Source: a virus | IMG/VR virus record: IMGVR_UViG_3300012080_000001 | Span: 1-61,056 of that record | Direction: 5' to 3' (one strand) | Length of the DNA: 61,056 nt | Part shown: positions 1-61,056 of the stretch, one piece after another | How the letters are laid out: the number at the start of each line of letters is the position of its first letter | Numbering within the stretch: the first letter of the stretch is position 1 | The notes under the pieces: generated by a model | Databases searched by the model: none | The model's input: only the letters and a program-made list of their open reading frames with translations | Told to the model about the DNA's origin: nothing | Translations under genes and position numbers: made by a program

Positions 1-123
1 AATATCAAACTTTGCGTTGTGCGCGATTTTACCAAGTGATTCGTTCTCATAGTAAGGCTTTAATCTCTGTATAACGTAGTCGTGTTCTAGTTGCTGTATA
101 TCTGTTTCGTGCTTAGTTGGTAT
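1..123. repeat. Terminal duplication identical to 60934..61056 (circular-assembly overlap)
   Basis: Read directly: the first 123 nt (aatatcaaactttgcg...gcttagttggtat) recur exactly as the last 123 nt of the window. Confidence 0.95.
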
Positions 124-612
124 ATAAGCGTGAATGTTAGCCTTAACTGCCGAAATCACCTGCCCTACGATATAGTCGTTATAGACATCTGTTCCAGTTG
201 TCTCTACATCAAAACAGATTTCCACTTCGTTATCTAGCAAAGAACACAATTCGTCGAGCTTTTCCTTTGAGTTGACTAGCCAGTAATTGTCCGGTGTTTG
301 TTCGACCATTTCACGCCTTATTTGATTTATTCTTTCTTCTTGTAACTTGGCATGAATTCGTAAAGCCTCTGCCTTGCTGAAACGTTTGACTGCACTAACA
401 TCGTCGCGACCAATCGTTCCACAATCCATCGCTCGTTTGACTTCGTGTAACTTTCTCAAATCTGAGTCACTGTTCTTCATAGCTAGAATCCGAGTCCATG
501 CTTCCTGTATTGTTTCTGTTGCGGCAGTTTTACGCTTACTTACTTCCTTCAATGCTGCAGTAGATGTGGACGCTGGTTGTGTAGCCATATTCAATTGAAT
601 GTTTAACTTCAT
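1..612 (-). CDS. polA: DNA polymerase I (family A), N-terminal 3'-5' exonuclease part; continues from 59398..60933 across the circular junction
   Basis: Minus frame is open from ATG at 612 (AAGGAG upstream) to base 1. Translation has FDVETTG (ExoI) and HNAKFD (ExoII). It is in frame with the 59398..60930 ORF once the overlap is collapsed. Confidence 0.85.
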   Translation of the reverse strand, partial: MKLNIQLNMATQPASTSTAALKEVSKRKTAATETIQEAWTRILAMKNSDSDLRKLHEVKRAMDCGTIGRDDVSAVKRFSKAEALRIHAKLQEERINQIRREMVEQTPDNYWLVNSKEKLDELCSLLDNEVEICFDVETTGTDVYNDYIVGQVISAVKANIHAYIPTKHETDIQQLEHDYVIQRLKPYYENESLGKIAHNAKFDI

Positions 613-626
613 TACGCAACATCTCC

Positions 627-1022
627 TTACACATTTTCGGGAATTTTAAGAGGTAATTGCCTCCATTTCGTAGTTACTTCTTCTGCCTTGCACCAATACT
701 CACTAATGGCTCGATTCTCAGCTAAATAAACATTTTCACCAACTACTCCAATAAATACATCACAGTCTGTTAAGTCATATACTTGACCACTGTTTTTCAG
801 ACCGCGAATTACGTAGTAGGAAACATTCTCTTTTTCTCGTACTTTAATCGTCTTAACTTGTATACGTCGTGTCTTACCATTCTTTATTGCAAGCAAGTCG
901 TGAGCCTCTGGTGTGGTGGCTTCATGAACCACCCAACCGTCAGCTATTAACGCAGCCATTGCCAAAAGTTCAGAATGTCTACCTATGCTAGAAGTAGAAA
1001 GTCGACCATTTTTCTGCGTCAT
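627..1022 (-). CDS. Hjc-like PD-(D/E)XK nuclease (putative junction/structure-specific endonuclease)
   Basis: 131 aa; pattern GRHSELLA...HDLLAIKNGKTRRIQVKT resembles the E...D...(E/Q)VK core of archaeal-Hjc-type nucleases. Confidence 0.45.
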   Translation of the reverse strand: MTQKNGRLSTSSIGRHSELLAMAALIADGWVVHEATTPEAHDLLAIKNGKTRRIQVKTIKVREKENVSYYVIRGLKNSGQVYDLTDCDVFIGVVGENVYLAENRAISEYWCKAEEVTTKWRQLPLKIPENV

Positions 1023-1042
1023 ATTAACGTCACTTCCTTTTG

Positions 1043-1768
1043 TTAGAACGGTAGTGGATCATCGTCATTGCCATCGTTTTTAGTTGAAGTTGCGTCAAAT
1101 CCGACTAAGCTAATATCAAATCCAGCTTGTTTTAGTAATTCGATCATCTGCGTTTCATTTTGTTCGTACCAAATCCCGTTAAACACTGACTGGTCAAACT
1201 CTGCAGGAGCTTTATCGAAGTTTGTACGTTGCTTTTCTGTTAAATCTTCTAAATCAAGAGGCGATAACATAACACTTGTAGATGTTCCCGAGCCAACCTT
1301 TTCGAGTTCAAAGGCTTTTTTACCTAACTTACTTTCGTTTTTGCTGATAACAGTAGCGATTGCTTGCGCCTGCTTTTTCGATAAATCTACGATGATATAT
1401 TCGCCTTGATTCAGATTAAAAAACGCCATTGCAAAACGTTGTTTAGCTCGGTATTTATTGGCTTCTTGTCCGTGTTCATCGTTAAAGTCTTTGGACTTAT
1501 CCTTGTGGTATTTGTACGCCTTATCCCAGGGAGTTAGGTTGTCTGTAGGGAATCCGTTTGGCGTTTTTATAGATGGTTCTTTCGCTACGAACGAATTAAC
1601 CTGTTTGAAAATACCGTAGCTGTACGCCAATTGTACGGCTGCTTTGTCTACAATACGAACAATGAACTTACTGCCCGATTTTAATGAAGTAAACTCTCGA
1701 CTTTTATTAATTTCATTACTGGAATTCAATGCCGCTAAAGCGTCAGCACCTGTTGTAAAGTTATTCAT
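1043..1768 (-). CDS. Putative ssDNA-binding protein (non-canonical) with acidic C-terminal tail
   Basis: 241 aa ending NDGNDDDPLPF, the typical SSB protein-interaction tail; lies in the replication module. Confidence 0.5.
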   Translation of the reverse strand: MNNFTTGADALAALNSSNEINKSREFTSLKSGSKFIVRIVDKAAVQLAYSYGIFKQVNSFVAKEPSIKTPNGFPTDNLTPWDKAYKYHKDKSKDFNDEHGQEANKYRAKQRFAMAFFNLNQGEYIIVDLSKKQAQAIATVISKNESKLGKKAFELEKVGSGTSTSVMLSPLDLEDLTEKQRTNFDKAPAEFDQSVFNGIWYEQNETQMIELLKQAGFDISLVGFDATSTKNDGNDDDPLPF

Positions 1769-1819
1769 TAAAAAAATCGTCCCCTTTTTATTTTTATTTT
1801 TTTTGAACAGTGAATGTCA

Positions 1820-1894
1820 CCGTCCGTGAATGTACCGAAGGTATTTTTTTTGATAGGAAGGTGATAGAATTTCCTTCGGTACATTTACGGACGG
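1820..1894. repeat. Long inverted repeat: 22-bp arms, one G-T position, 31-nt loop
   Basis: ccgtccgtgaatgtaccgaagg (1820..1841) pairs with ccttcggtacatttacggacgg (1873..1894). Confidence 0.85.
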
Positions 1895-2018
1895 ACATAT
1901 GGTGTTAGTTTTGCGTTAACTCATTGCACTTAAAATGCATTTCACGTTACTATTACGTCATTATTCTGTTGTATAAGTCGCAGAATGACGTTAAACGTAT
2001 TCTATTATTACGTCATGT

Positions 2019-2186
2019 TTACGTTAATCTAATTACTTTTATTGCTTTAGTAAGCGCTGCGTCATCTTCGTCGCAAGGTAAACATCCGTGATAATCAAAG
2101 TACGTCTGTACGATTCGCGCGTAATTGTTAAAATGTGTAACATTTTCCTGATAATCATTACTATTTACCTCGTCGAATGGTCTCAT
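2019..2186 (-). CDS. Small hypothetical protein (55 aa)
   Basis: ATG at 2186 preceded by GGAGCG; ORF is below the 60-aa track cutoff; translated by hand (MRPFDEVNSNDYQEN...). Confidence 0.4.
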   Translation of the reverse strand: MRPFDEVNSNDYQENVTHFNNYARIVQTYFDYHGCLPCDEDDAALTKAIKVIRLT

Positions 2187-2448
2187 TTATTCACGCTCCG
2201 TTATGTTTTAATGCATTTTTTGTTTAAAAATCACGAGTTCATGCTATAATGCGATTAAAGGCGGTTTGACAATAGTCAATATAGATAGAAACCATACATA
2301 AATAAACCGGCCGTTTAATAGTATTAATATAGGGAATACATACGACGTACTTATAAAGTCGCCAGTATGTGCGCTTGGTTAAGCGTATCGACGGTGGTCA
2401 TACTCATAAAGTAATACCACCGCCAATTTAATTAGCCATAACTGATTT

Positions 2449-3009
2449 TTAGATAGCTAAATATTGCGATACGTCTCCAAAACGTGAATAATCGTAGTTT
2501 TTAGCTAAACGCGTTATACAACGTGTTACTTTTGAGTGGTGAACGCCCATTTCCTTAGCAATGGATCTCATGGATGCGTTCGGTTTTTCTAGGATGAGAT
2601 TTACGGCAGCAACCGTAAATTCGTCCGCTTTATTCGTAAGAGCCTGGATGAGCAGCAACTTGTCCGGGCTTTTTTCTATGCGCTCTAGCGCAACATCTTC
2701 CGTGATGTTATCGTCAGCAAACTCAAACATTACGTTTCCTTCGTCGTCTTGTAAGCCCTCAATGTGGATGACGTTGTCATAAAATCTGCGCTCTTTCCGG
2801 GCAGCAACCCTCTGTGCGCATTGATGAAGTATCGGTTTGATATACGCATCAAACGATATTCGTCCGTCATACCTCTCGTACTTACTAGCAAATTCCTCGC
2901 ACATTGCACTCTCGTATTCTTCTACTGGAATGTTTGTTGCTCGCGAGAATCGCTTAGAGAAAATTGAGATGGTCTTTCTCGTTCTATTAAATTGTTTTTC
3001 AAATTCCAA
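2449..3009 (-). CDS. Phage sigma-70-family (ECF-like) RNA polymerase sigma factor
   Basis: 186 aa; C-terminal HTH ASMRSIAKEMGVHHSKVTRCITRLAKN resembles sigma region 4; N-terminal half is region-2-like. Confidence 0.55.
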   Translation of the reverse strand: MEFEKQFNRTRKTISIFSKRFSRATNIPVEEYESAMCEEFASKYERYDGRISFDAYIKPILHQCAQRVAARKERRFYDNVIHIEGLQDDEGNVMFEFADDNITEDVALERIEKSPDKLLLIQALTNKADEFTVAAVNLILEKPNASMRSIAKEMGVHHSKVTRCITRLAKNYDYSRFGDVSQYLAI

Positions 3010-3321
3010 TTCTATCGCCCCCTTACTCCTCTTATATACATACTTTTTGGTTTCGGCGCACTTTTTTTACTTTTTTTCTTAAATTATAATCAAATAGTTA
3101 TATTAACCATTTTTGATAAAAATAGATACACATTTTGATTATACATAACACAGAGATAACTGTAAACGTTATTAGTATAGGAGAATTTTCATTCCTCGGC
3201 CAACCTCCGGCTCTATTACGCGCAGAAATCGACGTACACAACACGCATGAAAAACGACACCGGCTACGTCACTCTCGAAACAATTGACTTGCTCTGCGAG
3301 TATTTTGACGTCCCTGTGATA

Positions 3322-4407
3322 TTATCTAATACTACGATCCGAATCCGTACGAATACAAGGAATAATCGTAGGCAAGTCGTGCGCATTCTCAAACATTTCA
3401 ATTAGCCCGTCTATCCCCTTCGCAAGTAAAACATCGTTTGCATCCTTATAAGCACTCTCACGCCATTGAATGACGGCTAATTCACGCCCTTTTAACGCTT
3501 GTACAACCTGTGTGTTAAATCTAGCGCCAGCCTTATCGTTATCTCCCGCAACCACTAACTTTTTGAAGGGAAGTCTCTGTATTATATCTTTTTGCTGAGT
3601 AGTAAATGAAACGCCACCGACTGCAATTGCGTTATATCCTGCGACACGCCACGACAAAGCATCTATCTCCGCCTCACATATAATCAAATCGTCATAGGAA
3701 CGATTGTACAAATCTGCTCCGAAAACTAGCTCCCGTATAGGCCTTGCGTTACGTTCGTAGAAAAACGTTTTTCCTTTAGTCGCTCGGTATTTCACGTTAG
3801 ACAACTGACCATCAGGAGAATACCAAGGAATAGCAACAAAGCCGTAGTGACGCGACTTTCCAACTTTTGCTTTGACTTGTACTTCTTCCGAAATACCACG
3901 TTTGTTCAAATATGGAGATGTTTGTATTTCGATAATATCACGATGCAAAACGGTTTTAAATCTATCTCTCCGCAAACTAGGTAAAATGAGTATTATGTCG
4001 CAGTTGTTCGATGATTCGCTATATTTGGACAATAAATATTCCACTGTTTCTTCAAACGTTTCGTTTCGTAGAAAGGAAAGTAGCTTTACAAATCCTCCCG
4101 ACTTCCATTCATCGTCATATGCACCTGAATCGCCCCAAGAGCCTGCTGGATAATCTCCGTTACCTTCAAGTAAGACAAAGAACGAAGGTGAGCGATCATG
4201 TCTAAATGGAGACGCTGCTATCAACTTGTCGTGAGACCATTTTGGACGATGCCATTCAAATTCCTCTAGTTCTGATTGTACGTCAATTTGGACGTCATGC
4301 CCTCGTATTTTAACGATTGCCAATATTGTCCACCCCTTTATTTTACCATAGCCTGAACCCCAACGTATCAATTCTTTATCGTTCGTCATGCGTCGAGATT
4401 TTAACAA
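3322..4407 (-). CDS. DNA primase (TOPRIM domain), with a Cys-less remnant of the CHC2 zinc-finger region
   Basis: TOPRIM motifs CEAEIDALSW and VAGDNDKAG. N-terminal SPFRHDRSPSFFV / GSWGDSG resembles CPFHxxxxPSF / CFGCG but lacks the cysteines. Start codon is uncertain. Confidence 0.75.
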   Translation of the reverse strand: MLKSRRMTNDKELIRWGSGYGKIKGWTILAIVKIRGHDVQIDVQSELEEFEWHRPKWSHDKLIAASPFRHDRSPSFFVLLEGNGDYPAGSWGDSGAYDDEWKSGGFVKLLSFLRNETFEETVEYLLSKYSESSNNCDIILILPSLRRDRFKTVLHRDIIEIQTSPYLNKRGISEEVQVKAKVGKSRHYGFVAIPWYSPDGQLSNVKYRATKGKTFFYERNARPIRELVFGADLYNRSYDDLIICEAEIDALSWRVAGYNAIAVGGVSFTTQQKDIIQRLPFKKLVVAGDNDKAGARFNTQVVQALKGRELAVIQWRESAYKDANDVLLAKGIDGLIEMFENAHDLPTIIPCIRTDSDRSIR

Positions 4408-4552
4408 CAGTTAAACATTTATGCGCTCTACATAAAGCATTTTCCCTTGCGCATTTTCACCATTGAAATCTACTATGCTTAAATTTGTTAAGTAGGCTTG
4501 TACTCATAATATGTCGAATCTTAGAAATTTAGACTATAATATTTTTTAATTT

Positions 4553-5902
4553 CTAAAAATTAAATTGTTCAACAGAACCTTCTCCCGTCTCTATCTCTCT
4601 AACTACCCCTACTTGCGGAACATAAATTATTTCTACAACTTCTCCTTCGCCACCATTTCGACCTTTGTTAATCCCTACTAAACCACGGCCTTGTTTATAA
4701 TCTGTATCGATAGCAATAAGCATTGCTGCATCTTCAAGAAGTGCTTTTGTTTTTTTAACAGCTTCTCTTTCAGGTAATGCTAATTCTCTTACACCGTCTT
4801 CGTCTGTGCTTTCCTTGCCCTCATCAGCTTGTGTTATGGCGATAGTTACTACTTGTAATGAACCTGTTAAACGTCTTAACTTTTTAGATGTTTCAGCAGC
4901 ATCCCCTCCTGCAGTTTTTGATGTGTTACGTTCATAATCGAGGTAGTAGAACGGGTCAATAACTACAACATCTGCTTTAGTTGCTAAAATGTCTGATTCT
5001 AGCTGCTGTAGACTCCGGTTAGTAAAGTCTGGATCATCTACACCTCGTACAATGATGTTCCCAGGCAATTCGTCGTTAAGCATTGAAAGAAATGCTTTAA
5101 ACGCTACTTCGAATTCATGCGCCATCCGTCCACTACGAACATCGTTGGCATTGAAGCCTCCATTAACATTAAGATCAAGTCCTGCTACGTTTACTTGCGT
5201 TAAGCCCTTTCGACCACTGATCGCTACGTAAATACGAACTAATACCTCAAACCATGGCATTTCCATTGACCAAATAAGAACGTTTGCGCCTTTCAAAGCT
5301 AATTCAACGGCTTCTTCGATTGAAGCAATTACAGACTTCCCTCGTCCTGATTTACCGTAATAAACGTACATATTTCCACTAACGTATTCCTTAATGTTGC
5401 TAAACTTACTGTTCCAAGTCTTAAATGACTCTCCTATTTTTCTTCTTTCGAATTCTTCAAGGAATTTTTCTGTATCTGTACGAATATTTGTCCCTATACT
5501 ATCAAGAACACTTGTTCTATTTTTAATATTATTAAACTTTTGCTGTAGATTGTCAATGAGCCGTGGGACATCGTTTTTATACTCATCAAATAACGGTTGT
5601 ATGCCTGTTTGTACCAAGTCAATAAACTCTACTTGTCCAGCGTCATTTAACAAACGACGCGTTAACCATTCGTAGCTATCACTAACTTGTGGTACATAAA
5701 AGAAGTCAGGCACATGTTCGACAACTGTAGCATAACTTGGAGCTTGCCCTCCAGTCTGTTCGGCATATTGGCGAATAAATTCATATGTTTTACGGTCTGC
5801 TTCAACGGTGAAATGTTCTAGAAATATATTGTGCCGTATCAATGCTTGCGGATCGTTATCGTCCAACACTTTTGATAACAATAGTGTTCCGTTGTTGCTC
5901 AT
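4553..5902 (-). CDS. dnaB: DnaB-like replicative DNA helicase
   Basis: Walker A GKSGRGKS and Walker B VVVIDPFYYL. Start moved to ATG at 5902, which has a strong SD (GGAGGTGGAG). Confidence 0.85.
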   Translation of the reverse strand: MSNNGTLLLSKVLDDNDPQALIRHNIFLEHFTVEADRKTYEFIRQYAEQTGGQAPSYATVVEHVPDFFYVPQVSDSYEWLTRRLLNDAGQVEFIDLVQTGIQPLFDEYKNDVPRLIDNLQQKFNNIKNRTSVLDSIGTNIRTDTEKFLEEFERRKIGESFKTWNSKFSNIKEYVSGNMYVYYGKSGRGKSVIASIEEAVELALKGANVLIWSMEMPWFEVLVRIYVAISGRKGLTQVNVAGLDLNVNGGFNANDVRSGRMAHEFEVAFKAFLSMLNDELPGNIIVRGVDDPDFTNRSLQQLESDILATKADVVVIDPFYYLDYERNTSKTAGGDAAETSKKLRRLTGSLQVVTIAITQADEGKESTDEDGVRELALPEREAVKKTKALLEDAAMLIAIDTDYKQGRGLVGINKGRNGGEGEVVEIIYVPQVGVVREIETGEGSVEQFNF

Positions 5903-6090
5903 AACTCCACCTCCTGTAAATAAGTCTAGCACTGCTTTTTCCTTATTCTAAGTCCTCTAGCAATAATATTTAAATAAAGCATCTAATTTATTTTTTACTC
6001 TTAATTTTTCGATATTCTTTAAAATTAATATATTGATCTGAAACAATTATTGTTATTGCTGTTATTACAAATAATATTTCAATTGCAGAA

Positions 6091-6858
6091 CTAATTTGCG
6101 TCAAAATAGCGTTTTCCTCTCAATGATTCTCCTTCAAAAGCAATGACAGCGCATTGTTTTTTATCCCTAACACGGTCATACAATCTACGATCAAATACCG
6201 TTTCCAATTCTTCAATTGGTATATTTGATGTATATACGGTTGGTAATCCATTTGTAACCCGATGATTAATAATTGTATGCAAGTCAGATCTAAATGCCTC
6301 GCTTGCTCCTCGCACACCAATATCATCAAGTACCGCGAAAGGTACATATTTTGCTCGTTCCATCATTTCGTAATATGGCCTACTATATCGTTCGGCCACG
6401 TCTTGTGGTATATTTGAGCGATTAAATCCGTTGTATAACGTTTGCCATGCGTTTACATCAAGAAAGTATGCAGGAGACTGTGTCGGTTGTTTTCCTGCCT
6501 TTAATGCCCCTAGATAGTCAGCAATAACATATTCGTTAAGAAGTGCTGCTGCTGTCGTTGTTTTGCCTGTTCCTGTTTCAACACTAAATAGATAAAGTGA
6601 TTTAATGTTATCAGCACTTGCGTCATAAATGCGTTTAAATGTTTCTACATATCGGTCAACTATTCCATAAGCCTTTTCTTGTCCTTCACGTACAGGTGAT
6701 GTATTAACAGTTACTTGGCTATAGTTTGTTGGGACACCTACGTTAGCCAATCGTCCATTGACACCGATATAGTGTTGACAAGCATTCGGACAATTTGAGC
6801 AACCATTTTTGTTTCGACTATTCAGTATGCAATTTCTTTTATTTATTATCATAGCCAA
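6091..6858 (-). CDS. DnaC/IstB-like AAA+ helicase loader
   Basis: Walker A ETGTGKTT, Walker B FAVLDDIG, N-terminal Cys cluster CSNCPNAC; adjacent to the helicase. Confidence 0.65.
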   Translation of the reverse strand: MAMIINKRNCILNSRNKNGCSNCPNACQHYIGVNGRLANVGVPTNYSQVTVNTSPVREGQEKAYGIVDRYVETFKRIYDASADNIKSLYLFSVETGTGKTTTAAALLNEYVIADYLGALKAGKQPTQSPAYFLDVNAWQTLYNGFNRSNIPQDVAERYSRPYYEMMERAKYVPFAVLDDIGVRGASEAFRSDLHTIINHRVTNGLPTVYTSNIPIEELETVFDRRLYDRVRDKKQCAVIAFEGESLRGKRYFDAN

Positions 6859-7235
6859 TCCGTCACCTCCTCATATTCTTCGGTAACTTGAGTAGTCAAC
6901 TCTTCACGTTTTTCTACTATTTCTGCTTGTTGTAGTAGTCTAGACTGGTACGTCACCATAAACCAAAATGTTAACCCTGGGTATTGCGCTGTTGGCTTAT
7001 ACTCTGCAAAACAAGCATCAATAAAATGTTTCATCACATTTTTACTGTATAAACCTGTCTTACGTGCTGTTCCGATATACTTTACGATTAAATTACGCTC
7101 CGCCACAATACCACTAGAAGAAGTATATAGGATACCAAAGTATTTGACATGTTGATCACATAAGTACGATTGGAAATGTGCGCTATTCCACTTTTCTATT
7201 GGTGTTTCGCTATAGTGCGTTGCTTTCTTCGTCAT
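6849..7235 (-). CDS. Hypothetical replication-module protein
   Basis: 128-aa ORF translationally coupled to the loader gene. Confidence 0.45.
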   Translation of the reverse strand: MTKKATHYSETPIEKWNSAHFQSYLCDQHVKYFGILYTSSSGIVAERNLIVKYIGTARKTGLYSKNVMKHFIDACFAEYKPTAQYPGLTFWFMVTYQSRLLQQAEIVEKREELTTQVTEEYEEVTDWL

Positions 7236-7277
7236 AAATAACGCCTCTTTCTGTAGTAGTAATCGTTCTATATTCCG

Positions 7278-7487
7278 TTAAAGTTGCGATTGTTTTAAGA
7301 TGTCGGTATGCTCTGCTAACATGCTGTCTCCAGTGATGATTTGTTCTAACGAACAGTTTTCGCATTTGAAGATATGAACGCCATATTGCGTTGCATAACT
7401 GAAAATGTGGTCACAACAATTTGTATTTTTTTGCACGTGATTACTGTTAATTCCGATCATTACTTTAACACTCTCCTTTATTAACAT
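7278..7487 (-). CDS. Hypothetical small Cys-containing protein
   Basis: 69-aa ORF with CCDH...CENC. Confidence 0.4.
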   Translation of the reverse strand: MLIKESVKVMIGINSNHVQKNTNCCDHIFSYATQYGVHIFKCENCSLEQIITGDSMLAEHTDILKQSQL

Positions 7488-7554
7488 TGGCGTAATGTTT
7501 TAGATTACGATCATATCGATAAATTAATAGTTGATATGGAGCGATAGCGACATA

Positions 7555-7582
7555 GAGTATTTATGCTTTAGCATGAATACTC
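7555..7582. repeat. 13-bp-arm hairpin (1 mismatch, 2-nt loop)
   Basis: gagtatttatgct tt agcatgaatactc. Confidence 0.8.
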
Positions 7583-7683
7583 GTTAATATTTTAAAGATA
7601 GTAGTATAGTTAAAAAGAAAGTAGTATAGTTCGTGTACCCGGTTTGACACCCCTAAGGCATATCCAATCTGACACTCCTAACA

Positions 7684-7977
7684 CTACATATCGAGCAAAT
7701 AATACGTATTAGTCGTCTGCTTTCCGTCTCCATAAGTACGTTTTTCTCGGCGAATATATCCCAATTTCTCCAACGCTATAAAAGCTTTAAATACACCATT
7801 ACGACTGATTCCGGCAACTTCTGCGATAGTTTGAGCGCTTGGATGCGCCTGCTTACTCATATTGTCCGAATACATGCAGAGTGTCATGTATACTATTTTG
7901 TCTCGGTGAGTGAGCGTTTTATCCTTCGCTAAGGATTGCGGTATCATTACGAATTTGGATGTGCGATAATCGAGCAT
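7684..7977 (-). CDS. Winged-HTH protein of the replication-initiator N-terminal (DnaD/Rep-like) type
   Basis: 97 aa: FVMIPQSL...HPSAQTIAEVAGISRNGVFKAFIALEKLGYIRREKR. Confidence 0.5.
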   Translation of the reverse strand: MLDYRTSKFVMIPQSLAKDKTLTHRDKIVYMTLCMYSDNMSKQAHPSAQTIAEVAGISRNGVFKAFIALEKLGYIRREKRTYGDGKQTTNTYYLLDM

Positions 7978-8103
7978 TCAAAAAAACCTCCTTACCGAGC
8001 TTATATACAAGAAAATCCGATATGGCGCACATCTCAAGTAAAATAAGCCTAAATACCCACTAACTATAACGTAAAATATACGTATATAAGGAAATTAAAT
8101 GTA

Positions 8104-8658
8104 ATGGGGGAATTTGAGGTGAATAAAATTAGTAAACCGTGGCATAAACGCTGGCAAGTTTGGGTTGTGGTATTTATAGCCCTATTAGTTTTAGGTACAA
8201 TATTACCTGCAGCAACTGATAATAAAAATGAAGAAGTTGTAAAATATGAACCGAAGATAGTGGTAAAAGCCGAAAAGACTCAAAATAAAACAGAAACAAA
8301 GAAGATTACTCGGTTAACCAAGGACGAAGTTTTAGAAAATTTTGAAGTTGAGCCTACTACTGAACCATATTTAGATGGGTCATTTACTTTTGTAGGAGAT
8401 CGTACAGATACTGCGGATTACTATTCGTTAGCTGACAATGAGCATTTTAGAAACGCAAGCGTCATTTTTAAAGACGGGCAAATCGTTAGAGTAAAATTGA
8501 TTCCTAACGATGCTAAAAATGTAAATAAACTTTTCGAAAGTTTCGGAATCAAGGACAAGCCTCGCAAATTAAATGGGACTGCCGGCTTTTATGAAGTTGC
8601 ACTAATTCCGAAATACTGGTCGCAGAATATAGAGAAATACCCATATGAGTTAGATTGA
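8104..8658 (+). CDS. Membrane-anchored hypothetical protein
   Basis: 184 aa with an N-terminal TM helix WQVWVVVFIALLVLGTILPA; divergent from the early minus-strand genes. Confidence 0.5.
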   Translation: MGEFEVNKISKPWHKRWQVWVVVFIALLVLGTILPAATDNKNEEVVKYEPKIVVKAEKTQNKTETKKITRLTKDEVLENFEVEPTTEPYLDGSFTFVGDRTDTADYYSLADNEHFRNASVIFKDGQIVRVKLIPNDAKNVNKLFESFGIKDKPRKLNGTAGFYEVALIPKYWSQNIEKYPYELD

Positions 8659-8676
8659 ATAGGAGGATGATTTACG

Positions 8677-8919
8677 TTGACAATAAGATTTACACTAGCA
8701 AATACTCTGCAAAAATATAGCATTCAACAAATTCAACTCGCAGAAGAATCGGGGACACGCCCAACTACTATTAGTCAAATGTGCCGCAATGACATTAAGC
8801 GAGTAAACATCGAAATGATAGAACGTATCATCCCTGCATTGGAACGACTTACTGGCGTAAAACACTCGCTAGAGGACGTCATGATATACGAAAGAGATGA
8901 AGAGACGGACGCCAATTAA
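8677..8919 (+). CDS. XRE-family HTH transcriptional regulator (repressor/Cro candidate)
   Basis: 80 aa, TTG start after AGGAGGA; HTH IQLAEESGTRPTTISQMCRN. Confidence 0.6.
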   Translation: MTIRFTLANTLQKYSIQQIQLAEESGTRPTTISQMCRNDIKRVNIEMIERIIPALERLTGVKHSLEDVMIYERDEETDAN

Positions 8920-8931
8920 GGCGTCTTTTTT
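8908..8931 (+). terminator. Rho-independent terminator
   Basis: gacgcc aattaa ggcgtc followed by T6; the stop codon lies in the loop. Confidence 0.6.
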
Positions 8932-8936
8932 CGTAC

Positions 8937-9893
8937 TTAAATATCCACTGTCAGCCAATTATAGACAGCTCGTCCAGACGCATGGCTACGCTCTTTTAGC
9001 CAGTTATAGAATGGAACTCTACGCTCAGTTTTCTGCTCAACTGACGCAGGCTTATCTACTAGTTTCGGACGAATTGAAGCGTTATTGTATGCACTCGTAA
9101 ACGCACCTACAACGTTAGTAAACGTAGTTCCATCTACTGTTGCTACGGACATATTAAGCAGCACAGATTTAGCACGTACAAAGTCATTTAGAGTCGCATT
9201 AGTTCCAACGCGTAATGCAATAATATGGGCTTTTGCTTTGATTTCTGCTGACATTGGCATTGATTCGATTAATTTAAACGTAGCTATTTGGTATTCATTT
9301 ACTGCGTACTTTTCGACATAGTCACGTTGATCCTCAATAGTTAATGTTTGCTCTTCTAGAATAATTTCAGAATTGCTTATAGGCGCTTTTATATTATCTT
9401 TTACTTGTTTTTTTAAAGATAGTTTAGAAAGATTATTAGTTATTGCTACGTCAATTTTCGTTTCATCAGCTGCATCAATTGTTTGAAAATCAGAAACAAT
9501 TTCGACATTTTCGTTAGTAATCGCTAATTCCTCTACTCGATTGAAAACGAAAATATTATGTGCTTGATACTTGTTTGCTTTTTGCGTATTGATAACAGTA
9601 ATTAAGTTTAGTTTACGAGCTTTACGGAGCATACGATCAAATGTCGAGCGACTAACACCAATCACGTCACTTGCGTGCGTACTGGCAACTGCCTTTTGAA
9701 TCTTGCACCAAGCTACCCCTACAACATTAGCTGCGTACTTACGTAATTTATTTAGAGCTATGTATTCGGATTTTGTAAACTCAGCTTTAACATCGAGCAT
9801 TGCTTGCTCAAAGTTATTGTTGAAATCATTAATATCCGTAAATTTCGATAGAGATTCATAGTTACGTTCTGTTGCGTATGAAAGTGTAGTCAT
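8937..9893 (-). CDS. Putative plasmid-type replication initiator / HTH protein
   Basis: About 318 aa from ATG 9893 (GGAGGA SD). HTH-like segment GVSRSTFDRMLRKARKLNLITV. Sits next to the par locus. Confidence 0.4.
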   Translation of the reverse strand: MTTLSYATERNYESLSKFTDINDFNNNFEQAMLDVKAEFTKSEYIALNKLRKYAANVVGVAWCKIQKAVASTHASDVIGVSRSTFDRMLRKARKLNLITVINTQKANKYQAHNIFVFNRVEELAITNENVEIVSDFQTIDAADETKIDVAITNNLSKLSLKKQVKDNIKAPISNSEIILEEQTLTIEDQRDYVEKYAVNEYQIATFKLIESMPMSAEIKAKAHIIALRVGTNATLNDFVRAKSVLLNMSVATVDGTTFTNVVGAFTSAYNNASIRPKLVDKPASVEQKTERRVPFYNWLKERSHASGRAVYNWLTVDI

Positions 9894-10203
9894 ATCGTTA
9901 TCCTCCATGTGAGAAAACGAAAAAAGCGTCCATATCGCAATTACTTACGACACAGACGCTTTATTATACTTAATATTACTTTACATACACATAAATAGAT
10001 GCTATTATGTCTATATTATATATGTAAACGAAATTAAGTCGGTAAAGTGTTGGTCGCGAGTCCTGTTCGCGGTTGACGGTTATAAAGTGTTGGTAGCACT
10101 TTATAACAGCCGGCTTTTTTCTATTTCCGTTCGATTTATTGTTACCACAACTTTACACTGCAAAAAACGGAAATGCAAGCATAAAATTCATCTGTTAACA
10201 AGG

Positions 10204-10237
10204 CGCTATCTCCAAATGAGATGGCGTTATTTTTTAT
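10204..10237 (+). terminator. Rho-independent terminator in the rep-par intergenic region
   Basis: cgctatctc caaat gagatggcg (9 bp, one G-U) followed by ttattttttat. Confidence 0.55.
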
Positions 10238-10252
10238 GTATCTGTATCATTT

Positions 10253-10334
10253 TACGGTAAATTTTACGGAATAAATTACGGTAAAAATATAGAAAGTAGT
10301 TGCAATACGGTAAATGTGTGATATAATTACGGTA
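10253..10334. promoter_or_regulatory. parC: parC-like centromere/operator: five TACGG(T/A)A iterons
   Basis: Copies at 10253, 10265, 10277, 10306 and 10328, directly upstream of parM and overlapping its promoter. Confidence 0.6.
10300..10327 (+). promoter_or_regulatory. Sigma-A-type promoter of the par operon
   Basis: TTGCAA, 16-nt spacer, TGaTATAAT (extended -10). Confidence 0.55.
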
Positions 10335-10358
10335 TAAAATACTTTCGGAGGCGATTGG

Positions 10359-11432
10359 ATGCATTTATTTGGATTAGATTTAGGAAACCGTCAAGTTAAG
10401 CTTATGAGCGAAAAAGGTACAAAAGTCTTACCTAGTTATTATGTTGATGTAACAGAATATGGGAAAAGAGACGCAATTTCACTAACTAGAACAAGCGAAA
10501 AAACAACTAGTGATTATATAAGCCAACGCGATTCAGACTTCACATACGTATGGGGACCAGGATTAGATGTAAGTAGAAAGAACGTTACTGATACTTTAGA
10601 TTTTAATAAACGTTACGATACACTTGAATTTAAGTTATTGGTTGACTTTGCATTAGCCGAATTGGCTCGCGACTTTAAAGACGCTTCGAAAGGTATCTTG
10701 GACGTAGTGATTGTAACGGGGGTTCCAACGGAAGATTATGAAAAGGACGAAACAATCTCGCACATTACAAACGCATTAAAAGGCGTTCATAGCGCAATGG
10801 TTGACGGAACTTCTTACGTTATTAATGTACACGAAGTTTACGTATTAATGCAGCCAGTTGGTACGGCAATCGATGTTATGGTCGATGCTAATGGAAATAT
10901 CGTTGAAGATAACGATATTGAAGAAGGTTACGTGGGTGTCGTAGATGCTGGTGGAGGTACTGTATTAGTCGACGCTTTTGAGAAAATGAATCTCGATACG
11001 AAAAACCGCGTACAATTAGAAGAAGGTTCGCACGATTTATTTACGGAGATTCGTAATCGAGTTATCGCGATGGGACATAAAATTACGGATCATGAAGTTG
11101 AGCGCGTAGTAAGAGACGGAAATGCACGCGAAATTTACACATGGTCGCCTAATGGACGCGAAACAATTGATTTAACAAGCATAGTAATGAAAGAACGTAA
11201 ACGTTATACACGTAAAATCGCGCAATCAGTTAAATCAACGTATAAAGCAATCGCACGTATGCGCAAAATATACGTAACTGGCGGAACTGCGAATTTATTC
11301 GTAAAAGAAGAATTTGAACGCGTAATCAAAATCGCTCAATTCGTATCGGATAGCGAAACCGCAAACGTAAGAGGCTATTATAAATACGGATTAATTAACG
11401 AGGTGACTGAGGTTGACGAAGTTAAGAGTTGA
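10359..11432 (+). CDS. parM: ParM/Alp-type actin-like plasmid segregation ATPase
   Basis: 357 aa; N-terminal phosphate-1 motif FGLDLGNRQVK, later VVDAGGGT and YVTGGTA actin-fold motifs. Confidence 0.8.
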   Translation: MHLFGLDLGNRQVKLMSEKGTKVLPSYYVDVTEYGKRDAISLTRTSEKTTSDYISQRDSDFTYVWGPGLDVSRKNVTDTLDFNKRYDTLEFKLLVDFALAELARDFKDASKGILDVVIVTGVPTEDYEKDETISHITNALKGVHSAMVDGTSYVINVHEVYVLMQPVGTAIDVMVDANGNIVEDNDIEEGYVGVVDAGGGTVLVDAFEKMNLDTKNRVQLEEGSHDLFTEIRNRVIAMGHKITDHEVERVVRDGNAREIYTWSPNGRETIDLTSIVMKERKRYTRKIAQSVKSTYKAIARMRKIYVTGGTANLFVKEEFERVIKIAQFVSDSETANVRGYYKYGLINEVTEVDEVKS

Positions 11433-11673
11433 GGTCGTTTTAACGGATGCTGACGCTGATATTATAGAGTATTTATCGAAACATGATATACCGAGAGCAA
11501 CGCAATTCAAGAATGCTATTCGCGAAAGGATGCAACGTCGTGAAGAAGAACAGTTTGACGAGCGAGTTAAACGATTATTGGGCGAGGTAATGGCATCGCA
11601 AGGAATTAGCGCTCCACAAGTTGCAAAGGTAGAGAGCAAGAAACGCTTAGGATTTGGAGCGAAAAAAGTATAA
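11413..11673 (+). CDS. parR: ParR-like ribbon-helix-helix centromere-binding adaptor
   Basis: 86 aa overlapping the parM end; N-terminal beta-strand/helix pattern KLRVEVVLTDADADIIEYL; basic C-terminus. Confidence 0.5.
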   Translation: MTKLRVEVVLTDADADIIEYLSKHDIPRATQFKNAIRERMQRREEEQFDERVKRLLGEVMASQGISAPQVAKVESKKRLGFGAKKV

Positions 11674-11677
11674 AAAT

Positions 11678-11716
11678 AAGACCGAGTAGACGCGGAATGT
11701 CCGCTCGGTCTTTTTC
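11678..11716 (+). terminator. Rho-independent terminator after parR
   Basis: aagaccgag...ctcggtctt stem followed by a T-run. The right half plus the next 16 nt recur at 14054..14082. Confidence 0.65.
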
Positions 11717-11759
11717 TATAACTTGAATGGAGACGAAAAGATTAAGGAGTTACTAGAAG

Positions 11760-12867
11760 ATGATTCTGGCAAAGAAAGTTAGAATATACCCAAGTAAATC
11801 GCAAGAACAAAAGTTGTGGCAATCAGTAGGAACAGCGAGATTTATTTATAATTGGACATTGGCAAAACAAGAAGAAAATCATAATAATGGCGGCAAGTTT
11901 ATAGCTGATGGTGTGCTTAGGAAGGAATTAACCCAACTAAAGAAAACGGAATTGTCTTGGTTAAATGAAGTATCTAACAATGTAGCAAAACAGGCGGTTA
12001 AAGATGCCTGTGATGCGTATAAAAAGTTTTTTAAATAAGCCGACATTTAAGAGTAAAAGAAAAAGCAAAAAGTCCTTTTACAATGACAATGTAAGTTTAA
12101 AAGTAAAAGATGGAAAACAGGTACTCATTGAAAAAGTGGGTTGGATCAGTACGAACGAACAAATACCTATTGGTGTCAAATACACTAACCCTAGAATTAC
12201 TCATGACAATAAGTATTGGTATTTATCAGTAGGAATAGAGCAAGAAACTAGTCAAGAAGAAATGACAGATGTTTCTTTAGGGATAGATATTGGGGTAAAA
12301 GCATTAGCGGTCTGTTCAAATGGTACAGTTTATAAAAATATTAATAAAAATAATGCCGTTAAAAAGACTGTGAAACGCTTTAGTAGGTTGCAACGACAAG
12401 TTTCTCGTAAATATGAAATGAATAAGGAGGGAAACCGTTTTGTCAAAACAAGCAACGTTATAAAAATCGAAAAGAAGATACAACTCCTGCATAGAAGATT
12501 ATCAAATATCAGAAAGAACCATCTTCATCAAAGTACAAATGATATTGTGAAAACCAAACCATATCGAATTGTAATGGAGACTTTGAACATCAAAGGGATG
12601 ATGAAGAACAGACATTTATCGAAAGCTATTGCAAAGCAATGTTTGTATGAGTTCAAAAGACAAATTCAATATAAATGCGAAAAGTATGGAATTGAATTTG
12701 TAGAAGCTGATAAATGGTATCCATCTTCAAAAATGTGTTCAAGTTGTGGAAGCATTAAAAAAGACTTGAAGTTGTCTGACCGAATATACGAATGTGTATG
12801 TGGCCATAAGATGGACAGGGATTTAAATGCATCTATCAATTTAGCGCATTATCAATTAGCAAACTAA
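11760..12867 (+). pseudogene. tnpB: tnpB RNA-guided nuclease, interrupted by a single frameshift near 12020..12035
   Basis: ORFs 11760..12038 and 12004..12867 join as ...AYKKFF / KPTFKSKRK at an A5-G-T6-A3 tract. RuvC motifs GIDIGV, VMETLN and DRDLNAS and a CSSCG...CVCG zinc finger are intact. Confidence 0.85.
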
Positions 12868-13012
12868 CACTTAAACGTTATTGCTAATATGTAGGATTCG
12901 TTGCATCCGAATTTACGCTTGTGGAGTGTTACAGTAAACGAAAGTAGCTTCGGCAAAATCGGACACGTAGAAGCAAGAATTAAACAAGATTTATAGATTT
13001 TTATAAATTTTT
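12868..13012 (+). ncRNA. Candidate omega-RNA (reRNA) scaffold of the TnpB unit
   Basis: Position is immediately 3' of tnpB. A local hairpin ggattcg ttgcatc cgaattt is present. No covariance model was run, so extent and 3' end are guesses. Confidence 0.35.
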
Positions 13013-13090
13013 GGCAACGGTATTAACAAGCCGGTTGTAAATGAAGTAAAACCAAAGAAGAAGTTGCCTTTTGGAGCTAAAAAAGGATAA
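13007..13090 (+). pseudogene. Relic of a second, diverged parR 3' end
   Basis: Start-less frame IFGNGINKPVVNEVKPKKKLPFGAKKG* aligns with the parR C-terminus SQGISAPQVAKVESKKRLGFGAKKV*. Confidence 0.7.
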
Positions 13091-13105
13091 ATTGATAATT
13101 GAAAA

Positions 13106-13142
13106 ACCGAGTGGACAACCTATCGTCTACTCGGTTTTTTTC
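13106..13142 (+). terminator. Rho-independent terminator, homologous to the parR terminator
   Basis: accgagtggac aacctatc gtctactcggt (11 bp) followed by T7. Confidence 0.7.
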
Positions 13143-13240
13143 TTTTTCTTCTTCTTTTTAGGTACGGTAGGGTAGCCGTATTTTTCAGACATCTTACGTA
13201 CACCTTCTACAATTGCGCGCTTTTTATCTTCGGTTGTCAT
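13127..13240 (-). CDS. Possible 37-aa protein with a poly-Lys tail
   Basis: Hand translation MTTEDKKRAIVEGVRKMSEKYGYPTVPKKKKKKKKTE; weak SD. Confidence 0.25.
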   Translation of the reverse strand: MTTEDKKRAIVEGVRKMSEKYGYPTVPKKKKKKKKTE

Positions 13241-13312
13241 CGTAAAAACACCGCCTTTTTTATTTTCATCCTGTCCAAATAATCAACTTTCTAAACGGTA
13301 TAGAACTAGCAA

Positions 13313-13363
13313 GTCCCTCATACTTTATATAAATGTGCTAGGGACATGTGGAATGTGTCCCTA
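13313..13363. promoter_or_regulatory. Operator-like half sites GTCCCT / TAGGGACA-N9-TGTCCCTA around a TATATAAAT -10-like box
   Basis: Palindrome 13339..13346 / 13356..13363 plus an extra half site at 13313. Confidence 0.45.
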
Positions 13364-13390
13364 ACTTAGATGTCCTTTAGGAGGCGGAAA

Positions 13391-14020
13391 ATGAAAATTA
13401 AAAGTGTGGGGGAGACCCTTTCAGTACGCTCTGATAAAAAGCGCGACGTGAAGCCCACTATTCCTATGGATTTAAAAGATGTCCTCTATCGTATTTCTTA
13501 TATAACGTATTCCCCTGTCAAAGACGTTTGCCAACAGATGGCGATGCTTGTCTTACATGACCGCAAAACAATAGAACACTTATCGAAATATTTCAAGCGC
13601 GATTTAATCATGGGCAATACGATGTTTGTTGGGAACATTACGAATGAAACTATGGAAAAGCGCCCTAAAGTGCGCGGAGAACGCGTAACCATCCGTTTCA
13701 CTCAGAAAGAATTTGAGTCGGTAGCGCTGCTTAGTTACGCGCTGGACTGTACACCTTCACGTACAGTTGCGATTCTGCTCGACATCAGTATGAAGAATGT
13801 TCGGTTTGTTAATGCGTACATTAAGCGTTACTTAACTGAGGAACTGAATGACTCGCAAATGCGTGAGCTACAGGCGATTTTACGATATGTCAACAAGGTT
13901 GGAGAATCGTACTTTTCTTGGGCGTCGTTACTCGAGCATGTTCTTGCAGAAGTCGGCAGTCCAGTATCAAGGATCAAGGAAGCTGTAAGCGAATTTATCG
14001 ATATGAAATGGCGTGAGTGA
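13391..14020 (+). CDS. Hypothetical protein with an RHH-like segment
   Basis: Start at ATG 13391 after GGAGGCGG; internal RVTIRFTQKEFESVALLSYAL resembles ribbon-helix-helix/MobC-type motifs. Confidence 0.45.
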   Translation: MKIKSVGETLSVRSDKKRDVKPTIPMDLKDVLYRISYITYSPVKDVCQQMAMLVLHDRKTIEHLSKYFKRDLIMGNTMFVGNITNETMEKRPKVRGERVTIRFTQKEFESVALLSYALDCTPSRTVAILLDISMKNVRFVNAYIKRYLTEELNDSQMRELQAILRYVNKVGESYFSWASLLEHVLAEVGSPVSRIKEAVSEFIDMKWRE

Positions 14021-14030
14021 ATACAAAAAA

Positions 14031-14065
14031 AAGACCGCAAGGCACGAAGCCAAGCGGTCTTTTTT
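14031..14065. terminator. Bidirectional terminator between convergent genes
   Basis: aagaccgc...gcggtctt stem flanked by A-run and T-run. Confidence 0.65.
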
Positions 14066-14962
14066 CTATAACTTGAATGGAAACATGTTTTTAACGTCTG
14101 CTTTCCATTCGTTGTTTTGCTTGAAGAATATTCGTCGTGTAGCCTTATTGATTTTAATTGCATATTGCTGATTGTGTTTATCTGTACATTTAAAGTGCTG
14201 AGAAGACTCAAAGTCTTTTGTAAGTACGCATGTTTCAAATCCATAAATGTTACGAAGTGTTTCTTCTACTTCGATTTGTATCTTACCCGCAAGATAGTTA
14301 CACAACTCATTTAGTTCATAGCTATTAATACTTGATTGGTAACGGTATAACCAATTAAATAATTGTTTATTAGTTAAGCCTACGCTATTATAATACGGAT
14401 TTTCATACTGTAGATTGTAGCTTATTAATTCTGCGACGGGAATTGGATTAACAGAAAGTAACTCCCTGAAATGTTGCTCGGGAATCGGAAGAACTACTCC
14501 CCCAGACTTCAAAACTTCTAACATCATTTTAAACAAAGAATCTAATTCTTCTTTGTACACTTTTGCATCTGTACTTCGATTAACCATTACGAGACAGTCT
14601 GAAAAACGAGTTTTACTGACTAATAAAATAGTTTTACCGTCATCTAGTTTTTTTATATAACTAGTAGGTATTAAATGATATTCTGTCTTATCGATAGAAT
14701 GTTTTAAAGTATTATCGTTTGCTAATTGATTGTAACGCATATCCATCGCCTCCTCTTTCAGATAAATTCCTTTTTTTAATTCTGTTAATTTTCCAGCCTT
14801 TTTGAGTCCTGATATACGAGGTTGCGCTACCCCGAGGTCCTCTGCTAATTCTTGTGAAGTCAGTGTATTTTGCTCTATTAATAGCTTAAAATATTCAACT
14901 TCTGTTTTGCCATATTTTGCTGCGACTTCTTTTAAGTCAGAAAGTTTAACAATTAAGTTCAT
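14066..14962 (-). CDS. HTH-domain protein of unknown function
   Basis: 298 aa; N-terminal HTH LTSQELAEDLGVAQPRISGLKKAG; the rest is unrecognised. Confidence 0.5.
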   Translation of the reverse strand: MNLIVKLSDLKEVAAKYGKTEVEYFKLLIEQNTLTSQELAEDLGVAQPRISGLKKAGKLTELKKGIYLKEEAMDMRYNQLANDNTLKHSIDKTEYHLIPTSYIKKLDDGKTILLVSKTRFSDCLVMVNRSTDAKVYKEELDSLFKMMLEVLKSGGVVLPIPEQHFRELLSVNPIPVAELISYNLQYENPYYNSVGLTNKQLFNWLYRYQSSINSYELNELCNYLAGKIQIEVEETLRNIYGFETCVLTKDFESSQHFKCTDKHNQQYAIKINKATRRIFFKQNNEWKADVKNMFPFKL

Positions 14963-14995
14963 ATTAGCATCTCCTTTCTCTTAACTGTTAAATTT

Positions 14996-15024
14996 ATAAT
15001 AGTTCAATATTTAATAGTTGTCAA
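14996..15024 (-). promoter_or_regulatory. Sigma-A-type promoter for the 14066..14962 gene
   Basis: Minus strand: TTGACA, 17-nt spacer, TATTAT. Confidence 0.5.
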
Positions 15025-15037
15025 CGGAAATAAAAAA

Positions 15038-15080
15038 AAGACCAAGACGCCTTTTTTGAAAGGAGTACTTGGTCTTTATT
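15038..15080. terminator. Bidirectional terminator hairpin
   Basis: aagaccaag...cttggtctt (9 bp) flanked by A8 and a T-run. Confidence 0.6.
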
Positions 15081-15460
15081 TGTTAGGTTAGCATGCTGTG
15101 ACTAAACATATATATATATAAAGCGACACTTAATTTTATATTATCGTTTTTTGTCACGTACAGTAAAATTACGTGTAATATACTGAGGATTAAATAATTA
15201 GAACAATAAAAAAAGACACATTATGAATATCACAACAGGTCTAAAATATGTGAATTGTGCCAATGACTTGACAAATTCCCAGTTTTATGTTATAATAACA
15301 CTTGTAATTTAACTCTACTTTTGGACAAGTTAAGAGTAGTTTGAAAGAATTATATGTAAAAACATGAATAGCTTTTATACGGCAAATATAAAAGCAAATA
15401 AGTGTCTTTACATTTATTACTATGTTGTTTCTCAATCAAAAAAGAAAGGAGACAAAAATT

Positions 15461-15661
15461 ATGGATAATTTATTTTTAACTATTCTACTTACTCTGATGT
15501 GCGCATATTTCGTAGAATACACAAAGTATCTTGCTAATGGAGTTAAAAACAAAATCCTGTCTGTAGACCAAAGTGTCAAAGTGGTATTTGGATACTTACT
15601 TCATTGGTTTTTACTACCTATAGCAATACCTGCAGTTTTAATTGGCTTTAACGTGATATAG
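15461..15661 (+). CDS. Small two-TM membrane protein
   Basis: 66 aa from ATG 15461 after AGGAGAC; hydrophobic segments. Confidence 0.4.
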   Translation: MDNLFLTILLTLMCAYFVEYTKYLANGVKNKILSVDQSVKVVFGYLLHWFLLPIAIPAVLIGFNVI

Positions 15662-15882
15662 TTTGAATCGTCGATTGGTTACGGCAAATAACTGGTCGAC
15701 TTTTCACTTTATCTTCTTAGTATAGCCAACACTAAGTACTAATGTTAGTTTAACATCTACATTTTGTGTATGCAAGGATTTTAACTATTATATTTAAAAT
15801 TAATACCAATGTTAACATTAAAAATCCTTAACTCGCCTTTTTTTTATAATATTGCCGATATTTATTTTATCTATTCAACAAA

Positions 15883-16560
15883 TCAATTTTTTATTCGTCG
15901 TTGTTGTATCGTAATATACAATCCTAATAAACGATCAGTAGTCATTGTTCCACTTTGCAAATTCATTAAATGCGACTCTTGGATAATTCCATCTTTCACT
16001 GCCTGCGCAATATAATTTTCTGTTTCCGTTTTAATCGCCGGTGATTGCGGATTCCATACGTTTGCCATTGGTTTAGCCTCCTCGTTCTTTCCATCTGAAA
16101 CTGTTAATACGACTTTCCCTGTGCTAGTTGATGGTACTTTAACGCCTGCAATTACTTTAACATCATAGCTTAAAGGTAATCGCCAGTTAGCGTTTATCTC
16201 GAAATGTGGACGGTCAATACTGCCTATCCAATCGCCTCCCCACGTAATGCCTAGTTTTCGAGCGATAGCGCCAGCCTTATTCAATGTTGCTGTATCGTAA
16301 AGTGTTCTCGGAGGACATGCTGCAATATCCCACGCCATACGTGAAGTATGACGGCTCGACTTCGTCCACGTAACAATTGCGCCTGTACGACTGCGCCCCT
16401 GTTCATATAAATAGTTTTGACGTGCTTGACTACGAAAAGTCTCCGTCACAAATACGTTAATTCCTGCTTTATTGCACTCGTAAAAGAACACCCGAATAGC
16501 TGTTTGCGCAAGAGAATTAAGCTCAGCAACGTCACGACAAGTTTGCGTAACAGAAGTCAT
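15883..16560 (-). CDS. Endolysin, peptidase M15 (VanY/L-Ala-D-Glu peptidase-like) with a C-terminal binding domain
   Basis: SRHTSRMAWDI and DRPHFE zinc-ligand motifs. Confidence 0.8.
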   Translation of the reverse strand: MTSVTQTCRDVAELNSLAQTAIRVFFYECNKAGINVFVTETFRSQARQNYLYEQGRSRTGAIVTWTKSSRHTSRMAWDIAACPPRTLYDTATLNKAGAIARKLGITWGGDWIGSIDRPHFEINANWRLPLSYDVKVIAGVKVPSTSTGKVVLTVSDGKNEEAKPMANVWNPQSPAIKTETENYIAQAVKDGIIQESHLMNLQSGTMTTDRLLGLYITIQQRRIKN

Positions 16561-16850
16561 CGTCTCACGTCCTTTTTAGGCAGATTATACGACATTGCTT
16601 GTCGGCTATCCGATAGTCCACGCGTCGTAGGGTCATTAATGGCGTTGTACACGCTCACGACCGCAGTAGCTAAGACATACGGATTAGATAGCGCATCGAC
16701 AGCGAGTTTGCCTACGCTTCCCCATGTCGTCAAATCTGCGCCAGTAATTCCGTAATAAGCGAATACTGGTGTTGCGATAGATAGCGCAATTTGAATCCAG
16801 AATTGCGGATTCTTTGCGCGTACTTTATAGTTAATTTTCATCCGTTTCAC
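16557..16850 (-). CDS. Holin
   Basis: 97 aa with TM segments, directly upstream of and overlapping the endolysin. Confidence 0.6.
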   Translation of the reverse strand: MKRMKINYKVRAKNPQFWIQIALSIATPVFAYYGITGADLTTWGSVGKLAVDALSNPYVLATAVVSVYNAINDPTTRGLSDSRQAMSYNLPKKDVRR

Positions 16851-16853
16851 TCC

Positions 16854-17120
16854 TTATGTTAAAAGTGCAATAACCGTAGTTACTACGCCAACAATTGAAA
16901 ATGCTGCTGCAATAATTGTACCGATTAGCCATCGACGATTAGCATTCGTCTCTGTACGCATCTCTTTAAGCTCTGCTTCATTGCGTTGACCTAGCGTTAG
17001 TGCTTGGTCTGCGGTAGCGTTCGCTTGATTGGCCGTTTCTCGCACCGTTCTGAAATCGTCTATCTTCGCTTCGATTCCGCCTAGTCGTTGATATATGTCA
17101 CGTACTAAAGAGTCTTCCAA
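16854..17120 (-). CDS. xhlA: XhlA-like lysis-associated membrane protein
   Basis: 88 aa: coiled-coil N-terminus plus C-terminal TM IGTIIAAAFSIVGVVTTVIALL; PBSX-like order XhlA-holin-lysin. Confidence 0.6.
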   Translation of the reverse strand: MEDSLVRDIYQRLGGIEAKIDDFRTVRETANQANATADQALTLGQRNEAELKEMRTETNANRRWLIGTIIAAAFSIVGVVTTVIALLT

Positions 17121-17187
17121 TAGGGCGACCTCCTTTGTGTTAATATTGTGTTATAGGACACCAGATGTTGCGGAGGTGTCCGATTAA

Positions 17188-17207
17188 GTTACTGAGCAAT
17201 ATGGGAC
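17188..17207. repeat. 20-bp direct repeat copy 1 (gttactgagcaatatgggac)
   Basis: 19/20 identical to 17991..18010. Confidence 0.9.
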
Positions 17208-17233
17208 ATTACATCACCAATCCTTTGCCCTAT

Positions 17234-17446
17234 TCAAAATAAAAAGCCATGAGAAGTATCGAGATTTAGTACAGCGTACCCTTGCCCATCTCGATTGTTT
17301 TCATAGTCCATAATAAAAAGCACCCTAGCTCGAGAGTGCTTCATCAGGTTATTTAAAATACCATTTTTTCTTATTTCAATTTGTTTTTGAATTCCACTAA
17401 TTGTTCTTTGGAATCCAGCAGCAATATACGGAGAAATTAGCTCCAT
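17234..17446 (-). CDS. Hypothetical protein
   Basis: 70-aa ORF in an AT-rich cassette. Confidence 0.4.
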   Translation of the reverse strand: MELISPYIAAGFQRTISGIQKQIEIRKNGILNNLMKHSRARVLFIMDYENNRDGQGYAVLNLDTSHGFLF

Positions 17447-17501
17447 TCCTCTTTTAATAATTTAAGCAAATAATATATTTATTTCCTTTTTTACACTTAT
17501 C

Positions 17502-17888
17502 TCACATTAAAAATTCTGATAATTTAGTTAAAAATGGAGTTACCACAGTTAAATGATCCGCAGTGTTTGAAATAAAATTTCTATACTTTTCTACAAAAGT
17601 AGTTTTACCTACAGATTTTTCCATATCGTTCACTAATTGTATTAAGTTTTGCTTCGCATCTGATTTATCAATTTGTTCCAATGCTATCCTTAATTCATTA
17701 AAAACATTATCTTCAGTTGAGATGATTCTCACATTAGCGGTTGAATTCTCTATTTCTCCCCCATCCATACTTCCTACTAAACCACCATTAGTAGCAGTAC
17801 CGTTACTAAAAATTGTCCCTTCAGCATGAGAGTTTACTATTTTACCTCCATTCATTTTCCCAACCAAACCACCGTTATTGGTTTTCAT
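17502..17888 (-). CDS. GLUG-motif-like hypothetical protein
   Basis: 128 aa; repeated NGGLVGxMxGGxIxNS units. Confidence 0.45.
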   Translation of the reverse strand: MKTNNGGLVGKMNGGKIVNSHAEGTIFSNGTATNGGLVGSMDGGEIENSTANVRIISTEDNVFNELRIALEQIDKSDAKQNLIQLVNDMEKSVGKTTFVEKYRNFISNTADHLTVVTPFLTKLSEFLM

Positions 17889-17990
17889 AGTCTATCACCA
17901 ATCCTTTCTTTCTATTAATATCTCATACGAAAGAGTATGGAAAAAGTTTCATATAAATAAAATAACGCTAGCTTATGCTGCGTTTAATTT

Positions 17991-18010
17991 GTTACTGAAC
18001 AATATGGGAC
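17991..18010. repeat. 20-bp direct repeat copy 2 (gttactgaacaatatgggac)
   Basis: See 17188..17207. Confidence 0.9.
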
Positions 18011-18012
18011 GA

Positions 18013-18171
18013 TTATGCCGTTAGTTGTGCGTCCATAAGCGTCAACAGTTGCGTATATTCGTCATCAGCCAACTGATCGTTAGCGTAAAATACATTGACC
18101 TTTTTAAGCATATCTTCACGCGCATAACGCTTACGTTCAATTAAAAACTCACATAATTGATAAACTGTCAT
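18013..18171 (-). CDS. XkdX-like small tail-region protein (52 aa)
   Basis: Hand-translated MTVYQLCEFLIERKRYAREDMLKKVNVFYANDQLADDEYTQLL...; the position after the fibre genes mirrors PBSX xkdX. Confidence 0.45.
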   Translation of the reverse strand: MTVYQLCEFLIERKRYAREDMLKKVNVFYANDQLADDEYTQLLTLMDAQLTA

Positions 18172-18183
18172 TTTAGTTTCCCC

Positions 18184-18453
18184 CTACAATCCTAGCTCAT
18201 TGCGAGCTATTAAGTATTCTGTATTAATAAGCGTTTGTGCTTGCATTTCTTCTAGCGTCGGTTGTGGTTCGACAGGATTAGGAACAACAGGTGCCGAAAA
18301 CTCATCAGTCACGGAATTGTATAAAAAACCTTCCTCAACCCCTTCACGACCTGATATATCTAAAAAATCTTCAACGTTAGGATATGGCGGTAATTCTTCT
18401 GCCTCGAAAATCCAGTATGCTTTATTGTCTACAATTTGAACAAATTTTTTCAT
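18184..18453 (-). CDS. XkdW-like hypothetical protein
   Basis: 89 aa; call rests on position. Confidence 0.4.
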   Translation of the reverse strand: MKKFVQIVDNKAYWIFEAEELPPYPNVEDFLDISGREGVEEGFLYNSVTDEFSAPVVPNPVEPQPTLEEMQAQTLINTEYLIARNELGL

Positions 18454-18467
18454 ACTTTATAGCTCCT

Positions 18468-19280
18468 TTAATACTCAATAATGATAATTCCATCTCCGCC
18501 CTTAGCTGAAGACCCTCCGTTCACACCACCACTACCAGCCCCTGGGGCAACAGTTGTTCTATCGCTGCCGTCTCCACCATCGCCGAAACCGGCACCGCCT
18601 CCATATGTTCTATCACCGTATATTCCTGGTAATCCAAAGCGATTTCCAGAAAGAGTATTCCCATCAGCATGCTGACCATCTAGTGTGGAATTATTAACTG
18701 CGTACGCGCTCATTGTGCCTTTATTGCATAAAGGACTATTGCCCTTAGCTCTAGTTGTAATAACACTGCCTGTGCCGTTACCGCCAGAACCACCGTTACA
18801 AGTGATACCGAATGCAGATGTTGCTCCTCCAGTTTTACCAGCAGTATATTTCTCACTACTAGCTACAGCACTTGGTCCCCCAGGGCCAACCACTAAGGAA
18901 TATGTTGTTCCGGGTGTAACTTTGATCGGTTTGTTATCAACATATGCTCCTCCTCCACCCCCTCCGCCGATTATAGGATATTCAATAACTGTAAACACAG
19001 CCCCACTACCACCGCCGCCAAACATTGTTAAGTTAATAACATTAACACCATCCGGGCATTTCCATGTATAAGTACCCGGCTTATCAAACAGAGCAATATT
19101 TCGTTTCATCTCTCCGTTTTGAATTTTTTGCATGAGTGAATCTTGTTTACTATTAACATTTTCTACACCTGTTTTTGTTACATCAGTAGTTATTTTGATA
19201 CTATCCACTACCGTTTTAATTGAATCAACAGCAGTTTTTATCAATGTCTGTACTTCAAAACTTGGTAAATTAAAAGGCAT
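18468..19280 (-). CDS. Glycine-rich tail fibre / receptor-binding protein
   Basis: 270 aa with GGGGSG and GGGGGGAY tracts, downstream of the fibre base. Confidence 0.55.
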   Translation of the reverse strand: MPFNLPSFEVQTLIKTAVDSIKTVVDSIKITTDVTKTGVENVNSKQDSLMQKIQNGEMKRNIALFDKPGTYTWKCPDGVNVINLTMFGGGGSGAVFTVIEYPIIGGGGGGGAYVDNKPIKVTPGTTYSLVVGPGGPSAVASSEKYTAGKTGGATSAFGITCNGGSGGNGTGSVITTRAKGNSPLCNKGTMSAYAVNNSTLDGQHADGNTLSGNRFGLPGIYGDRTYGGGAGFGDGGDGSDRTTVAPGAGSGGVNGGSSAKGGDGIIIIEY

Positions 19281-19927
19281 TATTCAATCACCTCCACATA
19301 ATCCATAGTCGGACAATTTAATTTTGTATTCCAACCAAGATTTACTTGATATTTTTTATTTCCTTCAATGAATTGATTGTGTTGAGCCATTTCTTCCAAA
19401 TGTTCAGTAACTTGCGTCTGTAATCCGCTAACAACTTGTGAGGTATTCCCTACTACACTAGCTACTTTATCGTCTACATACTTCCGACTTGCTACGATAA
19501 CGTTTGGATCAATTTTTAAGGTCACACTACTCGCATTACTCACTTCGATAATCGTACGTAACGCTAAGTCCATTGTTGAGCCGTCACTCGCAATGGGTTT
19601 ATATGTGTCAGGATAGTTTCCTATAGCGATAATGTCGCCTAGTGCATCGTATAGCGCTACCTCACGTAAAGTGAATCCGCCTATAGATGACGGTAATATC
19701 GCCTCTACAACAATCCAATTCGGATTTTGACTATCAATCTCTATACTTGCAACACCTCCACGCCACTTTTCGTTTTTTAACGTATTTTCATTGCCTGTAG
19801 GCTGGTAGCCAATTCCACTCGCGTCACCGACTGCTACTTGCGTAATTTCTAATTTACTGTTCGTTAATTGTGCGTTAGTAACTTTCGCTAGACCTGTCGG
19901 TGTCAAAAGTGTGTAATAACTCGCCAT
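19280..19927 (-). CDS. Tail fibre protein with a tail-collar-type N-terminal domain
   Basis: N-terminus YYTLLTPTGLAKVTNAQL...ITQVAVGD resembles P2 gpH-type fibre N-termini. Confidence 0.55.
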   Translation of the reverse strand: MASYYTLLTPTGLAKVTNAQLTNSKLEITQVAVGDASGIGYQPTGNENTLKNEKWRGGVASIEIDSQNPNWIVVEAILPSSIGGFTLREVALYDALGDIIAIGNYPDTYKPIASDGSTMDLALRTIIEVSNASSVTLKIDPNVIVASRKYVDDKVASVVGNTSQVVSGLQTQVTEHLEEMAQHNQFIEGNKKYQVNLGWNTKLNCPTMDYVEVIE

Positions 19928-20557
19928 TTAAACGACCCCTTTCGGATATATTGTTGTTATTTGTGAATTTATCGTAGCCCCACCATTACTGACTTGGGTT
20001 TGTTGGGTCACTAATTTCGTTTGATATGGGTACACATTGATGCTAATTCCTGTCGACGTTAGCGCCCCCGTGTAAACACTCGTATGAGATGCCGTTGCGA
20101 ATTTATAGGCTAAGTGAGCTGGGATATAGACTGCTATATCTTTCGCAAGACCCTCTAAATCAAACGGAGAGTTAGCGTTAATTTCAAAAAGCACTGTTCC
20201 AGGTTCGGGCAATTCGATAATTCGAGAATCTTTACTTGTGGTATGCGTATTAATAATCGCGAGCATATTCGCAACAGTTGCCGGAGCAGCGCCTCGCAAT
20301 TTAGCAAGAATACGTGAGCGTCGTATCTCCGCCGTACTATTCGGACGTGGCGGTAATTCTAATACACGCTCCCAATCCGATAACCCCCACGTAGCAGTAG
20401 TCGCAGTTAATTGCGTAAGTAAGTCAAGAGCTTCCGTTCGTACTCGCTCAATCTCGACTGCATCTGCGTATAGCAATCCATCTACTTCCGGCGAATCATC
20501 GTAAAACCTCGGCAACATCTGCACTAATTCGCGATGCCTATAATCAACTTGCGTCAT
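19928..20557 (-). CDS. Baseplate protein (XkdU/gpI-like)
   Basis: Position directly after baseplate J; 209 aa. Confidence 0.5.
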   Translation of the reverse strand: MTQVDYRHRELVQMLPRFYDDSPEVDGLLYADAVEIERVRTEALDLLTQLTATTATWGLSDWERVLELPPRPNSTAEIRRSRILAKLRGAAPATVANMLAIINTHTTSKDSRIIELPEPGTVLFEINANSPFDLEGLAKDIAVYIPAHLAYKFATASHTSVYTGALTSTGISINVYPYQTKLVTQQTQVSNGGATINSQITTIYPKGVV

Positions 20558-21603
20558 GTCAGCGTCACCTCACCGACAATAGCGACCTGTTCAGCGGATA
20601 GTTGAACGTTGCTTGTTGCGCCATTGACTGTTAAGTTTTCGTAATCAAGTACGCCAGCAACGTCAAGAATCGCTTCACCGATGCGGACTAAACGGATAAT
20701 TCCACTATCAGCTTCTGACAATAAATAAGCATTAATTGACTTGGTAATTGCGTCTTGAACGTCGGCAATTGCTAAGTCGCCATCTAGCGTTAATGTTGCA
20801 TTAATAGCAAGCGCAACTTCTTTGATAGGTAATACTGTAACAATGGCGCCTATTGGACGTTCTTTCTCGATATAAGCGATTGCTTCGTCAACAATAGGTT
20901 GATCTGGTGCGCCTCCGTCTTTAGCGATTAATACGACTTTCACTGTATTTGGTCCGTTCCAAGTCGGAAACACTTTCGCAGTAGCAACGCCTTCCACTTC
21001 TGTCGCCCATAGTCGGTAGTGATTCGCATTGCCGGATGTAATAGGCTTACGCGCTTTGAACAGTGCTCGCTCACGGAGGCTATCGTCTGTCTCTGCGTCA
21101 ACTCCTCCGACAAATATATCGTTATTAGTAACCGAATCTATTCCGACTAGATTACGTTCATGGTCGCTAAGCTCGCCAATTCCGATATTGCTGGATTCGC
21201 CTGCAATTAAGGAAGTTACTGCGATTTTAGCGATGCCATTAGATATAGATACCGCATTGTCTGCGCTAAATTCTATGCCCGACGCAGAAATGAATCGATA
21301 ACCTTTCGGAATTACAACGCCGTTCGTTCCGGTAATGTCAGCGAATCCAACGGCATTGATCGCAGGCTTACGTTCTAATCCAAGTTCATGCGCATGATAG
21401 TCGAGCGCTTCATCTACGGCAGTATCTAAGAATCCTTGCAGATATACCGCCTCTAGCTCCCATCCGAGCATCTCGATTTCATGTGCAGGTGGAGCAAGCA
21501 TATCGTGAGCAACGGAGCCTTGCCGTTTATCGATGTCGTCCCTAGCATTAGCGAGCATGTCCGCTAATATATCATCTGCTGTGCGGTTATTAAATTTTCC
21601 CAC
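20554..21603 (-). CDS. Baseplate J-like protein (XkdT)
   Basis: 349 aa; size, position and sequence character of the Baseplate_J family. Confidence 0.7.
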   Translation of the reverse strand: MGKFNNRTADDILADMLANARDDIDKRQGSVAHDMLAPPAHEIEMLGWELEAVYLQGFLDTAVDEALDYHAHELGLERKPAINAVGFADITGTNGVVIPKGYRFISASGIEFSADNAVSISNGIAKIAVTSLIAGESSNIGIGELSDHERNLVGIDSVTNNDIFVGGVDAETDDSLRERALFKARKPITSGNANHYRLWATEVEGVATAKVFPTWNGPNTVKVVLIAKDGGAPDQPIVDEAIAYIEKERPIGAIVTVLPIKEVALAINATLTLDGDLAIADVQDAITKSINAYLLSEADSGIIRLVRIGEAILDVAGVLDYENLTVNGATSNVQLSAEQVAIVGEVTLT

Positions 21604-22025
21604 TAAATCGTCACCTCCGTTTCTACTTCTCCGTATATTGAATCTACATTTACGACAATAAAAATAGCGTCACCGTTTCGGGTAACACTAACGTCTGTGA
21701 CCGATAAAATTCGGTCATCATATTCGATTGCTTCTCGTACCATTCGTGGTATTTCTGCGTCAATAAATGCGTCTGTAACATCTTGCCCAAGCAATTCCCA
21801 CAGTTCGCAACCGTAATAGTCGTTGTAGATTCGATAGTATGAGCGCCGAGTTAAAATTGCTTTCGTAATGTACTGCTTTAACGCTTCTTTCCTATCTGTC
21901 ATATTTCCGACACGATACTGATTGAAGTCGATACGAAACGTCTTGCTCGGCTCGTCCGGCGCATTTAATTCAGCCTCAAGAAATGTGTCGAGTACTTCTG
22001 TATCGTTTTCCGGCGTCAGTGCCAT
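21603..22025 (-). CDS. Baseplate wedge protein (gp25/gpW-like, XkdS)
   Basis: Start at ATG 22025 (GAGGTGG SD; TAATG overlap with the upstream stop). Confidence 0.55.
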   Translation of the reverse strand: MALTPENDTEVLDTFLEAELNAPDEPSKTFRIDFNQYRVGNMTDRKEALKQYITKAILTRRSYYRIYNDYYGCELWELLGQDVTDAFIDAEIPRMVREAIEYDDRILSVTDVSVTRNGDAIFIVVNVDSIYGEVETEVTI

Positions 22026-22444
22026 TAATACCACCTCGCTCTATCTAAAATAATATACGTCATATCAACATCAAGACAGGCGACTAATACACGGTCGCCC
22101 ACCTTCAAGACGTCCTCAAAAGTCATCTTAATGTAACTATGCGTATATGGCGTCATTGTTGGAGTGGACGTGTTCGCAACAACTTTATCGCCTAAATCTC
22201 GTTGTTCTGATTCAACATGTTCTATCGAAACTATTCGTTCATGTCGTGTTAAGTGTTCAGAAACTACTAAAACGTCTTTATCAAGTACAAGTCCGTCCGC
22301 ATCGAGTTTAATTTCGAGATTTGGAGCTGCTGACGTTACTGTCGCTATTTCGATTTTTGCTGCGCGATCGGCCGCGTTTGTTCCTTCGGTAAATAGCGCG
22401 TTAAGTTTGGAGAATGCGTCGCCTTCTAACGGTAATTGCGTCAT
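22025..22444 (-). CDS. XkdR-like baseplate/spike-associated protein
   Basis: 139 aa; call rests on position. Confidence 0.45.
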   Translation of the reverse strand: MTQLPLEGDAFSKLNALFTEGTNAADRAAKIEIATVTSAAPNLEIKLDADGLVLDKDVLVVSEHLTRHERIVSIEHVESEQRDLGDKVVANTSTPTMTPYTHSYIKMTFEDVLKVGDRVLVACLDVDMTYIILDRARWY

Positions 22445-23442
22445 GATTTATCAGCTTCCATTTGTGGCACGTCTATTGTACGAGATAATTTTAATGACAT
22501 CATATGTGTTCCATCTGCATTAAACGTATGTGTATCGGAAGCTACGTAAAATGCGCCTTGTATGCCTGTCATTGCCTCCTTAACGGCAATGGACATACCA
22601 CTAACCACATCGTTATCTCCAAGTGCTTCTACGTCAAATTCTCGTTTAGGTTGCGACAACTCTTTTAACAACTGATTGGCTAACGTTGTTAAATTTCCCG
22701 ACTTCTTTACGTCACTCATATGCTCATAGTGTTGCAATGTACCGTAGCTTTTTTGACTACCTTTATCGTCAACTCGGACTGCAATTGGTTTCTTTTCATC
22801 TCCACCAGTCAATTTAACTGCATTACGTAAATCTTCGATGTCCTCAGCGTACGATGCAGACGTGAGATTCCGAGCATTTTCTATGATAGTAAGTCTTTTC
22901 GGGTCCTTAACATTTACTAAGTTTAATTTACCTTCGACGTTAACAAGCCGATATTTTCTTCCTGTAGCTTTGTAAGTAGTAGTTAGCGCAATGGTCGCTA
23001 TATCAAATAACGATTTACCCCTTGCTACATGCGACTTTATCACGTAGCCTGTATTTTCGATATTACTCGTTTTAATTCCGTACTTACTGCACAACTCTTT
23101 TATAATGGAAGAAGCTGTTTTATTTTTGTATACAACTGTATCAGCGTTTTTTACAAGATAAATGTTATAGTCATACGCTTTCAACTTTTGCTTGCCGTCA
23201 GTTCCGATACTTTGCGAAAACAACACGCCTCTGAATACTTCACGATTTTCGTACAATACACGCAATTCTTTACCTAACGTAAAATCAAGTATTCTATTCC
23301 GGAGAGTATTAGCGTTTATAAGGTTCACTTCGCAAGTACGGAAGCATGTCCCGATGTCTCCGTTAACGGTAACTGATTCGATACGACCGTCTAAATTAGA
23401 CATAATACCTTGTGTATAAGTTATTACCCTTAAACTACTCAT
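22441..23442 (-). CDS. XkdQ-like baseplate hub protein
   Basis: 333 aa; lies between the LysM protein and the baseplate genes. Confidence 0.5.
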   Translation of the reverse strand: MSSLRVITYTQGIMSNLDGRIESVTVNGDIGTCFRTCEVNLINANTLRNRILDFTLGKELRVLYENREVFRGVLFSQSIGTDGKQKLKAYDYNIYLVKNADTVVYKNKTASSIIKELCSKYGIKTSNIENTGYVIKSHVARGKSLFDIATIALTTTYKATGRKYRLVNVEGKLNLVNVKDPKRLTIIENARNLTSASYAEDIEDLRNAVKLTGGDEKKPIAVRVDDKGSQKSYGTLQHYEHMSDVKKSGNLTTLANQLLKELSQPKREFDVEALGDNDVVSGMSIAVKEAMTGIQGAFYVASDTHTFNADGTHMMSLKLSRTIDVPQMEADKS

Positions 23443-24101
23443 GCAGGAATCACCAACTTTTGCCCAGCCTTAATGACGTTCGGATTAGCCCCAATGACTT
23501 TCTTATTTGCTTCGTATACTTTACGCCAATTCTTACCGAATACTTTTGACAATGAATCACCTGACTTAATCGTATATGTTTTATTAGATTTATTATCCTT
23601 ATTCAACTTTTCAGGACGTGTTGAAGACTTCTGCTCCGATTTAGACATTGCTTTCGCAGTAGCTAAATCAACGCTGTCACGCGCCTTTTGCCACTGATAT
23701 TCCTTCAATGTTAGTGTGTAATAAATATCGCCCATCTCGCCACCACGCTCGTATTCAAGAGTAAAATCACGAATAGTCACCGGAAAATTAATGCTCGTGC
23801 CTGTTACGATTAAGCGAATAGGACGCTTTTTATCACGCCATTCTTCGAGCTTCTTAACGTAAACTGGTGCTTTCGATATGTTAACAAATTCGCAATATGA
23901 CGAATGATAGCTTGCAGGAAAGAACGAACTAAAAGTAAATTCTTTTAGTCCGCGCTCTCCGAAAATACTGAACTCTCCAATATGCGTTACACTTACGTCA
24001 GTAATTCCGAAAGGAGACGTAACACTTATGCCGTTAGGATTGACAGGCAAGCGCATACGCTCCGCATTATTGTTGTATGATAACCAAAACTCTACACTCA
24101 C
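23439..24101 (-). CDS. LysM-domain tail protein (XkdP-like)
   Basis: C-terminal LysM YTIKSGDSLSKVFGKNWRKVYEANKKVIGANPNVIKAGQKLVIP; GTG start. Confidence 0.7.
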   Translation of the reverse strand: MSVEFWLSYNNNAERMRLPVNPNGISVTSPFGITDVSVTHIGEFSIFGERGLKEFTFSSFFPASYHSSYCEFVNISKAPVYVKKLEEWRDKKRPIRLIVTGTSINFPVTIRDFTLEYERGGEMGDIYYTLTLKEYQWQKARDSVDLATAKAMSKSEQKSSTRPEKLNKDNKSNKTYTIKSGDSLSKVFGKNWRKVYEANKKVIGANPNVIKAGQKLVIPA

Positions 24102-24105
24102 TTAA

Positions 24106-24303
24106 TCACCCACGTTTCTCTAAGACTTTAACTACAAGTGCCTCTGCAATCCGGTAAATGTCAGCTTCTTCACGTACTACGATGCTATCTGCAAGTTTTG
24201 CGATAGAAATTGCGCCGCTAGATGAACCGCCGCCATTTTGCGAGTAGTGTCTGTTCTCACTCGCAGTTAAAACGCGCTCTCCTTTGTGTAATCGTGCCGA
24301 ATA
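24106..24303 (-). CDS. Tail tape measure protein, exon 2 (65 aa C-terminus)
   Basis: Start-less frame YSARLHKGERVLTASENRHYSQNGGGSSSGAISIAKLADSIVVREEADIYRIAEALVVKVLEKRG* continues the conserved TMP C-terminal motif PYDGY..LHKGERVLT. Confidence 0.75.
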   Translation of the reverse strand, partial: YSARLHKGERVLTASENRHYSQNGGGSSSGAISIAKLADSIVVREEADIYRIAEALVVKVLEKRG

Positions 24304-24553
24304 CAGTATGTTATCGTAAAGGCTTTTTATCCTCTACTTCTTACGGTTTCCCGCAAGCTCGGCGTACATTTTCACCTAAACGGTGTCGGACACTCTTGGA
24401 AGGATTATCGCTCTCATAACGCTCACCTTCTACGCTCTACGGTGGCGAGTGATGTACTCGCTTACCTCGGTGTTAACATAGTCTAAACCTTAGTCTTCAC
24501 CGATTTTGCCCGATTTTCATTGACGAATTTCTCCGTCAAGCGGCTATACAATA
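24304..24553 (-). ncRNA. 250-nt ORF-less intervening sequence in the tape measure gene; group-I-like intron candidate
   Basis: 5' junction follows U (GACGGU|UAUUG) and the last nt is G (ACUG|UAUUC). IGS GCCG pairs with exon CGGU, and AUA pairs with 3' exon UAU (P10). A Q-like AAUCCUUCCAAG pairs with GAAGG, and a 7-bp GAAA-tetraloop hairpin is present. Confidence 0.6.
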
Positions 24554-26566
24554 ACCGTCATATGGCACAGAATCTAAACCGCTGTAATGCGATTTCTTAC
24601 CACCTTTTTCTCCGCCAAGCATATTCCCAACGAACGACACAGTCGAATTGATTCCGCTAGATAGCCAGTCCGGCATTTTAACGGTGCTTATAAATCCAAC
24701 AAAGTCTTTAATGTTTTCGTACACAGTCGAAATCCATCCGCTCAACTTCTCGAACCATCCTTGCACGCCTGATAATGCGCTAGAAAGAATATCGAACGCA
24801 CCTTTAACGCCAGTTAGGATAAATTCGACTAGCGGACCTAACGCATTGTCCCATAACCACTTGATTACCTTAGTTAGTAACTCGAATCCCTTTGCGATAG
24901 CGTTAATAATTGGTTGAGCAATCGTCCATAAAGTCGAGAATAGTTGCGCAACAAACGAAAGCGCCGGAGCAAAGACGTTGTTAAAGACTATCACCGCAAC
25001 ATCTCCGAGAATTTGCAGTAGGTTCCAAAGTCCGCTTAAATACGGCTGAACGACCGTCCAAAGATTTGAAATGATACCGGAAATTGTCGTAACTATTGAC
25101 GTAAATGCCTCTTTCAGTCGCCCGAACACCGAGGAGAATTGTGTTACTTTTTCGGTGACAAATGCTTTAACTTCTTCTAATTTCGCTATAAGCTTATCGA
25201 ATGTTCCTTCTCCGAATATTTTATTAAATAATCCGCCAACTCCACCTGTTTTAAATGCTGACATCATACCGGATATTTTCGACTTAATTCCGTCAACTAC
25301 TACGTTCACTTTTTTAGCGATGTTTGGTGGTAAAATAGCATCAATTAATCCGCTAGTCCCGCCTGTTTTAAATGCGTCAACCAACGACTTGACTTTTCCG
25401 ACAATACTGCCGATAATACCTCGGAACGTTTCGCTATTGTCATAGAGCGCTTTTATTCCGACTGCTACTGCGGCAATTCCTGCTGCGATTAGTGCGACTG
25501 GATTCACAAGTGCTGCGATGACACCAACGACCGCAAATGCGCCTAAAGCTACGGTGATTGCTCCTGCTACATATGCGATAGGCTCTTTCCACTTCCAAAT
25601 GAATTTACCAAAGGCTATTGCTTTGTCTACGATGCTTGCGAGTTTTTCGTCTAACTTCGCAGCAATTCCGTCTAAATCTGCGTTATCGAATGCATCAACA
25701 ATTTTCCCTAGCGTGTCACCGAGTTTTGAGTTACCCATTCTGCCCACTTGACGAAGAAACTTCTCGACACGTTCGCCTATCTGCGACCAATATCCGAGAG
25801 TTGTCGAACCCATAGCCTCTACTGTTTTTTGTGTAATTCCCATACCGTCAAGTAGCTTAGTGATTTCTGCTATTTGTTGTGGAATTGCAAGTTTCTTGAT
25901 ACGGTTCAAATCCTTTTTACTCAATCCAAATCGCTCAACCATTGAAAGTGAATCTCCTTGCCACATCTCCTTTAAAGCGAATGTTGCTCCGTCAGTTCCT
26001 TGCGTCGGATCAAGCACCATTAATTTTTCGATAATTGACCACGCTTTCCCAAGTTCGTCAACGTTTTTAGTCATCGCTACTAATCCTTTTGAAGATGCTA
26101 ACATCTCGGTGGAGTTGAGTAACGGACTATCTATCGCCATCTTATCGACTAACTTTAGATATGCGTCTGATTTAGCGGCGTCATTAAATATTGCTTTAAC
26201 TGCGACATCTGATTGTTGATATCTAGCTGCAGCACCAATTGTTGCGTCGAACGCTTTAGCTGCGCCTTGAGCAGTTAGATAGGCGCCAGCAAGTCCTATA
26301 AGCGTGCTTTGCATTCCACCTAACGACGCACTAAGTCCGCTAGAGCTTACATGTAACCGGCTAACTCTCGCAGCGAATCCGCCCATACGATTTGAAGTCA
26401 TTGAAACTGCGTTACCTAGACGATTTGTCGCTGTTTGTGCGGCTGTCATACTTTGACTAGTTGTTCGGCTTGTTCGATTCATTCTATCCATCATTTGCGT
26501 GATTTGTCGTAGTCTTGAGGTGCCTTGGTCGCGAACACGAAATATTGCGGTTAAATTTACGGCCAT
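24554..26566 (-). CDS. Tail tape measure protein, exon 1 (671 aa)
   Basis: Long helical/TM-rich ORF between the chaperone and baseplate genes. As annotated, the ORF runs 5 codons into the intron and stops. Confidence 0.85.
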
Positions 26567-26752
26567 CTATTTTCCTCCTTTCTGACGTTCTCTTTCCGCC
26601 TTTTCTTCTTCCTCAATAACGAGCATTTCTGACGCGTAGATGAAATTTCTATGTCGTCGTTCCAATACGTAAATCTCATGAGGATACTTGTGTTTGTCTT
26701 GCCATATGCGGTGCAGCAAGTAAGCCTCGCCGCCCGCCAGAATTAGTTTTTT
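26567..26752 (-). CDS. -1 frameshift extension of the tail assembly chaperone (G/GT-type)
   Basis: Slippery heptamer A_AAA_AAC at 26746..26752 just before the 0-frame stop. The -1 frame is open for 62 codons (LILAGGEAYLLHRIWQDKHKYPHEIY...) and ends at TAG abutting the TMP ATG. Confidence 0.65.
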   Translation of the reverse strand, partial: KKLILAGGEAYLLHRIWQDKHKYPHEIYVLERRHRNFIYASEMLVIEEEEKAERERQKGGK

Positions 26753-27138
26753 ACTTCTTCGATTTCTTCCTCGTCGTCAAATCCGGACAGCTTCATAACA
26801 GCTTCTTGTAAAGATACAATTTCACCAAATAACAAAGCTTTTTGCACACACTCTCCTGCGTCCGTTGCGCCAAAATGTTCAAGTAAACTCGGATCAGCAA
26901 AGTTAGGGTCTATTACTGATTTAGCGATAATTAAGCGAGCAACCTCTTCTTCGTTTACCTTTAACTCTGATTTTTTGCCGTTTTTAACTATCTGAGTAGC
27001 TTGATCACGAATTTTATCGAGGTCGTCACCTGTGAGTGCCTTAATTGTAAAATCTCCTCCTAGTCGCTTAATTGAAATAGTGTCAGTAATTTCTACTGTT
27101 GGTTTTGAGCCTAATAGCGCTTGTAATATGTTTGTCAA
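26743..27138 (-). CDS. Tail assembly chaperone (XkdN-like)
   Basis: 131 aa, acidic C-terminus, between tube and TMP. Confidence 0.65.
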   Translation of the reverse strand: MTNILQALLGSKPTVEITDTISIKRLGGDFTIKALTGDDLDKIRDQATQIVKNGKKSELKVNEEEVARLIIAKSVIDPNFADPSLLEHFGATDAGECVQKALLFGEIVSLQEAVMKLSGFDDEEEIEEVKN

Positions 27139-27215
27139 AAATAAAACCTCCGTTGAGTTAGTTTTTCAAATTAAAAAAAGACGCTAAGTACCGAAGCTCT
27201 TGCGTCATATTTGTG

Positions 27216-27647
27216 TTAAATAGTGATGTATTCGTAGCCTTCGCAAACGAATTGTAATTCTTCCTCGACTAATGAGCCGTGCTCGAAGTTGATTACGGGA
27301 ATATTCGTAAATTGAACGCCTTTAATACGGATTTTCTCCGCACCTACTGGCGCATTTTCAGGGTCTTCTAAAGCTACGATAAGATCTGTTACAAATGCGC
27401 CCTTAGTGTCGTCCGTAATCTGTCCGATTTTCTTTGCAAACTCATTGCTCATTTTGTACGACTTAATTGTTCCAGTAAATTCGTAGTCCATCGCCTTTTT
27501 ACCTTTAGCGCGTGTTCCCGAACGTTTAACATCTTCGTAGGTGATTTCTCCGTTAACTTCAACCCCGTATACGTTCATAAGCCACTGTCCGTCGTGGATT
27601 AACTTACCGAATGTTCCGCTGACAGCACCCGTTGATTTCATAACCAT
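27216..27647 (-). CDS. Tail tube protein (XkdM-like)
   Basis: 143 aa immediately after the sheath gene. Confidence 0.7.
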   Translation of the reverse strand: MVMKSTGAVSGTFGKLIHDGQWLMNVYGVEVNGEITYEDVKRSGTRAKGKKAMDYEFTGTIKSYKMSNEFAKKIGQITDDTKGAFVTDLIVALEDPENAPVGAEKIRIKGVQFTNIPVINFEHGSLVEEELQFVCEGYEYITI

Positions 27648-27692
27648 ATGCTTATTACCTCCTGCGTTATATTTGTGTTAAAAAGACGACTA

Positions 27693-28772
27693 CTAAACAG
27701 TAATCGTCAAGAAAATTCGTTCCATAGAGTCAACTGGCGTGTAAGCTACCGCTAAGAATACTTTATCTCCCTCGGATTTATAGCGAGTATCTAGTGCTAC
27801 TTGAGGATTCATTAGCACGTTCTCAGTTTCGAGTTGCTCCAGATATGCTTTGATTGAGGCAATTAATGACGCTTGACCGTTCGGATTATTATCGACCTTA
27901 CCGATGTAAGCGTCTCGCGCTGTCGCTGGAATATCAGAAGCGATCGCTTGTTTAGCACGCGTTGTTCGGATTTTTCCGCGTTCTACTGCGCTAGAATCTG
28001 TTGTTACTCCTTGTTCGATGCGAACCTTTTTGCCGTCCTTTACAATTACAAGTGATCCGGAGATTAATGCAGTCTCAATCTGCGAGTTCTTTAGACGCAA
28101 AGTAACGTCTGACACTGGCAGCTCTGTGTAAGTAATCGATTTATTAACAGGTGTTCCAGCGATTAATCCTGCGATATACGGTGCATAATCCGCGGATTGT
28201 ACTTCTGTACCGTCGGGTAGAACTACGCCAGTAACTAAATTTGCGATATATTCATCTTTTAAAACGATACTTCTAGCGTTACCAACTGTAATGTCCAAGT
28301 CGTCCTCTGCGCTTCCACCAGCTACGTACATAAAGTGTTTACCTTCGTTTCGACAATCGGCTACCCATGCTTTAGTTGACGTTTGTTCTGTAGCGCTAAT
28401 AACTGTTGGATAAACGAAAACATTGAAGTCCTGTACCGAGTAAGCTTCACGTAATGAATCATATTGCGCCGACTCTACTTCTGGCATAATCAATTCTGGA
28501 ACCGCATAGACCAATACCTCCTTCGCTCCACCCTCTAATACACGCTTAATGGACACAGCGTTAACACTTCCGACTAAATCATTAGCGTCCGCAACATCTT
28601 CAACTGTGTAAAATTTCCCACTTACTGCAGTACCGACATATTTGAATATCGGCAATGCTACGATGCCTCTTGGACCTCCGCCAATGCCAGCAAGCGCTGC
28701 ACGAATGAAGCGCATGTACAACCCTGGACGTACTGGTAAGGATGTTGGATCAAAAATCCCTCCGTTTGCCAT
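27693..28772 (-). CDS. Contractile tail sheath protein (XkdK-like)
   Basis: 359 aa; N-terminus GIFDPTSLPVRPGLYMRF typical of sheath proteins. Confidence 0.8.
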   Translation of the reverse strand: MANGGIFDPTSLPVRPGLYMRFIRAALAGIGGGPRGIVALPIFKYVGTAVSGKFYTVEDVADANDLVGSVNAVSIKRVLEGGAKEVLVYAVPELIMPEVESAQYDSLREAYSVQDFNVFVYPTVISATEQTSTKAWVADCRNEGKHFMYVAGGSAEDDLDITVGNARSIVLKDEYIANLVTGVVLPDGTEVQSADYAPYIAGLIAGTPVNKSITYTELPVSDVTLRLKNSQIETALISGSLVIVKDGKKVRIEQGVTTDSSAVERGKIRTTRAKQAIASDIPATARDAYIGKVDNNPNGQASLIASIKAYLEQLETENVLMNPQVALDTRYKSEGDKVFLAVAYTPVDSMERIFLTITV

Positions 28773-28774
28773 AA

Positions 28775-29236
28775 TTAAATTCCTCCTTCGTTAATAGTTG
28801 CATGAATTTCTTGCATTTTTTCGTAATGTGGTTGTGTATAGGCTTCTAGTAACGAAACGTTAAGCACGCCAACAACCGCATATACTCCGTTTGTGTCCGT
28901 CTTAAAAGGTGCGGACATAGAAAAAGACTCAAACGTCATAAAATCGTTAGAGTCTCTAATTTGTACTTTTTTCGATAAGTAATCGCTTATTTTCGAGCGA
29001 ATCACCTTCGTTTTAGTTAAACAATCGACCTCGTTATTGCCGAAGTAGATGACTTGATACGGTCGATTAATTTCGTAAGCTGCTTGTGTAAATTCTTCAT
29101 CGCTATCACCTTGCCATCGAATCCCAATCGTATTAGCTACGTACTTTAGTGGTAGGTCCTGCTTATAAAAGCGAGTAACACCTACGGTCTCCAGTAAATC
29201 GCTAATTGTATTAATTTCTCCGATTATGTCCGTCAT
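28775..29236 (-). CDS. Tail completion/terminator-like protein
   Basis: 153 aa; call rests on position. Confidence 0.45.
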   Translation of the reverse strand: MTDIIGEINTISDLLETVGVTRFYKQDLPLKYVANTIGIRWQGDSDEEFTQAAYEINRPYQVIYFGNNEVDCLTKTKVIRSKISDYLSKKVQIRDSNDFMTFESFSMSAPFKTDTNGVYAVVGVLNVSLLEAYTQPHYEKMQEIHATINEGGI

Positions 29237-29239
29237 AGA

Positions 29240-29644
29240 CTACCAACCATCCCTTCTAAGCTCCAATTCAATTTCTCTCTCAATCCATCCCGCCCACTTC
29301 TCTTTACTATTTTGCGCTGGCTTATCAAGGAATTTCTTTTCTCCGCTAATGTTCGCACCGCCCGCGTTTTCTTCGTGAATGTAGTAAGCATAGTTAAATC
29401 GCCTTGATCCACGTGTAGCATTTGCGGTAATCTCGACGCCTGATTCAGTACCTTCCGTAAAAACTTCCGCAGCTATTTGTTGGCGTAAATTGCTCGTATC
29501 AATTGGCGCTGCATCTACCGATTCGGCTTTCCATTCGTTCTTAATGTCGGTGAGTCCATTTAACATTCCACGAGCAGTAGCGTCGATTGAACGTTCTATC
29601 GCTCGGGCCATTACGTCAGATTCAAAATAAAATTCGCCTGCCAT
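29240..29644 (-). CDS. HK97 gp10-like head-tail joining protein
   Basis: 134 aa; position and N-terminal character. Confidence 0.5.
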   Translation of the reverse strand: MAGEFYFESDVMARAIERSIDATARGMLNGLTDIKNEWKAESVDAAPIDTSNLRQQIAAEVFTEGTESGVEITANATRGSRRFNYAYYIHEENAGGANISGEKKFLDKPAQNSKEKWAGWIEREIELELRRDGW

Positions 29645-29653
29645 TTCGTCACC

Positions 29654-29977
29654 TCACAGAAAAACGGATGTCAACGTGGCTTTGCCGTTAATCATCCGTG
29701 TGTATTTAATCGATCTAGGCTTGCGCTCGATTGTGCTCCCATGTTCGTTTGTATATGAGAACATATCGTCATATCCAACGTCGGGCATTTTATCGAACAT
29801 TAATTTAAGCGATGCTGTAACTTCTTCGCCAAGCTGATTCGTGACAATATCGAAGCGTTCCGTAGCTCTAACCGCATATTCAACCGGCGTTGCGTAATCA
29901 TCAGTCGCCCAACCATCGTTAATGTCTGCGATGTATTTACGCACAAACGCCTTTTGTTTTAATGGAATAATAGCCAT
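29654..29977 (-). CDS. Head-tail adaptor/closure protein
   Basis: Start at ATG 29977 (GGGTGA SD, GTAATG overlap). Confidence 0.45.
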   Translation of the reverse strand: MAIIPLKQKAFVRKYIADINDGWATDDYATPVEYAVRATERFDIVTNQLGEEVTASLKLMFDKMPDVGYDDMFSYTNEHGSTIERKPRSIKYTRMINGKATLTSVFL

Positions 29978-30462
29978 TACAACGTCACCCACTTTATACG
30001 ACCATTATTGCTGTCGATGCTAGGATTTGCTTCTGTGATTAAATCGCGAATGTCGTCCGTAATTAAGTCGTCGAGTTCCTTTTTCGCCCAATCCTTAAAC
30101 GTAAATGAAATGCCATCTACGCTAAAACCGGCAACTCCGCGCTGTGCCATTACCGTCGTATCATTGAAATTGGCGTTAAGGACGCAGGCAAATAGGTAAG
30201 ACGCTTCGATTGGTATTAGGTAGCCTTTATAAGCACGTTGTAATGTTCGTTTAGATACGTTTAAGAATCGTACTTGTATCGTATTATCCGACGATAAAAA
30301 GTCTTCATTATCAACCGCATGGTATGCGACATATTCAGTAGCTTCCGTTAGATCCCATTCACCAATGATTACCGGCTCGTCACTAGGTTGTTCTTCCGGA
30401 TTGCTTGGCGTTGTTGGTTCTGTTGGTAGCTCCGTATTAGCCCATTCATCATATTGCGTCAT
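29977..30462 (-). CDS. Head-tail connector protein
   Basis: 161 aa; call rests on position. Confidence 0.45.
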   Translation of the reverse strand: MTQYDEWANTELPTEPTTPSNPEEQPSDEPVIIGEWDLTEATEYVAYHAVDNEDFLSSDNTIQVRFLNVSKRTLQRAYKGYLIPIEASYLFACVLNANFNDTTVMAQRGVAGFSVDGISFTFKDWAKKELDDLITDDIRDLITEANPSIDSNNGRIKWVTL

Positions 30463-30479
30463 ATACGTTCACCTCCGTA

Positions 30480-30713
30480 TTATTTAGTGGAGGCTGTACG
30501 TTTAGCTGGCGCTTTTGGCGTAGTCTTTGCCTCCGATATATCAGGTTTAGTTACTGTAGTTTTTGGCTCATTCACTTGAATAGCGTCTGTAATTGAGTCT
30601 AGTACCGTCATAGTATCCTTATCATCAGTTACATAGAGTCCGTTATTAAATCGCTTTAAGTCACCATTGACGTAAAAACCTAGTGCCTTATAGCGTGATT
30701 TATACTTAGCCAT
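30480..30713 (-). CDS. Small head-associated hypothetical protein
   Basis: 77 aa following the capsid gene. Confidence 0.4.
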   Translation of the reverse strand: MAKYKSRYKALGFYVNGDLKRFNNGLYVTDDKDTMTVLDSITDAIQVNEPKTTVTKPDISEAKTTPKAPAKRTASTK

Positions 30714-30738
30714 ACTTAAACTCCTTTCGTATTAATTG

Positions 30739-30766
30739 AAAAAGGCGGTTATAAACCGCCTAAAAA
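30739..30766 (-). terminator. Terminator/attenuator after the major capsid gene
   Basis: ggcggtt ata aaccgcc with a T5 run on the minus strand. Confidence 0.6.
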
Positions 30767-30770
30767 GCAA

Positions 30771-31856
30771 TTATTTTAATCCTTTGATACGTGCGTGTGC
30801 CTTTTCTTGTTTGAATTCAAGTAAGAATTCACCTACGATTTGACCTTCCACATAGTCCCCTTTATGCCCTAAGAATGTATGAGAGAAGTCACGACCTTTA
30901 AGTGGTTTGATTTCAGTACGGTTAGCGTCGATAATAAACACTTCATCTGGTGCTACGTTGTTGTTTAGTAAGATTTCCGCAGAACCGAAGTCTGATAAGT
31001 AATGATCAACTACTTGACCACGACCATTATCTTGACGTGTGATTGAGATTTTATCTTTGTCTGCTGCTGATAATGCACGCTTTTGTTTTGCACCTACAAT
31101 AATTTTGTAATTACCGCCTGTTGCGAAACCTCCAGCCTCATAAATTGCTTGGAAGGCGTCTCCTAAAGCATCAAGGGTTAATGCTGCACCCGTTTTGTCG
31201 AATACATTAGTTTGAATAAAGTTACGAATACCGCCCGTTTGACGAACTTTTCCGTCTGCTGATTCGTATTTCACTCCGTTAATTACTGCCTTTTCTAGCT
31301 GTAATGCAAGCTCTAAAAGTTTCTTTTGCTTCTCATACTCGTATAGATCGTCAATTCCGTATTCAGAAGTTGCTGCTGCTGTTCCTGAAATAGATACTGT
31401 TTCATCGAAAATTTGTGTTAAATTCGATACTCGTTTACGTGCTTTAAAGCGTGCTTTACGTGCATCTGCACCTTCGACGCCTTCAACGAATTGGAATTCA
31501 ACTTTAGCGCCTTCTGTTACAACGCCTGCTGTTGTTCTAGCGTATCCACGAGTAACTGTAAGCTCGTTAGCGATAACTGCGGTAACTAATAGTAATTCTT
31601 CACCAATCTTCACTACATGTTTAGGTTCAAAGATTGAACCATCTGCAACTGTAATTTTAGTAGCTTCGGCTGTAGTTGCTGTTGCTGTCGTTTCATCTGC
31701 ATACATTTCATCTTCAAACCATTGATGTTCAACTTGCGATACTGCGTCTCCAAAGCCTACTAAGCTAATCATTGGTGTTTGATGTGGATTTAAAAGTAAT
31801 AGTTCATCTGTTACCGATTCTTTCTTGCCTACGATTTGATTTTGTAAAATTGTCAT
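30771..31856 (-). CDS. Major capsid protein (XkdG-like)
   Basis: 361 aa after the scaffold gene, strong SD, followed by a terminator. Confidence 0.75.
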   Translation of the reverse strand: MTILQNQIVGKKESVTDELLLLNPHQTPMISLVGFGDAVSQVEHQWFEDEMYADETTATATTAEATKITVADGSIFEPKHVVKIGEELLLVTAVIANELTVTRGYARTTAGVVTEGAKVEFQFVEGVEGADARKARFKARKRVSNLTQIFDETVSISGTAAATSEYGIDDLYEYEKQKKLLELALQLEKAVINGVKYESADGKVRQTGGIRNFIQTNVFDKTGAALTLDALGDAFQAIYEAGGFATGGNYKIIVGAKQKRALSAADKDKISITRQDNGRGQVVDHYLSDFGSAEILLNNNVAPDEVFIIDANRTEIKPLKGRDFSHTFLGHKGDYVEGQIVGEFLLEFKQEKAHARIKGLK

Positions 31857-31939
31857 GTAATATGTCTCCTTTAGTGTTTTTGATTTAATGTGCGGATTTC
31901 CGCAATATAAAAAGCCGTCAGCAATTTTTTGCCAAACGA

Positions 31940-32671
31940 CTATTTACCAAGTTGTTTTTTCAATTGTGCATACGCAGCTTTGTCTTTTAATGAGCCCGTT
32001 TGACGTGCTTTCTCTGCTGCTTCTGAAAGTAATTGGTCGGCTGTCTTTTCTACCGACTGTTGACCACCGTTTGTAGCTGTTCCAATTGGTTGCGTTTGTT
32101 TTTTCGCTACCAAGAACGGTTTATTTTCAACAAGCGACTTGATGACATCATCCATTCCGATCACTTTTCCGTCATCGTCGATACTTACCTTAGATAAGTC
32201 TGCAAGGGCGATAGCGTCATCAATATATACGATGTTGGCGCTTGAAGCTACCTTGGTGAATTCGTTACGGATACGTTCTTGTTTAGACTGCTCACGTAAG
32301 GCTTCGAGTTGAGCCGTTAATGCGTTCTTTTCTTCTTCGAATTGTTTCGCAAGTTCCTGCGATCGTTCCGTTTCGGTTAATTCAGCTTTGCGTCGTTCTT
32401 CTTCCTCAAATTCGTATACAGCTAACTTCGTTTTCATATCATCGAAGCCATCGAATTTCTTGCGTTCACGTTCTAGACGTTTTTTTAACGCTTCTTCAAA
32501 TTCTGCTTGCGTTAGTGTCTTTTCTTGCGGTATATCTGCGCTCTCAGACGATTTGACTTTCGTTTCTGCGGATGATTGTCCGTCTGGATTCGTCTCTGGC
32601 GTTTCTGTCTCGCCTTCTGCAGCAAAGAATTGTAAGGTTAGCGGTAAAAATGCGTTAAAATATTTAATCAT
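31940..32671 (-). CDS. Scaffolding protein
   Basis: Start at ATG 32671 (GGAGGT SD); acidic, coiled-coil-rich. Confidence 0.6.
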   Translation of the reverse strand: MIKYFNAFLPLTLQFFAAEGETETPETNPDGQSSAETKVKSSESADIPQEKTLTQAEFEEALKKRLERERKKFDGFDDMKTKLAVYEFEEEERRKAELTETERSQELAKQFEEEKNALTAQLEALREQSKQERIRNEFTKVASSANIVYIDDAIALADLSKVSIDDDGKVIGMDDVIKSLVENKPFLVAKKQTQPIGTATNGGQQSVEKTADQLLSEAAEKARQTGSLKDKAAYAQLKKQLGK

Positions 32672-32781
32672 CGTATTACCTCCGTTTGAGTGCCGTCGCA
32701 CATAGTTTCCGTTGCAGTTTAACGACATGTACGTTTGGTCATCGTTTACTTATCCCACTTCTTCCGCATGTCATCAACTCC

Positions 32782-33609
32782 CTATAAGTTGTTGTATTTA
32801 CTTGGGTCGCGTAATGGAGTTATAAGGTGTTTACAGCCAACATGATTAAATTCAGTTTTAGGTATGCTGTATAAATACGGATAGTCACCTGGCGCATCAG
32901 CCACTAATTTGACTATTTTCCCTTCCCATAGACGACACTTATCCTTAGCTCCGTGTCTGCTTATTCGACCGTACAATGAACCTTCCGAAAGTGCTTCGTT
33001 AATAGATGCTTCCTGGTGCGCCTGTTTCATTTTTTCGCGTGCTAACATATCGGTGTACGTACTTAACTTCCACCTACGTCCGCGACTGTCGATAATCGCA
33101 ACGTCTGTCGCTTGAACGATACGCTGTCGGATTTCTTTTGCAATGTCTTGAGTCGCGTTATTTCCGCGTGTAAGTGTATGCCGCATAGCTTCTGCGGTTG
33201 CTCGTCTGATGGCTAACTTCGCTTGTCGTTCAATATTCTGTGTTACTGCAAGCAAATCCGTCTGAGTATCAGCTATTGCTGCGGCTACAAGGCGTTTGTT
33301 TACTTTGTTGTATCGGGCAATCTTTAAGGCTTCTTCGTATGTTGGCGCAAGCCCTAGTGAATAAATCGTCGATGCGATACCTTCGGTTGCTGATTTAGAT
33401 ATGGCGACGGAAGACCATTCATCACTGAATTTTGATATGTCGGATAATATGTTACGTATGTTTCTTTCTGTCACAAGCAGTTGTGCCCGTTGAAAGTCTG
33501 TTAGAAATAAACTGTTAAGCTCTTGCTGTACGTCTTTTAGTGCTTTCTCGTACGCTTTGACGACTTTCTTTACATCGTAATCGTAGTTTGGTTGCGGTGC
33601 TTCTCGCAT
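32782..33609 (-). CDS. Head morphogenesis / minor capsid protein (SPP1 gp7-like)
   Basis: 275 aa directly after portal. Confidence 0.6.
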   Translation of the reverse strand: MREAPQPNYDYDVKKVVKAYEKALKDVQQELNSLFLTDFQRAQLLVTERNIRNILSDISKFSDEWSSVAISKSATEGIASTIYSLGLAPTYEEALKIARYNKVNKRLVAAAIADTQTDLLAVTQNIERQAKLAIRRATAEAMRHTLTRGNNATQDIAKEIRQRIVQATDVAIIDSRGRRWKLSTYTDMLAREKMKQAHQEASINEALSEGSLYGRISRHGAKDKCRLWEGKIVKLVADAPGDYPYLYSIPKTEFNHVGCKHLITPLRDPSKYNNL

Positions 33610-35207
33610 TAATCGTCTGCTCCTTCGTCTACTGCTGTATCAAGTTTATTAAAGATGGAAGCATCGACTGTCCCTACTTCGCGCTCTGTGTCGCCTTCTA
33701 TTCGGTCTATAATCTGTGCAGCTTGTATGTCATCAAGCGAATCCAACCGTTTAATAGCAGTAGCAACATCTATAGTCGGCTTGTTTCCTGTACGAATCGC
33801 CATGATTTCGGCTTGCTCTTTTTCTGAATGCGGCAATCCATCTCTCCATTGAATAGTAGGATAAACGGCTTCAAAGTTAGCTTCTCCATGTGCAATATCG
33901 AGTAACTGACAATTGTATAGAGCATCTCGCAAGGCGCGATCATAGTGCGTTCTAATACGTGCCACCTTCGTTAGAATCGGCATGAAGCGAGCTTTAATCG
34001 CAGCTCCGTCTGTATGCGAAGTACCCGTTCCACCTGCGTTTTGGTCGCCTAAAACTGTACCGAAAAGCCATTGCGGAGTTTCTGCGATTTGGAAAGCCAT
34101 TCCGATTAATGTTTCGAGTTCTTTAAATGCGCTGTTTAATTGTCCGTCCCACGTCATATAGCCTGGTGTCGCATCTTCGGCAGTTAAAGGAATATAAGCG
34201 CCTGTCAGACGTGCTGTCCCTGTTGTTCCTAATTCTGGACCATATGCTGTGGGGTCGCTGTGTTTCCAAAGGATGTAGTCTAGTTGAACAAGTCGGTCAT
34301 TAATTGCTACTAAAATCGATTCTAGAGCTTCTAACGTACCTTTTCCTTCCCATTGATCGTCCGTTGATTTATATGGAATGTGGTGTACTAATAAGTGCGG
34401 AACTCCCGTTTCTGTTGTCGTTGTTTCTCCGACTTTCTCGACGATTTTAAATAGCTGTACAGGATAACCGTAACTATTATCAACTCCGCCTTCATATGAC
34501 TGTAGCTTATATCGCTCATTTATGATGTATCCCGGTAAATGACGCTCTACATTTAAAAAAGGAATATCCTCTTTTGCAGTAACAACCCACTCAACAGCCG
34601 CAATTACAACAGACTTGAAACTCTTAACGTTCCCTGCGCTTGTTTGCGGGAAAACGCAATCAGCGGCTACATGTTCGATAATTGGCTCCATCTCTGCGTC
34701 AACAGGCTTTTCAATACCTAATTCAGTCAAAGCACTGTAGTCTTGACGGTAATCGTAGCGTACTTTAATCCAAGAATCACCGCGATAACCATTAGCAAGC
34801 GCAGATTCGTGAATGAGTTTTACTAAGTCGTTTTCCTCTACATACGAGTTGATTGCAACTTGTTGCGGTGTGTCATCTGCTAGGCCACTATCAAAAATCG
34901 GTGGTTCTCCGACTAGTAAATCGGGAACTTTCGTAATAATCGGATCAGCAATATTCACGGCAATGTATAGCTTTTCTAACTGCGGTGCATGTGGTGTATC
35001 ACGTAACAAAGCTGTAGCACGTTCGTAAATTTCCGCCTGTTTTCCGTCATATAACTTTTTCATTCTACGGTATTTAGCGATACGCTCAATTGCGTTAGTA
35101 GGTGGAAATTGTTCGCCTTGCTTGAACGTATCAACGTTGTTTGTGACGCTTCCAGTTTCGTTCATATATGCGTTGCTTTTACGTCCAAATTTGTTCCATG
35201 TTGTCAC
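33609..35207 (-). CDS. Portal protein
   Basis: 532 aa; size, position and acidic C-terminus. Confidence 0.8.
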   Translation of the reverse strand: MTTWNKFGRKSNAYMNETGSVTNNVDTFKQGEQFPPTNAIERIAKYRRMKKLYDGKQAEIYERATALLRDTPHAPQLEKLYIAVNIADPIITKVPDLLVGEPPIFDSGLADDTPQQVAINSYVEENDLVKLIHESALANGYRGDSWIKVRYDYRQDYSALTELGIEKPVDAEMEPIIEHVAADCVFPQTSAGNVKSFKSVVIAAVEWVVTAKEDIPFLNVERHLPGYIINERYKLQSYEGGVDNSYGYPVQLFKIVEKVGETTTTETGVPHLLVHHIPYKSTDDQWEGKGTLEALESILVAINDRLVQLDYILWKHSDPTAYGPELGTTGTARLTGAYIPLTAEDATPGYMTWDGQLNSAFKELETLIGMAFQIAETPQWLFGTVLGDQNAGGTGTSHTDGAAIKARFMPILTKVARIRTHYDRALRDALYNCQLLDIAHGEANFEAVYPTIQWRDGLPHSEKEQAEIMAIRTGNKPTIDVATAIKRLDSLDDIQAAQIIDRIEGDTEREVGTVDASIFNKLDTAVDEGADD

Positions 35208-35242
35208 TCTTTTGGGGCCTCCTTTGCGTTAGTTTTGCCAAT

Positions 35243-35271
35243 ATAAAAAGCATCGTCAATTAGACGATGCT
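35243..35271 (-). terminator. Rho-independent terminator after the HNH gene
   Basis: agcatcgtc taatt gacgatgct followed by TTTTTAT on the minus strand. Confidence 0.7.
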
Positions 35272-35276
35272 TGTTC

Positions 35277-37277
35277 TCATTTATTTATTCCATAATTTTG
35301 GGCCAACCGCCATACGGCGCCTCGTGAAGTATTATACTTCTTTCCAATATCTTGATATCCTAATCCTTTTATCACTATCAAATCATGTAGTGTCTCTTTT
35401 GAAATCACATCTTTTAGTGTAGGCTTTCTTATATCCAATTTCTTTTGTATTAATGTAGTTGAGCATTTGTATCTTTCTGCTAATTTTCTGAATGTCCACC
35501 CCTGAAGATAAAGTCTTTTAGCTTCTTCTAAGGGTATATCATCCCTAGTACTCCTGTGCTTAATGTGAATATCATTTTTACGCAAATATTTCGCTACTGT
35601 TATTGGTGATAAGTTTAACTTATCTGCCGTATCACGTAGACAATGATTTTCGCTATATAGCTTTAAAATACTAGTTTCGTCAATTTGTCTAAGTATACCG
35701 AGTTCTTTCATTCTTGCCCTCACTACACTCTCAGATACCTGTAATATAGCAGAAACTTCAAGTATTGTATGTCCATCACTCAATAATCTTTTTAAAACAA
35801 CATCGTCAACTTTTATTTTATTTCTTTGAAGATCGATGCTGATGTTATTTTCCTTTAGTAACTCTCTTACTGCCCACTCTGGTATTTTATAGTGCTGTGC
35901 CACTTCTTTAACTGTTTTATCGGAACTCCTATACATACTAATTAGCCCTTGTATGTCATCAAATAATGTGTACCCAATACCATCGTCTTTTACTTTATAC
36001 CTTCGAATATTAGTATTAACTCCATTATCTCTTAAAACTTTTGAAACTTTATTTAAAGAACAATCTAATTCTTTGGATATTTGATTCATCGACATTCCGC
36101 TCTTAAATAGCGGATAAACTAACTCGTACGTAATGTCTAGTCTCAGATGGTTTGTTGTGCGCTCTATCCCATATGACTTTAGCGATTTTTTAATTTCCCA
36201 CTTCGTCATCCCTAATTCTTCTCCTATTTTCCTAACAGATAAACCTTCATTATATTTGGTTAAAATAAGGGATGTATCTTTAGTTAGTAAGCTGAATGCA
36301 TCTGCATAATATTTAATATCAGGTGCTCTGCACGGATACTTTGCGCTATGGAACTCATATGCAATCGAACTAAAGTTTTTTGTCTCCAATTGTCTTTGTA
36401 ACCAATATTTATTTTGGAATGCAAACAGAAGCCCTTTATGGTTCATGTAAGCAATAGTTCTGTGATGATCAACGTTAGTAGTTTTACGCATTTCTTTTAA
36501 TGACATATTAAAATGGTTTTTATCGACGTACTCTCTCCATTCTTTCTCTAGAATTTCAAAATGAATCACTTCAAACTTCTCTTCGCTATGCTGATTGTGG
36601 TGACATAAATCACATAATGTGATTAAGTTATTTATATCTGTTAATCGACTATCTCTTTCGCAAATATCTACAAAAATTAAGCGTTCCTTTTCATCTAAAA
36701 GACTTAGCTTAGGGTTTTCAGAAAGTATGTCCTGTACAATATCGGAGAACCTTCGAAGGTGATGAGCATGTAAATTTCGAGGAGCTCCACACTCCCCACA
36801 CTTGTATCCATCTAAGGCTAAACGTTCTTTAGAGACCCACGCTAACCTATTTCTAATTAACCTAGAGACTGCTGTTACTCCGCCTTTCCATCTCGGATGT
36901 TCATCTAACCGCATACCCCATTTTTCCTTACGTTCTTCCGAGGTAAATGACTTATCTCCAGCATTCAACCTTATCTGTATGTTAAATTTCTTTAATCTTT
37001 TAAGGACTAAACGATTACTGCATCCAACTTTTGCTGCAATATCCCTAGAACTTAACTTTTGGATATTATATAAATCCTCTAATAGCTCTTTTGTTAAGTT
37101 TGGATACGTGTTGGGCTTTCTTCTTCCAACACCAACTTCATCTAGTCTACGTAATATTAATGTACTACTTACATTGAATAAGCCTGCTATCTGGTTACTA
37201 GACATCCCTTTTAAGTATAATTTGACAATATCTTCGTTTTTAATATGTGTATATCGGTTACGTGCTACTCTTGTCAT
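35277..37277 (-). CDS. Free-standing HNH endonuclease with about 11 tandem HTH (NUMOD1-like) modules
   Basis: HNH core CGECGAPRNLHAHH...LITLCDLCHHNQH. Repeated units of about 35 aa follow the pattern LY..G.S...IA..L.vS..tV.r.Lk..gI. Start at ATG 37277 (GAGGAGTG SD). AT-rich relative to flanks. Confidence 0.7.
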   Translation of the reverse strand: MTRVARNRYTHIKNEDIVKLYLKGMSSNQIAGLFNVSSTLILRRLDEVGVGRRKPNTYPNLTKELLEDLYNIQKLSSRDIAAKVGCSNRLVLKRLKKFNIQIRLNAGDKSFTSEERKEKWGMRLDEHPRWKGGVTAVSRLIRNRLAWVSKERLALDGYKCGECGAPRNLHAHHLRRFSDIVQDILSENPKLSLLDEKERLIFVDICERDSRLTDINNLITLCDLCHHNQHSEEKFEVIHFEILEKEWREYVDKNHFNMSLKEMRKTTNVDHHRTIAYMNHKGLLFAFQNKYWLQRQLETKNFSSIAYEFHSAKYPCRAPDIKYYADAFSLLTKDTSLILTKYNEGLSVRKIGEELGMTKWEIKKSLKSYGIERTTNHLRLDITYELVYPLFKSGMSMNQISKELDCSLNKVSKVLRDNGVNTNIRRYKVKDDGIGYTLFDDIQGLISMYRSSDKTVKEVAQHYKIPEWAVRELLKENNISIDLQRNKIKVDDVVLKRLLSDGHTILEVSAILQVSESVVRARMKELGILRQIDETSILKLYSENHCLRDTADKLNLSPITVAKYLRKNDIHIKHRSTRDDIPLEEAKRLYLQGWTFRKLAERYKCSTTLIQKKLDIRKPTLKDVISKETLHDLIVIKGLGYQDIGKKYNTSRGAVWRLAQNYGINK

Positions 37278-37423
37278 ACTAATCACTCCTCGTTGTGATT
37301 TCTCGGTATAAATAAGGTGGAAACACATCGAGATATGTGCTTGTTAATTCAGGGAGCTACCCTTCATCTATCCACCTATGATGGTTATCGGCATAAATTT
37401 GCGTTAGTTTAGCGTTAATTATA

Positions 37424-39136
37424 TTATAACCACACTGGTTTTTCTTGTATTTGTATTTTCTTCGTACCTTGCGCCAACTGAAACGCCATTGCAAGTGCAT
37501 CCGGACCATCGTCCCATCGAGCGTTAGGGTACAACTCTAATTGTTCGATTAATAAACGATGCTTCTTGCTGAATCGTATCTTACTGTTCTGTATATCAGG
37601 TAATAACGCCTCAATACGTAATGACTTTCGCATACGTTGTTTAACCTCTTTGACGCGTGTAATTCCTGGATAGCCATATCGTTGCAGTTCTTCCTTTACT
37701 TTATGGGCGAACCACTCTTGCGCCATCTGTGCCTCTACTGCGATTCCTGCGTATTGGTAATATAGTGCCTTTTGTACGACTGTATTCAGTAGTATATCGG
37801 GATGTACGCGTTCTATAAACGTATCAACAACGTAACAAGTACCTGTATCTTGATTCCTAGCAAGTGTTACAATTGCAGAGTAATCACCTTTTTCCTTCCC
37901 CATTGCAAAATCCACGGCTGCATAATAGTCCACTTGCATACTTTCTAACTCTGACTCGTAATAGTACGTAAATTCCTCTGGTTTGAAAATCTGCGAATCA
38001 GGGTCTGTAGGATTACCTAAATACTCCTGGTTAAATGCTCTGCCGCCCATCGACTCTCGTTTTTCCATAAAGTATTTATATGAATACATTTGTGGCCATA
38101 ACGTTTTAGTTCCTCGTAGCATCTCTTTTTCATTTTCTTCGTAAAAAGCGTTTGCTTTTTCGTTGGAGTCTACGTCGTCGCTATTGTAAATCTCACGCCA
38201 ATGATCCCATAAATCCTCGCGCTCTGTCCAAGATAAAATCGCAGGAAACTTACGGCTAATGAAGTCTTTTCGTTGTGTGATTACGTGATTAAGTAAAGAG
38301 TCTGGACCTAAAATCGTCCCCATGTAAATACAGATACCACCGAACCCTAACGCCTCCATCATTTCTGACCGGAACCAGTGTAAGTTTTTCATACGAAGTT
38401 CAGGCGTATTTGTATTTGCGTTACTTTCAAGGTCATCTAGCAAGAAAAGTCCTGGACGATTACTAAGGTGCCGGAGTCCCCTCATTTGCGTACCCATCCC
38501 CTTCGCCTCTACCTTTGTACCGCTAGTAGTAATGAACTCTAACTTATTATCTACTTCGTTCGCTTGCGATTTTGGATATAATAGTTCGCCGAAATCAGCA
38601 CGTAGACGCTCGTTAAATTTTAGATTCTGCGCAGTAAACTTTATGAAATCTGCTGCTACATCTGTAGTGTCAGAAACTTCGATTATATATTTCTGTTTAC
38701 GATACGTAACTTGGTGGCATAGATACGCATTAGATAGGTACCCAGTTTTCGCATGTCGGCGTCCTACAGACCATGCAACGTTTGATGACGACTTCCCTTT
38801 TGTGATGTCGTCCAACAATTTGCAAAGTTCTCGGTGAAAGTCTGCCGCATCTTCATATCGCTGCCCTTTCGGAATTAAATTGACTTCATTTTCTGGATTC
38901 GATTCGTCGGAGAAATATTGATATACGAAATATAATAAATCATCCTCACAACGATGAATACGTTCCAATCGCTTTAACTCCGTCAACCTAGCGTAATAAT
39001 CCTCGATAAGTCCAGCACTAATAATGCCGTCAATATTAGAATACTTACTGTCTATAGTATCTACATACTCCCGATACACTGTGATCAATGCTTCGCGTTT
39101 ATCTCGTTCAAGCCATTCTCCGTTTACCCATGCCAT
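37424..39136 (-). CDS. terL: Terminase large subunit
   Basis: 570 aa; Walker A-like VGRRHAKTGY; C-terminal nuclease region; upstream of portal. Confidence 0.85.
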   Translation of the reverse strand: MAWVNGEWLERDKREALITVYREYVDTIDSKYSNIDGIISAGLIEDYYARLTELKRLERIHRCEDDLLYFVYQYFSDESNPENEVNLIPKGQRYEDAADFHRELCKLLDDITKGKSSSNVAWSVGRRHAKTGYLSNAYLCHQVTYRKQKYIIEVSDTTDVAADFIKFTAQNLKFNERLRADFGELLYPKSQANEVDNKLEFITTSGTKVEAKGMGTQMRGLRHLSNRPGLFLLDDLESNANTNTPELRMKNLHWFRSEMMEALGFGGICIYMGTILGPDSLLNHVITQRKDFISRKFPAILSWTEREDLWDHWREIYNSDDVDSNEKANAFYEENEKEMLRGTKTLWPQMYSYKYFMEKRESMGGRAFNQEYLGNPTDPDSQIFKPEEFTYYYESELESMQVDYYAAVDFAMGKEKGDYSAIVTLARNQDTGTCYVVDTFIERVHPDILLNTVVQKALYYQYAGIAVEAQMAQEWFAHKVKEELQRYGYPGITRVKEVKQRMRKSLRIEALLPDIQNSKIRFSKKHRLLIEQLELYPNARWDDGPDALAMAFQLAQGTKKIQIQEKPVWL

Positions 39137-39391
39137 ATTAGCATCTCCTTTCGTAATTGCTTATGTATTCCCTCTGTAATGCGTTGATTTAGCGTTTGTT
39201 TGTGTTCACCTTGCAATCTATCGGCTTTAATCGTTAAACGGCTTACAGGCTACGTAGGGACGCGATTGAAAGGCGTTAGGTGTTGCGTTGCTGTTCCGCA
39301 AAGTCAAAGTGAATTTTTAGGACGGCGATTTATTCAGTGTCAGAAAGGCAGTTTCACAGACATGGGCTTGGGGGATTACGAAAATTACACA

Positions 39392-39425
39392 ATAAAAAAC
39401 GATCAAGCTTTCGGTAGCTCAATCG
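39392..39425 (-). terminator. Rho-independent terminator after the resolvase gene
   Basis: 10-bp stem cgauugagcu/agcuugaucg (two G-U pairs) followed by U6; overlaps the stop codon. Confidence 0.65.
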
Positions 39426-39994
39426 TTAACTATTTCGTTTTCTTTTCGCTTTCTTCGTTCACGCGCTAAAGTCGCAACTGAAATCATTGTAATTGCTTCA
39501 ACTTCTTTGTAGCTGTGCGTTTTTAACATTTCCATGGCGTTGTCTAATTGTTTCTTAGTATACTTCTTCGGTCTACCTTCCGTAAAACCCTCTCGTTGCT
39601 TAGCTATTGCTTTGCCTTCTTGCGTACGTTCTATAATTAGATTGCGCTCCATCTCTGCCACCGCCAGTAGTGTAGTGAGGAAGAAGCGTCCCATAGTCGT
39701 ATTCTCCAGTAACCCGACGTTGAGCACATGCACTCTAACACCCTTAGCGAATAGCCCTTCTATGACATCTATTCCCTCGCGAGTATTGCGTGCTAGTCGG
39801 TCTAGCTTAGTCACCACTAACGTATCCCCTGCGGTTAACTGCGTTACTAGCGCGTCAAATACCGGACGTTGCGTTGTAGTACCCGTAAACTTCTCCGTTA
39901 GTATTTCGTCGCAATTCTCAGCCTCTAACGCTTGTATTTGCGATTCTAAATCTTGAGCCATAGTTGATACTCGCCCGTAGCCGTATTTCGTCAC
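39419..39994 (-). CDS. Small serine recombinase (resolvase/invertase family)
   Basis: 191 aa; YGRVSTMAQDLESQ catalytic-serine motif; C-terminal HTH; GTG start with GGAGG SD. Confidence 0.85.
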   Translation of the reverse strand: MTKYGYGRVSTMAQDLESQIQALEAENCDEILTEKFTGTTTQRPVFDALVTQLTAGDTLVVTKLDRLARNTREGIDVIEGLFAKGVRVHVLNVGLLENTTMGRFFLTTLLAVAEMERNLIIERTQEGKAIAKQREGFTEGRPKKYTKKQLDNAMEMLKTHSYKEVEAITMISVATLARERRKRKENEIVND

Positions 39995-40004
39995 ATTTTA
40001 ACCT

Positions 40005-40125
40005 CCAATTATGACAATGAGTTATGATAACGTTTATAGCGCTATCTTATCATGTCGGAGGTTCGTTGTCAAAACTGTTAAGTTTTGATAACGAGTCATC
40101 TCTTGGTACGGTTCAAAGCGTTTGA
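40005..40125. promoter_or_regulatory. Candidate res site
   Basis: Immediately upstream of the resolvase gene: TGTCA-containing half sites (TGTCATAAT, TGTCAAAAC), ATGATAA-N16-TTATCAT, and TCAAAAC-N6-GTTTTGA. Confidence 0.4.
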
Positions 40126-40182
40126 TTGTAATATAGGAAAAAGCCCTATTCAAATATAAGTAGGGCTAAATTTCCACTATTC

Positions 40183-40329
40183 TTATTTGTTATTAATTTC
40201 ATTCTTTATTTCTTTTAATAATTCAATTATCTCTTCATTTTTATTGTTCATCTTTTCTATCTTTTTTTCTATTGTACTACTACTAAAAAATATCATTAAT
40301 AAAATCGCTATTAAAACTATTATCTCCAT
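40183..40329 (-). CDS. Small single-TM protein (48 aa)
   Basis: Hand-translated MEIIVLIAILLMIFFSSSTIEKKIEKMNNK...; followed by a terminator hairpin at 40140..40168. Confidence 0.35.
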   Translation of the reverse strand: MEIIVLIAILLMIFFSSSTIEKKIEKMNNKNEEIIELLKEIKNEINNK

Positions 40330-40409
40330 ATTTTATCTCCCTTAAAGTTAATTAAATATAAAAAGACAAAACCTAAATTAATTGATTTTGTCTTTTATAT
40401 TTAACTATA

Positions 40410-41099
40410 TTATTGCCATTCAAGTCTAGCATAAATGCTAGAGTTACTTCCATAGACAGCAAGGTCTCTTGTCATTGTGTATAATCCAGTTTTATGAGAA
40501 GCCTTGAATTTCCATGCTGTTCTTGCTGGTGTAGAACCTGATGACGTTGGATTAGTAGCTTTTGAATCTAAAGTTACATAGTCGTATAGAACCATATCAA
40601 CATATAAGTCTCTAGGAGCTGTGATTGTTGTGTTTCCACCACTTACACGAGTTACTGTTGTTTTATAAGAAATTGTCCAGATTAAATCATTGTATTTTAC
40701 TGTAACTGTACATGTACTGTATCCAGAACCATTACTACAATCACTACTTACAGGTACTTCTGAATAACCAAAAGTTGTAATTGCTTCATCTTCCATTTCT
40801 AAAGAAATTCTAGAACCATCTTCAAATTCTATGATATTTTTCTCACCGTCCGGAAGAATAACAAGGTCTTTCCCTTTAAGTTTTTCAGGATTTTGTGAAT
40901 CTAATAATTCCCCATTTAATACTTTTTGAATTAATTTTTCTCCTGTTACTTCATCAATACCTAATGATATGTAGTTTTCTCTTAATTTTTCTATCTCCGC
41001 GTCGTTTAAAACTACCTCACTTGCACTTGAAGTACCAACGTTCAATAAGAAGAACATTGTTAAAGTAAAGATTACAGCAAATAATTTCTTTTTCATCAT
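40410..41099 (-). CDS. Secreted hypothetical protein (signal peptide)
   Basis: 229 aa; N-terminus MMKKKLFAVIFTLTMFFLLNVGTSSASE; very AT-rich locus. Confidence 0.55.
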   Translation of the reverse strand: MMKKKLFAVIFTLTMFFLLNVGTSSASEVVLNDAEIEKLRENYISLGIDEVTGEKLIQKVLNGELLDSQNPEKLKGKDLVILPDGEKNIIEFEDGSRISLEMEDEAITTFGYSEVPVSSDCSNGSGYSTCTVTVKYNDLIWTISYKTTVTRVSGGNTTITAPRDLYVDMVLYDYVTLDSKATNPTSSGSTPARTAWKFKASHKTGLYTMTRDLAVYGSNSSIYARLEWQ

Positions 41100-41479
41100 T
41101 TTCCATTTCCTCCCTTTTATGTTTGTCCATAACTATAATAACATAATAAGTGGAAGAAATATGTTTAATTCAGGAAAATAGTTAATAAACTATACAATTA
41201 TTACTTATATTACCATATTATTTTTCTATTATTAGTTCTTTCTTACTTAATTAAATAAGCCTTACAAACCTATTTCTACAGCCTAATCTTATTAGTCAAA
41301 GCTTTCAAGTTGCGATAATAAAAAATATTTCCATATTGTTCAAAGCATTTAGGTGGACGTCCATTTTGAACGTCTGCCTGATAATTTAAGCCTTCATACA
41401 GACATCTGCGGATATACAAAAAGTACAACAATCGCACCCTCTACTTATATAGTAGCAATACTCACCATTTAATTCGGCA

Positions 41480-41851
41480 TCACTGACTGCCTTTAATTCG
41501 CTCAATCTCCGCCTTCATGCTATCTACGTCATTTGCGCCAACAGTCGTTGTTACTTCGACTTTATCCGTTAATAAACCTTGCGCTTGCATTAACGTCCTA
41601 AATAGCGCAGCATTACCGTCCTCAATAATATGACGTGGTATTGACGCCATAATCTCTGGTAAATCATCAATAGTAGCACGCATAATAGTACGCTTTAATT
41701 CATCGTTAAACTTGTCGTTCTTACGCCATGCTAACAACGTATCACGATGTACTCCGACACGTTCAGCGACTTGTTCATAAGTAAGTCCACCACGTTTCGG
41801 CTGTGATAATATCGCAATAGCAGCGTATTGCATTTCATTTAACTTTGTCAT
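41480..41851 (-). CDS. terS: Terminase small subunit-like HTH protein (phBC6A51-type)
   Basis: 123 aa; HTH LTYEQVAERVGVHRDTLLAWRKN; first gene of the minus-strand late block. Confidence 0.5.
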   Translation of the reverse strand: MTKLNEMQYAAIAILSQPKRGGLTYEQVAERVGVHRDTLLAWRKNDKFNDELKRTIMRATIDDLPEIMASIPRHIIEDGNAALFRTLMQAQGLLTDKVEVTTTVGANDVDSMKAEIERIKGSQ

Positions 41852-41933
41852 GTATTATTACATCCTTTCCTAATAATAAATTATAATTTTAAGTTTATGC
41901 GTCGAAAATACGTTGTAAATACGCAATTAATCG

Positions 41934-41962
41934 TTGACGAATTATTTTATTCATAGTATAAT
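41934..41962 (+). promoter_or_regulatory. Near-consensus sigma-A promoter
   Basis: TTGACG, 17-nt spacer, TATAAT. Confidence 0.65.
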
Positions 41963-41989
41963 AAGAGTATAAACAAGGAGGTGAACAAA

Positions 41990-42148
41990 GTGGATTACGA
42001 TAAAATACTTATGTACGTAAGTACAGTTGTTGGAATCTTGGGCGGTCTTTCCTCATTAGCTGTAAACCTACAGCAGTTGAAGAATAACAACCGTAAAAAC
42101 AACAACAAAAAGCGACGTCAGCCGACCAAGCCAAAACGTCGCAAATAA
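41990..42148 (+). CDS. Small membrane protein with a basic tail (52 aa)
   Basis: GTG start after AAGGAGGTGA; hand-translated VDYDKILMYVSTVVGILGGLSSLAVNLQQLKNNNRKNNNKKRRQPTKPKRRK. Confidence 0.4.
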   Translation: MDYDKILMYVSTVVGILGGLSSLAVNLQQLKNNNRKNNNKKRRQPTKPKRRK

Positions 42149-42205
42149 CGCTAAGGAGGTGAAAGCCTCCTTTGTATACAGTATTTTATCGCATCCACTA
42201 TCTAT

Positions 42206-42406
42206 ATGCAAATGACACTCAGACGGATATTTGACATTGTTATCATCGTAGCATTGGCATTTTTAATCCCACGAATAATGGACTTTAATAGTCTAACGAC
42301 GTCAGACTATGTTTTCTTAGTACTGTACGCCTTAATCGTAATTCTTTTCATTGTTAACATCATACTAGAAATAATCAATAAACGAGGTGATAACAATGAG
42401 CAATAA
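42206..42406 (+). CDS. Small two-TM membrane protein
   Basis: 66-aa hydrophobic ORF. Confidence 0.4.
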   Translation: MQMTLRRIFDIVIIVALAFLIPRIMDFNSLTTSDYVFLVLYALIVILFIVNIILEIINKRGDNNEQ

Positions 42407-42596
42407 AATACCTGACGCAGATAGTCCGTTATTTAAAGTAATGGATATAGCCGAAGCATCCGAATTATGGGGACTTTCTCAACCACACATCAAATTGTTA
42501 TGCAGCAAAGGAGAAGTCGTTTGTCGTAAGGTTGGTCGTATTTGGCTTCTTGAAAAAGAACAACCTAATCCGCGGAAGTACGAATCGCATATATAA
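42396..42596 (+). CDS. Excisionase/MerR-like HTH DNA-binding protein
   Basis: Start at ATG 42396 (GAGGTGA SD); FKVMDIAEASELWGLSQPHIKLLCSKGEV. Confidence 0.5.
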   Translation: MSNKIPDADSPLFKVMDIAEASELWGLSQPHIKLLCSKGEVVCRKVGRIWLLEKEQPNPRKYESHI

Positions 42597-42675
42597 AAAG
42601 AATTGCGATATATTCTGCGTACCAAAATTTAAAGAATTAAAAAAGGAGGCCGATTTTAGGCTTCTTTTTTTTCTA

Positions 42676-42843
42676 TTATAAACATGGCTCTAATTCTTTT
42701 TCAGAATGAGTAGGATCTTCTAGGAAACGTTTGTCGTTTACACTACTATCTAAATTTTTCATTAGTCCCTGCGCATTTAAATGCGTCATCTCTAGGTATT
42801 CAAGTTGCAAATCAATTAATTTAACTTTTTCTTCTTTTGTCAT
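42676..42843 (-). CDS. Small hypothetical protein (55 aa)
   Basis: Hand-translated MTKEEKVKLIDLQLEYLEMTHLNAQG...; GGTGGGTGG SD. Confidence 0.3.
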   Translation of the reverse strand: MTKEEKVKLIDLQLEYLEMTHLNAQGLMKNLDSSVNDKRFLEDPTHSEKELEPCL

Positions 42844-43109
42844 AATACCACCCACCTAATCTTTTAATTCATCGATATGTCTTAATCGTTTAGACTTATT
42901 TCATCAGTTTGATCTGTATAGCGATAATAATACTATACAAAAAAATCATTGGAATATTATTCAATATATAACCGAAATAAAATTAAATAATTTATCATTT
43001 TCACTAAAGATATAGACGCAAAATAATAACTTGTATAATAGCGGTTGTATCTCTTTATTGTATTCTTTAAAAGAATAACAATAAAATATATTATTATCGA
43101 TTGCTACGA

Positions 43110-43129
43110 TTATTTGCTTTAGCAAATAA
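43110..43129. repeat. Perfect 9-bp inverted repeat (ttatttgct tt agcaaataa)
   Basis: Read directly. Confidence 0.85.
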
Positions 43130-43180
43130 GCGTTAATAGTAATTATTTATAGTAAATATTTATAAGTAATTATTTATACG

Positions 43181-43246
43181 CAGTAAAAATTACTGTGTCG
43201 TACAGTAGAATTTACTGTGTCGTTCAGTAAAAATTACTGTGCGCTA
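43181..43246. repeat. Three tandem 22-bp iterons, each containing CAGTA-N5-TACTG
   Basis: cagtaaaaattactgtgtcgta / cagtagaatttactgtgtcgtt / cagtaaaaattactgtgcgc; the third overlaps the stop of the 43234..43674 gene. Confidence 0.85.
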
Positions 43247-43674
43247 TCATTTTCCGTACTTTTTTCATTAATAAATGCTTCTTTATCGGAGTCTTTTCGT
43301 CTAGCTACTTTATCCGCAGTTGTTTGTTTCGCAACCCACACTTCTCTAGCTTCTGGATACTTAATAAAAAACTCGACCATATCTTCGATTGGTTCGTGCA
43401 GTTGATATACATTGTTATTGAACGTTGCTCCTTTACGTTTGCTAACAGACACCAGCCCGCAAGCTATAAGCGTTTTTACCGCATTATTAAAGGTTTTATC
43501 GCTAATCCCCATGTCTCGCATAACTTGCATGTTAGTCGGAAATGCATATCCATAATCGGAGTTATTTAACTTCTTAAGATATCCGTAAACTTGAATTGCA
43601 GTACCGTTGTACTTTGGATAAAAGTTATAATGCGTAAATATTGCGTTTGAAACTTGTACAAATCCGTTCTTCAT
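43234..43674 (-). CDS. Winged-HTH replication-initiator-like protein
   Basis: 146 aa; FVQVSNAIF...AFPTNMQVMRDMGISDKTFNNAVKTLIACGLVSVSKRK. Confidence 0.5.
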   Translation of the reverse strand: MKNGFVQVSNAIFTHYNFYPKYNGTAIQVYGYLKKLNNSDYGYAFPTNMQVMRDMGISDKTFNNAVKTLIACGLVSVSKRKGATFNNNVYQLHEPIEDMVEFFIKYPEAREVWVAKQTTADKVARRKDSDKEAFINEKSTENDSAQ

Positions 43675-43707
43675 TGACTAATTCCCTCCGTTCACTAATT
43701 TAAACTG

Positions 43708-43902
43708 TTAACTAAGTGCCGCAGCTTTGCGAGCATCGTATTCATCTAGAAGCTTTGACAATCTTTCGTTCCTTTCAAAAACCCACATACGCTTCTGTGT
43801 ACGGTAATGAGTAGTGGTATACGTATACCGAACGCTATTTGCCTTTAAAAAATGCATTAACGTAGTTGAATAGCAGTAAAATTCGTTCTTTGTCGTTGAC
43901 AC
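43708..43902 (-). CDS. Hypothetical protein
   Basis: 64-aa ORF upstream of the initiator-like gene. Confidence 0.4.
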   Translation of the reverse strand: MSTTKNEFYCYSTTLMHFLKANSVRYTYTTTHYRTQKRMWVFERNERLSKLLDEYDARKAAALS

Positions 43903-44184
43903 AGTAAAACCTCCGTTTAATTATAATTCGTGCGAAACATATCCGTCACGTACATATGAAAAAGACACGCCTTTCACGTTGAAATACGTGAGTTTGCGTG
44001 CCTTTTACTTTCCTATAATGTATAGGTAACTAACGAGGTAAAATATCGGAATTAAGTTTATGAAAATGAATAAAAAATAGTTTCCTTAAATAGTAGTCTT
44101 GGTTCAAGAGAAAGATGCCTAAAGGCGATGGACTTTCCGATTCCAAAAGGCTTTAAATTTATTATCATCACATATGGATAACAT

Positions 44185-44210
44185 AAAAAAAGACACACCT
44201 ATTAGATGTG
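44185..44210 (-). terminator. Minus-strand terminator, family copy 1
   Basis: CACAUCU AAU AGGUGUG followed by U-run. Confidence 0.6.
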
Positions 44211-44228
44211 ACTTATTAAAACATACTT

Positions 44229-44507
44229 TTAAATTATACTTTCAGTTCGTTGCACATCTTTAACCCATTCGACATCTTTAATTTCTTCTTCAATGAGAGG
44301 GTAAATAGCACGTAATGCCTCTAAATAACTTTCTTTCACGCTAGAAATCGCAACTTTTTTCCCGGTAGCTAATATTTCTGCTTGAGAAGCAAATGTTCCA
44401 TCTAAAAAGTCTAACACTTCTATTTTAGCGAAAGGTCTGTTACCTACATCATAACTTACAGTCTTTTTTTCGTATACTAATGTTCCTAATAGATTTCCAT
44501 GTTCCAT
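44229..44507 (-). CDS. Hypothetical protein (92 aa)
   Basis: Start at ATG 44507 after GGAG. Confidence 0.4.
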   Translation of the reverse strand: MEHGNLLGTLVYEKKTVSYDVGNRPFAKIEVLDFLDGTFASQAEILATGKKVAISSVKESYLEALRAIYPLIEEEIKDVEWVKDVQRTESII

Positions 44508-44690
44508 TTTATCCAACTCCTTTATATTTCCATTATATGAAAACACGAACATGCGTGTCTAATAATTACTCTACCAAAAGGATTAGAAAATTATTGATAG
44601 TTGGATACTTACTTGTCTATCTTCTTAAATGTCATTTTCACTACGTGATTAAGAGATATAAGATGATATTGGATATACAAATACTTATCT

Positions 44691-44858
44691 CTATTTTTTG
44701 TAGCAGCTAACATGCTGGTACGAAAAGCTTGTGACCTTTAATACATCCTTTTCTCCTGTTGAGTAACTGATAGTCACTTCAATGTCTTTGGGCAATTTCT
44801 TATTACCAATATCTTTAAGCCATTCTTCAACATCATTAAAGAATTTTTCCTTATTCAT
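44691..44858 (-). CDS. Small hypothetical protein (55 aa)
   Basis: Hand-translated MNKEKFFNDVEEWLKDIGNKKLPKDIEV... Confidence 0.3.
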   Translation of the reverse strand: MNKEKFFNDVEEWLKDIGNKKLPKDIEVTISYSTGEKDVLKVTSFSYQHVSCYKK

Positions 44859-44890
44859 TATGTTCACTCAATCATATATGTTTGAAAATA

Positions 44891-44910
44891 CAATACAATA
44901 CAATACAATA
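44891..44910. repeat. Pentanucleotide tandem repeat (CAATA)x4
   Basis: Read directly; 33-52 nt upstream of the 44858 start on the minus strand. Confidence 0.9.
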
Positions 44911-44935
44911 CGAACATACATTTGTGTTATTAGTG

Positions 44936-44961
44936 AAAAAAGCCACACCCTGTTAGATGTG
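44936..44961 (-). terminator. Minus-strand terminator, family copy 2
   Basis: Near-identical to 44185..44210 (ccacaccctgttagatgtgactt vs acacacctattagatgtgactt). Confidence 0.6.
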
Positions 44962-44972
44962 ACTTTAAGTTA

Positions 44973-45611
44973 TTACTTCAAAATCAATAAATGTTCGTCT
45001 TCATTACCCTTACGTCCATAATTTTTAAATCCGTAATTTTCAAAATAATGAGCGTTATCATCAGTTTCAGCCCACAACATAATTGGTATTTCCAAGTCCT
45101 TTTTAAATTTCAATATAGTCTTCATCATTTTGCGTCCTTCGCCTTTTTTTGCGGAATGAATATGAACTAATTCAATAACCTTTTCATATCCCTTAAAGTA
45201 ATCTTTAAGTATTTCAACAGGTGTATAATGACCTATGATCATAACACCTTTGAAATTTCTTTTAGTTAGTATAAATGCTTTTGAATCTGAATTATAAATC
45301 ATATAATAATTACTTCTCGCCTCTATCAAAATTGCTTTTACAAATGCTATATCTTTCTTAACGTTCAAACCATTATTATTTTCTATAATCTTTTCAAACT
45401 TTTTCACAAATTTCGGAGTTAGATTTACTATATTTTTTCTATATACCTCGTCATTAATCGTTTCATGAAATTGTCTGTGTGACTTTTCTGAAATGTTCAA
45501 AATCACATCCTCCCATCTACCTATATCATAGTATAAATGGAGTGTATTTTCATTATAAAAAGAGACTACCAATTTAGTAGCCTCTAAAAGTAATGGGTTT
45601 ACTACGAACAC
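44973..45611 (-). CDS. GNAT-family N-acetyltransferase with an unknown N-terminal domain
   Basis: C-terminus HIHSAKKGEGRKMMKTI...WAETDDNAHYFENYGFK resembles the GNAT acetyl-CoA-binding core; GTG start is uncertain. Confidence 0.6.
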   Translation of the reverse strand: MFVVNPLLLEATKLVVSFYNENTLHLYYDIGRWEDVILNISEKSHRQFHETINDEVYRKNIVNLTPKFVKKFEKIIENNNGLNVKKDIAFVKAILIEARSNYYMIYNSDSKAFILTKRNFKGVMIIGHYTPVEILKDYFKGYEKVIELVHIHSAKKGEGRKMMKTILKFKKDLEIPIMLWAETDDNAHYFENYGFKNYGRKGNEDEHLLILK

Positions 45612-45688
45612 ATTTTATATTGGAAGTTAAAGTAAAACGAACATAGTATGTTATAATAGCGATAGAGAATAAGGGAGAAATAGTGTAG

Positions 45689-46216
45689 ATGATACTAAAT
45701 GTTTCAACAAACATACTTGAGGAATGTTACTTTCGAAAAGTAGAAAGAGCTGAAATTCTTAAAAATAATTATACACCAACAGGAGGGTGGGACTTTGATT
45801 GGGCAAAACCTATTAGTCTATCATTTGAAGTATATGCTCTCATTACTAAATCATCTCCAGAAATAGTACAAGGGCTAATAGCTGTAAGACCTAACTATGA
45901 TGAAATATATAAATGCGTAGATATTGATATTTTAGAATCTGCACCACAAAACAAAAAATATAACAAAAAGAAACTTAATATGAACAGAAGCTATGTAAAT
46001 ATCGGCAAATGTTTAGTTGCTTTTTCTTGTGCTTATAGTGTAGAAGTAAGTTTAGAAGGTTATGTTCAATTAACGTCTAAAACATCTAAAATAACGTTTT
46101 ATGAAGAATTAGGTGCAAAAAATACATATGGTCAAAACATGGTGCTATATGATTCTGATGCTAAAATATTAATAGAAGAACACTTACAAGGAGGTATAAA
46201 ATGGCTGGACGTGTAA
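45689..46216 (+). CDS. GNAT-like hypothetical protein
   Basis: 175 aa; VQGLIAVRP...IDILESAP...IGKCLVAFSCAYS...FYEELGA pattern; weak call. Confidence 0.4.
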   Translation: MILNVSTNILEECYFRKVERAEILKNNYTPTGGWDFDWAKPISLSFEVYALITKSSPEIVQGLIAVRPNYDEIYKCVDIDILESAPQNKKYNKKKLNMNRSYVNIGKCLVAFSCAYSVEVSLEGYVQLTSKTSKITFYEELGAKNTYGQNMVLYDSDAKILIEEHLQGGIKWLDV

Positions 46217-46272
46217 TAGATATTATTAAAACTCCCGAAAAAGGGTATAATTCTTTAAAGGAGAGTGGTAAT

Positions 46273-46458
46273 ATGTCGAGAAAAGAAATGCAGCGTTTTG
46301 ATGACGCATTCGATGGTGTATTCGTTATTCCACGTCCTAAAGACCATCCTAAAGTAAAAGTTCGTCCTTTAGCTGAATATTGTAAGGCAAAGGGTGTATT
46401 ACCTTCAGATTTAACGCCAGAAGAAATGGAAAAATTTCTTGTTCGAGAAGCAGAATAA
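46273..46458 (+). CDS. Small hypothetical protein (61 aa)
   Basis: ATG 46273 after AAGGAGAG; the track ORF begins earlier, at 46201. Confidence 0.4.
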   Translation: MSRKEMQRFDDAFDGVFVIPRPKDHPKVKVRPLAEYCKAKGVLPSDLTPEEMEKFLVREAE

Positions 46459-46561
46459 AATGTTTAAAGATTGTTAAAATGTCTCCAATATGGGGACTTT
46501 TTCTTTTTTTACAAACAATTTCCAAAAGCAAGAAATTACTATTTAATAGATGGAGGTTGCT

Positions 46562-47508
46562 ATGCATATATTATTTAACGTATCGAATGAAGAGCGGATT
46601 CCTACAGATATACTGGAAACTAATATAAGGCGCTTAGTTGAAAATAACCAACCGAATCTTGACCTTTCAAATCTCTACATTATCTTCTCAGACGATACAC
46701 TAAGAGATGTACGATATTTACAAGAGGCTAAAGGATTGCCTATAATAGGTCACTCTGAACATGCAATAGGAAAGACATTGCATTACATAGAAAATGGTGA
46801 GGAATGGCACGCTATTGTATTGAATTATACATATTTTTCACCTTTTATTTACGAAGTTATTGACGAAGCATTTTTGCCGGCATTTTTAATTAACCATGAG
46901 ATAGGTCACATTTATGAACATAATCTAACATGCAGACATATCCTTCCAACTTATGACTTTGAGCATATCGCAACTTCTCTTAAAGAAGCAGCTCACTATT
47001 CACAAGCGAGTATCGCTTTTGCCGAATACGGCGCCAATTTTTACGCTACAAGAGCATTGTGGCTTTTTGACGACCATATTCAAAAATTTGACATTATTAT
47101 AAATCATTTTTATAATTTACTGCATAACTATGTCAAAGAAATACCGCAGTTACTTGAGAAAGCAAGAGATGAAGTTAATCTCGTGATTGTACAACAATCC
47201 AAACTATTTCATATAGATTGTTCTATTTTAATGCCCAGATAATAGGAATATTCGAAGGAATACAAGCATTTGAAGGTGACCGTATAGTGATTTTCCAAGA
47301 ATTTCTACGAGAAATGAAAAAGAACGAACCTCCCTATATAGTAGATTTTTTCGAAGAGTTAGCATATACGTTGCATACTATTTTGAAAGAGTATGACAGT
47401 TGGGAAGATTCCAGTTTTCTAACTCCCATAAATAAACTAATAAATGATTTCTGGTTAAAGTGTGGTTTTAAAAGTGACGACCGTTTATTTTTTGAGCTGA
47501 TAGAGTAA
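46562..47508 (+). pseudogene. HExxH (HEIGH) metalloprotease-like gene split by a -1 frameshift near 47183..47242
   Basis: ORFs 46550..47242 and 47218..47508 overlap in adjacent frames; the motif is INHEIGHIYEH. Confidence 0.5.
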
Positions 47509-47521
47509 ATTTATAAACTAA

Positions 47522-47561
47522 AAGAACGCATATTTTAATAATTAATATGCGTTCTTTTTTT
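47522..47561. terminator. Strong bidirectional terminator
   Basis: aagaacgcatat...atatgcgttctt (12 bp) followed by T-run. Confidence 0.7.
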
Positions 47562-47578
47562 CTTCCTTTTTATTAGTT

Positions 47579-47953
47579 TTATCCGAAACATTCTCGCATA
47601 CGACGGTTACTATCTCGTGTTCTAACTCGATAATCCATTCCATCCACCGCCACATCTTGCGCAGCCTTTAAAGAACGTTCATCTCCGTAACGAACACGTT
47701 GCTGGTCTTCACTCAATAATGGATATTCATTTCTAGACATCTTATCTGGATGTCTGTCTGCAAGTTCGTCTTGCAATATTAAGGTAGCCATACGGTCAAG
47801 AACGCTTGTCGCTGGCATCTTTTCGTGCTGCGAAAAGTACTTTTCAGTTAATTGTTCAGTAAAATTAATACGATGTTGTCGGCTAGTTTTACTATTCTTA
47901 AATCGTTTGAACTCCGAAGTAATTTCGTTGTGTAAGTCTTGGTTTGTTAACAT
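47579..47953 (-). CDS. Hypothetical protein (late-regulation module)
   Basis: Start at ATG 47953 after GGAG. Confidence 0.45.
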   Translation of the reverse strand: MLTNQDLHNEITSEFKRFKNSKTSRQHRINFTEQLTEKYFSQHEKMPATSVLDRMATLILQDELADRHPDKMSRNEYPLLSEDQQRVRYGDERSLKAAQDVAVDGMDYRVRTRDSNRRMRECFG

Positions 47954-47984
47954 ATAGTATCTCCATTTCATCTTTAAAGTAATC

Positions 47985-48293
47985 TTACGTCAACTCTCCG
48001 TCCATCCACACCCACATTTCGTAGACTTCGTCGATTGCACTGATTCCATCACTGAGAAGCTCACTGATAGTATTTTGACCGACTCCCATTTGCTTACCAG
48101 CGTTATTTTGCGTCAATCCTACGTCATATACGAGGTGAATAGCCTCTGACTGCCTTTCCGTCAATTTCGCCAATGCTAAAGCTCGCTCAAAGTCGATTAG
48201 AGTGTCACTGGCGTCTAAATCTCCGACATAACGGCGCTGCCGCAGTGCGTGTAAGTTCGATAATATTGATTTTGCGGTTGAATTACGTTTCAT
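47985..48293 (-). CDS. Sigma-70 region-4-like HTH transcription regulator
   Basis: LTERQSEAIHLVYDVGLTQNNAGKQMGVGQNTISELL. Confidence 0.5.
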   Translation of the reverse strand: MKRNSTAKSILSNLHALRQRRYVGDLDASDTLIDFERALALAKLTERQSEAIHLVYDVGLTQNNAGKQMGVGQNTISELLSDGISAIDEVYEMWVWMDGELT

Positions 48294-48381
48294 TAAGTTG
48301 ACTCCTTTTGCGTTGATTTCGCGTCTATTCTTTGTTATAATAGGTCATACTAATAACGTTAACTTAACGGAGGTTATACGA

Positions 48382-48975
48382 ATGACCGTATCAAAATTTT
48401 ATACATTGGAAGAATTGCTTCCTACATTAAACGAATCTGCTCGCTCATATTGCGAATCTATTGCCGATACATACGTTGCAGGTGTCGAATTTAATAACGA
48501 ACTATTTCCTATGATTACCCTAGATACCCCAAGTGAAGCTGACGCATACTGCGCAGAACTTGATCGAACACTCGAATATCACTTTAAGCCGGTTCCGAAT
48601 ACAGAATTTGATGAAGATGAAATGCAATTACTTGAAGGATTTACGTTTGTTCCGAATAAAGGCATGGCGCAAATTTACGTTGGTAAGCGTAACCGATTAT
48701 ATTTAAAAGGTGATATCCTATCACAACTTGGCGTTAAACCACGTTCACGTGTCCTTATTGCGTTCAATCCTTCAGACACAGCATTTGCTGTCGTTAAGCC
48801 ATCTGCGCCTTCACTTAGCGAAGAAATGCGTGCAGCAGGCTATTTCGTTAGTAATCGTAAAGACGTTACTGCAGCAAAGCTTTTCAATCAATTTAAGTTA
48901 GATAAATACGAAGGGCAATCATTTTACGCTGATACTGCGTCACTTAGCGGAAATGTCGTTATTTTTAAGCAGTAG
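48382..48975 (+). CDS. Hypothetical protein
   Basis: ATG 48382 after GGAGG; 197 aa. Confidence 0.45.
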   Translation: MTVSKFYTLEELLPTLNESARSYCESIADTYVAGVEFNNELFPMITLDTPSEADAYCAELDRTLEYHFKPVPNTEFDEDEMQLLEGFTFVPNKGMAQIYVGKRNRLYLKGDILSQLGVKPRSRVLIAFNPSDTAFAVVKPSAPSLSEEMRAAGYFVSNRKDVTAAKLFNQFKLDKYEGQSFYADTASLSGNVVIFKQ

Positions 48976-48997
48976 GCAATCGCTTGCTGCTTTTTCG

Positions 48998-50458
48998 CTA
49001 TAAATAATTAATAAGGCGCTCTCCTATCGCTACAATTACGTTTGTTGTGAGACCGTTTCCGGCAAAGCGGTATAAACGACTGTCACTAAATTGCGTTGAA
49101 AGAGCGTCAATAGCCCACTTCGGAACCGACTGCAACTTTAGGCATTCTCTTGGCGTAAGTTTGCGGATGCGGTATTTCGGATACTCTCCGACTGCTACGC
49201 CATGGCGATCAATAGACGTGATTGTGAACGATTCTTCTCCGTCCTCTTTGAATCTACGTCCGTTTTGGCGCTTTTCAAGGCGCTCTGGTGTTAATACTGG
49301 ACGGACTTCTTCAAGCATTTTTACGCCTTCACCTTTGTTTGTAGTCAATGTCGGAGATAGTCCGGCATCAATCGAATATACATTACCGTTCATACCGTTC
49401 CCACTCGGGTTTACGTTGCCGATACATTCCATAACTGCCGTTTGCGATTGATTACGATTAAGTCCACGCCAATCTGACGATGATAAGCAACCCGTAATGT
49501 CACGCTCTTTACCGATGCCGTTTTTGCGGTCATATTCGATGCCTACACGCTCTACAACGCCTTGATTAACGCCACTAGCCTCGATAGTATTCGCCATCTG
49601 CTTACCTACGCGACCTCGGCGAGTTTCGCTGTTAGGGAACTGAATATTAACGGTGTCTCCCTCCGTAGCCACGACGTAGCCCTTAGTCGTCGCCTCTTTT
49701 ACAGCAATACCTTCCACCTTTTCTTCGAGTTGAGCAACGAGCGCTGCTGTCTTATCCTCCGATAAATAATACTTTTCATCGACGATAGGCTCTAAGAAAT
49801 CGCGTAATCGCGTTCTCACTTCCATCTGTTCCGGCCAACCAAAGTTAAACGTTCGTGCGCCTTCTTCTTGATAACGACGTTTTGCTTTCGGAAGCATTGT
49901 CTTACCTTTTACGTCTTTCCACGGCTCGGACGTAATTAAATCGTCTCTAATTGCGATTAGGTAGACCCTTTCTCTGTTCTGCGCTACATCGAAGTATTTC
50001 GAATTTAATACCGTAAAGTCTACCGTATATCCAATCTCATTGATCGCATGAATAATCGTCGCCATCGTATTTCCTTTATCGTGATTTACGAGGCCTTTAA
50101 CGTTCTCCATAAAGAGAATCTTCGGCTTCTTCGCCTTTGCGATTCGCAAAGCCTCGAATGTCAATGTACCGCGAGTGTCGTCGAATCCCCCACGTTTGCC
50201 TGCAACTGAAAACGCTTGGCACGGAGGAGTAAAGGAGAATACGTCAAAGTTCGGTAGCTCGTCTATATTAGCCTCGCAAATGTCGCCATGTACGGGAATT
50301 TCCGGATGAAGTAGCTTATGAGCGTCCTGTGCATATTGGCGTCGCTTTTCCCTTGGATCGTATTCCCATGCGATAACCCCTTCGCCACCTAGCGATTTAA
50401 GTCCGAGTGTCATTCCGCCAATGCCTGCGAATGCTGATGCATAAGTAAATTTCGTCAT
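48998..50458 (-). CDS. dcm: DNA (cytosine-5)-methyltransferase with an unusually long target-recognition region
   Basis: Motifs FAGIGG (I), PPCQAFS (IV), ENVKGL (VI), QNRERV (VIII), GNGLTTNV (X); about 250 aa lie between VIII and IX. Confidence 0.9.
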   Translation of the reverse strand: MTKFTYASAFAGIGGMTLGLKSLGGEGVIAWEYDPREKRRQYAQDAHKLLHPEIPVHGDICEANIDELPNFDVFSFTPPCQAFSVAGKRGGFDDTRGTLTFEALRIAKAKKPKILFMENVKGLVNHDKGNTMATIIHAINEIGYTVDFTVLNSKYFDVAQNRERVYLIAIRDDLITSEPWKDVKGKTMLPKAKRRYQEEGARTFNFGWPEQMEVRTRLRDFLEPIVDEKYYLSEDKTAALVAQLEEKVEGIAVKEATTKGYVVATEGDTVNIQFPNSETRRGRVGKQMANTIEASGVNQGVVERVGIEYDRKNGIGKERDITGCLSSSDWRGLNRNQSQTAVMECIGNVNPSGNGMNGNVYSIDAGLSPTLTTNKGEGVKMLEEVRPVLTPERLEKRQNGRRFKEDGEESFTITSIDRHGVAVGEYPKYRIRKLTPRECLKLQSVPKWAIDALSTQFSDSRLYRFAGNGLTTNVIVAIGERLINYL

Positions 50459-50554
50459 ATAATCGCCCCTTTTAGTCTAATAAACGAGAAAACTCGCCTA
50501 TCTCAACGGATAATTCCGAAGGATAGGCTTATTTGCTATACGATTGTTGTTGCA

Positions 50555-51025
50555 TCATTTCTTCTTTGACTCGACATACGCTAATAGCGCGTAGCCCGCT
50601 AAATCTTGCAACGTATCTCCCACGCTTTCAGATACTTGCGCTTGCTCTCCGCCTTGTAGCGTCTCTAATCGTCGCATTTTATCGTCCATGCGGATTAAAG
50701 CGCTCATAAGTCCGTATTTTCCGTACTGCTGCGAAAAGCTGTCACCATAATCGTGATTCTTACGGATTAATAAGTCTCCTAGAGCGTCTGCAGCGTTTCT
50801 TATTGCGACTTCTCGGGATACTAATTCATCTTCTTCACCAGCTTTACGATGAATCTCGTATTGTCCTGGGTAAGCGTAATATACATCCTCAGTATCATCG
50901 ATATAAAATCGAGGATAGCCTTCCTTTGAGATACTAATCACCTCGTAAATTCCGCCATTTCCATATGACCAATCCTTTGGTACTGAAACAATTCGAATCA
51001 AATCGCCTTTCTGTGCTTTTACCAT
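50555..51025 (-). CDS. DUF1599-like (nucleotide-modification-associated) domain protein
   Basis: C-terminal KNHDYGDSF...RMDDKMRRL pattern. Confidence 0.45.
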   Translation of the reverse strand: MVKAQKGDLIRIVSVPKDWSYGNGGIYEVISISKEGYPRFYIDDTEDVYYAYPGQYEIHRKAGEEDELVSREVAIRNAADALGDLLIRKNHDYGDSFSQQYGKYGLMSALIRMDDKMRRLETLQGGEQAQVSESVGDTLQDLAGYALLAYVESKKK

Positions 51026-51028
51026 ATG

Positions 51029-51727
51029 TTATCGACCCTTTCCGTTTTTAAGTATTGTTACTGTTACCGTTTGTTTTCCTAAGCGATACGCCTCGCTCTC
51101 TGACGCAACAAGTACGTCAATTCTGCGATTCTTTATAGCACCACCGACATCTCCTGCAATTGCCTTAAAAGTTGTTCCATCCGCATATTCAACTCGTACT
51201 ATCGAGCCTAGCGAAATAACGGCATTATCAACCGCAATTATGCGAAGCCCATTGGTGTATATAGTGTCTTTTACATCTATTCCAGTTGCGGTAACTCCGG
51301 AGCATCCATCGCAGCGTGACGTATAGTGTGTAGCAATCATAGTAATTTGCCTCAGTTTAGCGTCATTACTACGACTGATTTGTTTCTGTTCTGTTCGTTT
51401 TTTCTCCGCTAATCTATTGGCTTCTATTAGTTGTTGCTCGAGTACTTTTTTGCGTTGTTCTTCCGCAATCTTAGCCATCTTAGCGTCATATAACCTGTGT
51501 GCTTCTGCTAACGCTTGCTCTCGCTTGATTCGACGTTCAAGCGAGGCACGTTGGCTTTCCTTTTCTAGATATCGCGTGTATATTGCGTTAAATGGGTTAA
51601 CGTATGGAACTATCTCGGTATACCTTTCGGTGGGAGATTCCGCTAAATGTTCGTGATCGGACGGCTTGTGTGCAATGAATAACGCCACTGTTAAGATTCC
51701 AGCAAGTAGAATTTTTAATTTCGTCAC
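51029..51727 (-). CDS. Membrane-anchored 3D-domain protein (cell-wall-binding/lytic)
   Basis: N-terminal TM, coiled coil, C-terminal ATHYT...GVTATG...IAVD...GDVGGAI pattern. Confidence 0.55.
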   Translation of the reverse strand: MTKLKILLAGILTVALFIAHKPSDHEHLAESPTERYTEIVPYVNPFNAIYTRYLEKESQRASLERRIKREQALAEAHRLYDAKMAKIAEEQRKKVLEQQLIEANRLAEKKRTEQKQISRSNDAKLRQITMIATHYTSRCDGCSGVTATGIDVKDTIYTNGLRIIAVDNAVISLGSIVRVEYADGTTFKAIAGDVGGAIKNRRIDVLVASESEAYRLGKQTVTVTILKNGKGR

Positions 51728-51909
51728 TTAGTCATCTTCCCTTTCGATAACACTTCTTTCACATCTCGCCAATAGTCCGCAGATGCTTTTTTAAAATTAA
51801 ACTTAGCCCCTAAAGTCATGCTTTTGCTATACCATTCTGCGAACATTACGAATGGGTAAATTGGAACGCAGAATAGCGAACACAGTATCATAACGATTAA
51901 TAATCGCAT
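51724..51909 (-). CDS. Small membrane protein
   Basis: 61-aa hydrophobic ORF. Confidence 0.4.
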   Translation of the reverse strand: MRLLIVMILCSLFCVPIYPFVMFAEWYSKSMTLGAKFNFKKASADYWRDVKEVLSKGKMTK

Positions 51910-52637
51910 TAATCATTTGCTCCAGCAATCAACTTGTCAACGCTAATAGGGAACAGGGGTTTAATCAATTCAAGTACCGCCTTTGCATACATTTGTATTT
52001 CAACTTGTGAATCATGCGCTAGACGTTGATTTAAGAAATGGCAAACGCTCTGTAGTGATGCTGTCCAGTAGTATTTAACGTACATTCCGTATGCATTTAA
52101 GTATAAGCGTGCTTGCTCTGCACAGATGTCATTGGCAAGCGCCCACTCATAATCTTGCATGTTCCGATCAACATTTTGGATTAAACGCTCAAAAGCCTCT
52201 TTTCCGATTTCAACTGATACAATTGCGCCTGAACCTTGCTTACTATTTGCCGGTGTTGAACGCCATTCATTCGGTTGAGGAACATAATATGACGGTTCTT
52301 CCGTTACATATCGACGACTGGATTCGTTCCAAGCATCCATATTATCTCCGGTAGCTTCGAGCATTGACGAGCCTACGACATACTTCCAATGTTGCCTTGC
52401 GACCATAAGAGGTGCATTAAATTCGAATTGTGCAATTACATGGCGGAATGGAGAAGTGTGCCCCTCTCGTGCTAGAAAGTTGATTAAGCGTTTGTCTGCT
52501 TCGGTTAATGCTTCGGACTTCTTTGCATAAGAACATCGCGCTGCGTTAGCCACTGTCAAATCAGATCCCATTACATCGTGTATCGCTACATAACCCTTAT
52601 CATCGAGCACATTTAATTTACGTTTAATTTGCGTCAT
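51909..52637 (-). CDS. thyX: ThyX-fold protein (flavin-dependent thymidylate synthase-like) with a divergent active-site motif
   Basis: GHTSPFRH, APLMVARQ, ESSRRY and YWTASLQSVCHFLNQR match the ThyX fold, but the canonical RHR triad is replaced (ARQHWKYVVG). Confidence 0.7.
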   Translation of the reverse strand: MTQIKRKLNVLDDKGYVAIHDVMGSDLTVANAARCSYAKKSEALTEADKRLINFLAREGHTSPFRHVIAQFEFNAPLMVARQHWKYVVGSSMLEATGDNMDAWNESSRRYVTEEPSYYVPQPNEWRSTPANSKQGSGAIVSVEIGKEAFERLIQNVDRNMQDYEWALANDICAEQARLYLNAYGMYVKYYWTASLQSVCHFLNQRLAHDSQVEIQMYAKAVLELIKPLFPISVDKLIAGAND

Positions 52638-53059
52638 TATTTTCCTCCTAGTTGTTCAGAATCTAAAGCGTAACCGCCCTTGCCACTAGTACCATCTTGT
52701 CTTGCATGATTTTCAGCATTCTTTTCCATATAAATACGATGAATATCGTCTGGGGACATTCCGACTACTCTAGAAATAGAAAGTAAGAAGTGCCACATGT
52801 CTACAATTTCTTCTTGCAAGGCATCTTGATTAATCGTTTTACTATTTTTCCACCAGCGCCAATTTACTTCACGACGTATCTCGTCAATTTCCGATTCCAT
52901 TGCAATCGTTAATCCTACAACCCATTCATCTATTGTTTTAGCAATTCCTCGCTCAGTGATAATGCGTTGATCTAGTTTTGATTGCATTTCGTACATTTCT
53001 TCGAGTTTGTCGCCACCAATTAATTCGCTTGCCTTTTTCTCAATTAAATTTGCGTCCAT
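52637..53059 (-). CDS. Dimeric (all-alpha) dUTPase / MazG-like NTP pyrophosphatase
   Basis: LTIAMESEIDEIRREVNWRWWK...EEIVDMWHFLLS pattern. Confidence 0.6.
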   Translation of the reverse strand: MDANLIEKKASELIGGDKLEEMYEMQSKLDQRIITERGIAKTIDEWVVGLTIAMESEIDEIRREVNWRWWKNSKTINQDALQEEIVDMWHFLLSISRVVGMSPDDIHRIYMEKNAENHARQDGTSGKGGYALDSEQLGGK

Positions 53060-53274
53060 TATTCGTCATCTCCTTCATAAATATCTTCCTCTGATGGTAG
53101 TGCGAAGCCAATAGCGTGTGTATTAACTTCCTGCGTCAATAAAGGATTAACTGAAACTTGTATTTCCATTTCAGAAGCAACGCCAAGCGTTTCAATGAAC
53201 GCTTGAATATCCGTAGCTGCTTTTGGTAGTTCTGACGAGTCGTTTACGTTTAATCCGATTACATATCGTTTCAA
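53059..53274 (-). CDS. Hypothetical protein
   Basis: 71-aa ORF, coupled. Confidence 0.4.
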   Translation of the reverse strand: MKRYVIGLNVNDSSELPKAATDIQAFIETLGVASEMEIQVSVNPLLTQEVNTHAIGFALPSEEDIYEGDDE

Positions 53275-53286
53275 AAAAAGCCCCTC

Positions 53287-53538
53287 CTAATCACCGAAGA
53301 TATAGTTAAATTCGAAGCCTTTTCGTTCTTCCAAATAACGTTGTAAATTGCTGTGCAATATCTTATAACCTGTCGGAATGACAACGTAATGATCGTTCTT
53401 TAAGTCGATAGCGTCTCCATAGTAATCACGCGGTGTGGATGCTGATTGATGTAAGTCTTGCATATCATGCCAAGTTTCACTGTCATGCCCTGTAAGTCTT
53501 GCGTGCGTTATGTCAGGATGTTCAATGTCCTTTACCAT
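53287..53538 (-). CDS. Hypothetical protein
   Basis: 83-aa ORF. Confidence 0.4.
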   Translation of the reverse strand: MVKDIEHPDITHARLTGHDSETWHDMQDLHQSASTPRDYYGDAIDLKNDHYVVIPTGYKILHSNLQRYLEERKGFEFNYIFGD

Positions 53539-53550
53539 TCAATCGCTCCT

Positions 53551-53934
53551 TTAATCGAAGTGAAAATCTGAGTCATGTAGGGGTTCGACAGTTGCCTTTT
53601 TATATCCGTTTCCCTTCATCGAAAAGAAGTCATGTGATTTTGTTTTCGTCGATAGTCCGTTTAAAACGATTGGATTAAAGTTGTCATGCATGTAATAAGT
53701 GTCAAAGCCTAAGTTGGATAAGGCTTTATTAGCGTTGTACTGAACGAAATTAAGGACATCGTATGTCAAACCAACATCATCATAAATGTCTGCGGTATAT
53801 AACGCTTCGTTCTGGTATAGCTTTTCAAGTGTCTCGTGTACCCACGTAGACAATTCGCTTTGTACCTCAGACGATTGGCGGTTATAAATTTCCTGCGCTA
53901 ATAAACCGACATAGACTCCGTGAATACTCTCATC
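53551..53934 (-). CDS. nrdF: Ribonucleotide reductase class Ib beta subunit, exon 2
   Basis: Begins [15 protein letters not shown], completing the iron-ligand motif ...IINLIIR|DESIHG. Confidence 0.85.
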
Positions 53935-54216
53935 CGTTGTATTCAAGTGAGTTCGCTAGGCTCACCCCGTTCTCTTATGAACTGCTACGTATTTCTACGC
54001 AGACTAGACTATATCATGCGCCATAAAGCGCCTCCCCTTTTCGAACGCCAATCGCTTGCGTTCTACTCTACTAACTTCCGCATTTCTGCGTGTTTTCGAT
54101 AGTCGTTGAACCTTCGATACTTTGCCACCCATGCTTATATCGTATCGCTTGGCTGCGGATTGCCCTTGTAGGGTGTCCCCGCAATTAAAGGAGTTTTGAA
54201 TCCGCCACAAAAGTTA
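53935..54216 (-). ncRNA. Group I intron (282 nt, ORF-less) in nrdF
   Basis: All four classical core elements are present: P AAUUGCGGG (54177..54186), Q AAUCCGCAGCC (54151..54161), R GUUCAACGACUA (54100..54111), S GAUAUAGUC (54007..54015). A 7-bp P1 pairs AAUCCGU with GCGGAUU. The intron ends in G. Confidence 0.85.
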
Positions 54217-54801
54217 ACGGATTATTAGGTTGATGATCTCACCAGCCTGCATTAGTTTTCCTTGTCCGTACATATACAATGGATAGTAGAAGCCACTGTA
54301 AAATAAGAATGACTCAAGGAATACTGATGCAACTAGTGCTTTATAGAGTGAAATATCATCGTTATTTTTAATCGACTTATATTGCGTCACAATGACGTCA
54401 GCTTTTGATTGCAAATATTGATTTTCTGTTACCCAATCGAACACACCTTTAATTTCCTCACGGTTTGCTAAAGTTAAGAAAATGTTAGAGTACGATTTGG
54501 CATGGACTGAGTTCTCCATAGCAGACATGAATGTAAGCAGTGCTTGTCGCTGATGTCCTTTAATATGCGGAATTAATCGTGGTATACCCACTCCTTGCTC
54601 TGTATCAAGCAACGTCAATCCGCCAAGTACGCGCATATAAGCTTTCTGCTCTGCGTTTGATAGCCCCTTCCAAGTCAATAAATCCGGTGTGAGCGATATT
54701 TCTTCTGGTAGCCAAAACTGTGAGTGATTCTGCTTTAGAAAAGCCTGCGTAAATGAATCGTCATCTATCGCATAGTTAGCAGCCGTATATACATTGGTCA
54801 T
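54217..54801 (-). CDS. nrdF: Ribonucleotide reductase class Ib beta subunit, exon 1
   Basis: Start at ATG 54801 (GGAGG SD); ends ...GEIINLIIR. Confidence 0.85.
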
Positions 54802-54812
54802 AAAATTCCTCC

Positions 54813-56894
54813 TTAAACTTGGCACGCAAGACATGTATCTGCACCTGTATCTTTTGTTCGTGCATAGTAAAGTGTCTTGATTCCTTTATGATGAGCGTAT
54901 AAATCAATCTTCGTTAAATCTCGCGTTGTCATTGTGTCACGTAGGAACAATGTAAAACTAATGCCCTGATCAACATGTCGTTGTATCGTTGCAATTAAAT
55001 CAACAACATTTCTCATATCCATTTCATACGCTTCTTTGTAGTACCCCCATGTCTTATATGACAGGTTTGGCATTGGATAGTATGTTTTCGAATTACCATA
55101 AGTTCGTTCTTCGATACGCTCCATAATTGGCATAACGCTCGCTGTTGCAGATTGTACATAACTTATTGAGCCTGTCGGAGCAATTGCAAGGCGATAAGCA
55201 TTATATAAGCCATATTTAGCTACATCGGCTACTAATTCCATCCAGTCGTCTGTTGTAGGTAACTCGATGCCGTCAAATAAAGATGCAATGTACTCGTCTT
55301 TCGGTAAATAACTATTGTTGACGTAGTCTAAGAAGTAACTACCATCGGCATAACTCGACTTTTCAAATCCTAAAAATACAGTTTCTTTTTGTTTTGCTAT
55401 CTCCATTGAACGTTTAATAGAGTAATAGTTAACTGCAGCAAAGAATACATCTGCAAATTCAATGGCTTTTGAGCTTTCATAGTCAATTCCTACACTCGCT
55501 AGATAGCCATGTAAGTTCATAGCACCTAAACCAATCGAATGCATTTCCTTATTTGCTTTTGAAACTGCTGGAGCATTTGTAATATTTGTTGCCTCAGACA
55601 CAATTGTTAAAGCATCTGTAGCTAAAGATACTACACGGTCAATGTCTTTTAACCGCATAATATTAGCAATATTCAATGATCCTAAATTACATGAAATGTC
55701 TAATCCGATTTCATCTTGTTGTCCATAATCTGTGTACGTTGATTGCTCGGATAATTGTAAAATCTCACTGCACAGATTTGAAAATTTCACAGTTCCATTT
55801 AAAGCATGAGCTTCGTTCACATTGTCACTAAACATAATATAAGGATAGCCCGACTCAAAGCGTAATGCTGCAATCTTTTCAAGTAATTGTCGTGGATTAA
55901 CTTTGTCTTTTCGTATTGCAGGATTAGTTACTAACTCCTCATATCGTGATGATATGTCTATATCAGAGAAGCGTTCCCCTGTAGCCATTTCTACAGTATG
56001 TGGATAGAAAATGTAAGCTGGTTTATTCTCTCTAGCAAGTTCGATAAACTTATCTGGAATAACAACGCCAATTGATAGCGTTTTTACTCGTACATCTTCA
56101 TCAGCACTAATTTTTTTCGTATCAAGAAAGTCGTTAATATCTGCGTGAAAGACATTTAAATAGGCTGCTCCAGCACCAGGGCGCTGGCCCATTTGATTTG
56201 CATACCGAAAAGCATGGTCAAGCATTTTCATAACGCCAACAACGCCTTTTGAAACGTTTCTAATACCCTTGATGGACTCACCTTTAGCTCGGATATTGGA
56301 TAAGTTTAGTGATACGCCTCCGCCTACTTTTGAAAGCTGTTTAGCTGTTGATTCTGCCATATTAATATCGTTTAAGCTGTCGCCTACTTCCGTTAAAAAA
56401 CAAGATACTAGTTCACCTCTGCGTTTACGTCCTACATTTAAAAACGTAGGTGTCGCTGGTTGGTACTCCTGTTCGATAAGTAAGTCGGCATAATCGAGCG
56501 CCTTTTGCGGATCACCTTCTGCAAAAAATAAAGCATTTACTGCGATGCGATCCTCGTATCGTTCTAAAATACACTCTTTATCATCTGTCATTAATGCGTA
56601 ATCATTATAAAACTTGTATGCGGACATGAAAGAAGGAAAACGGAATTTCTTCGCATAAGCACGTTTATAGACAGCTTTTACTTGTTCAAAGGTATACTGT
56701 TCGAATAACTCTTGTTCGTAATAATTGTTTTCAAATAAATAGTTGAGCTTTTCGCGCAAGTTATGGAAAAACATCGTCTTTTTATTAACGTAATCTAAAA
56801 AGTAAGCGCGTGTTGCTTCCTGATCTTTTTCGTATTGATAAATGTCTTTATCGCCTTGTAGCATTATTTCGTTATTTAATTCGTAGTATCGCAA
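54813..56894 (-). CDS. nrdE: Ribonucleotide reductase class Ib alpha subunit
   Basis: 693 aa; NLCSEI and C-terminal YYARTKD...CLACQV features. Confidence 0.9.
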
Positions 56895-57241
56895 ATCACC
56901 AGCAACCTTTCGTTAAAAATTCGTACATCTTCATCTGTACCTGCTAACTCAAATTTGTGTAGTAGAGGTACGCCATATTGCTGTGAAATTAAGTCGCCTG
57001 CTTTTCCGTAATTGTCCCCCCAATTACGATTGCCACTAACGACTACCCCTCTTAACAGCTTATAATTACGCGTCAACCATGCGTCAACTTCTTTAGGAAC
57101 TTCGCCGAAACCAAACGTATATGTGATGAGTACAAACGGTTCTTTTGGAATTGCATCAGAAGTAATGTCAATTGCTTCTACACCAATCTTTCCGACGAAC
57201 CGTCGCACATTTCCCGTCATACTGGCGTAGTAGACTTTCAT
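56876..57241 (-). CDS. nrdI: NrdI flavodoxin-like protein
   Basis: 121 aa; MKVYYASMTGNVRRFV N-terminus; upstream of nrdE. Confidence 0.8.
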   Translation of the reverse strand: MKVYYASMTGNVRRFVGKIGVEAIDITSDAIPKEPFVLITYTFGFGEVPKEVDAWLTRNYKLLRGVVVSGNRNWGDNYGKAGDLISQQYGVPLLHKFELAGTDEDVRIFNERLLVICDTTN

Positions 57242-57528
57242 GTTTCCTCATCCTTACCGATATTTCCTCTAAACATAACGACAATCAGTGCCAACAATCC
57301 GAATACCTTTGGCAAGTCGCCATTTTCTATTTGAGTCAGACCTAGCGCATTAAACGCCTGAATCACATAATCACCTGTAAATAATTCGAGTACAGACCCT
57401 AACGCCATTCCGATTAGTAGCACTAATAACGGAGCAGCTACAAAAGATGCTACAAGAAATATAATTAATACGATACTTGCTAGGCTAGTTAAGATAAATC
57501 CTACCGGCTTTCGTTGCTTTAGCTTCAT
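57238..57528 (-). CDS. Small membrane protein
   Basis: 96 aa, multi-TM. Confidence 0.4.
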   Translation of the reverse strand: MKLKQRKPVGFILTSLASIVLIIFLVASFVAAPLLVLLIGMALGSVLELFTGDYVIQAFNALGLTQIENGDLPKVFGLLALIVVMFRGNIGKDEET

Positions 57529-58025
57529 TAGTCAATTACTCCTTTTCGTTTCAAATAGATGATTCCGACAGCAATAGCATCAGCTTCGTCCCCTTCTTTA
57601 TTTAAGGGTAAATTCGCATCGTTAAAATAAATACGAACTGCTTCGGCAATCATCGCTTTATCGTTACGTCTTCCTGGCGATTCTGTAAGTCGTCTCGCCC
57701 ATGCTTTAACTGTTGCAATATTTACATCTTCGATTTCATAGTTAGCTAAGGCATATTCAGTAGCTCCATGAGCCTTAAATATTTGTTTGGTAGGTAAATT
57801 AAATCGAACAATTCCTGCCTCGCGAGGTATGACATTATCTACGTCATACTTGCTCAGTAAACTATAGATACCATCTACAATTTGTCTAAGACGCTCACCA
57901 TCTGTTAATTTTGAATTTGTTTTTATCAGTCCGTAATCGACAACTTTTGCTTTACTATTTTGGACAGACAATACTGACCATCCTGACTTAGTCAGCGAAG
58001 TGTCTAATGCAAGAATTTGTATAAT
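57528..58025 (-). CDS. ruvC: RuvC-like Holliday junction resolvase; probable non-AUG (AUU/AUA) start
   Basis: The frame upstream of the first ATG (57971) encodes IIQILALDTSLTKSGWSVL, which holds the catalytic-Asp motif. No ATG/GTG/TTG is in frame. GAGGGTG SD lies 4 nt before ATT, which overlaps the upstream TAA. C-terminal DEADAIAVG. Confidence 0.6.
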   Translation of the reverse strand: MIQILALDTSLTKSGWSVLSVQNSKAKVVDYGLIKTNSKLTDGERLRQIVDGIYSLLSKYDVDNVIPREAGIVRFNLPTKQIFKAHGATEYALANYEIEDVNIATVKAWARRLTESPGRRNDKAMIAEAVRIYFNDANLPLNKEGDEADAIAVGIIYLKRKGVID

Positions 58026-59107
58026 TAAACACCCTCTGCTAAATAATTTCGTAGATTCGTATGATCTTGTTTACCTGCCATACTTGAAGTAGACATTGCC
58101 TTTTCAACATCATTCAATAGCGTTAATTCAGAGTCACTTAAAGTCTCTTTACAATGTTTTTTAAATGGACAGAAACCACATTTTGACGTCATTTCTACAT
58201 TTATTGTTGGTATTTCACCGCTGTACACGATATCTGCTTGTCTTGCTAAGTCGTCGAGTAATGATGTTTTCATTTCATCCGTGATATAAAAGTACATCGC
58301 TCGCATGTCGGGTAAAGGTTTGCCATTATGCCAAGTCTTTCGTGTTTTTGGAACAGATTTACGTTCCTCGTCACTAAACCAAGACGGCTTATGCATTGAT
58401 TCATAGACAATAAAACCTTCATTAATTCCGTATACAATAGCCTCTGCGGTAACTTGACGTAAATGGTCGTCTTGCGCTCCACTGAAATCTAACTTTCCAT
58501 TCATTTCAACGACGCCTGCTGCTTTAGTTTTGTATTCAAGGATGAATCGACGGTCAGGATCATTTGCATAGTTTAATATGCCGTCAGGTTTAACTGTAAT
58601 AGCGAATTTAACACCGTTATGCTCGATCACTTGTCGTACTTGCATTGCGTCTTCCATTGCATACTCTCCGGTAGACGTTGTTGCAAGCGTAAATATAGCT
58701 TCGTCTCCAAGTCGTTTCGGCATATGTGCAATGTCTAACTGTAAATATTCAATAACCGCACTACCTACACGTCGTTGACGACTACGAAACGGAATGTCTG
58801 GTGTCTTTTCTGTCTTTACTTTTGCATTTTTAAAGACGATTTCACGATCGCATTTATTCGTACCTGAGGCTCCAAATGTAATCAGTTCATCACTCGGATA
58901 TGGCGTATACTTTAGATGATTTAAACGTTGTTCATAAAATTTCTTAGCGATTTTATTATCGTGAAAACTCGCGTTAGGTGCAGCGTAATAGGCGTCCATT
59001 TGTGTGATGAAAGCCTGCGCTATTTCCGCGCCTTCTTCATGAATGGCTGTTATTGTTGCAGAGGCATCTCCGTATAATGCATTTAGTGCGTCGTTATTTT
59101 GTATCAA
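58025..59107 (-). CDS. PD-(D/E)XK nuclease with a Cas4/AddB-type Fe-S cysteine cluster
   Basis: FILEYKTK core; C...CGFCPFKKHC. Confidence 0.6.
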   Translation of the reverse strand: MIQNNDALNALYGDASATITAIHEEGAEIAQAFITQMDAYYAAPNASFHDNKIAKKFYEQRLNHLKYTPYPSDELITFGASGTNKCDREIVFKNAKVKTEKTPDIPFRSRQRRVGSAVIEYLQLDIAHMPKRLGDEAIFTLATTSTGEYAMEDAMQVRQVIEHNGVKFAITVKPDGILNYANDPDRRFILEYKTKAAGVVEMNGKLDFSGAQDDHLRQVTAEAIVYGINEGFIVYESMHKPSWFSDEERKSVPKTRKTWHNGKPLPDMRAMYFYITDEMKTSLLDDLARQADIVYSGEIPTINVEMTSKCGFCPFKKHCKETLSDSELTLLNDVEKAMSTSSMAGKQDHTNLRNYLAEGV

Positions 59108-59108
59108 A

Positions 59109-59396
59109 TTATTTCGCCTCCCTTGCTTGTTTTACTGCATCAAATACCTCCGTAATATTACAGATACCATTGATTCGCGCCATTTCCATCCCGTTGCGCT
59201 CAAAAATCATGACTGGTACACTGGTAATTTTATATTGGTCGATTAGCTCTGTTTCCTGGGTAATATCATGATTAATTACCGTTACGCCAAGTGCTTCTAA
59301 TTCCGTCATTTCTTCGGCAAGCGCATAGCCTAATACTTGGCATGGACGGCAATTTGGCTTTGATAATTTTCTAATTGTAATTTGCGTCATTTCCAC
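59109..59396 (-). CDS. Thioredoxin/glutaredoxin-like protein
   Basis: CRPC redox motif; GTG 59396 after AAGGAGG (ATG at 59390 is an alternative). Confidence 0.6.
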   Translation of the reverse strand: MEMTQITIRKLSKPNCRPCQVLGYALAEEMTELEALGVTVINHDITQETELIDQYKITSVPVMIFERNGMEMARINGICNITEVFDAVKQAREAK

Positions 59397-59397
59397 G

Positions 59398-61056
59398 TTA
59401 ATCCTCCTTGTTTTTGAACCATTCATTTACTGACATACCTTCTCCCCAACGTAAGCTGATTTCAAGGTCGGTTTTATTTGGAACATTTAATTTAACCGTA
59501 TTTAGCATTACTGCCTCAAACTCTGCTACTTCTTCTCGTGTAATCGTAGCTGGTACGTAAAGCCCGATTTCATCGTGAATACTAAATGCAGGGAACCAGT
59601 TTCCTTTACTCTTACAAAGTTTACTAACTTCGATCATCGTTTTCTTCGTCTGTATTGCGGCACTTCCTTGAACATAGCTGTTCTTAACCTGTCGTTCTGC
59701 TCGTGCCTTTTCTCGATAGTCTCTCGATTTAATTAAAGGTACTCGACGTTTCCGGTCAAACAGCATACGAATGTATCCATGCTTTTTAGCATGATTTACT
59801 AACCCGTTCATGAAGTCACGAACACTCGTATATTCTTCATAAAAATCATCAATAAACTTCTGTGCTTCTTCTTTTGTAATACCTAGTTGCTTACCAAGTG
59901 TGTAAGGGCCTGTTCCGTACATAACCGCAAGCATCCCTGTTTTCATCATTTTGCGGTATTTCGAACCATCACCACATTCTTCTGGCGGTTTCTTAAATAA
60001 TTTGGACGCAGCCATTGTATATAAGTCTTGTCCTGTATTATAAATTTCAGTTAAGTACGGTTCTCCGCTAGCATGGGTCAGTATTCTCGGCTCTTGTTGT
60101 GAAAAGTCTCCGCTAAGAATAACGTAGCCCTTCGGCGCAATAAACATTGTCTTTGCAATCGCAGGTAGGTTTTGTAGATTCGGTTCTCGACTACTAAATC
60201 GCCCTGTATCTGTAGTGTCCTGATTAAATTCACCATGTACACGTCCATCTGACTGAACCTGTCTAGGCATACTGTCAAAGTAAGTACCAAACGTTTTTGA
60301 TGCTGCACGATATTTTAATAACATTGCTACACCGCCGTGATGATTAGCGAGTATTTGTAAGGCTGTTTTATCGGTTGAATAATACCCGTTATCCCCTCGT
60401 TTTAAGTCAGTTTTCTTAAAGTGTTTATCCAGTTTAAGTTGATCGTATAAAAGAGAGCGTAATTGCAATGTACTATTAAAGTTAAATTCTTCGTCCACTC
60501 CGAATGATTTTCGCATTTCAACATCAAGGTTATCTAACTTCTTTTTTTCTTCGGTAGCTAATTGCTCTACACGATTATGGTCTAAGTACAGCCCCGCACG
60601 CTCCATATCAACTACAACTGAAATCAGCGGATTCTCTACTGTCATGTAATACTCATATAACTGCGTTTGTTTTAAGTAATGACGTTGAAAGTCTCGCAGT
60701 TTAACGGTAATGTCACCATCTTTAGCTGCATAAGCAAGTGCTAAATCCATCGGAACTTGTTGAAAGCCTTGTTTGCCGAATAATTGACCGTATTTTAACG
60801 AAGGTATTTTAAGGTATTTCGTTGCTAATTCTTTCAGTGCCTTACTTTCTTCGTTTTCATTCAGTACATGACAAGCTACTTGCGTATCGAATTCAAGCCC
60901 TCGTAAATCGACACCCTCATTTCGCAACATGTGAATATCAAACTTTGCGTTGTGCGCGATTTTACCAAGTGATTCGTTCTCATAGTAAGGCTTTAATCTC
61001 TGTATAACGTAGTCGTGTTCTAGTTGCTGTATATCTGTTTCGTGCTTAGTTGGTAT
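59398..61056 (-). CDS. polA: DNA polymerase I (family A), polymerase domain; 5' part of the gene is at 1..612 (last 123 nt duplicate 1..123)
   Basis: Motif A ILSGDFSQQEPR, motif B RKMMKTGMLAVMYG, motif C FSIHDEI. Confidence 0.9.
   Translation of the reverse strand: MPTKHETDIQQLEHDYVIQRLKPYYENESLGKIAHNAKFDIHMLRNEGVDLRGLEFDTQVACHVLNENEESKALKELATKYLKIPSLKYGQLFGKQGFQQVPMDLALAYAAKDGDITVKLRDFQRHYLKQTQLYEYYMTVENPLISVVVDMERAGLYLDHNRVEQLATEEKKKLDNLDVEMRKSFGVDEEFNFNSTLQLRSLLYDQLKLDKHFKKTDLKRGDNGYYSTDKTALQILANHHGGVAMLLKYRAASKTFGTYFDSMPRQVQSDGRVHGEFNQDTTDTGRFSSREPNLQNLPAIAKTMFIAPKGYVILSGDFSQQEPRILTHASGEPYLTEIYNTGQDLYTMAASKLFKKPPEECGDGSKYRKMMKTGMLAVMYGTGPYTLGKQLGITKEEAQKFIDDFYEEYTSVRDFMNGLVNHAKKHGYIRMLFDRKRRVPLIKSRDYREKARAERQVKNSYVQGSAAIQTKKTMIEVSKLCKSKGNWFPAFSIHDEIGLYVPATITREEVAEFEAVMLNTVKLNVPNKTDLEISLRWGEGMSVNEWFKNKED

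Follow-up and report, generated by a model that had tools for sequence, protein, structure and literature searches.

The tnpB gene and the adjoining guide RNA that follow the partition genes in the 61,056-nt window (the whole stretch of DNA analyzed here) are best explained as the remnant of an IS607-family element that landed in a parR gene and now marks a recombination joint between phage-plasmids. We put the probability of this whole account at roughly 80%. The tnpB/reRNA unit is decayed, is no longer mobile, and is not competent to encode its protein. We see in it the usual decay of a mobile element and not a weapon directed at rival plasmids. The coordinates of the features are given in Table 1.

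Table 1. Features of the partition locus, the IS607 remnant and the adjoining right arm, in window positions.
Feature	Positions	Strand	Basis
parC-like iterons	10252..10336	+	four TTACGGTAAA copies 5′ of parM; repeat search
parM, actin-like partition ATPase, L010-type allele	10359..11432	+	Pfam ALP_N + Alp7A_like_C
Resident gene for parR-like adaptor, complete (86 aa), L010-type allele	11413..11673	+	ORF; overlaps parM
Terminator A, hairpin + T-run	11678..11717	+	fold -19.5 kcal/mol, z -4.3
Unassigned joint, ~20 nt; illegitimate-recombination or deletion joint	11718..11737	.	no significant match to relatives
IS607-type tnpA remnant, last 14 codons + stop (KIKELLEDDSGKES*), overlaps tnpB start	11738..11782	+	TnpA C-terminus of relatives
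tnpB 5′ fragment, 92 codons, ends at frameshift-caused premature stop	11760..12038	+	Pfam HTH_OrfB_IS605; alignment of relatives
11-nt deletion site, frameshifts tnpB	12033..12034	+	DNA alignment, five relatives
tnpB 3′ part, +1 frame, RuvC D/E/D + zinc finger intact	12034..12867	+	Pfam; 8iaz alignment
reRNA (omega-RNA) scaffold, wholly 3′ of tnpB, ends GGCAACGG	12868..13020	+	Rfam RF03064; copies conserved to right end
reRNA guide position, TATTAACAAGCCGGTTGTAA	13021..13040	+	first 20 nt past mapped right end
L100-type parR relic, last 22 codons + stop (INKPVVNEVKPKKKLPFGAKKG*)	13022..13090	+	ParR tail + DNA identity
Terminator B, form common to all sister phage-plasmids	13101..13140	+	fold -23.2 kcal/mol
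Conserved 37-aa ORF, poly-lysine tail, first gene of L100-like right arm	13127..13240	-	97% L100, 89% L010
Downstream 209/216-aa gene, L100-like right arm	13370..14020	+	aa identity 94.3% L100, 83.7% L010, 52.9% L011

The original prediction described a tnpB with one frameshift inside a partition locus, next to the parR terminator. We find parM, an overlapping parR and a hairpin terminator, and after them a split tnpB. Judged from sequence, the locus has the parts of a ParMRC-type system, namely an actin-like ATPase gene with a small adaptor gene 3′ and iterons 5′ of it. The resident 86-aa product has no Pfam family match; a protein search returned 46 homologues, with an actin-like neighbor gene in all contigs fetched. 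We call the gene parR (putative) because of its position 3′ of parM and the context of its homologues. The parM product is 93% identical (aa) to those of the related L010 and L011 vs 60% to those of L100 and L009, and the resident ParR is 87% identical to that of L010 vs 55% to that of L100. Type II ParMRC and Alp7AR-like loci share the order iterons, actin-like ATPase gene, overlapping small adaptor gene and terminator, and the C-terminal tail of the adaptor is conserved within each lineage, as it is here. Unlike these loci, the window locus holds the adaptor tails of two lineages, and the second tail is a start-less fossil of 22 codons behind the IS remnant.

IS605 elements have a Y1 (HUH) TnpA, subterminal hairpins, an omega-RNA that overlaps the 3′ end of tnpB, and an AT-rich TAM. 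The element had been assigned to this family, which the RAGATH-18 RNA and the serine-recombinase tnpA of its relatives correct to IS607. None of the ISDra2-type traits (Y1 TnpA, subterminal hairpins or palindromic ends, overlapping omega-RNA, AT-rich TAM) apply to the window element, and its conserved RNA scaffold lies 3′ of the tnpB stop. What it has in common with IS200/IS605 TnpBs such as that of ISDra2 is membership in the RNA-guided RuvC nucleases, which have a homing role in the ISDra2 type, and a guide taken from the right flank. The IS200/IS605-type structures 8bf8 and 8exa are more distant matches to the window TnpB (E = 2e-41) than the best solved match, 8iaz (E = 2.3e-75), an entry titled 'Transposase' that we take to be the IS607 TnpB of ISFba1. 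We read it this way because the residue numbering of PMC11061315 agrees once it is shifted by 3. The RuvC D/E/D residues and a CxxC...CxC zinc finger align with 8iaz, so the claim that both are intact holds. The ORF at 12004..12867 matches Pfam OrfB_IS605 and Cas12f1-like_TNB, and across its whole span (11760..12867) the gene retains the HTH, OrfB_IS605/RuvC and zinc-ribbon domains of an IS607 tnpB, though the ORF is broken by an 11-nt deletion.

IS607 TnpBs with a RAGATH-18-derived reRNA are known from ISFba1 and 22 other elements (Ren et al., Cell Res 2024, PMC11061315). The window element resembles the ISFba1 type in its RuvC triad and zinc finger within a ~370-aa TnpB, in a guide RNA that lies wholly 3′ of the gene around a RAGATH-18 core, in a guide formed by the DNA immediately past the right end (PMC11061315), and in the serine-recombinase tnpA of its intact relatives. 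Overlapping tnpA genes with MerR-HTH and Resolvase domains are found in L033, L020-22, L025, L034 and L095. Unlike ISFba1-type elements, the window copy has a frameshifted tnpB and is without tnpA and without a left end. Its scaffold has a 3′ flank of 41 nt vs 64 nt in ISFba1. By our reading of the 8iaz alignment two TAM-contacting residues differ from ISFba1 (K80 to N and N121 to D), and the TAM of the window TnpB is therefore probably not AGGAG. IS607 elements of Clostridium botulinum excise scarlessly and the donor joint is re-cut by TnpB; their TnpA requires a GG core and the scaffold ends ...CGG (Zedaveinyte et al., bioRxiv 10.1101/2023.11.20.567912). The window scaffold also ends ...CGG with the GG core dinucleotide serving insertion, and the copy on a BKT015925 plasmid (L006) ends ...TTTTGGCAACGG, the same as in the window. 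In contrast to these elements the window copy is immobile and non-coding, and unlike CboIStron it is without an internal group I intron. We conclude that the tnpB element is, by sequence, a descendant of the IS607 family and not a complete member of it, because its tnpA is reduced to a tail and no other tnpA is present; a search of the whole window found no other tnpA or tnpB sequence.

The search with omega-RNA models that had been proposed places a RAGATH-18 core 3′ of tnpB at 12918..12979 (RF03064; 71 bits vs a gathering score of 44.9, over the full model length), between conserved scaffold flanks at 12868..12917 and 12980..13020. The fold of the single scaffold sequence is indistinguishable from that of shuffles (z -1.2), so the RNA call rests on the Rfam covariance match and not on folding energy. 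The scaffold runs to the right end of the element (...GGCAACGG, that is ...TTTTGGCAACGG), which falls at 13020 by comparison of ~25 independent copies with unrelated flanks beyond this point. The recombination core is the terminal GG (13019..13020), in keeping with the way IS607 elements insert, at a GG of the target and with no target-site duplication, and intact empty relic-type alleles read CAAGG at the point homologous to the right junction. The right end had been placed near 13006, with the relic starting from about 13007. This boundary was too far upstream and the first five supposed relic codons (IFGNG) belong to the IS, but the guide position is parR-derived all the same. With the right end at 13020 the guide is 13021..13040; the guide length of 20 nt and the scaffold layout are those described in PMC11061315. 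The guide is unique within the window at ≤3 mismatches. The intactness of the scaffold is compatible with a recent death of the element, and also with retained use.

The frameshift that had been noticed in tnpB is real. Its cause is not a homopolymer tract but an 11-nt deletion. Each of five aligned relatives carries 11 extra bases at this point (AAGGGTTAGCC in L012), and in the context TTTTTCA[AAGGGTTAGCC]AATAAGCC the bracketed bases are missing from the window, which brings a stop into frame at 12036..12038. The same comparison rejects a miscall in the T6/A5 homopolymers, and therefore resequencing of the T6 run would leave tnpB broken. Programmed slippage was rejected as well, as a -1 slip on T TTT TTA gives the wrong frame. 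An identical deletion is present in a separate ENA MEGAHIT contig (L013), although its reads may be the same. The gene is thus without the uninterrupted ORF of ~370 aa expected of a functional TnpB nuclease. The dN/dS between the 3′ part and L012 is 0.14, which suggests that tnpB was inactivated recently.

The solo tnpB was correctly described as sitting directly after the parR terminator. What had been taken for an unusually short left end of ~28 nt is actually the 3′ end of tnpA, of which only 14 codons and the stop remain where a serine-recombinase gene would lie 5′ of tnpB and overlap it; the remnant KIKELLEDDSGKES matches KKMIKELLEDDTGKES, the TnpA C-terminus of the relatives. The left junction falls within this gene and not where a left end adjoins target DNA. 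It is therefore the product of rearrangement, not of transposition or homing. Homology to L010 and L011 was last seen by blastn at 11717, the end of terminator A, and for 11718..11737 no tnpA, left end or relative gave a significant match, so that nothing resembling a left end is found at the junction. We considered whether 11710..11737 stems from the region that codes for the TnpA N-terminus, through a deletion lineage shared with L012 and L014, where tnpA is internally deleted. Only a TATAAC hexamer is shared and local alignments are no better than shuffles, so the idea was rejected and the stretch stays unassigned. No promoter-like site is predicted between 11716 and 11760.

Beyond the right end, the start-less parR C-terminus and homologous terminator that had been recognized 3′ of tnpB are indeed present. 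The relic tail is identical at 20/22 residues to the intact ParR P0167 and at 18/22 to P0030, and its DNA is 83% identical to L009, in frame and with the stop at the same place. By these alignments, the resemblance to ParR tails is far beyond chance. A direct repeat in the relic region matches 11653..11674, the end of the resident parR. The allele type was predicted to exist in other replicons, and it does, intact, as P0167 on contigs L100-L104 and P0030 on L009. These relatives were recovered through the protein database only. BLASTN of 13000..13400 (the relic and its flank) and of the par region against phage and plasmid collections gave no match, and a DNA search with a 25-kb stretch of the window gave only short matches of ≤ ~230 bp in unrelated phages. 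Neither the exact 20-mer guide nor amino-acid-level degenerate relic patterns were found in metagenome_contigs and viral_contigs, and the exact relic allele (a 20/20 guide match) was not found in any searched collection. The simplest reading of the relic is that it is the stranded end of the parR into which the IS inserted.

The two flanks of the element come from different lineages. DNA to its left is 82% identical to L010 vs 70% to L100, while DNA to its right is 78% identical to L010 vs 85% to L100, and the right-arm genes are 94-97% identical to the L100 lineage, the carrier of the relic-type ParR tail. L010 and L011 provide the empty sites, running uninterrupted from parR through the terminator into the downstream region. 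The sequence type of terminator B also occurs in L007, L010, L011 and L100. We read the locus as the joint of two related phage-plasmid lineages, L010-type to the left and L100-type to the right. A second crossover was not found within reach of the L100-lineage contig, which is only 6.2 kb long. The sister element L007 has a different insert at this position, 1.2 kb long and bounded on either side by a copy of the terminator. Exchange may have recurred at the par-distal terminator.

The order of events that we infer begins with an IS607-family element carrying a serine-recombinase tnpA, tnpB and a RAGATH-18-type reRNA. It would have entered an L100-type parR of a Lysinibacillus-like phage-plasmid, at a GG dinucleotide that is part of the Gly codon lying 22 codons ahead of the stop; the empty site reads ...CAAGG|TATTAAC.... 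An reRNA across the right end would then have carried the L100-type parR tail as its guide, because every TnpB element takes its right flank as guide. In a later recombination or deletion, a complete L010-type parC-parM-parR-terminator module would have become fused to tnpA within its 3′ end, at the cost of the previous parM, the 5′ part of the previous parR, the IS's left end and almost all of tnpA. Loss of the ParR tail would have favored this replacement. With the loss of 11 nt tnpB would have become a pseudogene, leaving a TnpB/reRNA fossil between the working par module and the tail of the replaced one. The reverse direction, in which an L010-type plasmid imported the IS remnant together with an L100-type right arm, would give the same structure.

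In every TnpB, IscB or IS607 element the guide equals the element's own right flank by construction. The suggestion that this element is programmed against a foreign allele is right in that the DNA past the right end is parR-derived, but a matching flank is intrinsic to all such elements and would not require selection. It had been proposed further, as a speculation, that the nuclease is used to cut the partition locus of competing phage-plasmids. As an RNA-guided incompatibility weapon, the reRNA would direct a TnpB to the L100-type parR of sibling phage-plasmids; this TnpB would be the element's own, made by recoding or from split fragments, or an intact one that the host provides in trans. 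The full-length, well-conserved scaffold, the intact RuvC and zinc-finger residues, and the presence of relic-type par loci on sister elements sharing the backbone speak for it. An intact TnpB (P0047, 89% identical) is also known from run ERR11042132, and the sister plasmid L011 comes from the neighboring accession ERR11042128. Against it, tnpB carries the frameshifting 11-nt deletion, and a strong terminator lies directly 5′ where no promoter-like site is predicted. The resident parR differs at the guide bases as had been stated (9/20 matched by our count), but even the natural alleles nearest to the guide agree with it at no more than 15/20 bases (mismatches counted at positions 1, 2, 10, 14 and 16), and cleavage by ISFba1 TnpB is reduced or lost when one base in positions 1-13 is mismatched (PMC11061315). 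The 5 nt preceding the parR site are CAAGG, which equals none of the measured TAMs of relatives, AGGAG and GAGGG (PMC11061315) or the TGGG required by CboTnpB, in which the G at -3 is most strictly required (bioRxiv 10.1101/2023.11.20.567912). An inference of the subfamily's TAM from the flanks to the left of intact copies (AGAGG, GAAGG/AAGGG, GTGGG and GGAGG) was set aside, since the independent sites were too few and the left-end boundaries ambiguous. Among the alleles and contigs searched, no natural target was found that combines a full guide match with a TAM known from characterized relatives. The anti-plasmid nuclease is thus unsupported and we consider it very improbable. We give just as little credence to the specific version in which an reRNA made by read-through of the par operon pairs with an intact IS607 TnpB supplied in trans (e.g., P0047) and cuts L100-type parR as an incompatibility determinant.

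TnpB-driven homing, in which the IS lineage spreads preferentially between par loci by cut-and-copy and the locus is a product of this, had also been offered and is similarly remote. IS607 TnpB does help its element to be retained at donor joints through cut-and-copy (bioRxiv 10.1101/2023.11.20.567912), and at the right junction the element has gone cleanly into parR at a GG. However, no parM or parR lies within ~1.5 kb of any of 93 related tnpB loci, the surroundings of the closest relatives (L012 and L014) are unrelated, the left junction is inside tnpA and not at a left end, and the resident parR matches the guide poorly. Chimeric assembly joins arise inside shared repeats, and a misjoin of two co-occurring related phage-plasmids, possible in principle for a metagenome contig with related parental types, is the least credible reading, given that the joints are unique sequence (terminator A/tnpA tail and right end/relic), that the two terminator copies differ, and that a separate ENA MEGAHIT contig (61,074 bp) shows no difference across a stretch of 5,855 nt that includes both junctions, although its reads may be the same.

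None of these findings should surprise specialists. For scans of such elements they are a caution that a guide targeting a given gene is by itself no evidence of function; intactness, TAM, expression and an existing matching target need to be checked before functional claims are made. The preserved junction between right end and flank is informative in another way. Through 22 codons of an IS-disrupted parR it reveals the exchange of a whole parMR module (ParM 60% vs 93% identical), which presumably changes the partition specificity of the phage-plasmid.

The window looks like a phage-plasmid. It encodes a family A DNA polymerase, ribonucleotide reductase, methylase, helicase, and primase along with parMR, and its portal match is weak, under the cutoff. 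The closest relatives are a 58-kb Lysinibacillus capsici PB300 contig and three environmental contigs of 57-61 kb. Next to the ribonucleotide reductase large-subunit gene and short ORFs lies a group I catalytic intron (Rfam RF00028, 66.8 bits vs. a gathering score of 50), which probably interrupts a phage nucleotide-metabolism gene. The phage structural-gene region encodes a 683-aa protein of unusual architecture, a long series of helix-turn-helix units that matches HTH_23, HTH_38, HTH_7, and Sigma70_r4 repeatedly over its full length. The original prediction described the par locus as parR, a terminator, a split tnpB, a start-less parR end (the relic), and a second terminator, and this description is essentially correct. 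The stability of terminator A was equalled by no shuffled sequence. Every sister element has a terminator of the B form; terminator A has diverged from this form and arrived with the left module.

Features of the par locus and other regions of the window
Feature	Position	Details
Iterons	10252..10336	four TTACGGTAAA, upstream of parM
parM, actin-like	10359..11432	Pfam ALP_N 6.8e-19, Alp7A_like_C 2.1e-9
parR-like gene	11413..11673	86 aa, ORF overlapping parM
Terminator A		hairpin 3′ of parR-like gene, -19.5 kcal/mol
tnpA remnant	11738..11782	KIKELLEDDSGKES*, only part matching TnpA C-terminus KKMIKELLEDDTGKES*
tnpB, 5′ frame	11760..12038	match to HTH_OrfB_IS605
tnpB, 3′ frame	12004..12867	matches to OrfB_IS605 and Cas12f1-like_TNB
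RAGATH-18	12918..12979	71 bits vs. gathering score 44.9, full model length
Guide position	13021..13040	TATTAACAAGCCGGTTGTAA, first 20 nt past right end
parR relic	13022..13090	INKPVVNEVKPKKKLPFGAKKG*, start-less parR C-terminus and stop
Terminator B	13101..13140	second and stronger, 3′ of relic, -23.2 kcal/mol
37-aa ORF	13127..13240 (-)	C-terminus of eight lysines (MTTEDKKRAIVEGVRKMSEKYGYPTVPKKKKKKKKTE)
683-aa protein	35277..37328 (-)	helix-turn-helix units
Short ORF	53551..53946	adjoins intron
Group I intron	53985..54225 (-)	RF00028
Short ORF	54214..54834	adjoins intron
Ribonucleotide reductase	54813..56894	large subunit

The sequence evidence places the element in IS607 and contradicts its earlier assignment to IS605. 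About 150 nt of non-coding DNA lie between tnpB and the relic, and RAGATH-18 is the sole strong Rfam match in the region. RAGATH-18 RNAs are the core of the IS607-type reRNA (the TnpB guide RNA), which lies wholly downstream of tnpB and is followed by a 20-nt guide (Ren et al., PMC11061315). In many tnpB relatives, another gene overlaps the start of tnpB, so that its 3′ end occupies the DNA immediately 5′ of the ATG; its product, 208 aa long, has a MerR-type HTH and a Resolvase domain and is the IS607 serine-recombinase TnpA. Among solved structures the frame-corrected TnpB best matches 8iaz (E = 2.3e-75); the IS605 TnpB of ISDra2 is far more distant (2e-41). The deposition title of 8iaz is only "Transposase", and we take it to be ISFba1 TnpB because the residue numbering of PMC11061315 fits after a shift of 3. 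As predicted, this alignment shows conservation of the RuvC D/E/D residues and of the zinc-finger cysteines. The two closest tnpB relatives are tnpA-less derivatives that retain tnpB and the reRNA, with the first ~18 codons of tnpA joined to the last ~17 (L014 1933..2020, L012 1..53). Contigs L027 and L019/L043 carry further tnpA-deleted forms. In another TnpB branch (phage 250/IEBH, pCT14, C. botulinum p2BKT015925), tnpA directly 5′ of tnpB is replaced by a small divergent ribbon-helix-helix gene (L004 11..181, L006 771..911; also L001/L015, L023, L026, L028, L030, L031).

To map the right end, we compared the window with ~25 copies from Bacillus phages and plasmids, a C. botulinum plasmid, IMG/VR contigs, and Logan contigs, all in unrelated contexts. 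Conservation in every copy runs to ...TTTTGGCAACGG, two copies from one insertion site ending GGCAACAG instead, and complete divergence begins one base past the right end. The right end in the window is 13020, which therefore sets the guide position. Its final GG fits the GG core needed by IS607 TnpA, and the known scaffold ends ...CGG (bioRxiv 10.1101/2023.11.20.567912). The relic had been started at 13007, and its first five "codons" (IFGNG) are instead the end of the IS.

The relic of a different parR allele is real. Searching proteins with the resident ParR as query returned P0030, a ParR of 87 aa whose tail GVSRPIVNEVKPKKKLPFGAKKG is 18/22 identical to the relic; with a relic-tailed query the match was P0167 (tail GVNKPIVNEVKPKKKLPFGAKKG, 20/22), carried by six contigs from several samples. 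At the homologous site these intact genes read ...CAAGG/CGTTAACAAACCG..., and the GG of the Gly codon marks precisely the junction of the IS right end with the relic. Compared with L100, a contig carrying P0167, 15/70 nt of the relic differ but only 2/22 residues (hand count), so the divergence was mostly synonymous and is older than the loss of function. Between parR and the terminator, relic-type par loci have an extra small ORF of 74 or 54 aa (L100 3771..3995, L009 1523..1687), missing at the window relic and at loci of the L010 type. In R1-type ParR, ParM is contacted by the C-terminal tail.

The locus appears to be a recombination joint of two phage-plasmid lineages. In one sister lineage (L010 and L011), parR, its stop, terminator B, the 37-aa poly-lysine ORF (opposite strand), and a 209-aa gene run without a break. 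L100 shares this backbone and has a different par module. Left of the IS, ParM and ParR are 93.3 and 87.2% identical to L010 vs. 60.4 and 54.7% to L100, a 6-kb contig; right of it, the 37-aa ORF and the 209-aa gene are 89.2 and 83.7% identical to L010 vs. 97.3 and 94.3% to L100. DNA identity switches too (left, 82% L010 vs. 70% L100; right, 78% vs. 85%), and another segment, 16556..16748, is 91.7% identical to L100. Either direction of exchange is compatible with this pattern. The simplest account would have three steps. An IS607 element would have inserted into parR of an L100-type element, severing the 22-residue tail; recombination or deletion would then have joined the 3′ end of tnpA to a parMR-terminator module of the L010 type; and tnpB would have decayed. 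The 37-aa ORF (L010 4292..4405, L100 4026..4139) is 89-97% identical among sister elements, and the T-rich tail of the bidirectional terminator supplies its poly-K codons. At the equivalent site of the sister element L007 (L. capsici PB300 contig_22, 6328..7625) lies a different ~1.2-kb insert with minus-strand ORFs, flanked by two terminator B copies. Exchange or insertion may recur at the terminator 3′ of parR.

The IS607 element itself appears to be a dead remnant. The window reads ...NLNGDEKIKELLEDDSGKES* in the tnpA frame, and neither an IS left end nor tnpA-like sequence beyond the remnant was found in it. The supposed left end, called unusually short, is the joint left by a deletion within tnpA, where just the TnpA C-terminus is matched. 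The tnpB frameshift was confirmed, and it is a deletion, not a homopolymer miscall. Relative to five relatives in a DNA alignment, tnpB lacks 11 nt, TTTTTCA[AAGGGTTAGCC]AATAAGCC, and fixing the T6 run alone leaves a protein four residues short. An ENA MEGAHIT contig (61,074 bp) is identical to the window over 5,855 nt, including this deletion. Terminator A sits 43 nt 5′ of the tnpB ATG, and no promoter-like site was found in that interval. The closest intact TnpB, P0047 on L012, has 91% DNA and 89% protein identity, and the dN/dS of 0.14 against L012 suggests that tnpB evolved under constraint for the greater part of its divergence and became inactive recently; the reRNA scaffold remains intact.

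We consider it very improbable that this reRNA is used in trans by an intact TnpB from elsewhere in the cell. The guide is indeed relic sequence and the allele exists elsewhere, as predicted; a targeting function does not follow. The guide matches its best natural target at 15/20 positions (mismatches at 1, 2, 10, 14, and 16) and the resident parR at 9/20 (hand counts), and in ISFba1 TnpB one mismatch within positions 1-13 inactivates or strongly impairs (PMC11061315). The TAM position of the parR site reads CAAGG, which differs from the AGGAG or GAGGG (PMC11061315) and TGGG (G at -3 most strictly required; 10.1101/2023.11.20.567912) measured in relatives, although these may not be the TAMs of this subfamily. 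By our reading of the 8iaz alignment, the window TnpB departs from ISFba1 TnpB at two of the four residues that contact the TAM. TnpA needs GG alone, so occasional insertion beside a non-TAM is expected. This target and TAM position and the broken tnpB speak against a nuclease that attacks the par loci of rivals. Homing into par loci is not supported either: the left joint does not coincide with an end of the transposon, and the fetched flanks of 93 related tnpB loci contain neither parM nor parR; the closest relatives occupy unrelated DNA. The proposed functions are not supported, and the guide sequence is a by-product of the IS landing place. The window element is an immobile, pseudogenised IS607 TnpB/reRNA kept at a par-module exchange joint, a new instance of an already known kind of element.

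What the first reader, a model, noticed from the sequence alone, without database searches (positions are those of the whole stretch)
24304..24553. Tail tape measure gene interrupted by a 250-nt ORF-less, group-I-like intervening sequence
The TMP ORF stops at 24536, five codons after ...SVPYDGY. The rest of the conserved C-terminus (YSARLHKGERVLTASENR... to a stop overlapping the next gene's start region) lies in frame at 24106..24303 with no start codon.

Removing 24304..24553 joins ...PYDG|YSARLHKGERVLT. TATT is present at both borders, so the exact junction is ambiguous but the product is the same.

Boundary rules fit a group I intron:
- U precedes the 5' splice site and pairs with the G of an internal guide GCCG.
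- AUA next to the guide pairs with the 3' exon UAU (P10).
- The terminal nucleotide is G.

Internally I find a Q-like AAUCCUUCCAAG pairing with GAAGG (P4), a GUGU/ACAC hairpin (P6-like) and a 7-bp GAAA tetraloop hairpin. I could not find the canonical R/S pair (GACUA...UAGUC) in the right order. It could be a divergent group I ribozyme or something less conventional. Naive annotation would call a truncated TMP. In that case tail length and C-terminal function depend on splicing.
Basis: partly seen in the sequence, partly recalled or inferred. Interest (0 to 1): 0.8.

Follow-up and report, generated by a model that had tools for sequence, protein, structure and literature searches.

The report
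Group I intron in tape-measure gene
The tail tape measure gene of this PBSX-like Lysinibacillus phage is split by a genuine 250-nt, ORF-less group I self-splicing intron; this is a real feature that gene callers miss, but the same kind of intron has been described in Bacillus prophage tape measure genes since 2008.

Summary
On the minus strand the tape measure (TMP) ORF runs 26566..24554. A 250-nt ORF-less insert follows at 24553..24304. The conserved C-terminus continues in frame at 24303..24106.

The insert is a group I intron:
- Rfam RF00028 aligns over its full length (48.0 bits, curated threshold 50, E 5e-11 in an 801-nt search).
- The energy-only fold recovers P2-P6a, P7.1, P8, P9 and P9.1 (z = -3.7).
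- Across 99 distinct relatives, 91% of cells in my P1-P9.1 model pair, against 37-44% when the partners are slid. 63 of 69 pairs show changes on both sides.
- The P3/P7 pseudoknot is supported, and the guanosine-binding G-C pair next to a bulged A is near-invariant.

Its "P4" is really P7.1, which marks the intron as IA-type.

Five Lysinibacillus genomes carry uninterrupted TMPs reading ...SVPYDGY[SY]ARLHKGERV. One has a 96.8%-identical intron at the same site in a TMP only about 55-59% identical. Another has a different intron at that site.

Relatives are common in Firmicutes phages, mostly in TMP genes, and some carry a GIY-YIG endonuclease. TMP group I introns were published by Tourasse & Kolstø (2008), so this is a new member of a known kind. 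Splicing itself was not tested.

The parts
24554..26566 (-). TMP exon 1 (671 codons, ends ...SVPYDG, last base U24554)
   Evidence: ORF and translation. PHROG tape measure profiles match, e.g. phrog_58 at 8e-30 and phrog_991 profile positions 666-867. Neighbours are sheath, tube and XkdN-like chaperone upstream, and LysM/Dit-like and YqbQ-like proteins downstream.
24304..24553 (-). Group I intron, 250 nt, no ORF, IA-type
   Evidence: Rfam RF00028 48.0 bits, E 5e-11. MFE fold z = -3.72. Own covariance model R1 scores 309 bits. Covariation: 91.3% of cells paired, 63/69 pairs with double changes. Stops in all frames.
24106..24303 (-). TMP exon 2 (65 codons plus stop; YSARLHKGERVLT...EKRG*)
   Evidence: Translation. 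It matches phrog_991 TMP profile positions 861-915, directly continuing exon 1's match. It is colinear with the C-termini of intron-less Lysinibacillus TMPs.
24541..24557 (-). P1: exon CGGU (24557..24554) plus intron UAU (24553..24551), paired with internal guide AUAGCCG (24547..24541). U24554·G24544 is the wobble at the 5' splice site.
   Evidence: Sequence. In the family, P1 is 88.5% paired with all 6 pairs covarying. The splice-site pair is U·G in 45 rows and U-A in 16.
24536..24538 (-). In-frame UGA stop, five codons into the intron, at the P1/P2 boundary
   Evidence: Translation. An early in-frame stop is the pattern reported for Bacillus TMP, nrd and recA introns (PMC2504315).
24520..24539 (-). 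P2 hairpin UUGACG-GAGAAAUU-CGUCAA
   Evidence: MFE fold. 85% paired, 6/6 pairs covary.
24507..24513 (-). P3 5' strand UCGGGCA
   Evidence: Pairs with 24392..24386. It is recovered as a long-range helix by the MFE fold. 7/7 pairs covary. L010 has UCAACCA/UGGUUGA.
24467..24503 (-). P4 (UCGGUG/CACCGA), P5 (GAC/GUU), P5a (GGU-UUAG-ACU)
   Evidence: MFE fold and covariation. The window/L009 difference in P5a is a compensatory U-A to C-G change. In relative L032 a GIY-YIG ORF sits in this loop.
24441..24466 (-). P6/P6a: GGU-AA-GCGAGU-ACAUC-ACUCGC-C-ACC
   Evidence: MFE fold. 91-92% paired, all pairs covary.
24431..24437 (-). P7 5' strand G-(A24436 bulge)-GCGUA. G24435 pairs with C24362, the presumed guanosine-binding pair.
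   Evidence: Pairs with UACGCC at 24366..24361. P7 was not part of the covariance model, yet it is 98.2% paired. GC<->AU covariation occurs at two pairs (46/33 and 46/28). The G-C pair is present in 79 of 81 rows.
24399..24430 (-). P7.1 (GAAGG/CCUUC) with an internal loop and a possible P7.2 (GUUAU/AUAAU), inserted between P7 and the 3' strand of P3
   Evidence: MFE fold. P7.1 is 98.5% paired with 5/5 pairs covarying. P7.2 is not conserved in relatives.
24386..24392 (-). P3 3' strand UGUCCGA
   Evidence: See the P3 5' strand entry.
24373..24385 (-). P8 hairpin CACC-GUUUA-GGUG
   Evidence: MFE fold and covariation. L001 has CAACC...GGUUG.
24361..24366 (-). P7 3' strand UACGCC, preceded by J8/7 AAAAUG (24372..24367)
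   Evidence: It aligns to the Rfam consensus AAGAUAUAGUC.
24340..24357 (-). P9 hairpin CUUGCGG-GAAA-CCGUAAG
   Evidence: Rfam alignment, MFE fold. 97.5% paired, 6/7 pairs covary.
24305..24335 (-). P9.1 (AGAGG-AUAAAAAG-CCUUU, 24335..24318) and the 3' tail, with P9.0 (CU 24306..24305 pairing with AG 24359..24358)
   Evidence: MFE fold. An exact 28-nt core of this segment occurs in at least 120 IMG/VR contigs. P9.0 shows AG/CU, AA/UU, AU/AU and AC/GU by inspection and is 77% paired.
24304..24304 (-). Terminal guanosine (omega G) at the 3' splice site
   Evidence: Sequence. It is the only choice within the TATT ambiguity that ends in G and keeps the reading frame.
24301..24303 (-). First exon-2 codon UAU, able to pair with guide AUA 24547..24545 (P10)
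   Evidence: Sequence only. The family-wide count was inconclusive.

Best explanation
The insert at 24553..24304 (minus strand) is a compact, endonuclease-less group I intron of the IA type. It sits inside the most conserved C-terminal motif of the tape measure gene of a PBSX-like contractile-tail phage or prophage, most likely of Lysinibacillus.

**Proposed mechanism**
1. The late transcript folds into the P1-P9.1 structure.
2. An exogenous guanosine bound at the G24435-C24362 pair of P7 attacks after U24554, which is held by the guide AUAGCCG.
3. The freed exon-1 3'-OH then attacks after the terminal G24304.
4. This joins GGU|UAU to give ...SVPYDG-YSARLHKGERV... and a 736-aa TMP.
5. Ribosomes that enter unspliced RNA stop at the UGA five codons into the intron.

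**Origin**
The intron belongs to a large family of Firmicutes-phage introns that mostly live in TMP genes and retune P1/P10 to each site. This copy has no endonuclease gene. It probably arrived by recombination-based homing from a related phage.

**Shown:** anatomy, fold, covariation, intron-less and intron-bearing alleles, and the exon co-conversion pattern.

**Inferred:** actual splicing, that the full-length TMP is needed for tail assembly, and the mode of transfer.
For: **Boundaries and restored frame**
-.

**Group I identity**
- Rfam Intron_gpI aligns over its full length: 48.0 bits, E 5e-11.
- The energy-only MFE fold recovers P2, P3, P4, P5, P6/P6a, P7.1, P8, P9 and P9.1, with z = -3.72.
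- My covariance model finds 117 relatives in 100 sources.
- On that alignment 91.3% of cells pair, against 37-44% with slid partners. 63 of 69 pairs have changes on both sides, and 0 of 500 shuffles reach any measure.
- P7 was left out of the model, yet it is 98.2% paired with GC<->AU covariation.

**Alleles**
- Five full-length intron-less TMP ORFs (699-822 aa) read ...PYD[GS]Y[SY][AT]RLHKGER....
- L009 has the same intron (242/250 identical) at the same codon, although its exons fall to about 60% nucleotide identity beyond about 60 nt.
- L010 has a different, 352-nt intron at the same site.
- The first 42 nt of exon 2 match at 41/42 and 39/42 between intron-bearing alleles. Intron-less alleles match at only 27-32/42, including L004, which encodes the same peptide there.
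- Of the 8 window/L009 intron differences, 3 preserve or improve pairing, 4 are unpaired and 1 opens a loop-closing pair.

**Host gene and family**
- Exons 1 and 2 hit consecutive parts of one TMP profile: phrog_991 positions 666-867, then 861-915.
- A relative in another TMP gene carries a GIY-YIG ORF in the P5 loop.
- 8 of 10 cluster representatives of 3' exons are TMPs.
- Published precedent for TMP group I introns, including the early in-frame stop and endonuclease-less copies: PMC2504315.
Against: - No RNA, protein or in-vitro data are available, so splicing is inferred.
- The Rfam score is 2 bits under the curated threshold. The intron is not listed in a whole-window gathering search.
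- P10 is only 3 bp, and its family-wide count is no better than slid controls.
- There is no endonuclease gene in the intron, so present-day mobility is unexplained.
- Part of the high identity of the exon flanks is expected from the strongly conserved peptide alone.
Confidence: 0.88

Rival explanations
1. The intron is a splicing-dead relic. The TMP is truncated at 676 aa, and the prophage is defective or manages without the C-terminal 65 residues.
For: - Splicing is untested.
- The intron has lost any endonuclease gene.
- The Rfam score is just under threshold.
- PBSX-like elements are often defective (my own knowledge).
Against: - Every core helix is intact, as are the bulged-A/G-C guanosine site, the U·G pair and the terminal G.
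- Differences from the L009 copy are compensatory or lie in loops.
- Exon 2 remains an open, conserved 65-codon frame ending at the normal position before the next gene.
- Two other genomes keep introns at this site with intact exon 2.
Confidence: 0.07
2. There is no RNA splicing. The two pieces are made as separate polypeptides, or are joined by some recoding event such as a frameshift or ribosome bypass.
For: Phage tail genes do use programmed frameshifts, and bypassing exists in T4 gene 60 (my own knowledge).
Against: - Exon 2 has no start codon or ribosome-binding context at its 5' end.
- The gap is 250 nt, with stops in all frames.
- The gap folds as a covarying group I ribozyme whose guide pairs with both exon ends.
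- Homologues are single uninterrupted ORFs.
Confidence: 0.03
3. The insert is another kind of element (group II intron, intein, IS/MITE) or an assembly artefact.
For: None specific.
Against: - It is too short and ORF-less for a group II intron or an intein.
- No other Rfam family matched at E up to 10.
- The same insert at the same codon occurs in an independent genome assembly, L009. A variant occurs in L010.
Confidence: 0.01

Closest known systems
Group I introns in the tape measure genes of Bacillus cereus-group prophages (TMP-IVS1, IVS2, IVS3a/b; Tourasse & Kolstø 2008, PMC2504315)
   Same: - The host gene is a TMP, in a Bacillales prophage or phage.
- Structural class is IA.
- Insertion is in frame, with a stop codon in the first few intron codons.
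- Most copies lack an endonuclease gene.
- The same intron occurs in different prophages.
- Different introns are adapted to one site (window/L009 versus L010), and homologous introns are retuned through P1/P10 to different sites (L001, L032, L065).
- Some relatives carry GIY-YIG endonucleases.
   Different: - The host here is a roughly 740-aa TMP of a PBSX-like contractile-tail element in Lysinibacillus, not the >1200-aa TMP of lambdaBa01-like siphoviruses.
- The insertion site is the C-terminal PYDG|Y motif.
- I did not fetch the B. cereus introns, so direct sequence homology to them is untested.
Phage subgroup IA2 introns (T4 td/nrdB/sunY, SPO1 DNA polymerase, Staphylococcus phage Twort orf142)
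   Same: Compact self-splicing phage introns with P7.1/P7.2 between P7 and P3' and extra P9.x helices. They insert at highly conserved codons. Endonuclease ORFs are optional and sit in peripheral loops. (Architecture recalled from Michel & Westhof 1990 and the Twort structure; my own knowledge.)
   Different: - The host gene differs.
- The P7 spelling here is GCGUA/UACGC rather than GACUA/UAGUC.
- Exact IA1 versus IA2 assignment was not made here.
Rfam RF00028 Intron_gpI
   Same: Full-length alignment (model positions 1-253) with P1, P2, P3, P4, P8 and P9 in register.
   Different: - It scores 48.0 bits, under the gathering score of 50.
- The model forces P6 across the P6a-P7-P7.1 region and deletes the P7 5' strand.
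- The near-identical L009 copy was lost by the filters in a 60-kb search.
The nrdF group I intron in the same window (53985..54225, minus strand)
   Same: A second ORF-less group I intron in the same phage, in a classic target gene.
   Different: It is a different lineage. It has the canonical GACUA/UAGUC P7, scores 66.8 bits with Rfam, and is not detected by my family model R1.

Membership tests
Group I intron (RF00028) | P1 helix formed by the 5' exon end and an internal guide, with a U·G wobble at the 5' splice site | tested here: met
   CGGU|UAU pairs with AUAGCCG, and U24554 pairs with G24544. In the family all 6 P1 pairs covary, and the splice-site pair is U·G in 45 rows and U-A in 16.
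Group I intron (RF00028) | Intron ends in G (omega G) | tested here: met
   G24304. It is the only frame-restoring junction within the TATT repeat that ends in G.
Group I intron (RF00028) | Conserved core P3-P8 including the P3/P7 pseudoknot, supported by covariation | tested here: met
   P3 7/7, P4 5/6, P5 3/3, P6 3/3 and P8 4/4 pairs have double changes. P7 is 98.2% paired although it was absent from the model used to align. Overall 91.3% of cells pair, against 37-44% when slid. The MFE fold agrees.
Group I intron (RF00028) | Guanosine-binding site: a G-C pair in P7 next to a bulged nucleotide | tested here: met
   G24437, bulged A24436, and G24435-C24362. The G-C pair is present in 79 of 81 family rows. 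Its identification as the G site rests on analogy with Tetrahymena C262/A263/G264-C311 (my own knowledge).
Group I intron (RF00028) | P10 pairing between the guide and the 3' exon | tested here: inconclusive
   3 bp (AUA/UAU) in the window. Hand-checked relatives fit: L001 UUAUU/AAUAA and L105 UCUUU/AAAGA. The family count of 46.9% paired is no better than slid controls.
Group I intron (RF00028) | Score at or above Rfam's gathering threshold | tested here: not met
   48.0 bits against 50, and absent from the gathering search. E 5e-11 for the local search, so the shortfall reflects the IA-specific P7.1 insert and variant P7, not a lack of signal.
Group I intron (RF00028) | Guanosine-dependent self-splicing | not testable with these tools
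   Needs in-vitro transcription with GTP, or RT-PCR.
Subgroup IA group I introns | Extra helix or helices P7.1(/P7.2) between the 5' strand of P7 and the 3' strand of P3 | tested here: met
   GAAGG/CCUUC at 24430..24399 lies directly after P7. It is 98.5% paired with 5/5 pairs covarying. The definition is recalled from Michel & Westhof 1990. Bacillus TMP introns are reported as IA1 or IA2. IA1 versus IA2 was not resolved.
Mobile (homing) group I intron | Intron-encoded homing endonuclease | tested here: not met
   250 nt with stops in all three frames. Relative L032 does carry a 293-aa GIY-YIG ORF in the P5 loop.
Mobile (homing) group I intron | Intron-plus and intron-minus alleles of the same site in related genomes | tested here: met
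   Intron-less: L004-L008. Intron-bearing: window, L009, L010.
Mobile (homing) group I intron | Intron far more similar than its exons, with co-converted exon flanks | tested here: met
   The intron is 96.8% identical against about 60% for exons beyond about 60 nt. The 3' flank matches at 41/42 and 39/42 among intron-bearing alleles, against 27-32/42 for intron-less ones, including one with the same peptide. The 5' flank is not clearly co-converted (32/36 against 29-31/36).
TMP-gene group I introns of Bacillales prophages (PMC2504315) | Host gene is the tail tape measure gene; insertion is in frame with an early stop | tested here: met
   PHROG TMP hits for both exons and PBSX-like tail synteny. 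UGA at intron codon 5.
TMP-gene group I introns of Bacillales prophages (PMC2504315) | Sequence homology to the published B. cereus-group TMP-IVS1/2/3 introns | not tested

The most novel reading that the evidence does not exclude
Two untested possibilities remain, and my evidence neither supports nor excludes either.

1. The endonuclease-less intron may still be actively mobile between TMP genes that are only about 55-60% identical. In that reading, the nearly invariant 3' module (P9.1 plus tail, 36-37/37 identical in otherwise 57-81% identical introns) acts as a portable cassette. It could allow core swapping or trans-acting homing, for example through a free-standing endonuclease such as the 683-aa HNH-like ORF at 35277..37328, or through reverse splicing.

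2. Splicing efficiency may be used to set the ratio of full-length to C-terminally truncated TMP.
Probability: 0.1. Interest if true: 0.5.

Novelty: new member of a known kind. Interest (0 to 1): 0.28.

Why it matters
**Annotation.** The source assembly's gene caller produced a truncated 676-aa TMP and no gene for the last 65 codons. Rfam at its curated threshold does not flag the intron. TMP length, often used to predict tail length, would therefore be misread for this phage, and the C-terminal domain would be missed. The same applies to many relatives. At least 120 IMG/VR contigs carry the family's 3' signature. Among the 102 of those loci with a usable 3' exon, at least 75 lie in tape measure genes.

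**Biology.** The locus is a clean extra example of two patterns described for Bacillus prophages: different introns converging on one conserved site, and one intron family retargeting through P1/P10. It does not open a new question.

Tried and rejected
- **Rfam whole-window gathering search.** It does not list this intron. Only a permissive local search does. A permissive 60-kb search over ten loci also missed the 96.8%-identical L009 copy, so Rfam negatives are uninformative for this family.
I rejected 'P4' (GAAGG/CCUUC) and the 'P6-like' GUGU/ACAC hairpin. The former is P7.1. The latter conflicts with the covarying P3 and P8.
- **Rfam's own alignment of the middle of the intron.** P6 spanning a 58-nt insert with the P7 5' strand deleted is an artefact. 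GCGUA at 24435..24431 pairs with UACGC and covaries.
- **3' splice site at G24341, where the Rfam alignment ends.** Rejected: joining there gives AAG UAG, an immediate stop. The downstream P9.1 and tail are conserved family-wide.
- **P10 covariation across the family.** Inconclusive.
- **A tertiary pairing between the P7.2 loop GUUAU and the tail AUAAC.** Relatives without P7.2 lack the partner, so I dropped it.
- **Megablast of 24 kb of the window against GenBank phages.** No match, so the phage itself is not a described one.
- **Using the IMG/VR loci to argue that the 3' tail is conserved.** Rejected as circular, because those loci were selected by an exact match to it.

Full report
**1. What is in the sequence**

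The gene lies on the minus strand.
- The ORF 26566..24536 encodes 676 aa ending ...SVPYDGYCIAA*.
- From 24303 to 24106 the same strand reads YSARLHKGERVLTASENR...LEKRG* with no start codon.
- The next gene (LysM/Dit-like) starts at GTG 24101.
- Deleting 24553..24304 (250 nt, 45% G+C, stops in all frames) gives a 736-aa product with the junction ...PYDG|YSARLHKGERV.

**2. The host gene and its setting**

Exon 1 hits PHROG tape measure families. Exon 2 hits the next segment of the same profile: phrog_991 positions 666-867, then 861-915.

The neighbours form a PBSX/skin-like contractile-tail module:
- Upstream: tail sheath (27693..28772), tube (27216..27647), XkdN-like chaperone (26743..27138).
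- Downstream: LysM/Dit-like protein, YqbQ-like protein, sheath initiator, baseplate J.

The window corresponds to a 60,947-bp contig assembled from run SRR6448465. There the gene caller produced the truncated 676-aa protein and nothing for exon 2. No GenBank phage is close at the DNA level. The nearest TMP homologues are all from Lysinibacillus.

**3. The insert is a group I intron**

*Rfam.* RF00028 aligns over its whole length (model 1-253) to 24563..24340 with 48.0 bits. That is E 5e-11 in the 801-nt search, but 2 bits below the curated threshold. This is why the whole-window gathering search lists only the other intron at 53985..54225.

*Secondary structure,* read from the sequence and its relatives:

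| Element | Sequence |
|---|---|
| P1 | CGGU\|UAU / AUAGCCG, with U24554·G24544 |
| P2 | UUGACG / CGUCAA |
| P3 | UCGGGCA / UGUCCGA |
| P4 | UCGGUG / CACCGA |
| P5 | GAC / GUU |
| P5a | GGU / ACU |
| P6, P6a | GGU / ACC, GCGAGU / ACUCGC |
| P7 | G-(bulged A24436)-GCGUA / UACGCC |
| P7.1 | GAAGG / CCUUC, between P7 and the 3' strand of P3 |
| P8 | CACC / GGUG |
| P9.0 | AG / CU |
| P9 | CUUGCGG-GAAA-CCGUAAG |
| P9.1 | AGAGG / CCUUU |
| Terminal base | G24304 |
| P10 | AUA / UAU |

*Thermodynamics.* An energy-only fold of the 250 nt independently returns P2, P3 (as a long-range helix), P4, P5, P6/P6a, P7.1, P8, P9 and P9.1. The MFE is -74.2 kcal/mol with z = -3.72, and 0 of 200 shuffles fold as well.

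*Covariation.*
- A covariance model built from five copies found 117 matches in 100 sources.
- On that alignment (99 distinct rows) 91.3% of cells form standard pairs, against 37-44% when partners are slid by 1-3 columns.
- 63 of 69 pairs show changes on both sides, and no shuffle reaches any measure.
- The alignment was fitted to the nested helices, which favours them. P7 was not in the model, yet it is 98.2% paired, with GC<->AU exchanges at two positions. Its G-C pair next to the bulged A is present in 79 of 81 rows.

Its 'P4' is P7.1. Its GUGU/ACAC hairpin is not real: those bases belong to P3 and P8. P7.1 between P7 and P3' marks a subgroup IA intron (definition from my knowledge of Michel & Westhof 1990). 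The Bacillus TMP introns are likewise reported as IA1 or IA2.

**4. Alleles with and without the intron**

A search with the spliced C-terminal 173 aa found proteins that cover the junction without interruption.

In reference genomes:
- Five Lysinibacillus loci (L004-L008) have full-length TMP ORFs of 699-822 aa. They read ...PYD[GS]Y[SY][AT]RLHKGER... and end 64-66 residues later, as the spliced window product does.
- L009 (Lysinibacillus sp. FJAT-14745) carries the same intron at the same codon, 242/250 identical. Its exons drop to about 60% nucleotide identity beyond about 60 nt.
- L010 (L. capsici PB300) carries a different 352-nt intron at the same codon. It shares P1 and the guide, and 36 of the last 37 nt (97.3%), but has a different core.

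Exon flanks:
- The first 42 nt of exon 2 match at 41/42 and 39/42 between the window and the other two intron-bearing alleles.
- Every intron-less allele matches at only 27-32/42. This includes L004, which encodes the identical peptide there. This is the pattern expected from co-conversion during recombination-based homing.
- The 5' flank shows no clear excess.

Of the eight differences between the window and L009 introns:
- two form a compensatory U-A to C-G change in P5a;
- one turns G·U into G-C in P3;
- four are unpaired;
- one opens the loop-closing pair of P6a in L009.

**5. The wider family**

- Against GenBank phages the intron matches 69 records from Staphylococcus, Clostridium, Clostridioides, Streptococcus, Bacillus, Caldibacillus, Alicyclobacillus and others. 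Identity reaches 81-83% over most of its length in Sextaecvirus-like phages.
- In Arcanobacterium phage TPWB06 and Caldibacillus phage CBP1 the match also lies in or next to the annotated TMP. In Alicyclobacillus phage MMB025 it lies in the DNA polymerase gene beside an endonuclease gene.
- A 28-nt piece of the 3' tail occurs exactly in at least 120 IMG/VR contigs.
- Of 102 such loci with a usable 3' exon, the clusters whose representatives I classified as TMP hold 75 loci (8 of 10 representatives). The other two representatives are a large terminase and a major head protein.
- In L032 and about 15 similar contigs the intron splits a TMP gene and carries a 293-aa GIY-YIG ORF in the P5 loop.
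- P1 and P10 differ from site to site: GGGU/GCCC with UUAUU/AAUAA in L001, GGGGU/GCCCU with UCUUU/AAAGA in L105.

**6. Comparison with what is known**

Tourasse & Kolstø (2008, PMC2504315) describe group I introns at three sites in TMP genes of B. cereus-group prophages. They report:
- class IA1 or IA2;
- in-frame insertion with stop codons in the first 27 nt;
- most copies without endonuclease genes;
- the same 'immobile' intron in different prophages;
- homologous introns retuned to different sites;
- different introns adapted to one site;
- GIY-YIG or HNH endonucleases in a few copies.

Every one of these features recurs here. Introns in other phage structural genes are also documented: terminase, capsid, and minor tail. 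I found no paper on such an intron in Lysinibacillus or in a PBSX-like TMP. I did not test direct homology with the B. cereus introns. The finding is therefore a new member of a known kind.

**7. Mechanism and confidence**

*Shown:* the anatomy of a complete IA-type ribozyme, its family-wide covariation, the exact frame-restoring splice sites, intron-less and intron-bearing alleles, and a co-conversion-like 3' flank.

*Inferred:*
- The RNA self-splices through guanosine attack after U24554 and exon ligation after G24304.
- The UGA at 24538..24536 keeps ribosomes out of the core.
- The full-length 736-aa TMP is the functional product.
- The intron arrived by homing from a related phage and later lost, or never had, its endonuclease.

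I put 0.88 on the overall explanation. Rivals: a splicing-dead relic 0.07, separate polypeptides or recoding 0.03, another kind of element or an artefact 0.01.

**8. Dead ends**

- P10 could not be supported by family counts.
- A candidate tertiary pairing between the P7.2 loop and the tail is not conserved.
- Rfam searches on larger inputs miss even near-identical copies.
- The IMG/VR set cannot be used to argue that the 3' tail is conserved, because it was selected by that tail.

Noticed in passing
window 53985..54225 (minus strand): A second ORF-less group I intron (Rfam RF00028, 66.8 bits, canonical GACUA/UAGUC P7). It splits a ribonucleotide reductase small-subunit gene into ORFs 54214..54834 and 53551..53946. 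It belongs to a different lineage from the TMP intron and is not hit by model R1.
   Followed up: partly
window 12918..12979 (plus strand): RAGATH-18 RNA motif, 71 bits against a gathering score of 44.9.
   Followed up: no
window 35277..37328 (minus strand): A 683-aa ORF just downstream of the large terminase gene (37424..39136). It has repeated hits to HNH-endonuclease, homing-endonuclease and DNA-binding PHROG families. It may be a free-standing homing endonuclease sitting inside the head/packaging module.
   Followed up: no
L010 1232..1523 and 3334..3685 (Lysinibacillus capsici PB300): The orthologous TMP gene carries two group I introns. One is upstream (Rfam 47.3 bits). The other is a 352-nt intron at the same PYDG|Y codon as in the window, with the same P1 and guide, 36 of the last 37 nt identical, and a different core.
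   Followed up: partly
window 24304..24340; L001, L010, L012 and phage-database hits: The last 37 nt of the intron (P9.1 plus tail) are 36/37 identical (97.3%) in L010, whose intron is otherwise only 57% identical overall, and look equally conserved by eye in the ~81%-identical L001/L012 introns. Many phage-database hits cover only query positions 176-245. I found no explanation for why this 3' module is so much better conserved than the catalytic core.
   Followed up: partly
L032 8020..9231 (IMG/VR UViG_3300045988_017937) and about 15 similar contigs: A relative of the intron splits another TMP gene and carries a 293-aa GIY-YIG homing endonuclease ORF (8144..9025) in the P5 loop.
   Followed up: partly
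L009 3331..3580; window 24304..24553: Rfam cmscan on 60 kb with E up to 0.001 did not report the L009 copy. That copy is 96.8% identical to the window intron, which scores 48 bits when searched locally. This intron family is likely to be under-annotated in phage genomes generally.
   Followed up: partly
P0012 (Lysinibacillus sp. UGB7) and L011/P0010 (Lysinibacillus sp. ZYM-1): Some homologous TMP predictions are fragments. P0012 stops about 28 residues before the intron site. P0010 starts inside the TMP. They may hide further interruptions or contig-edge effects.
   Followed up: no
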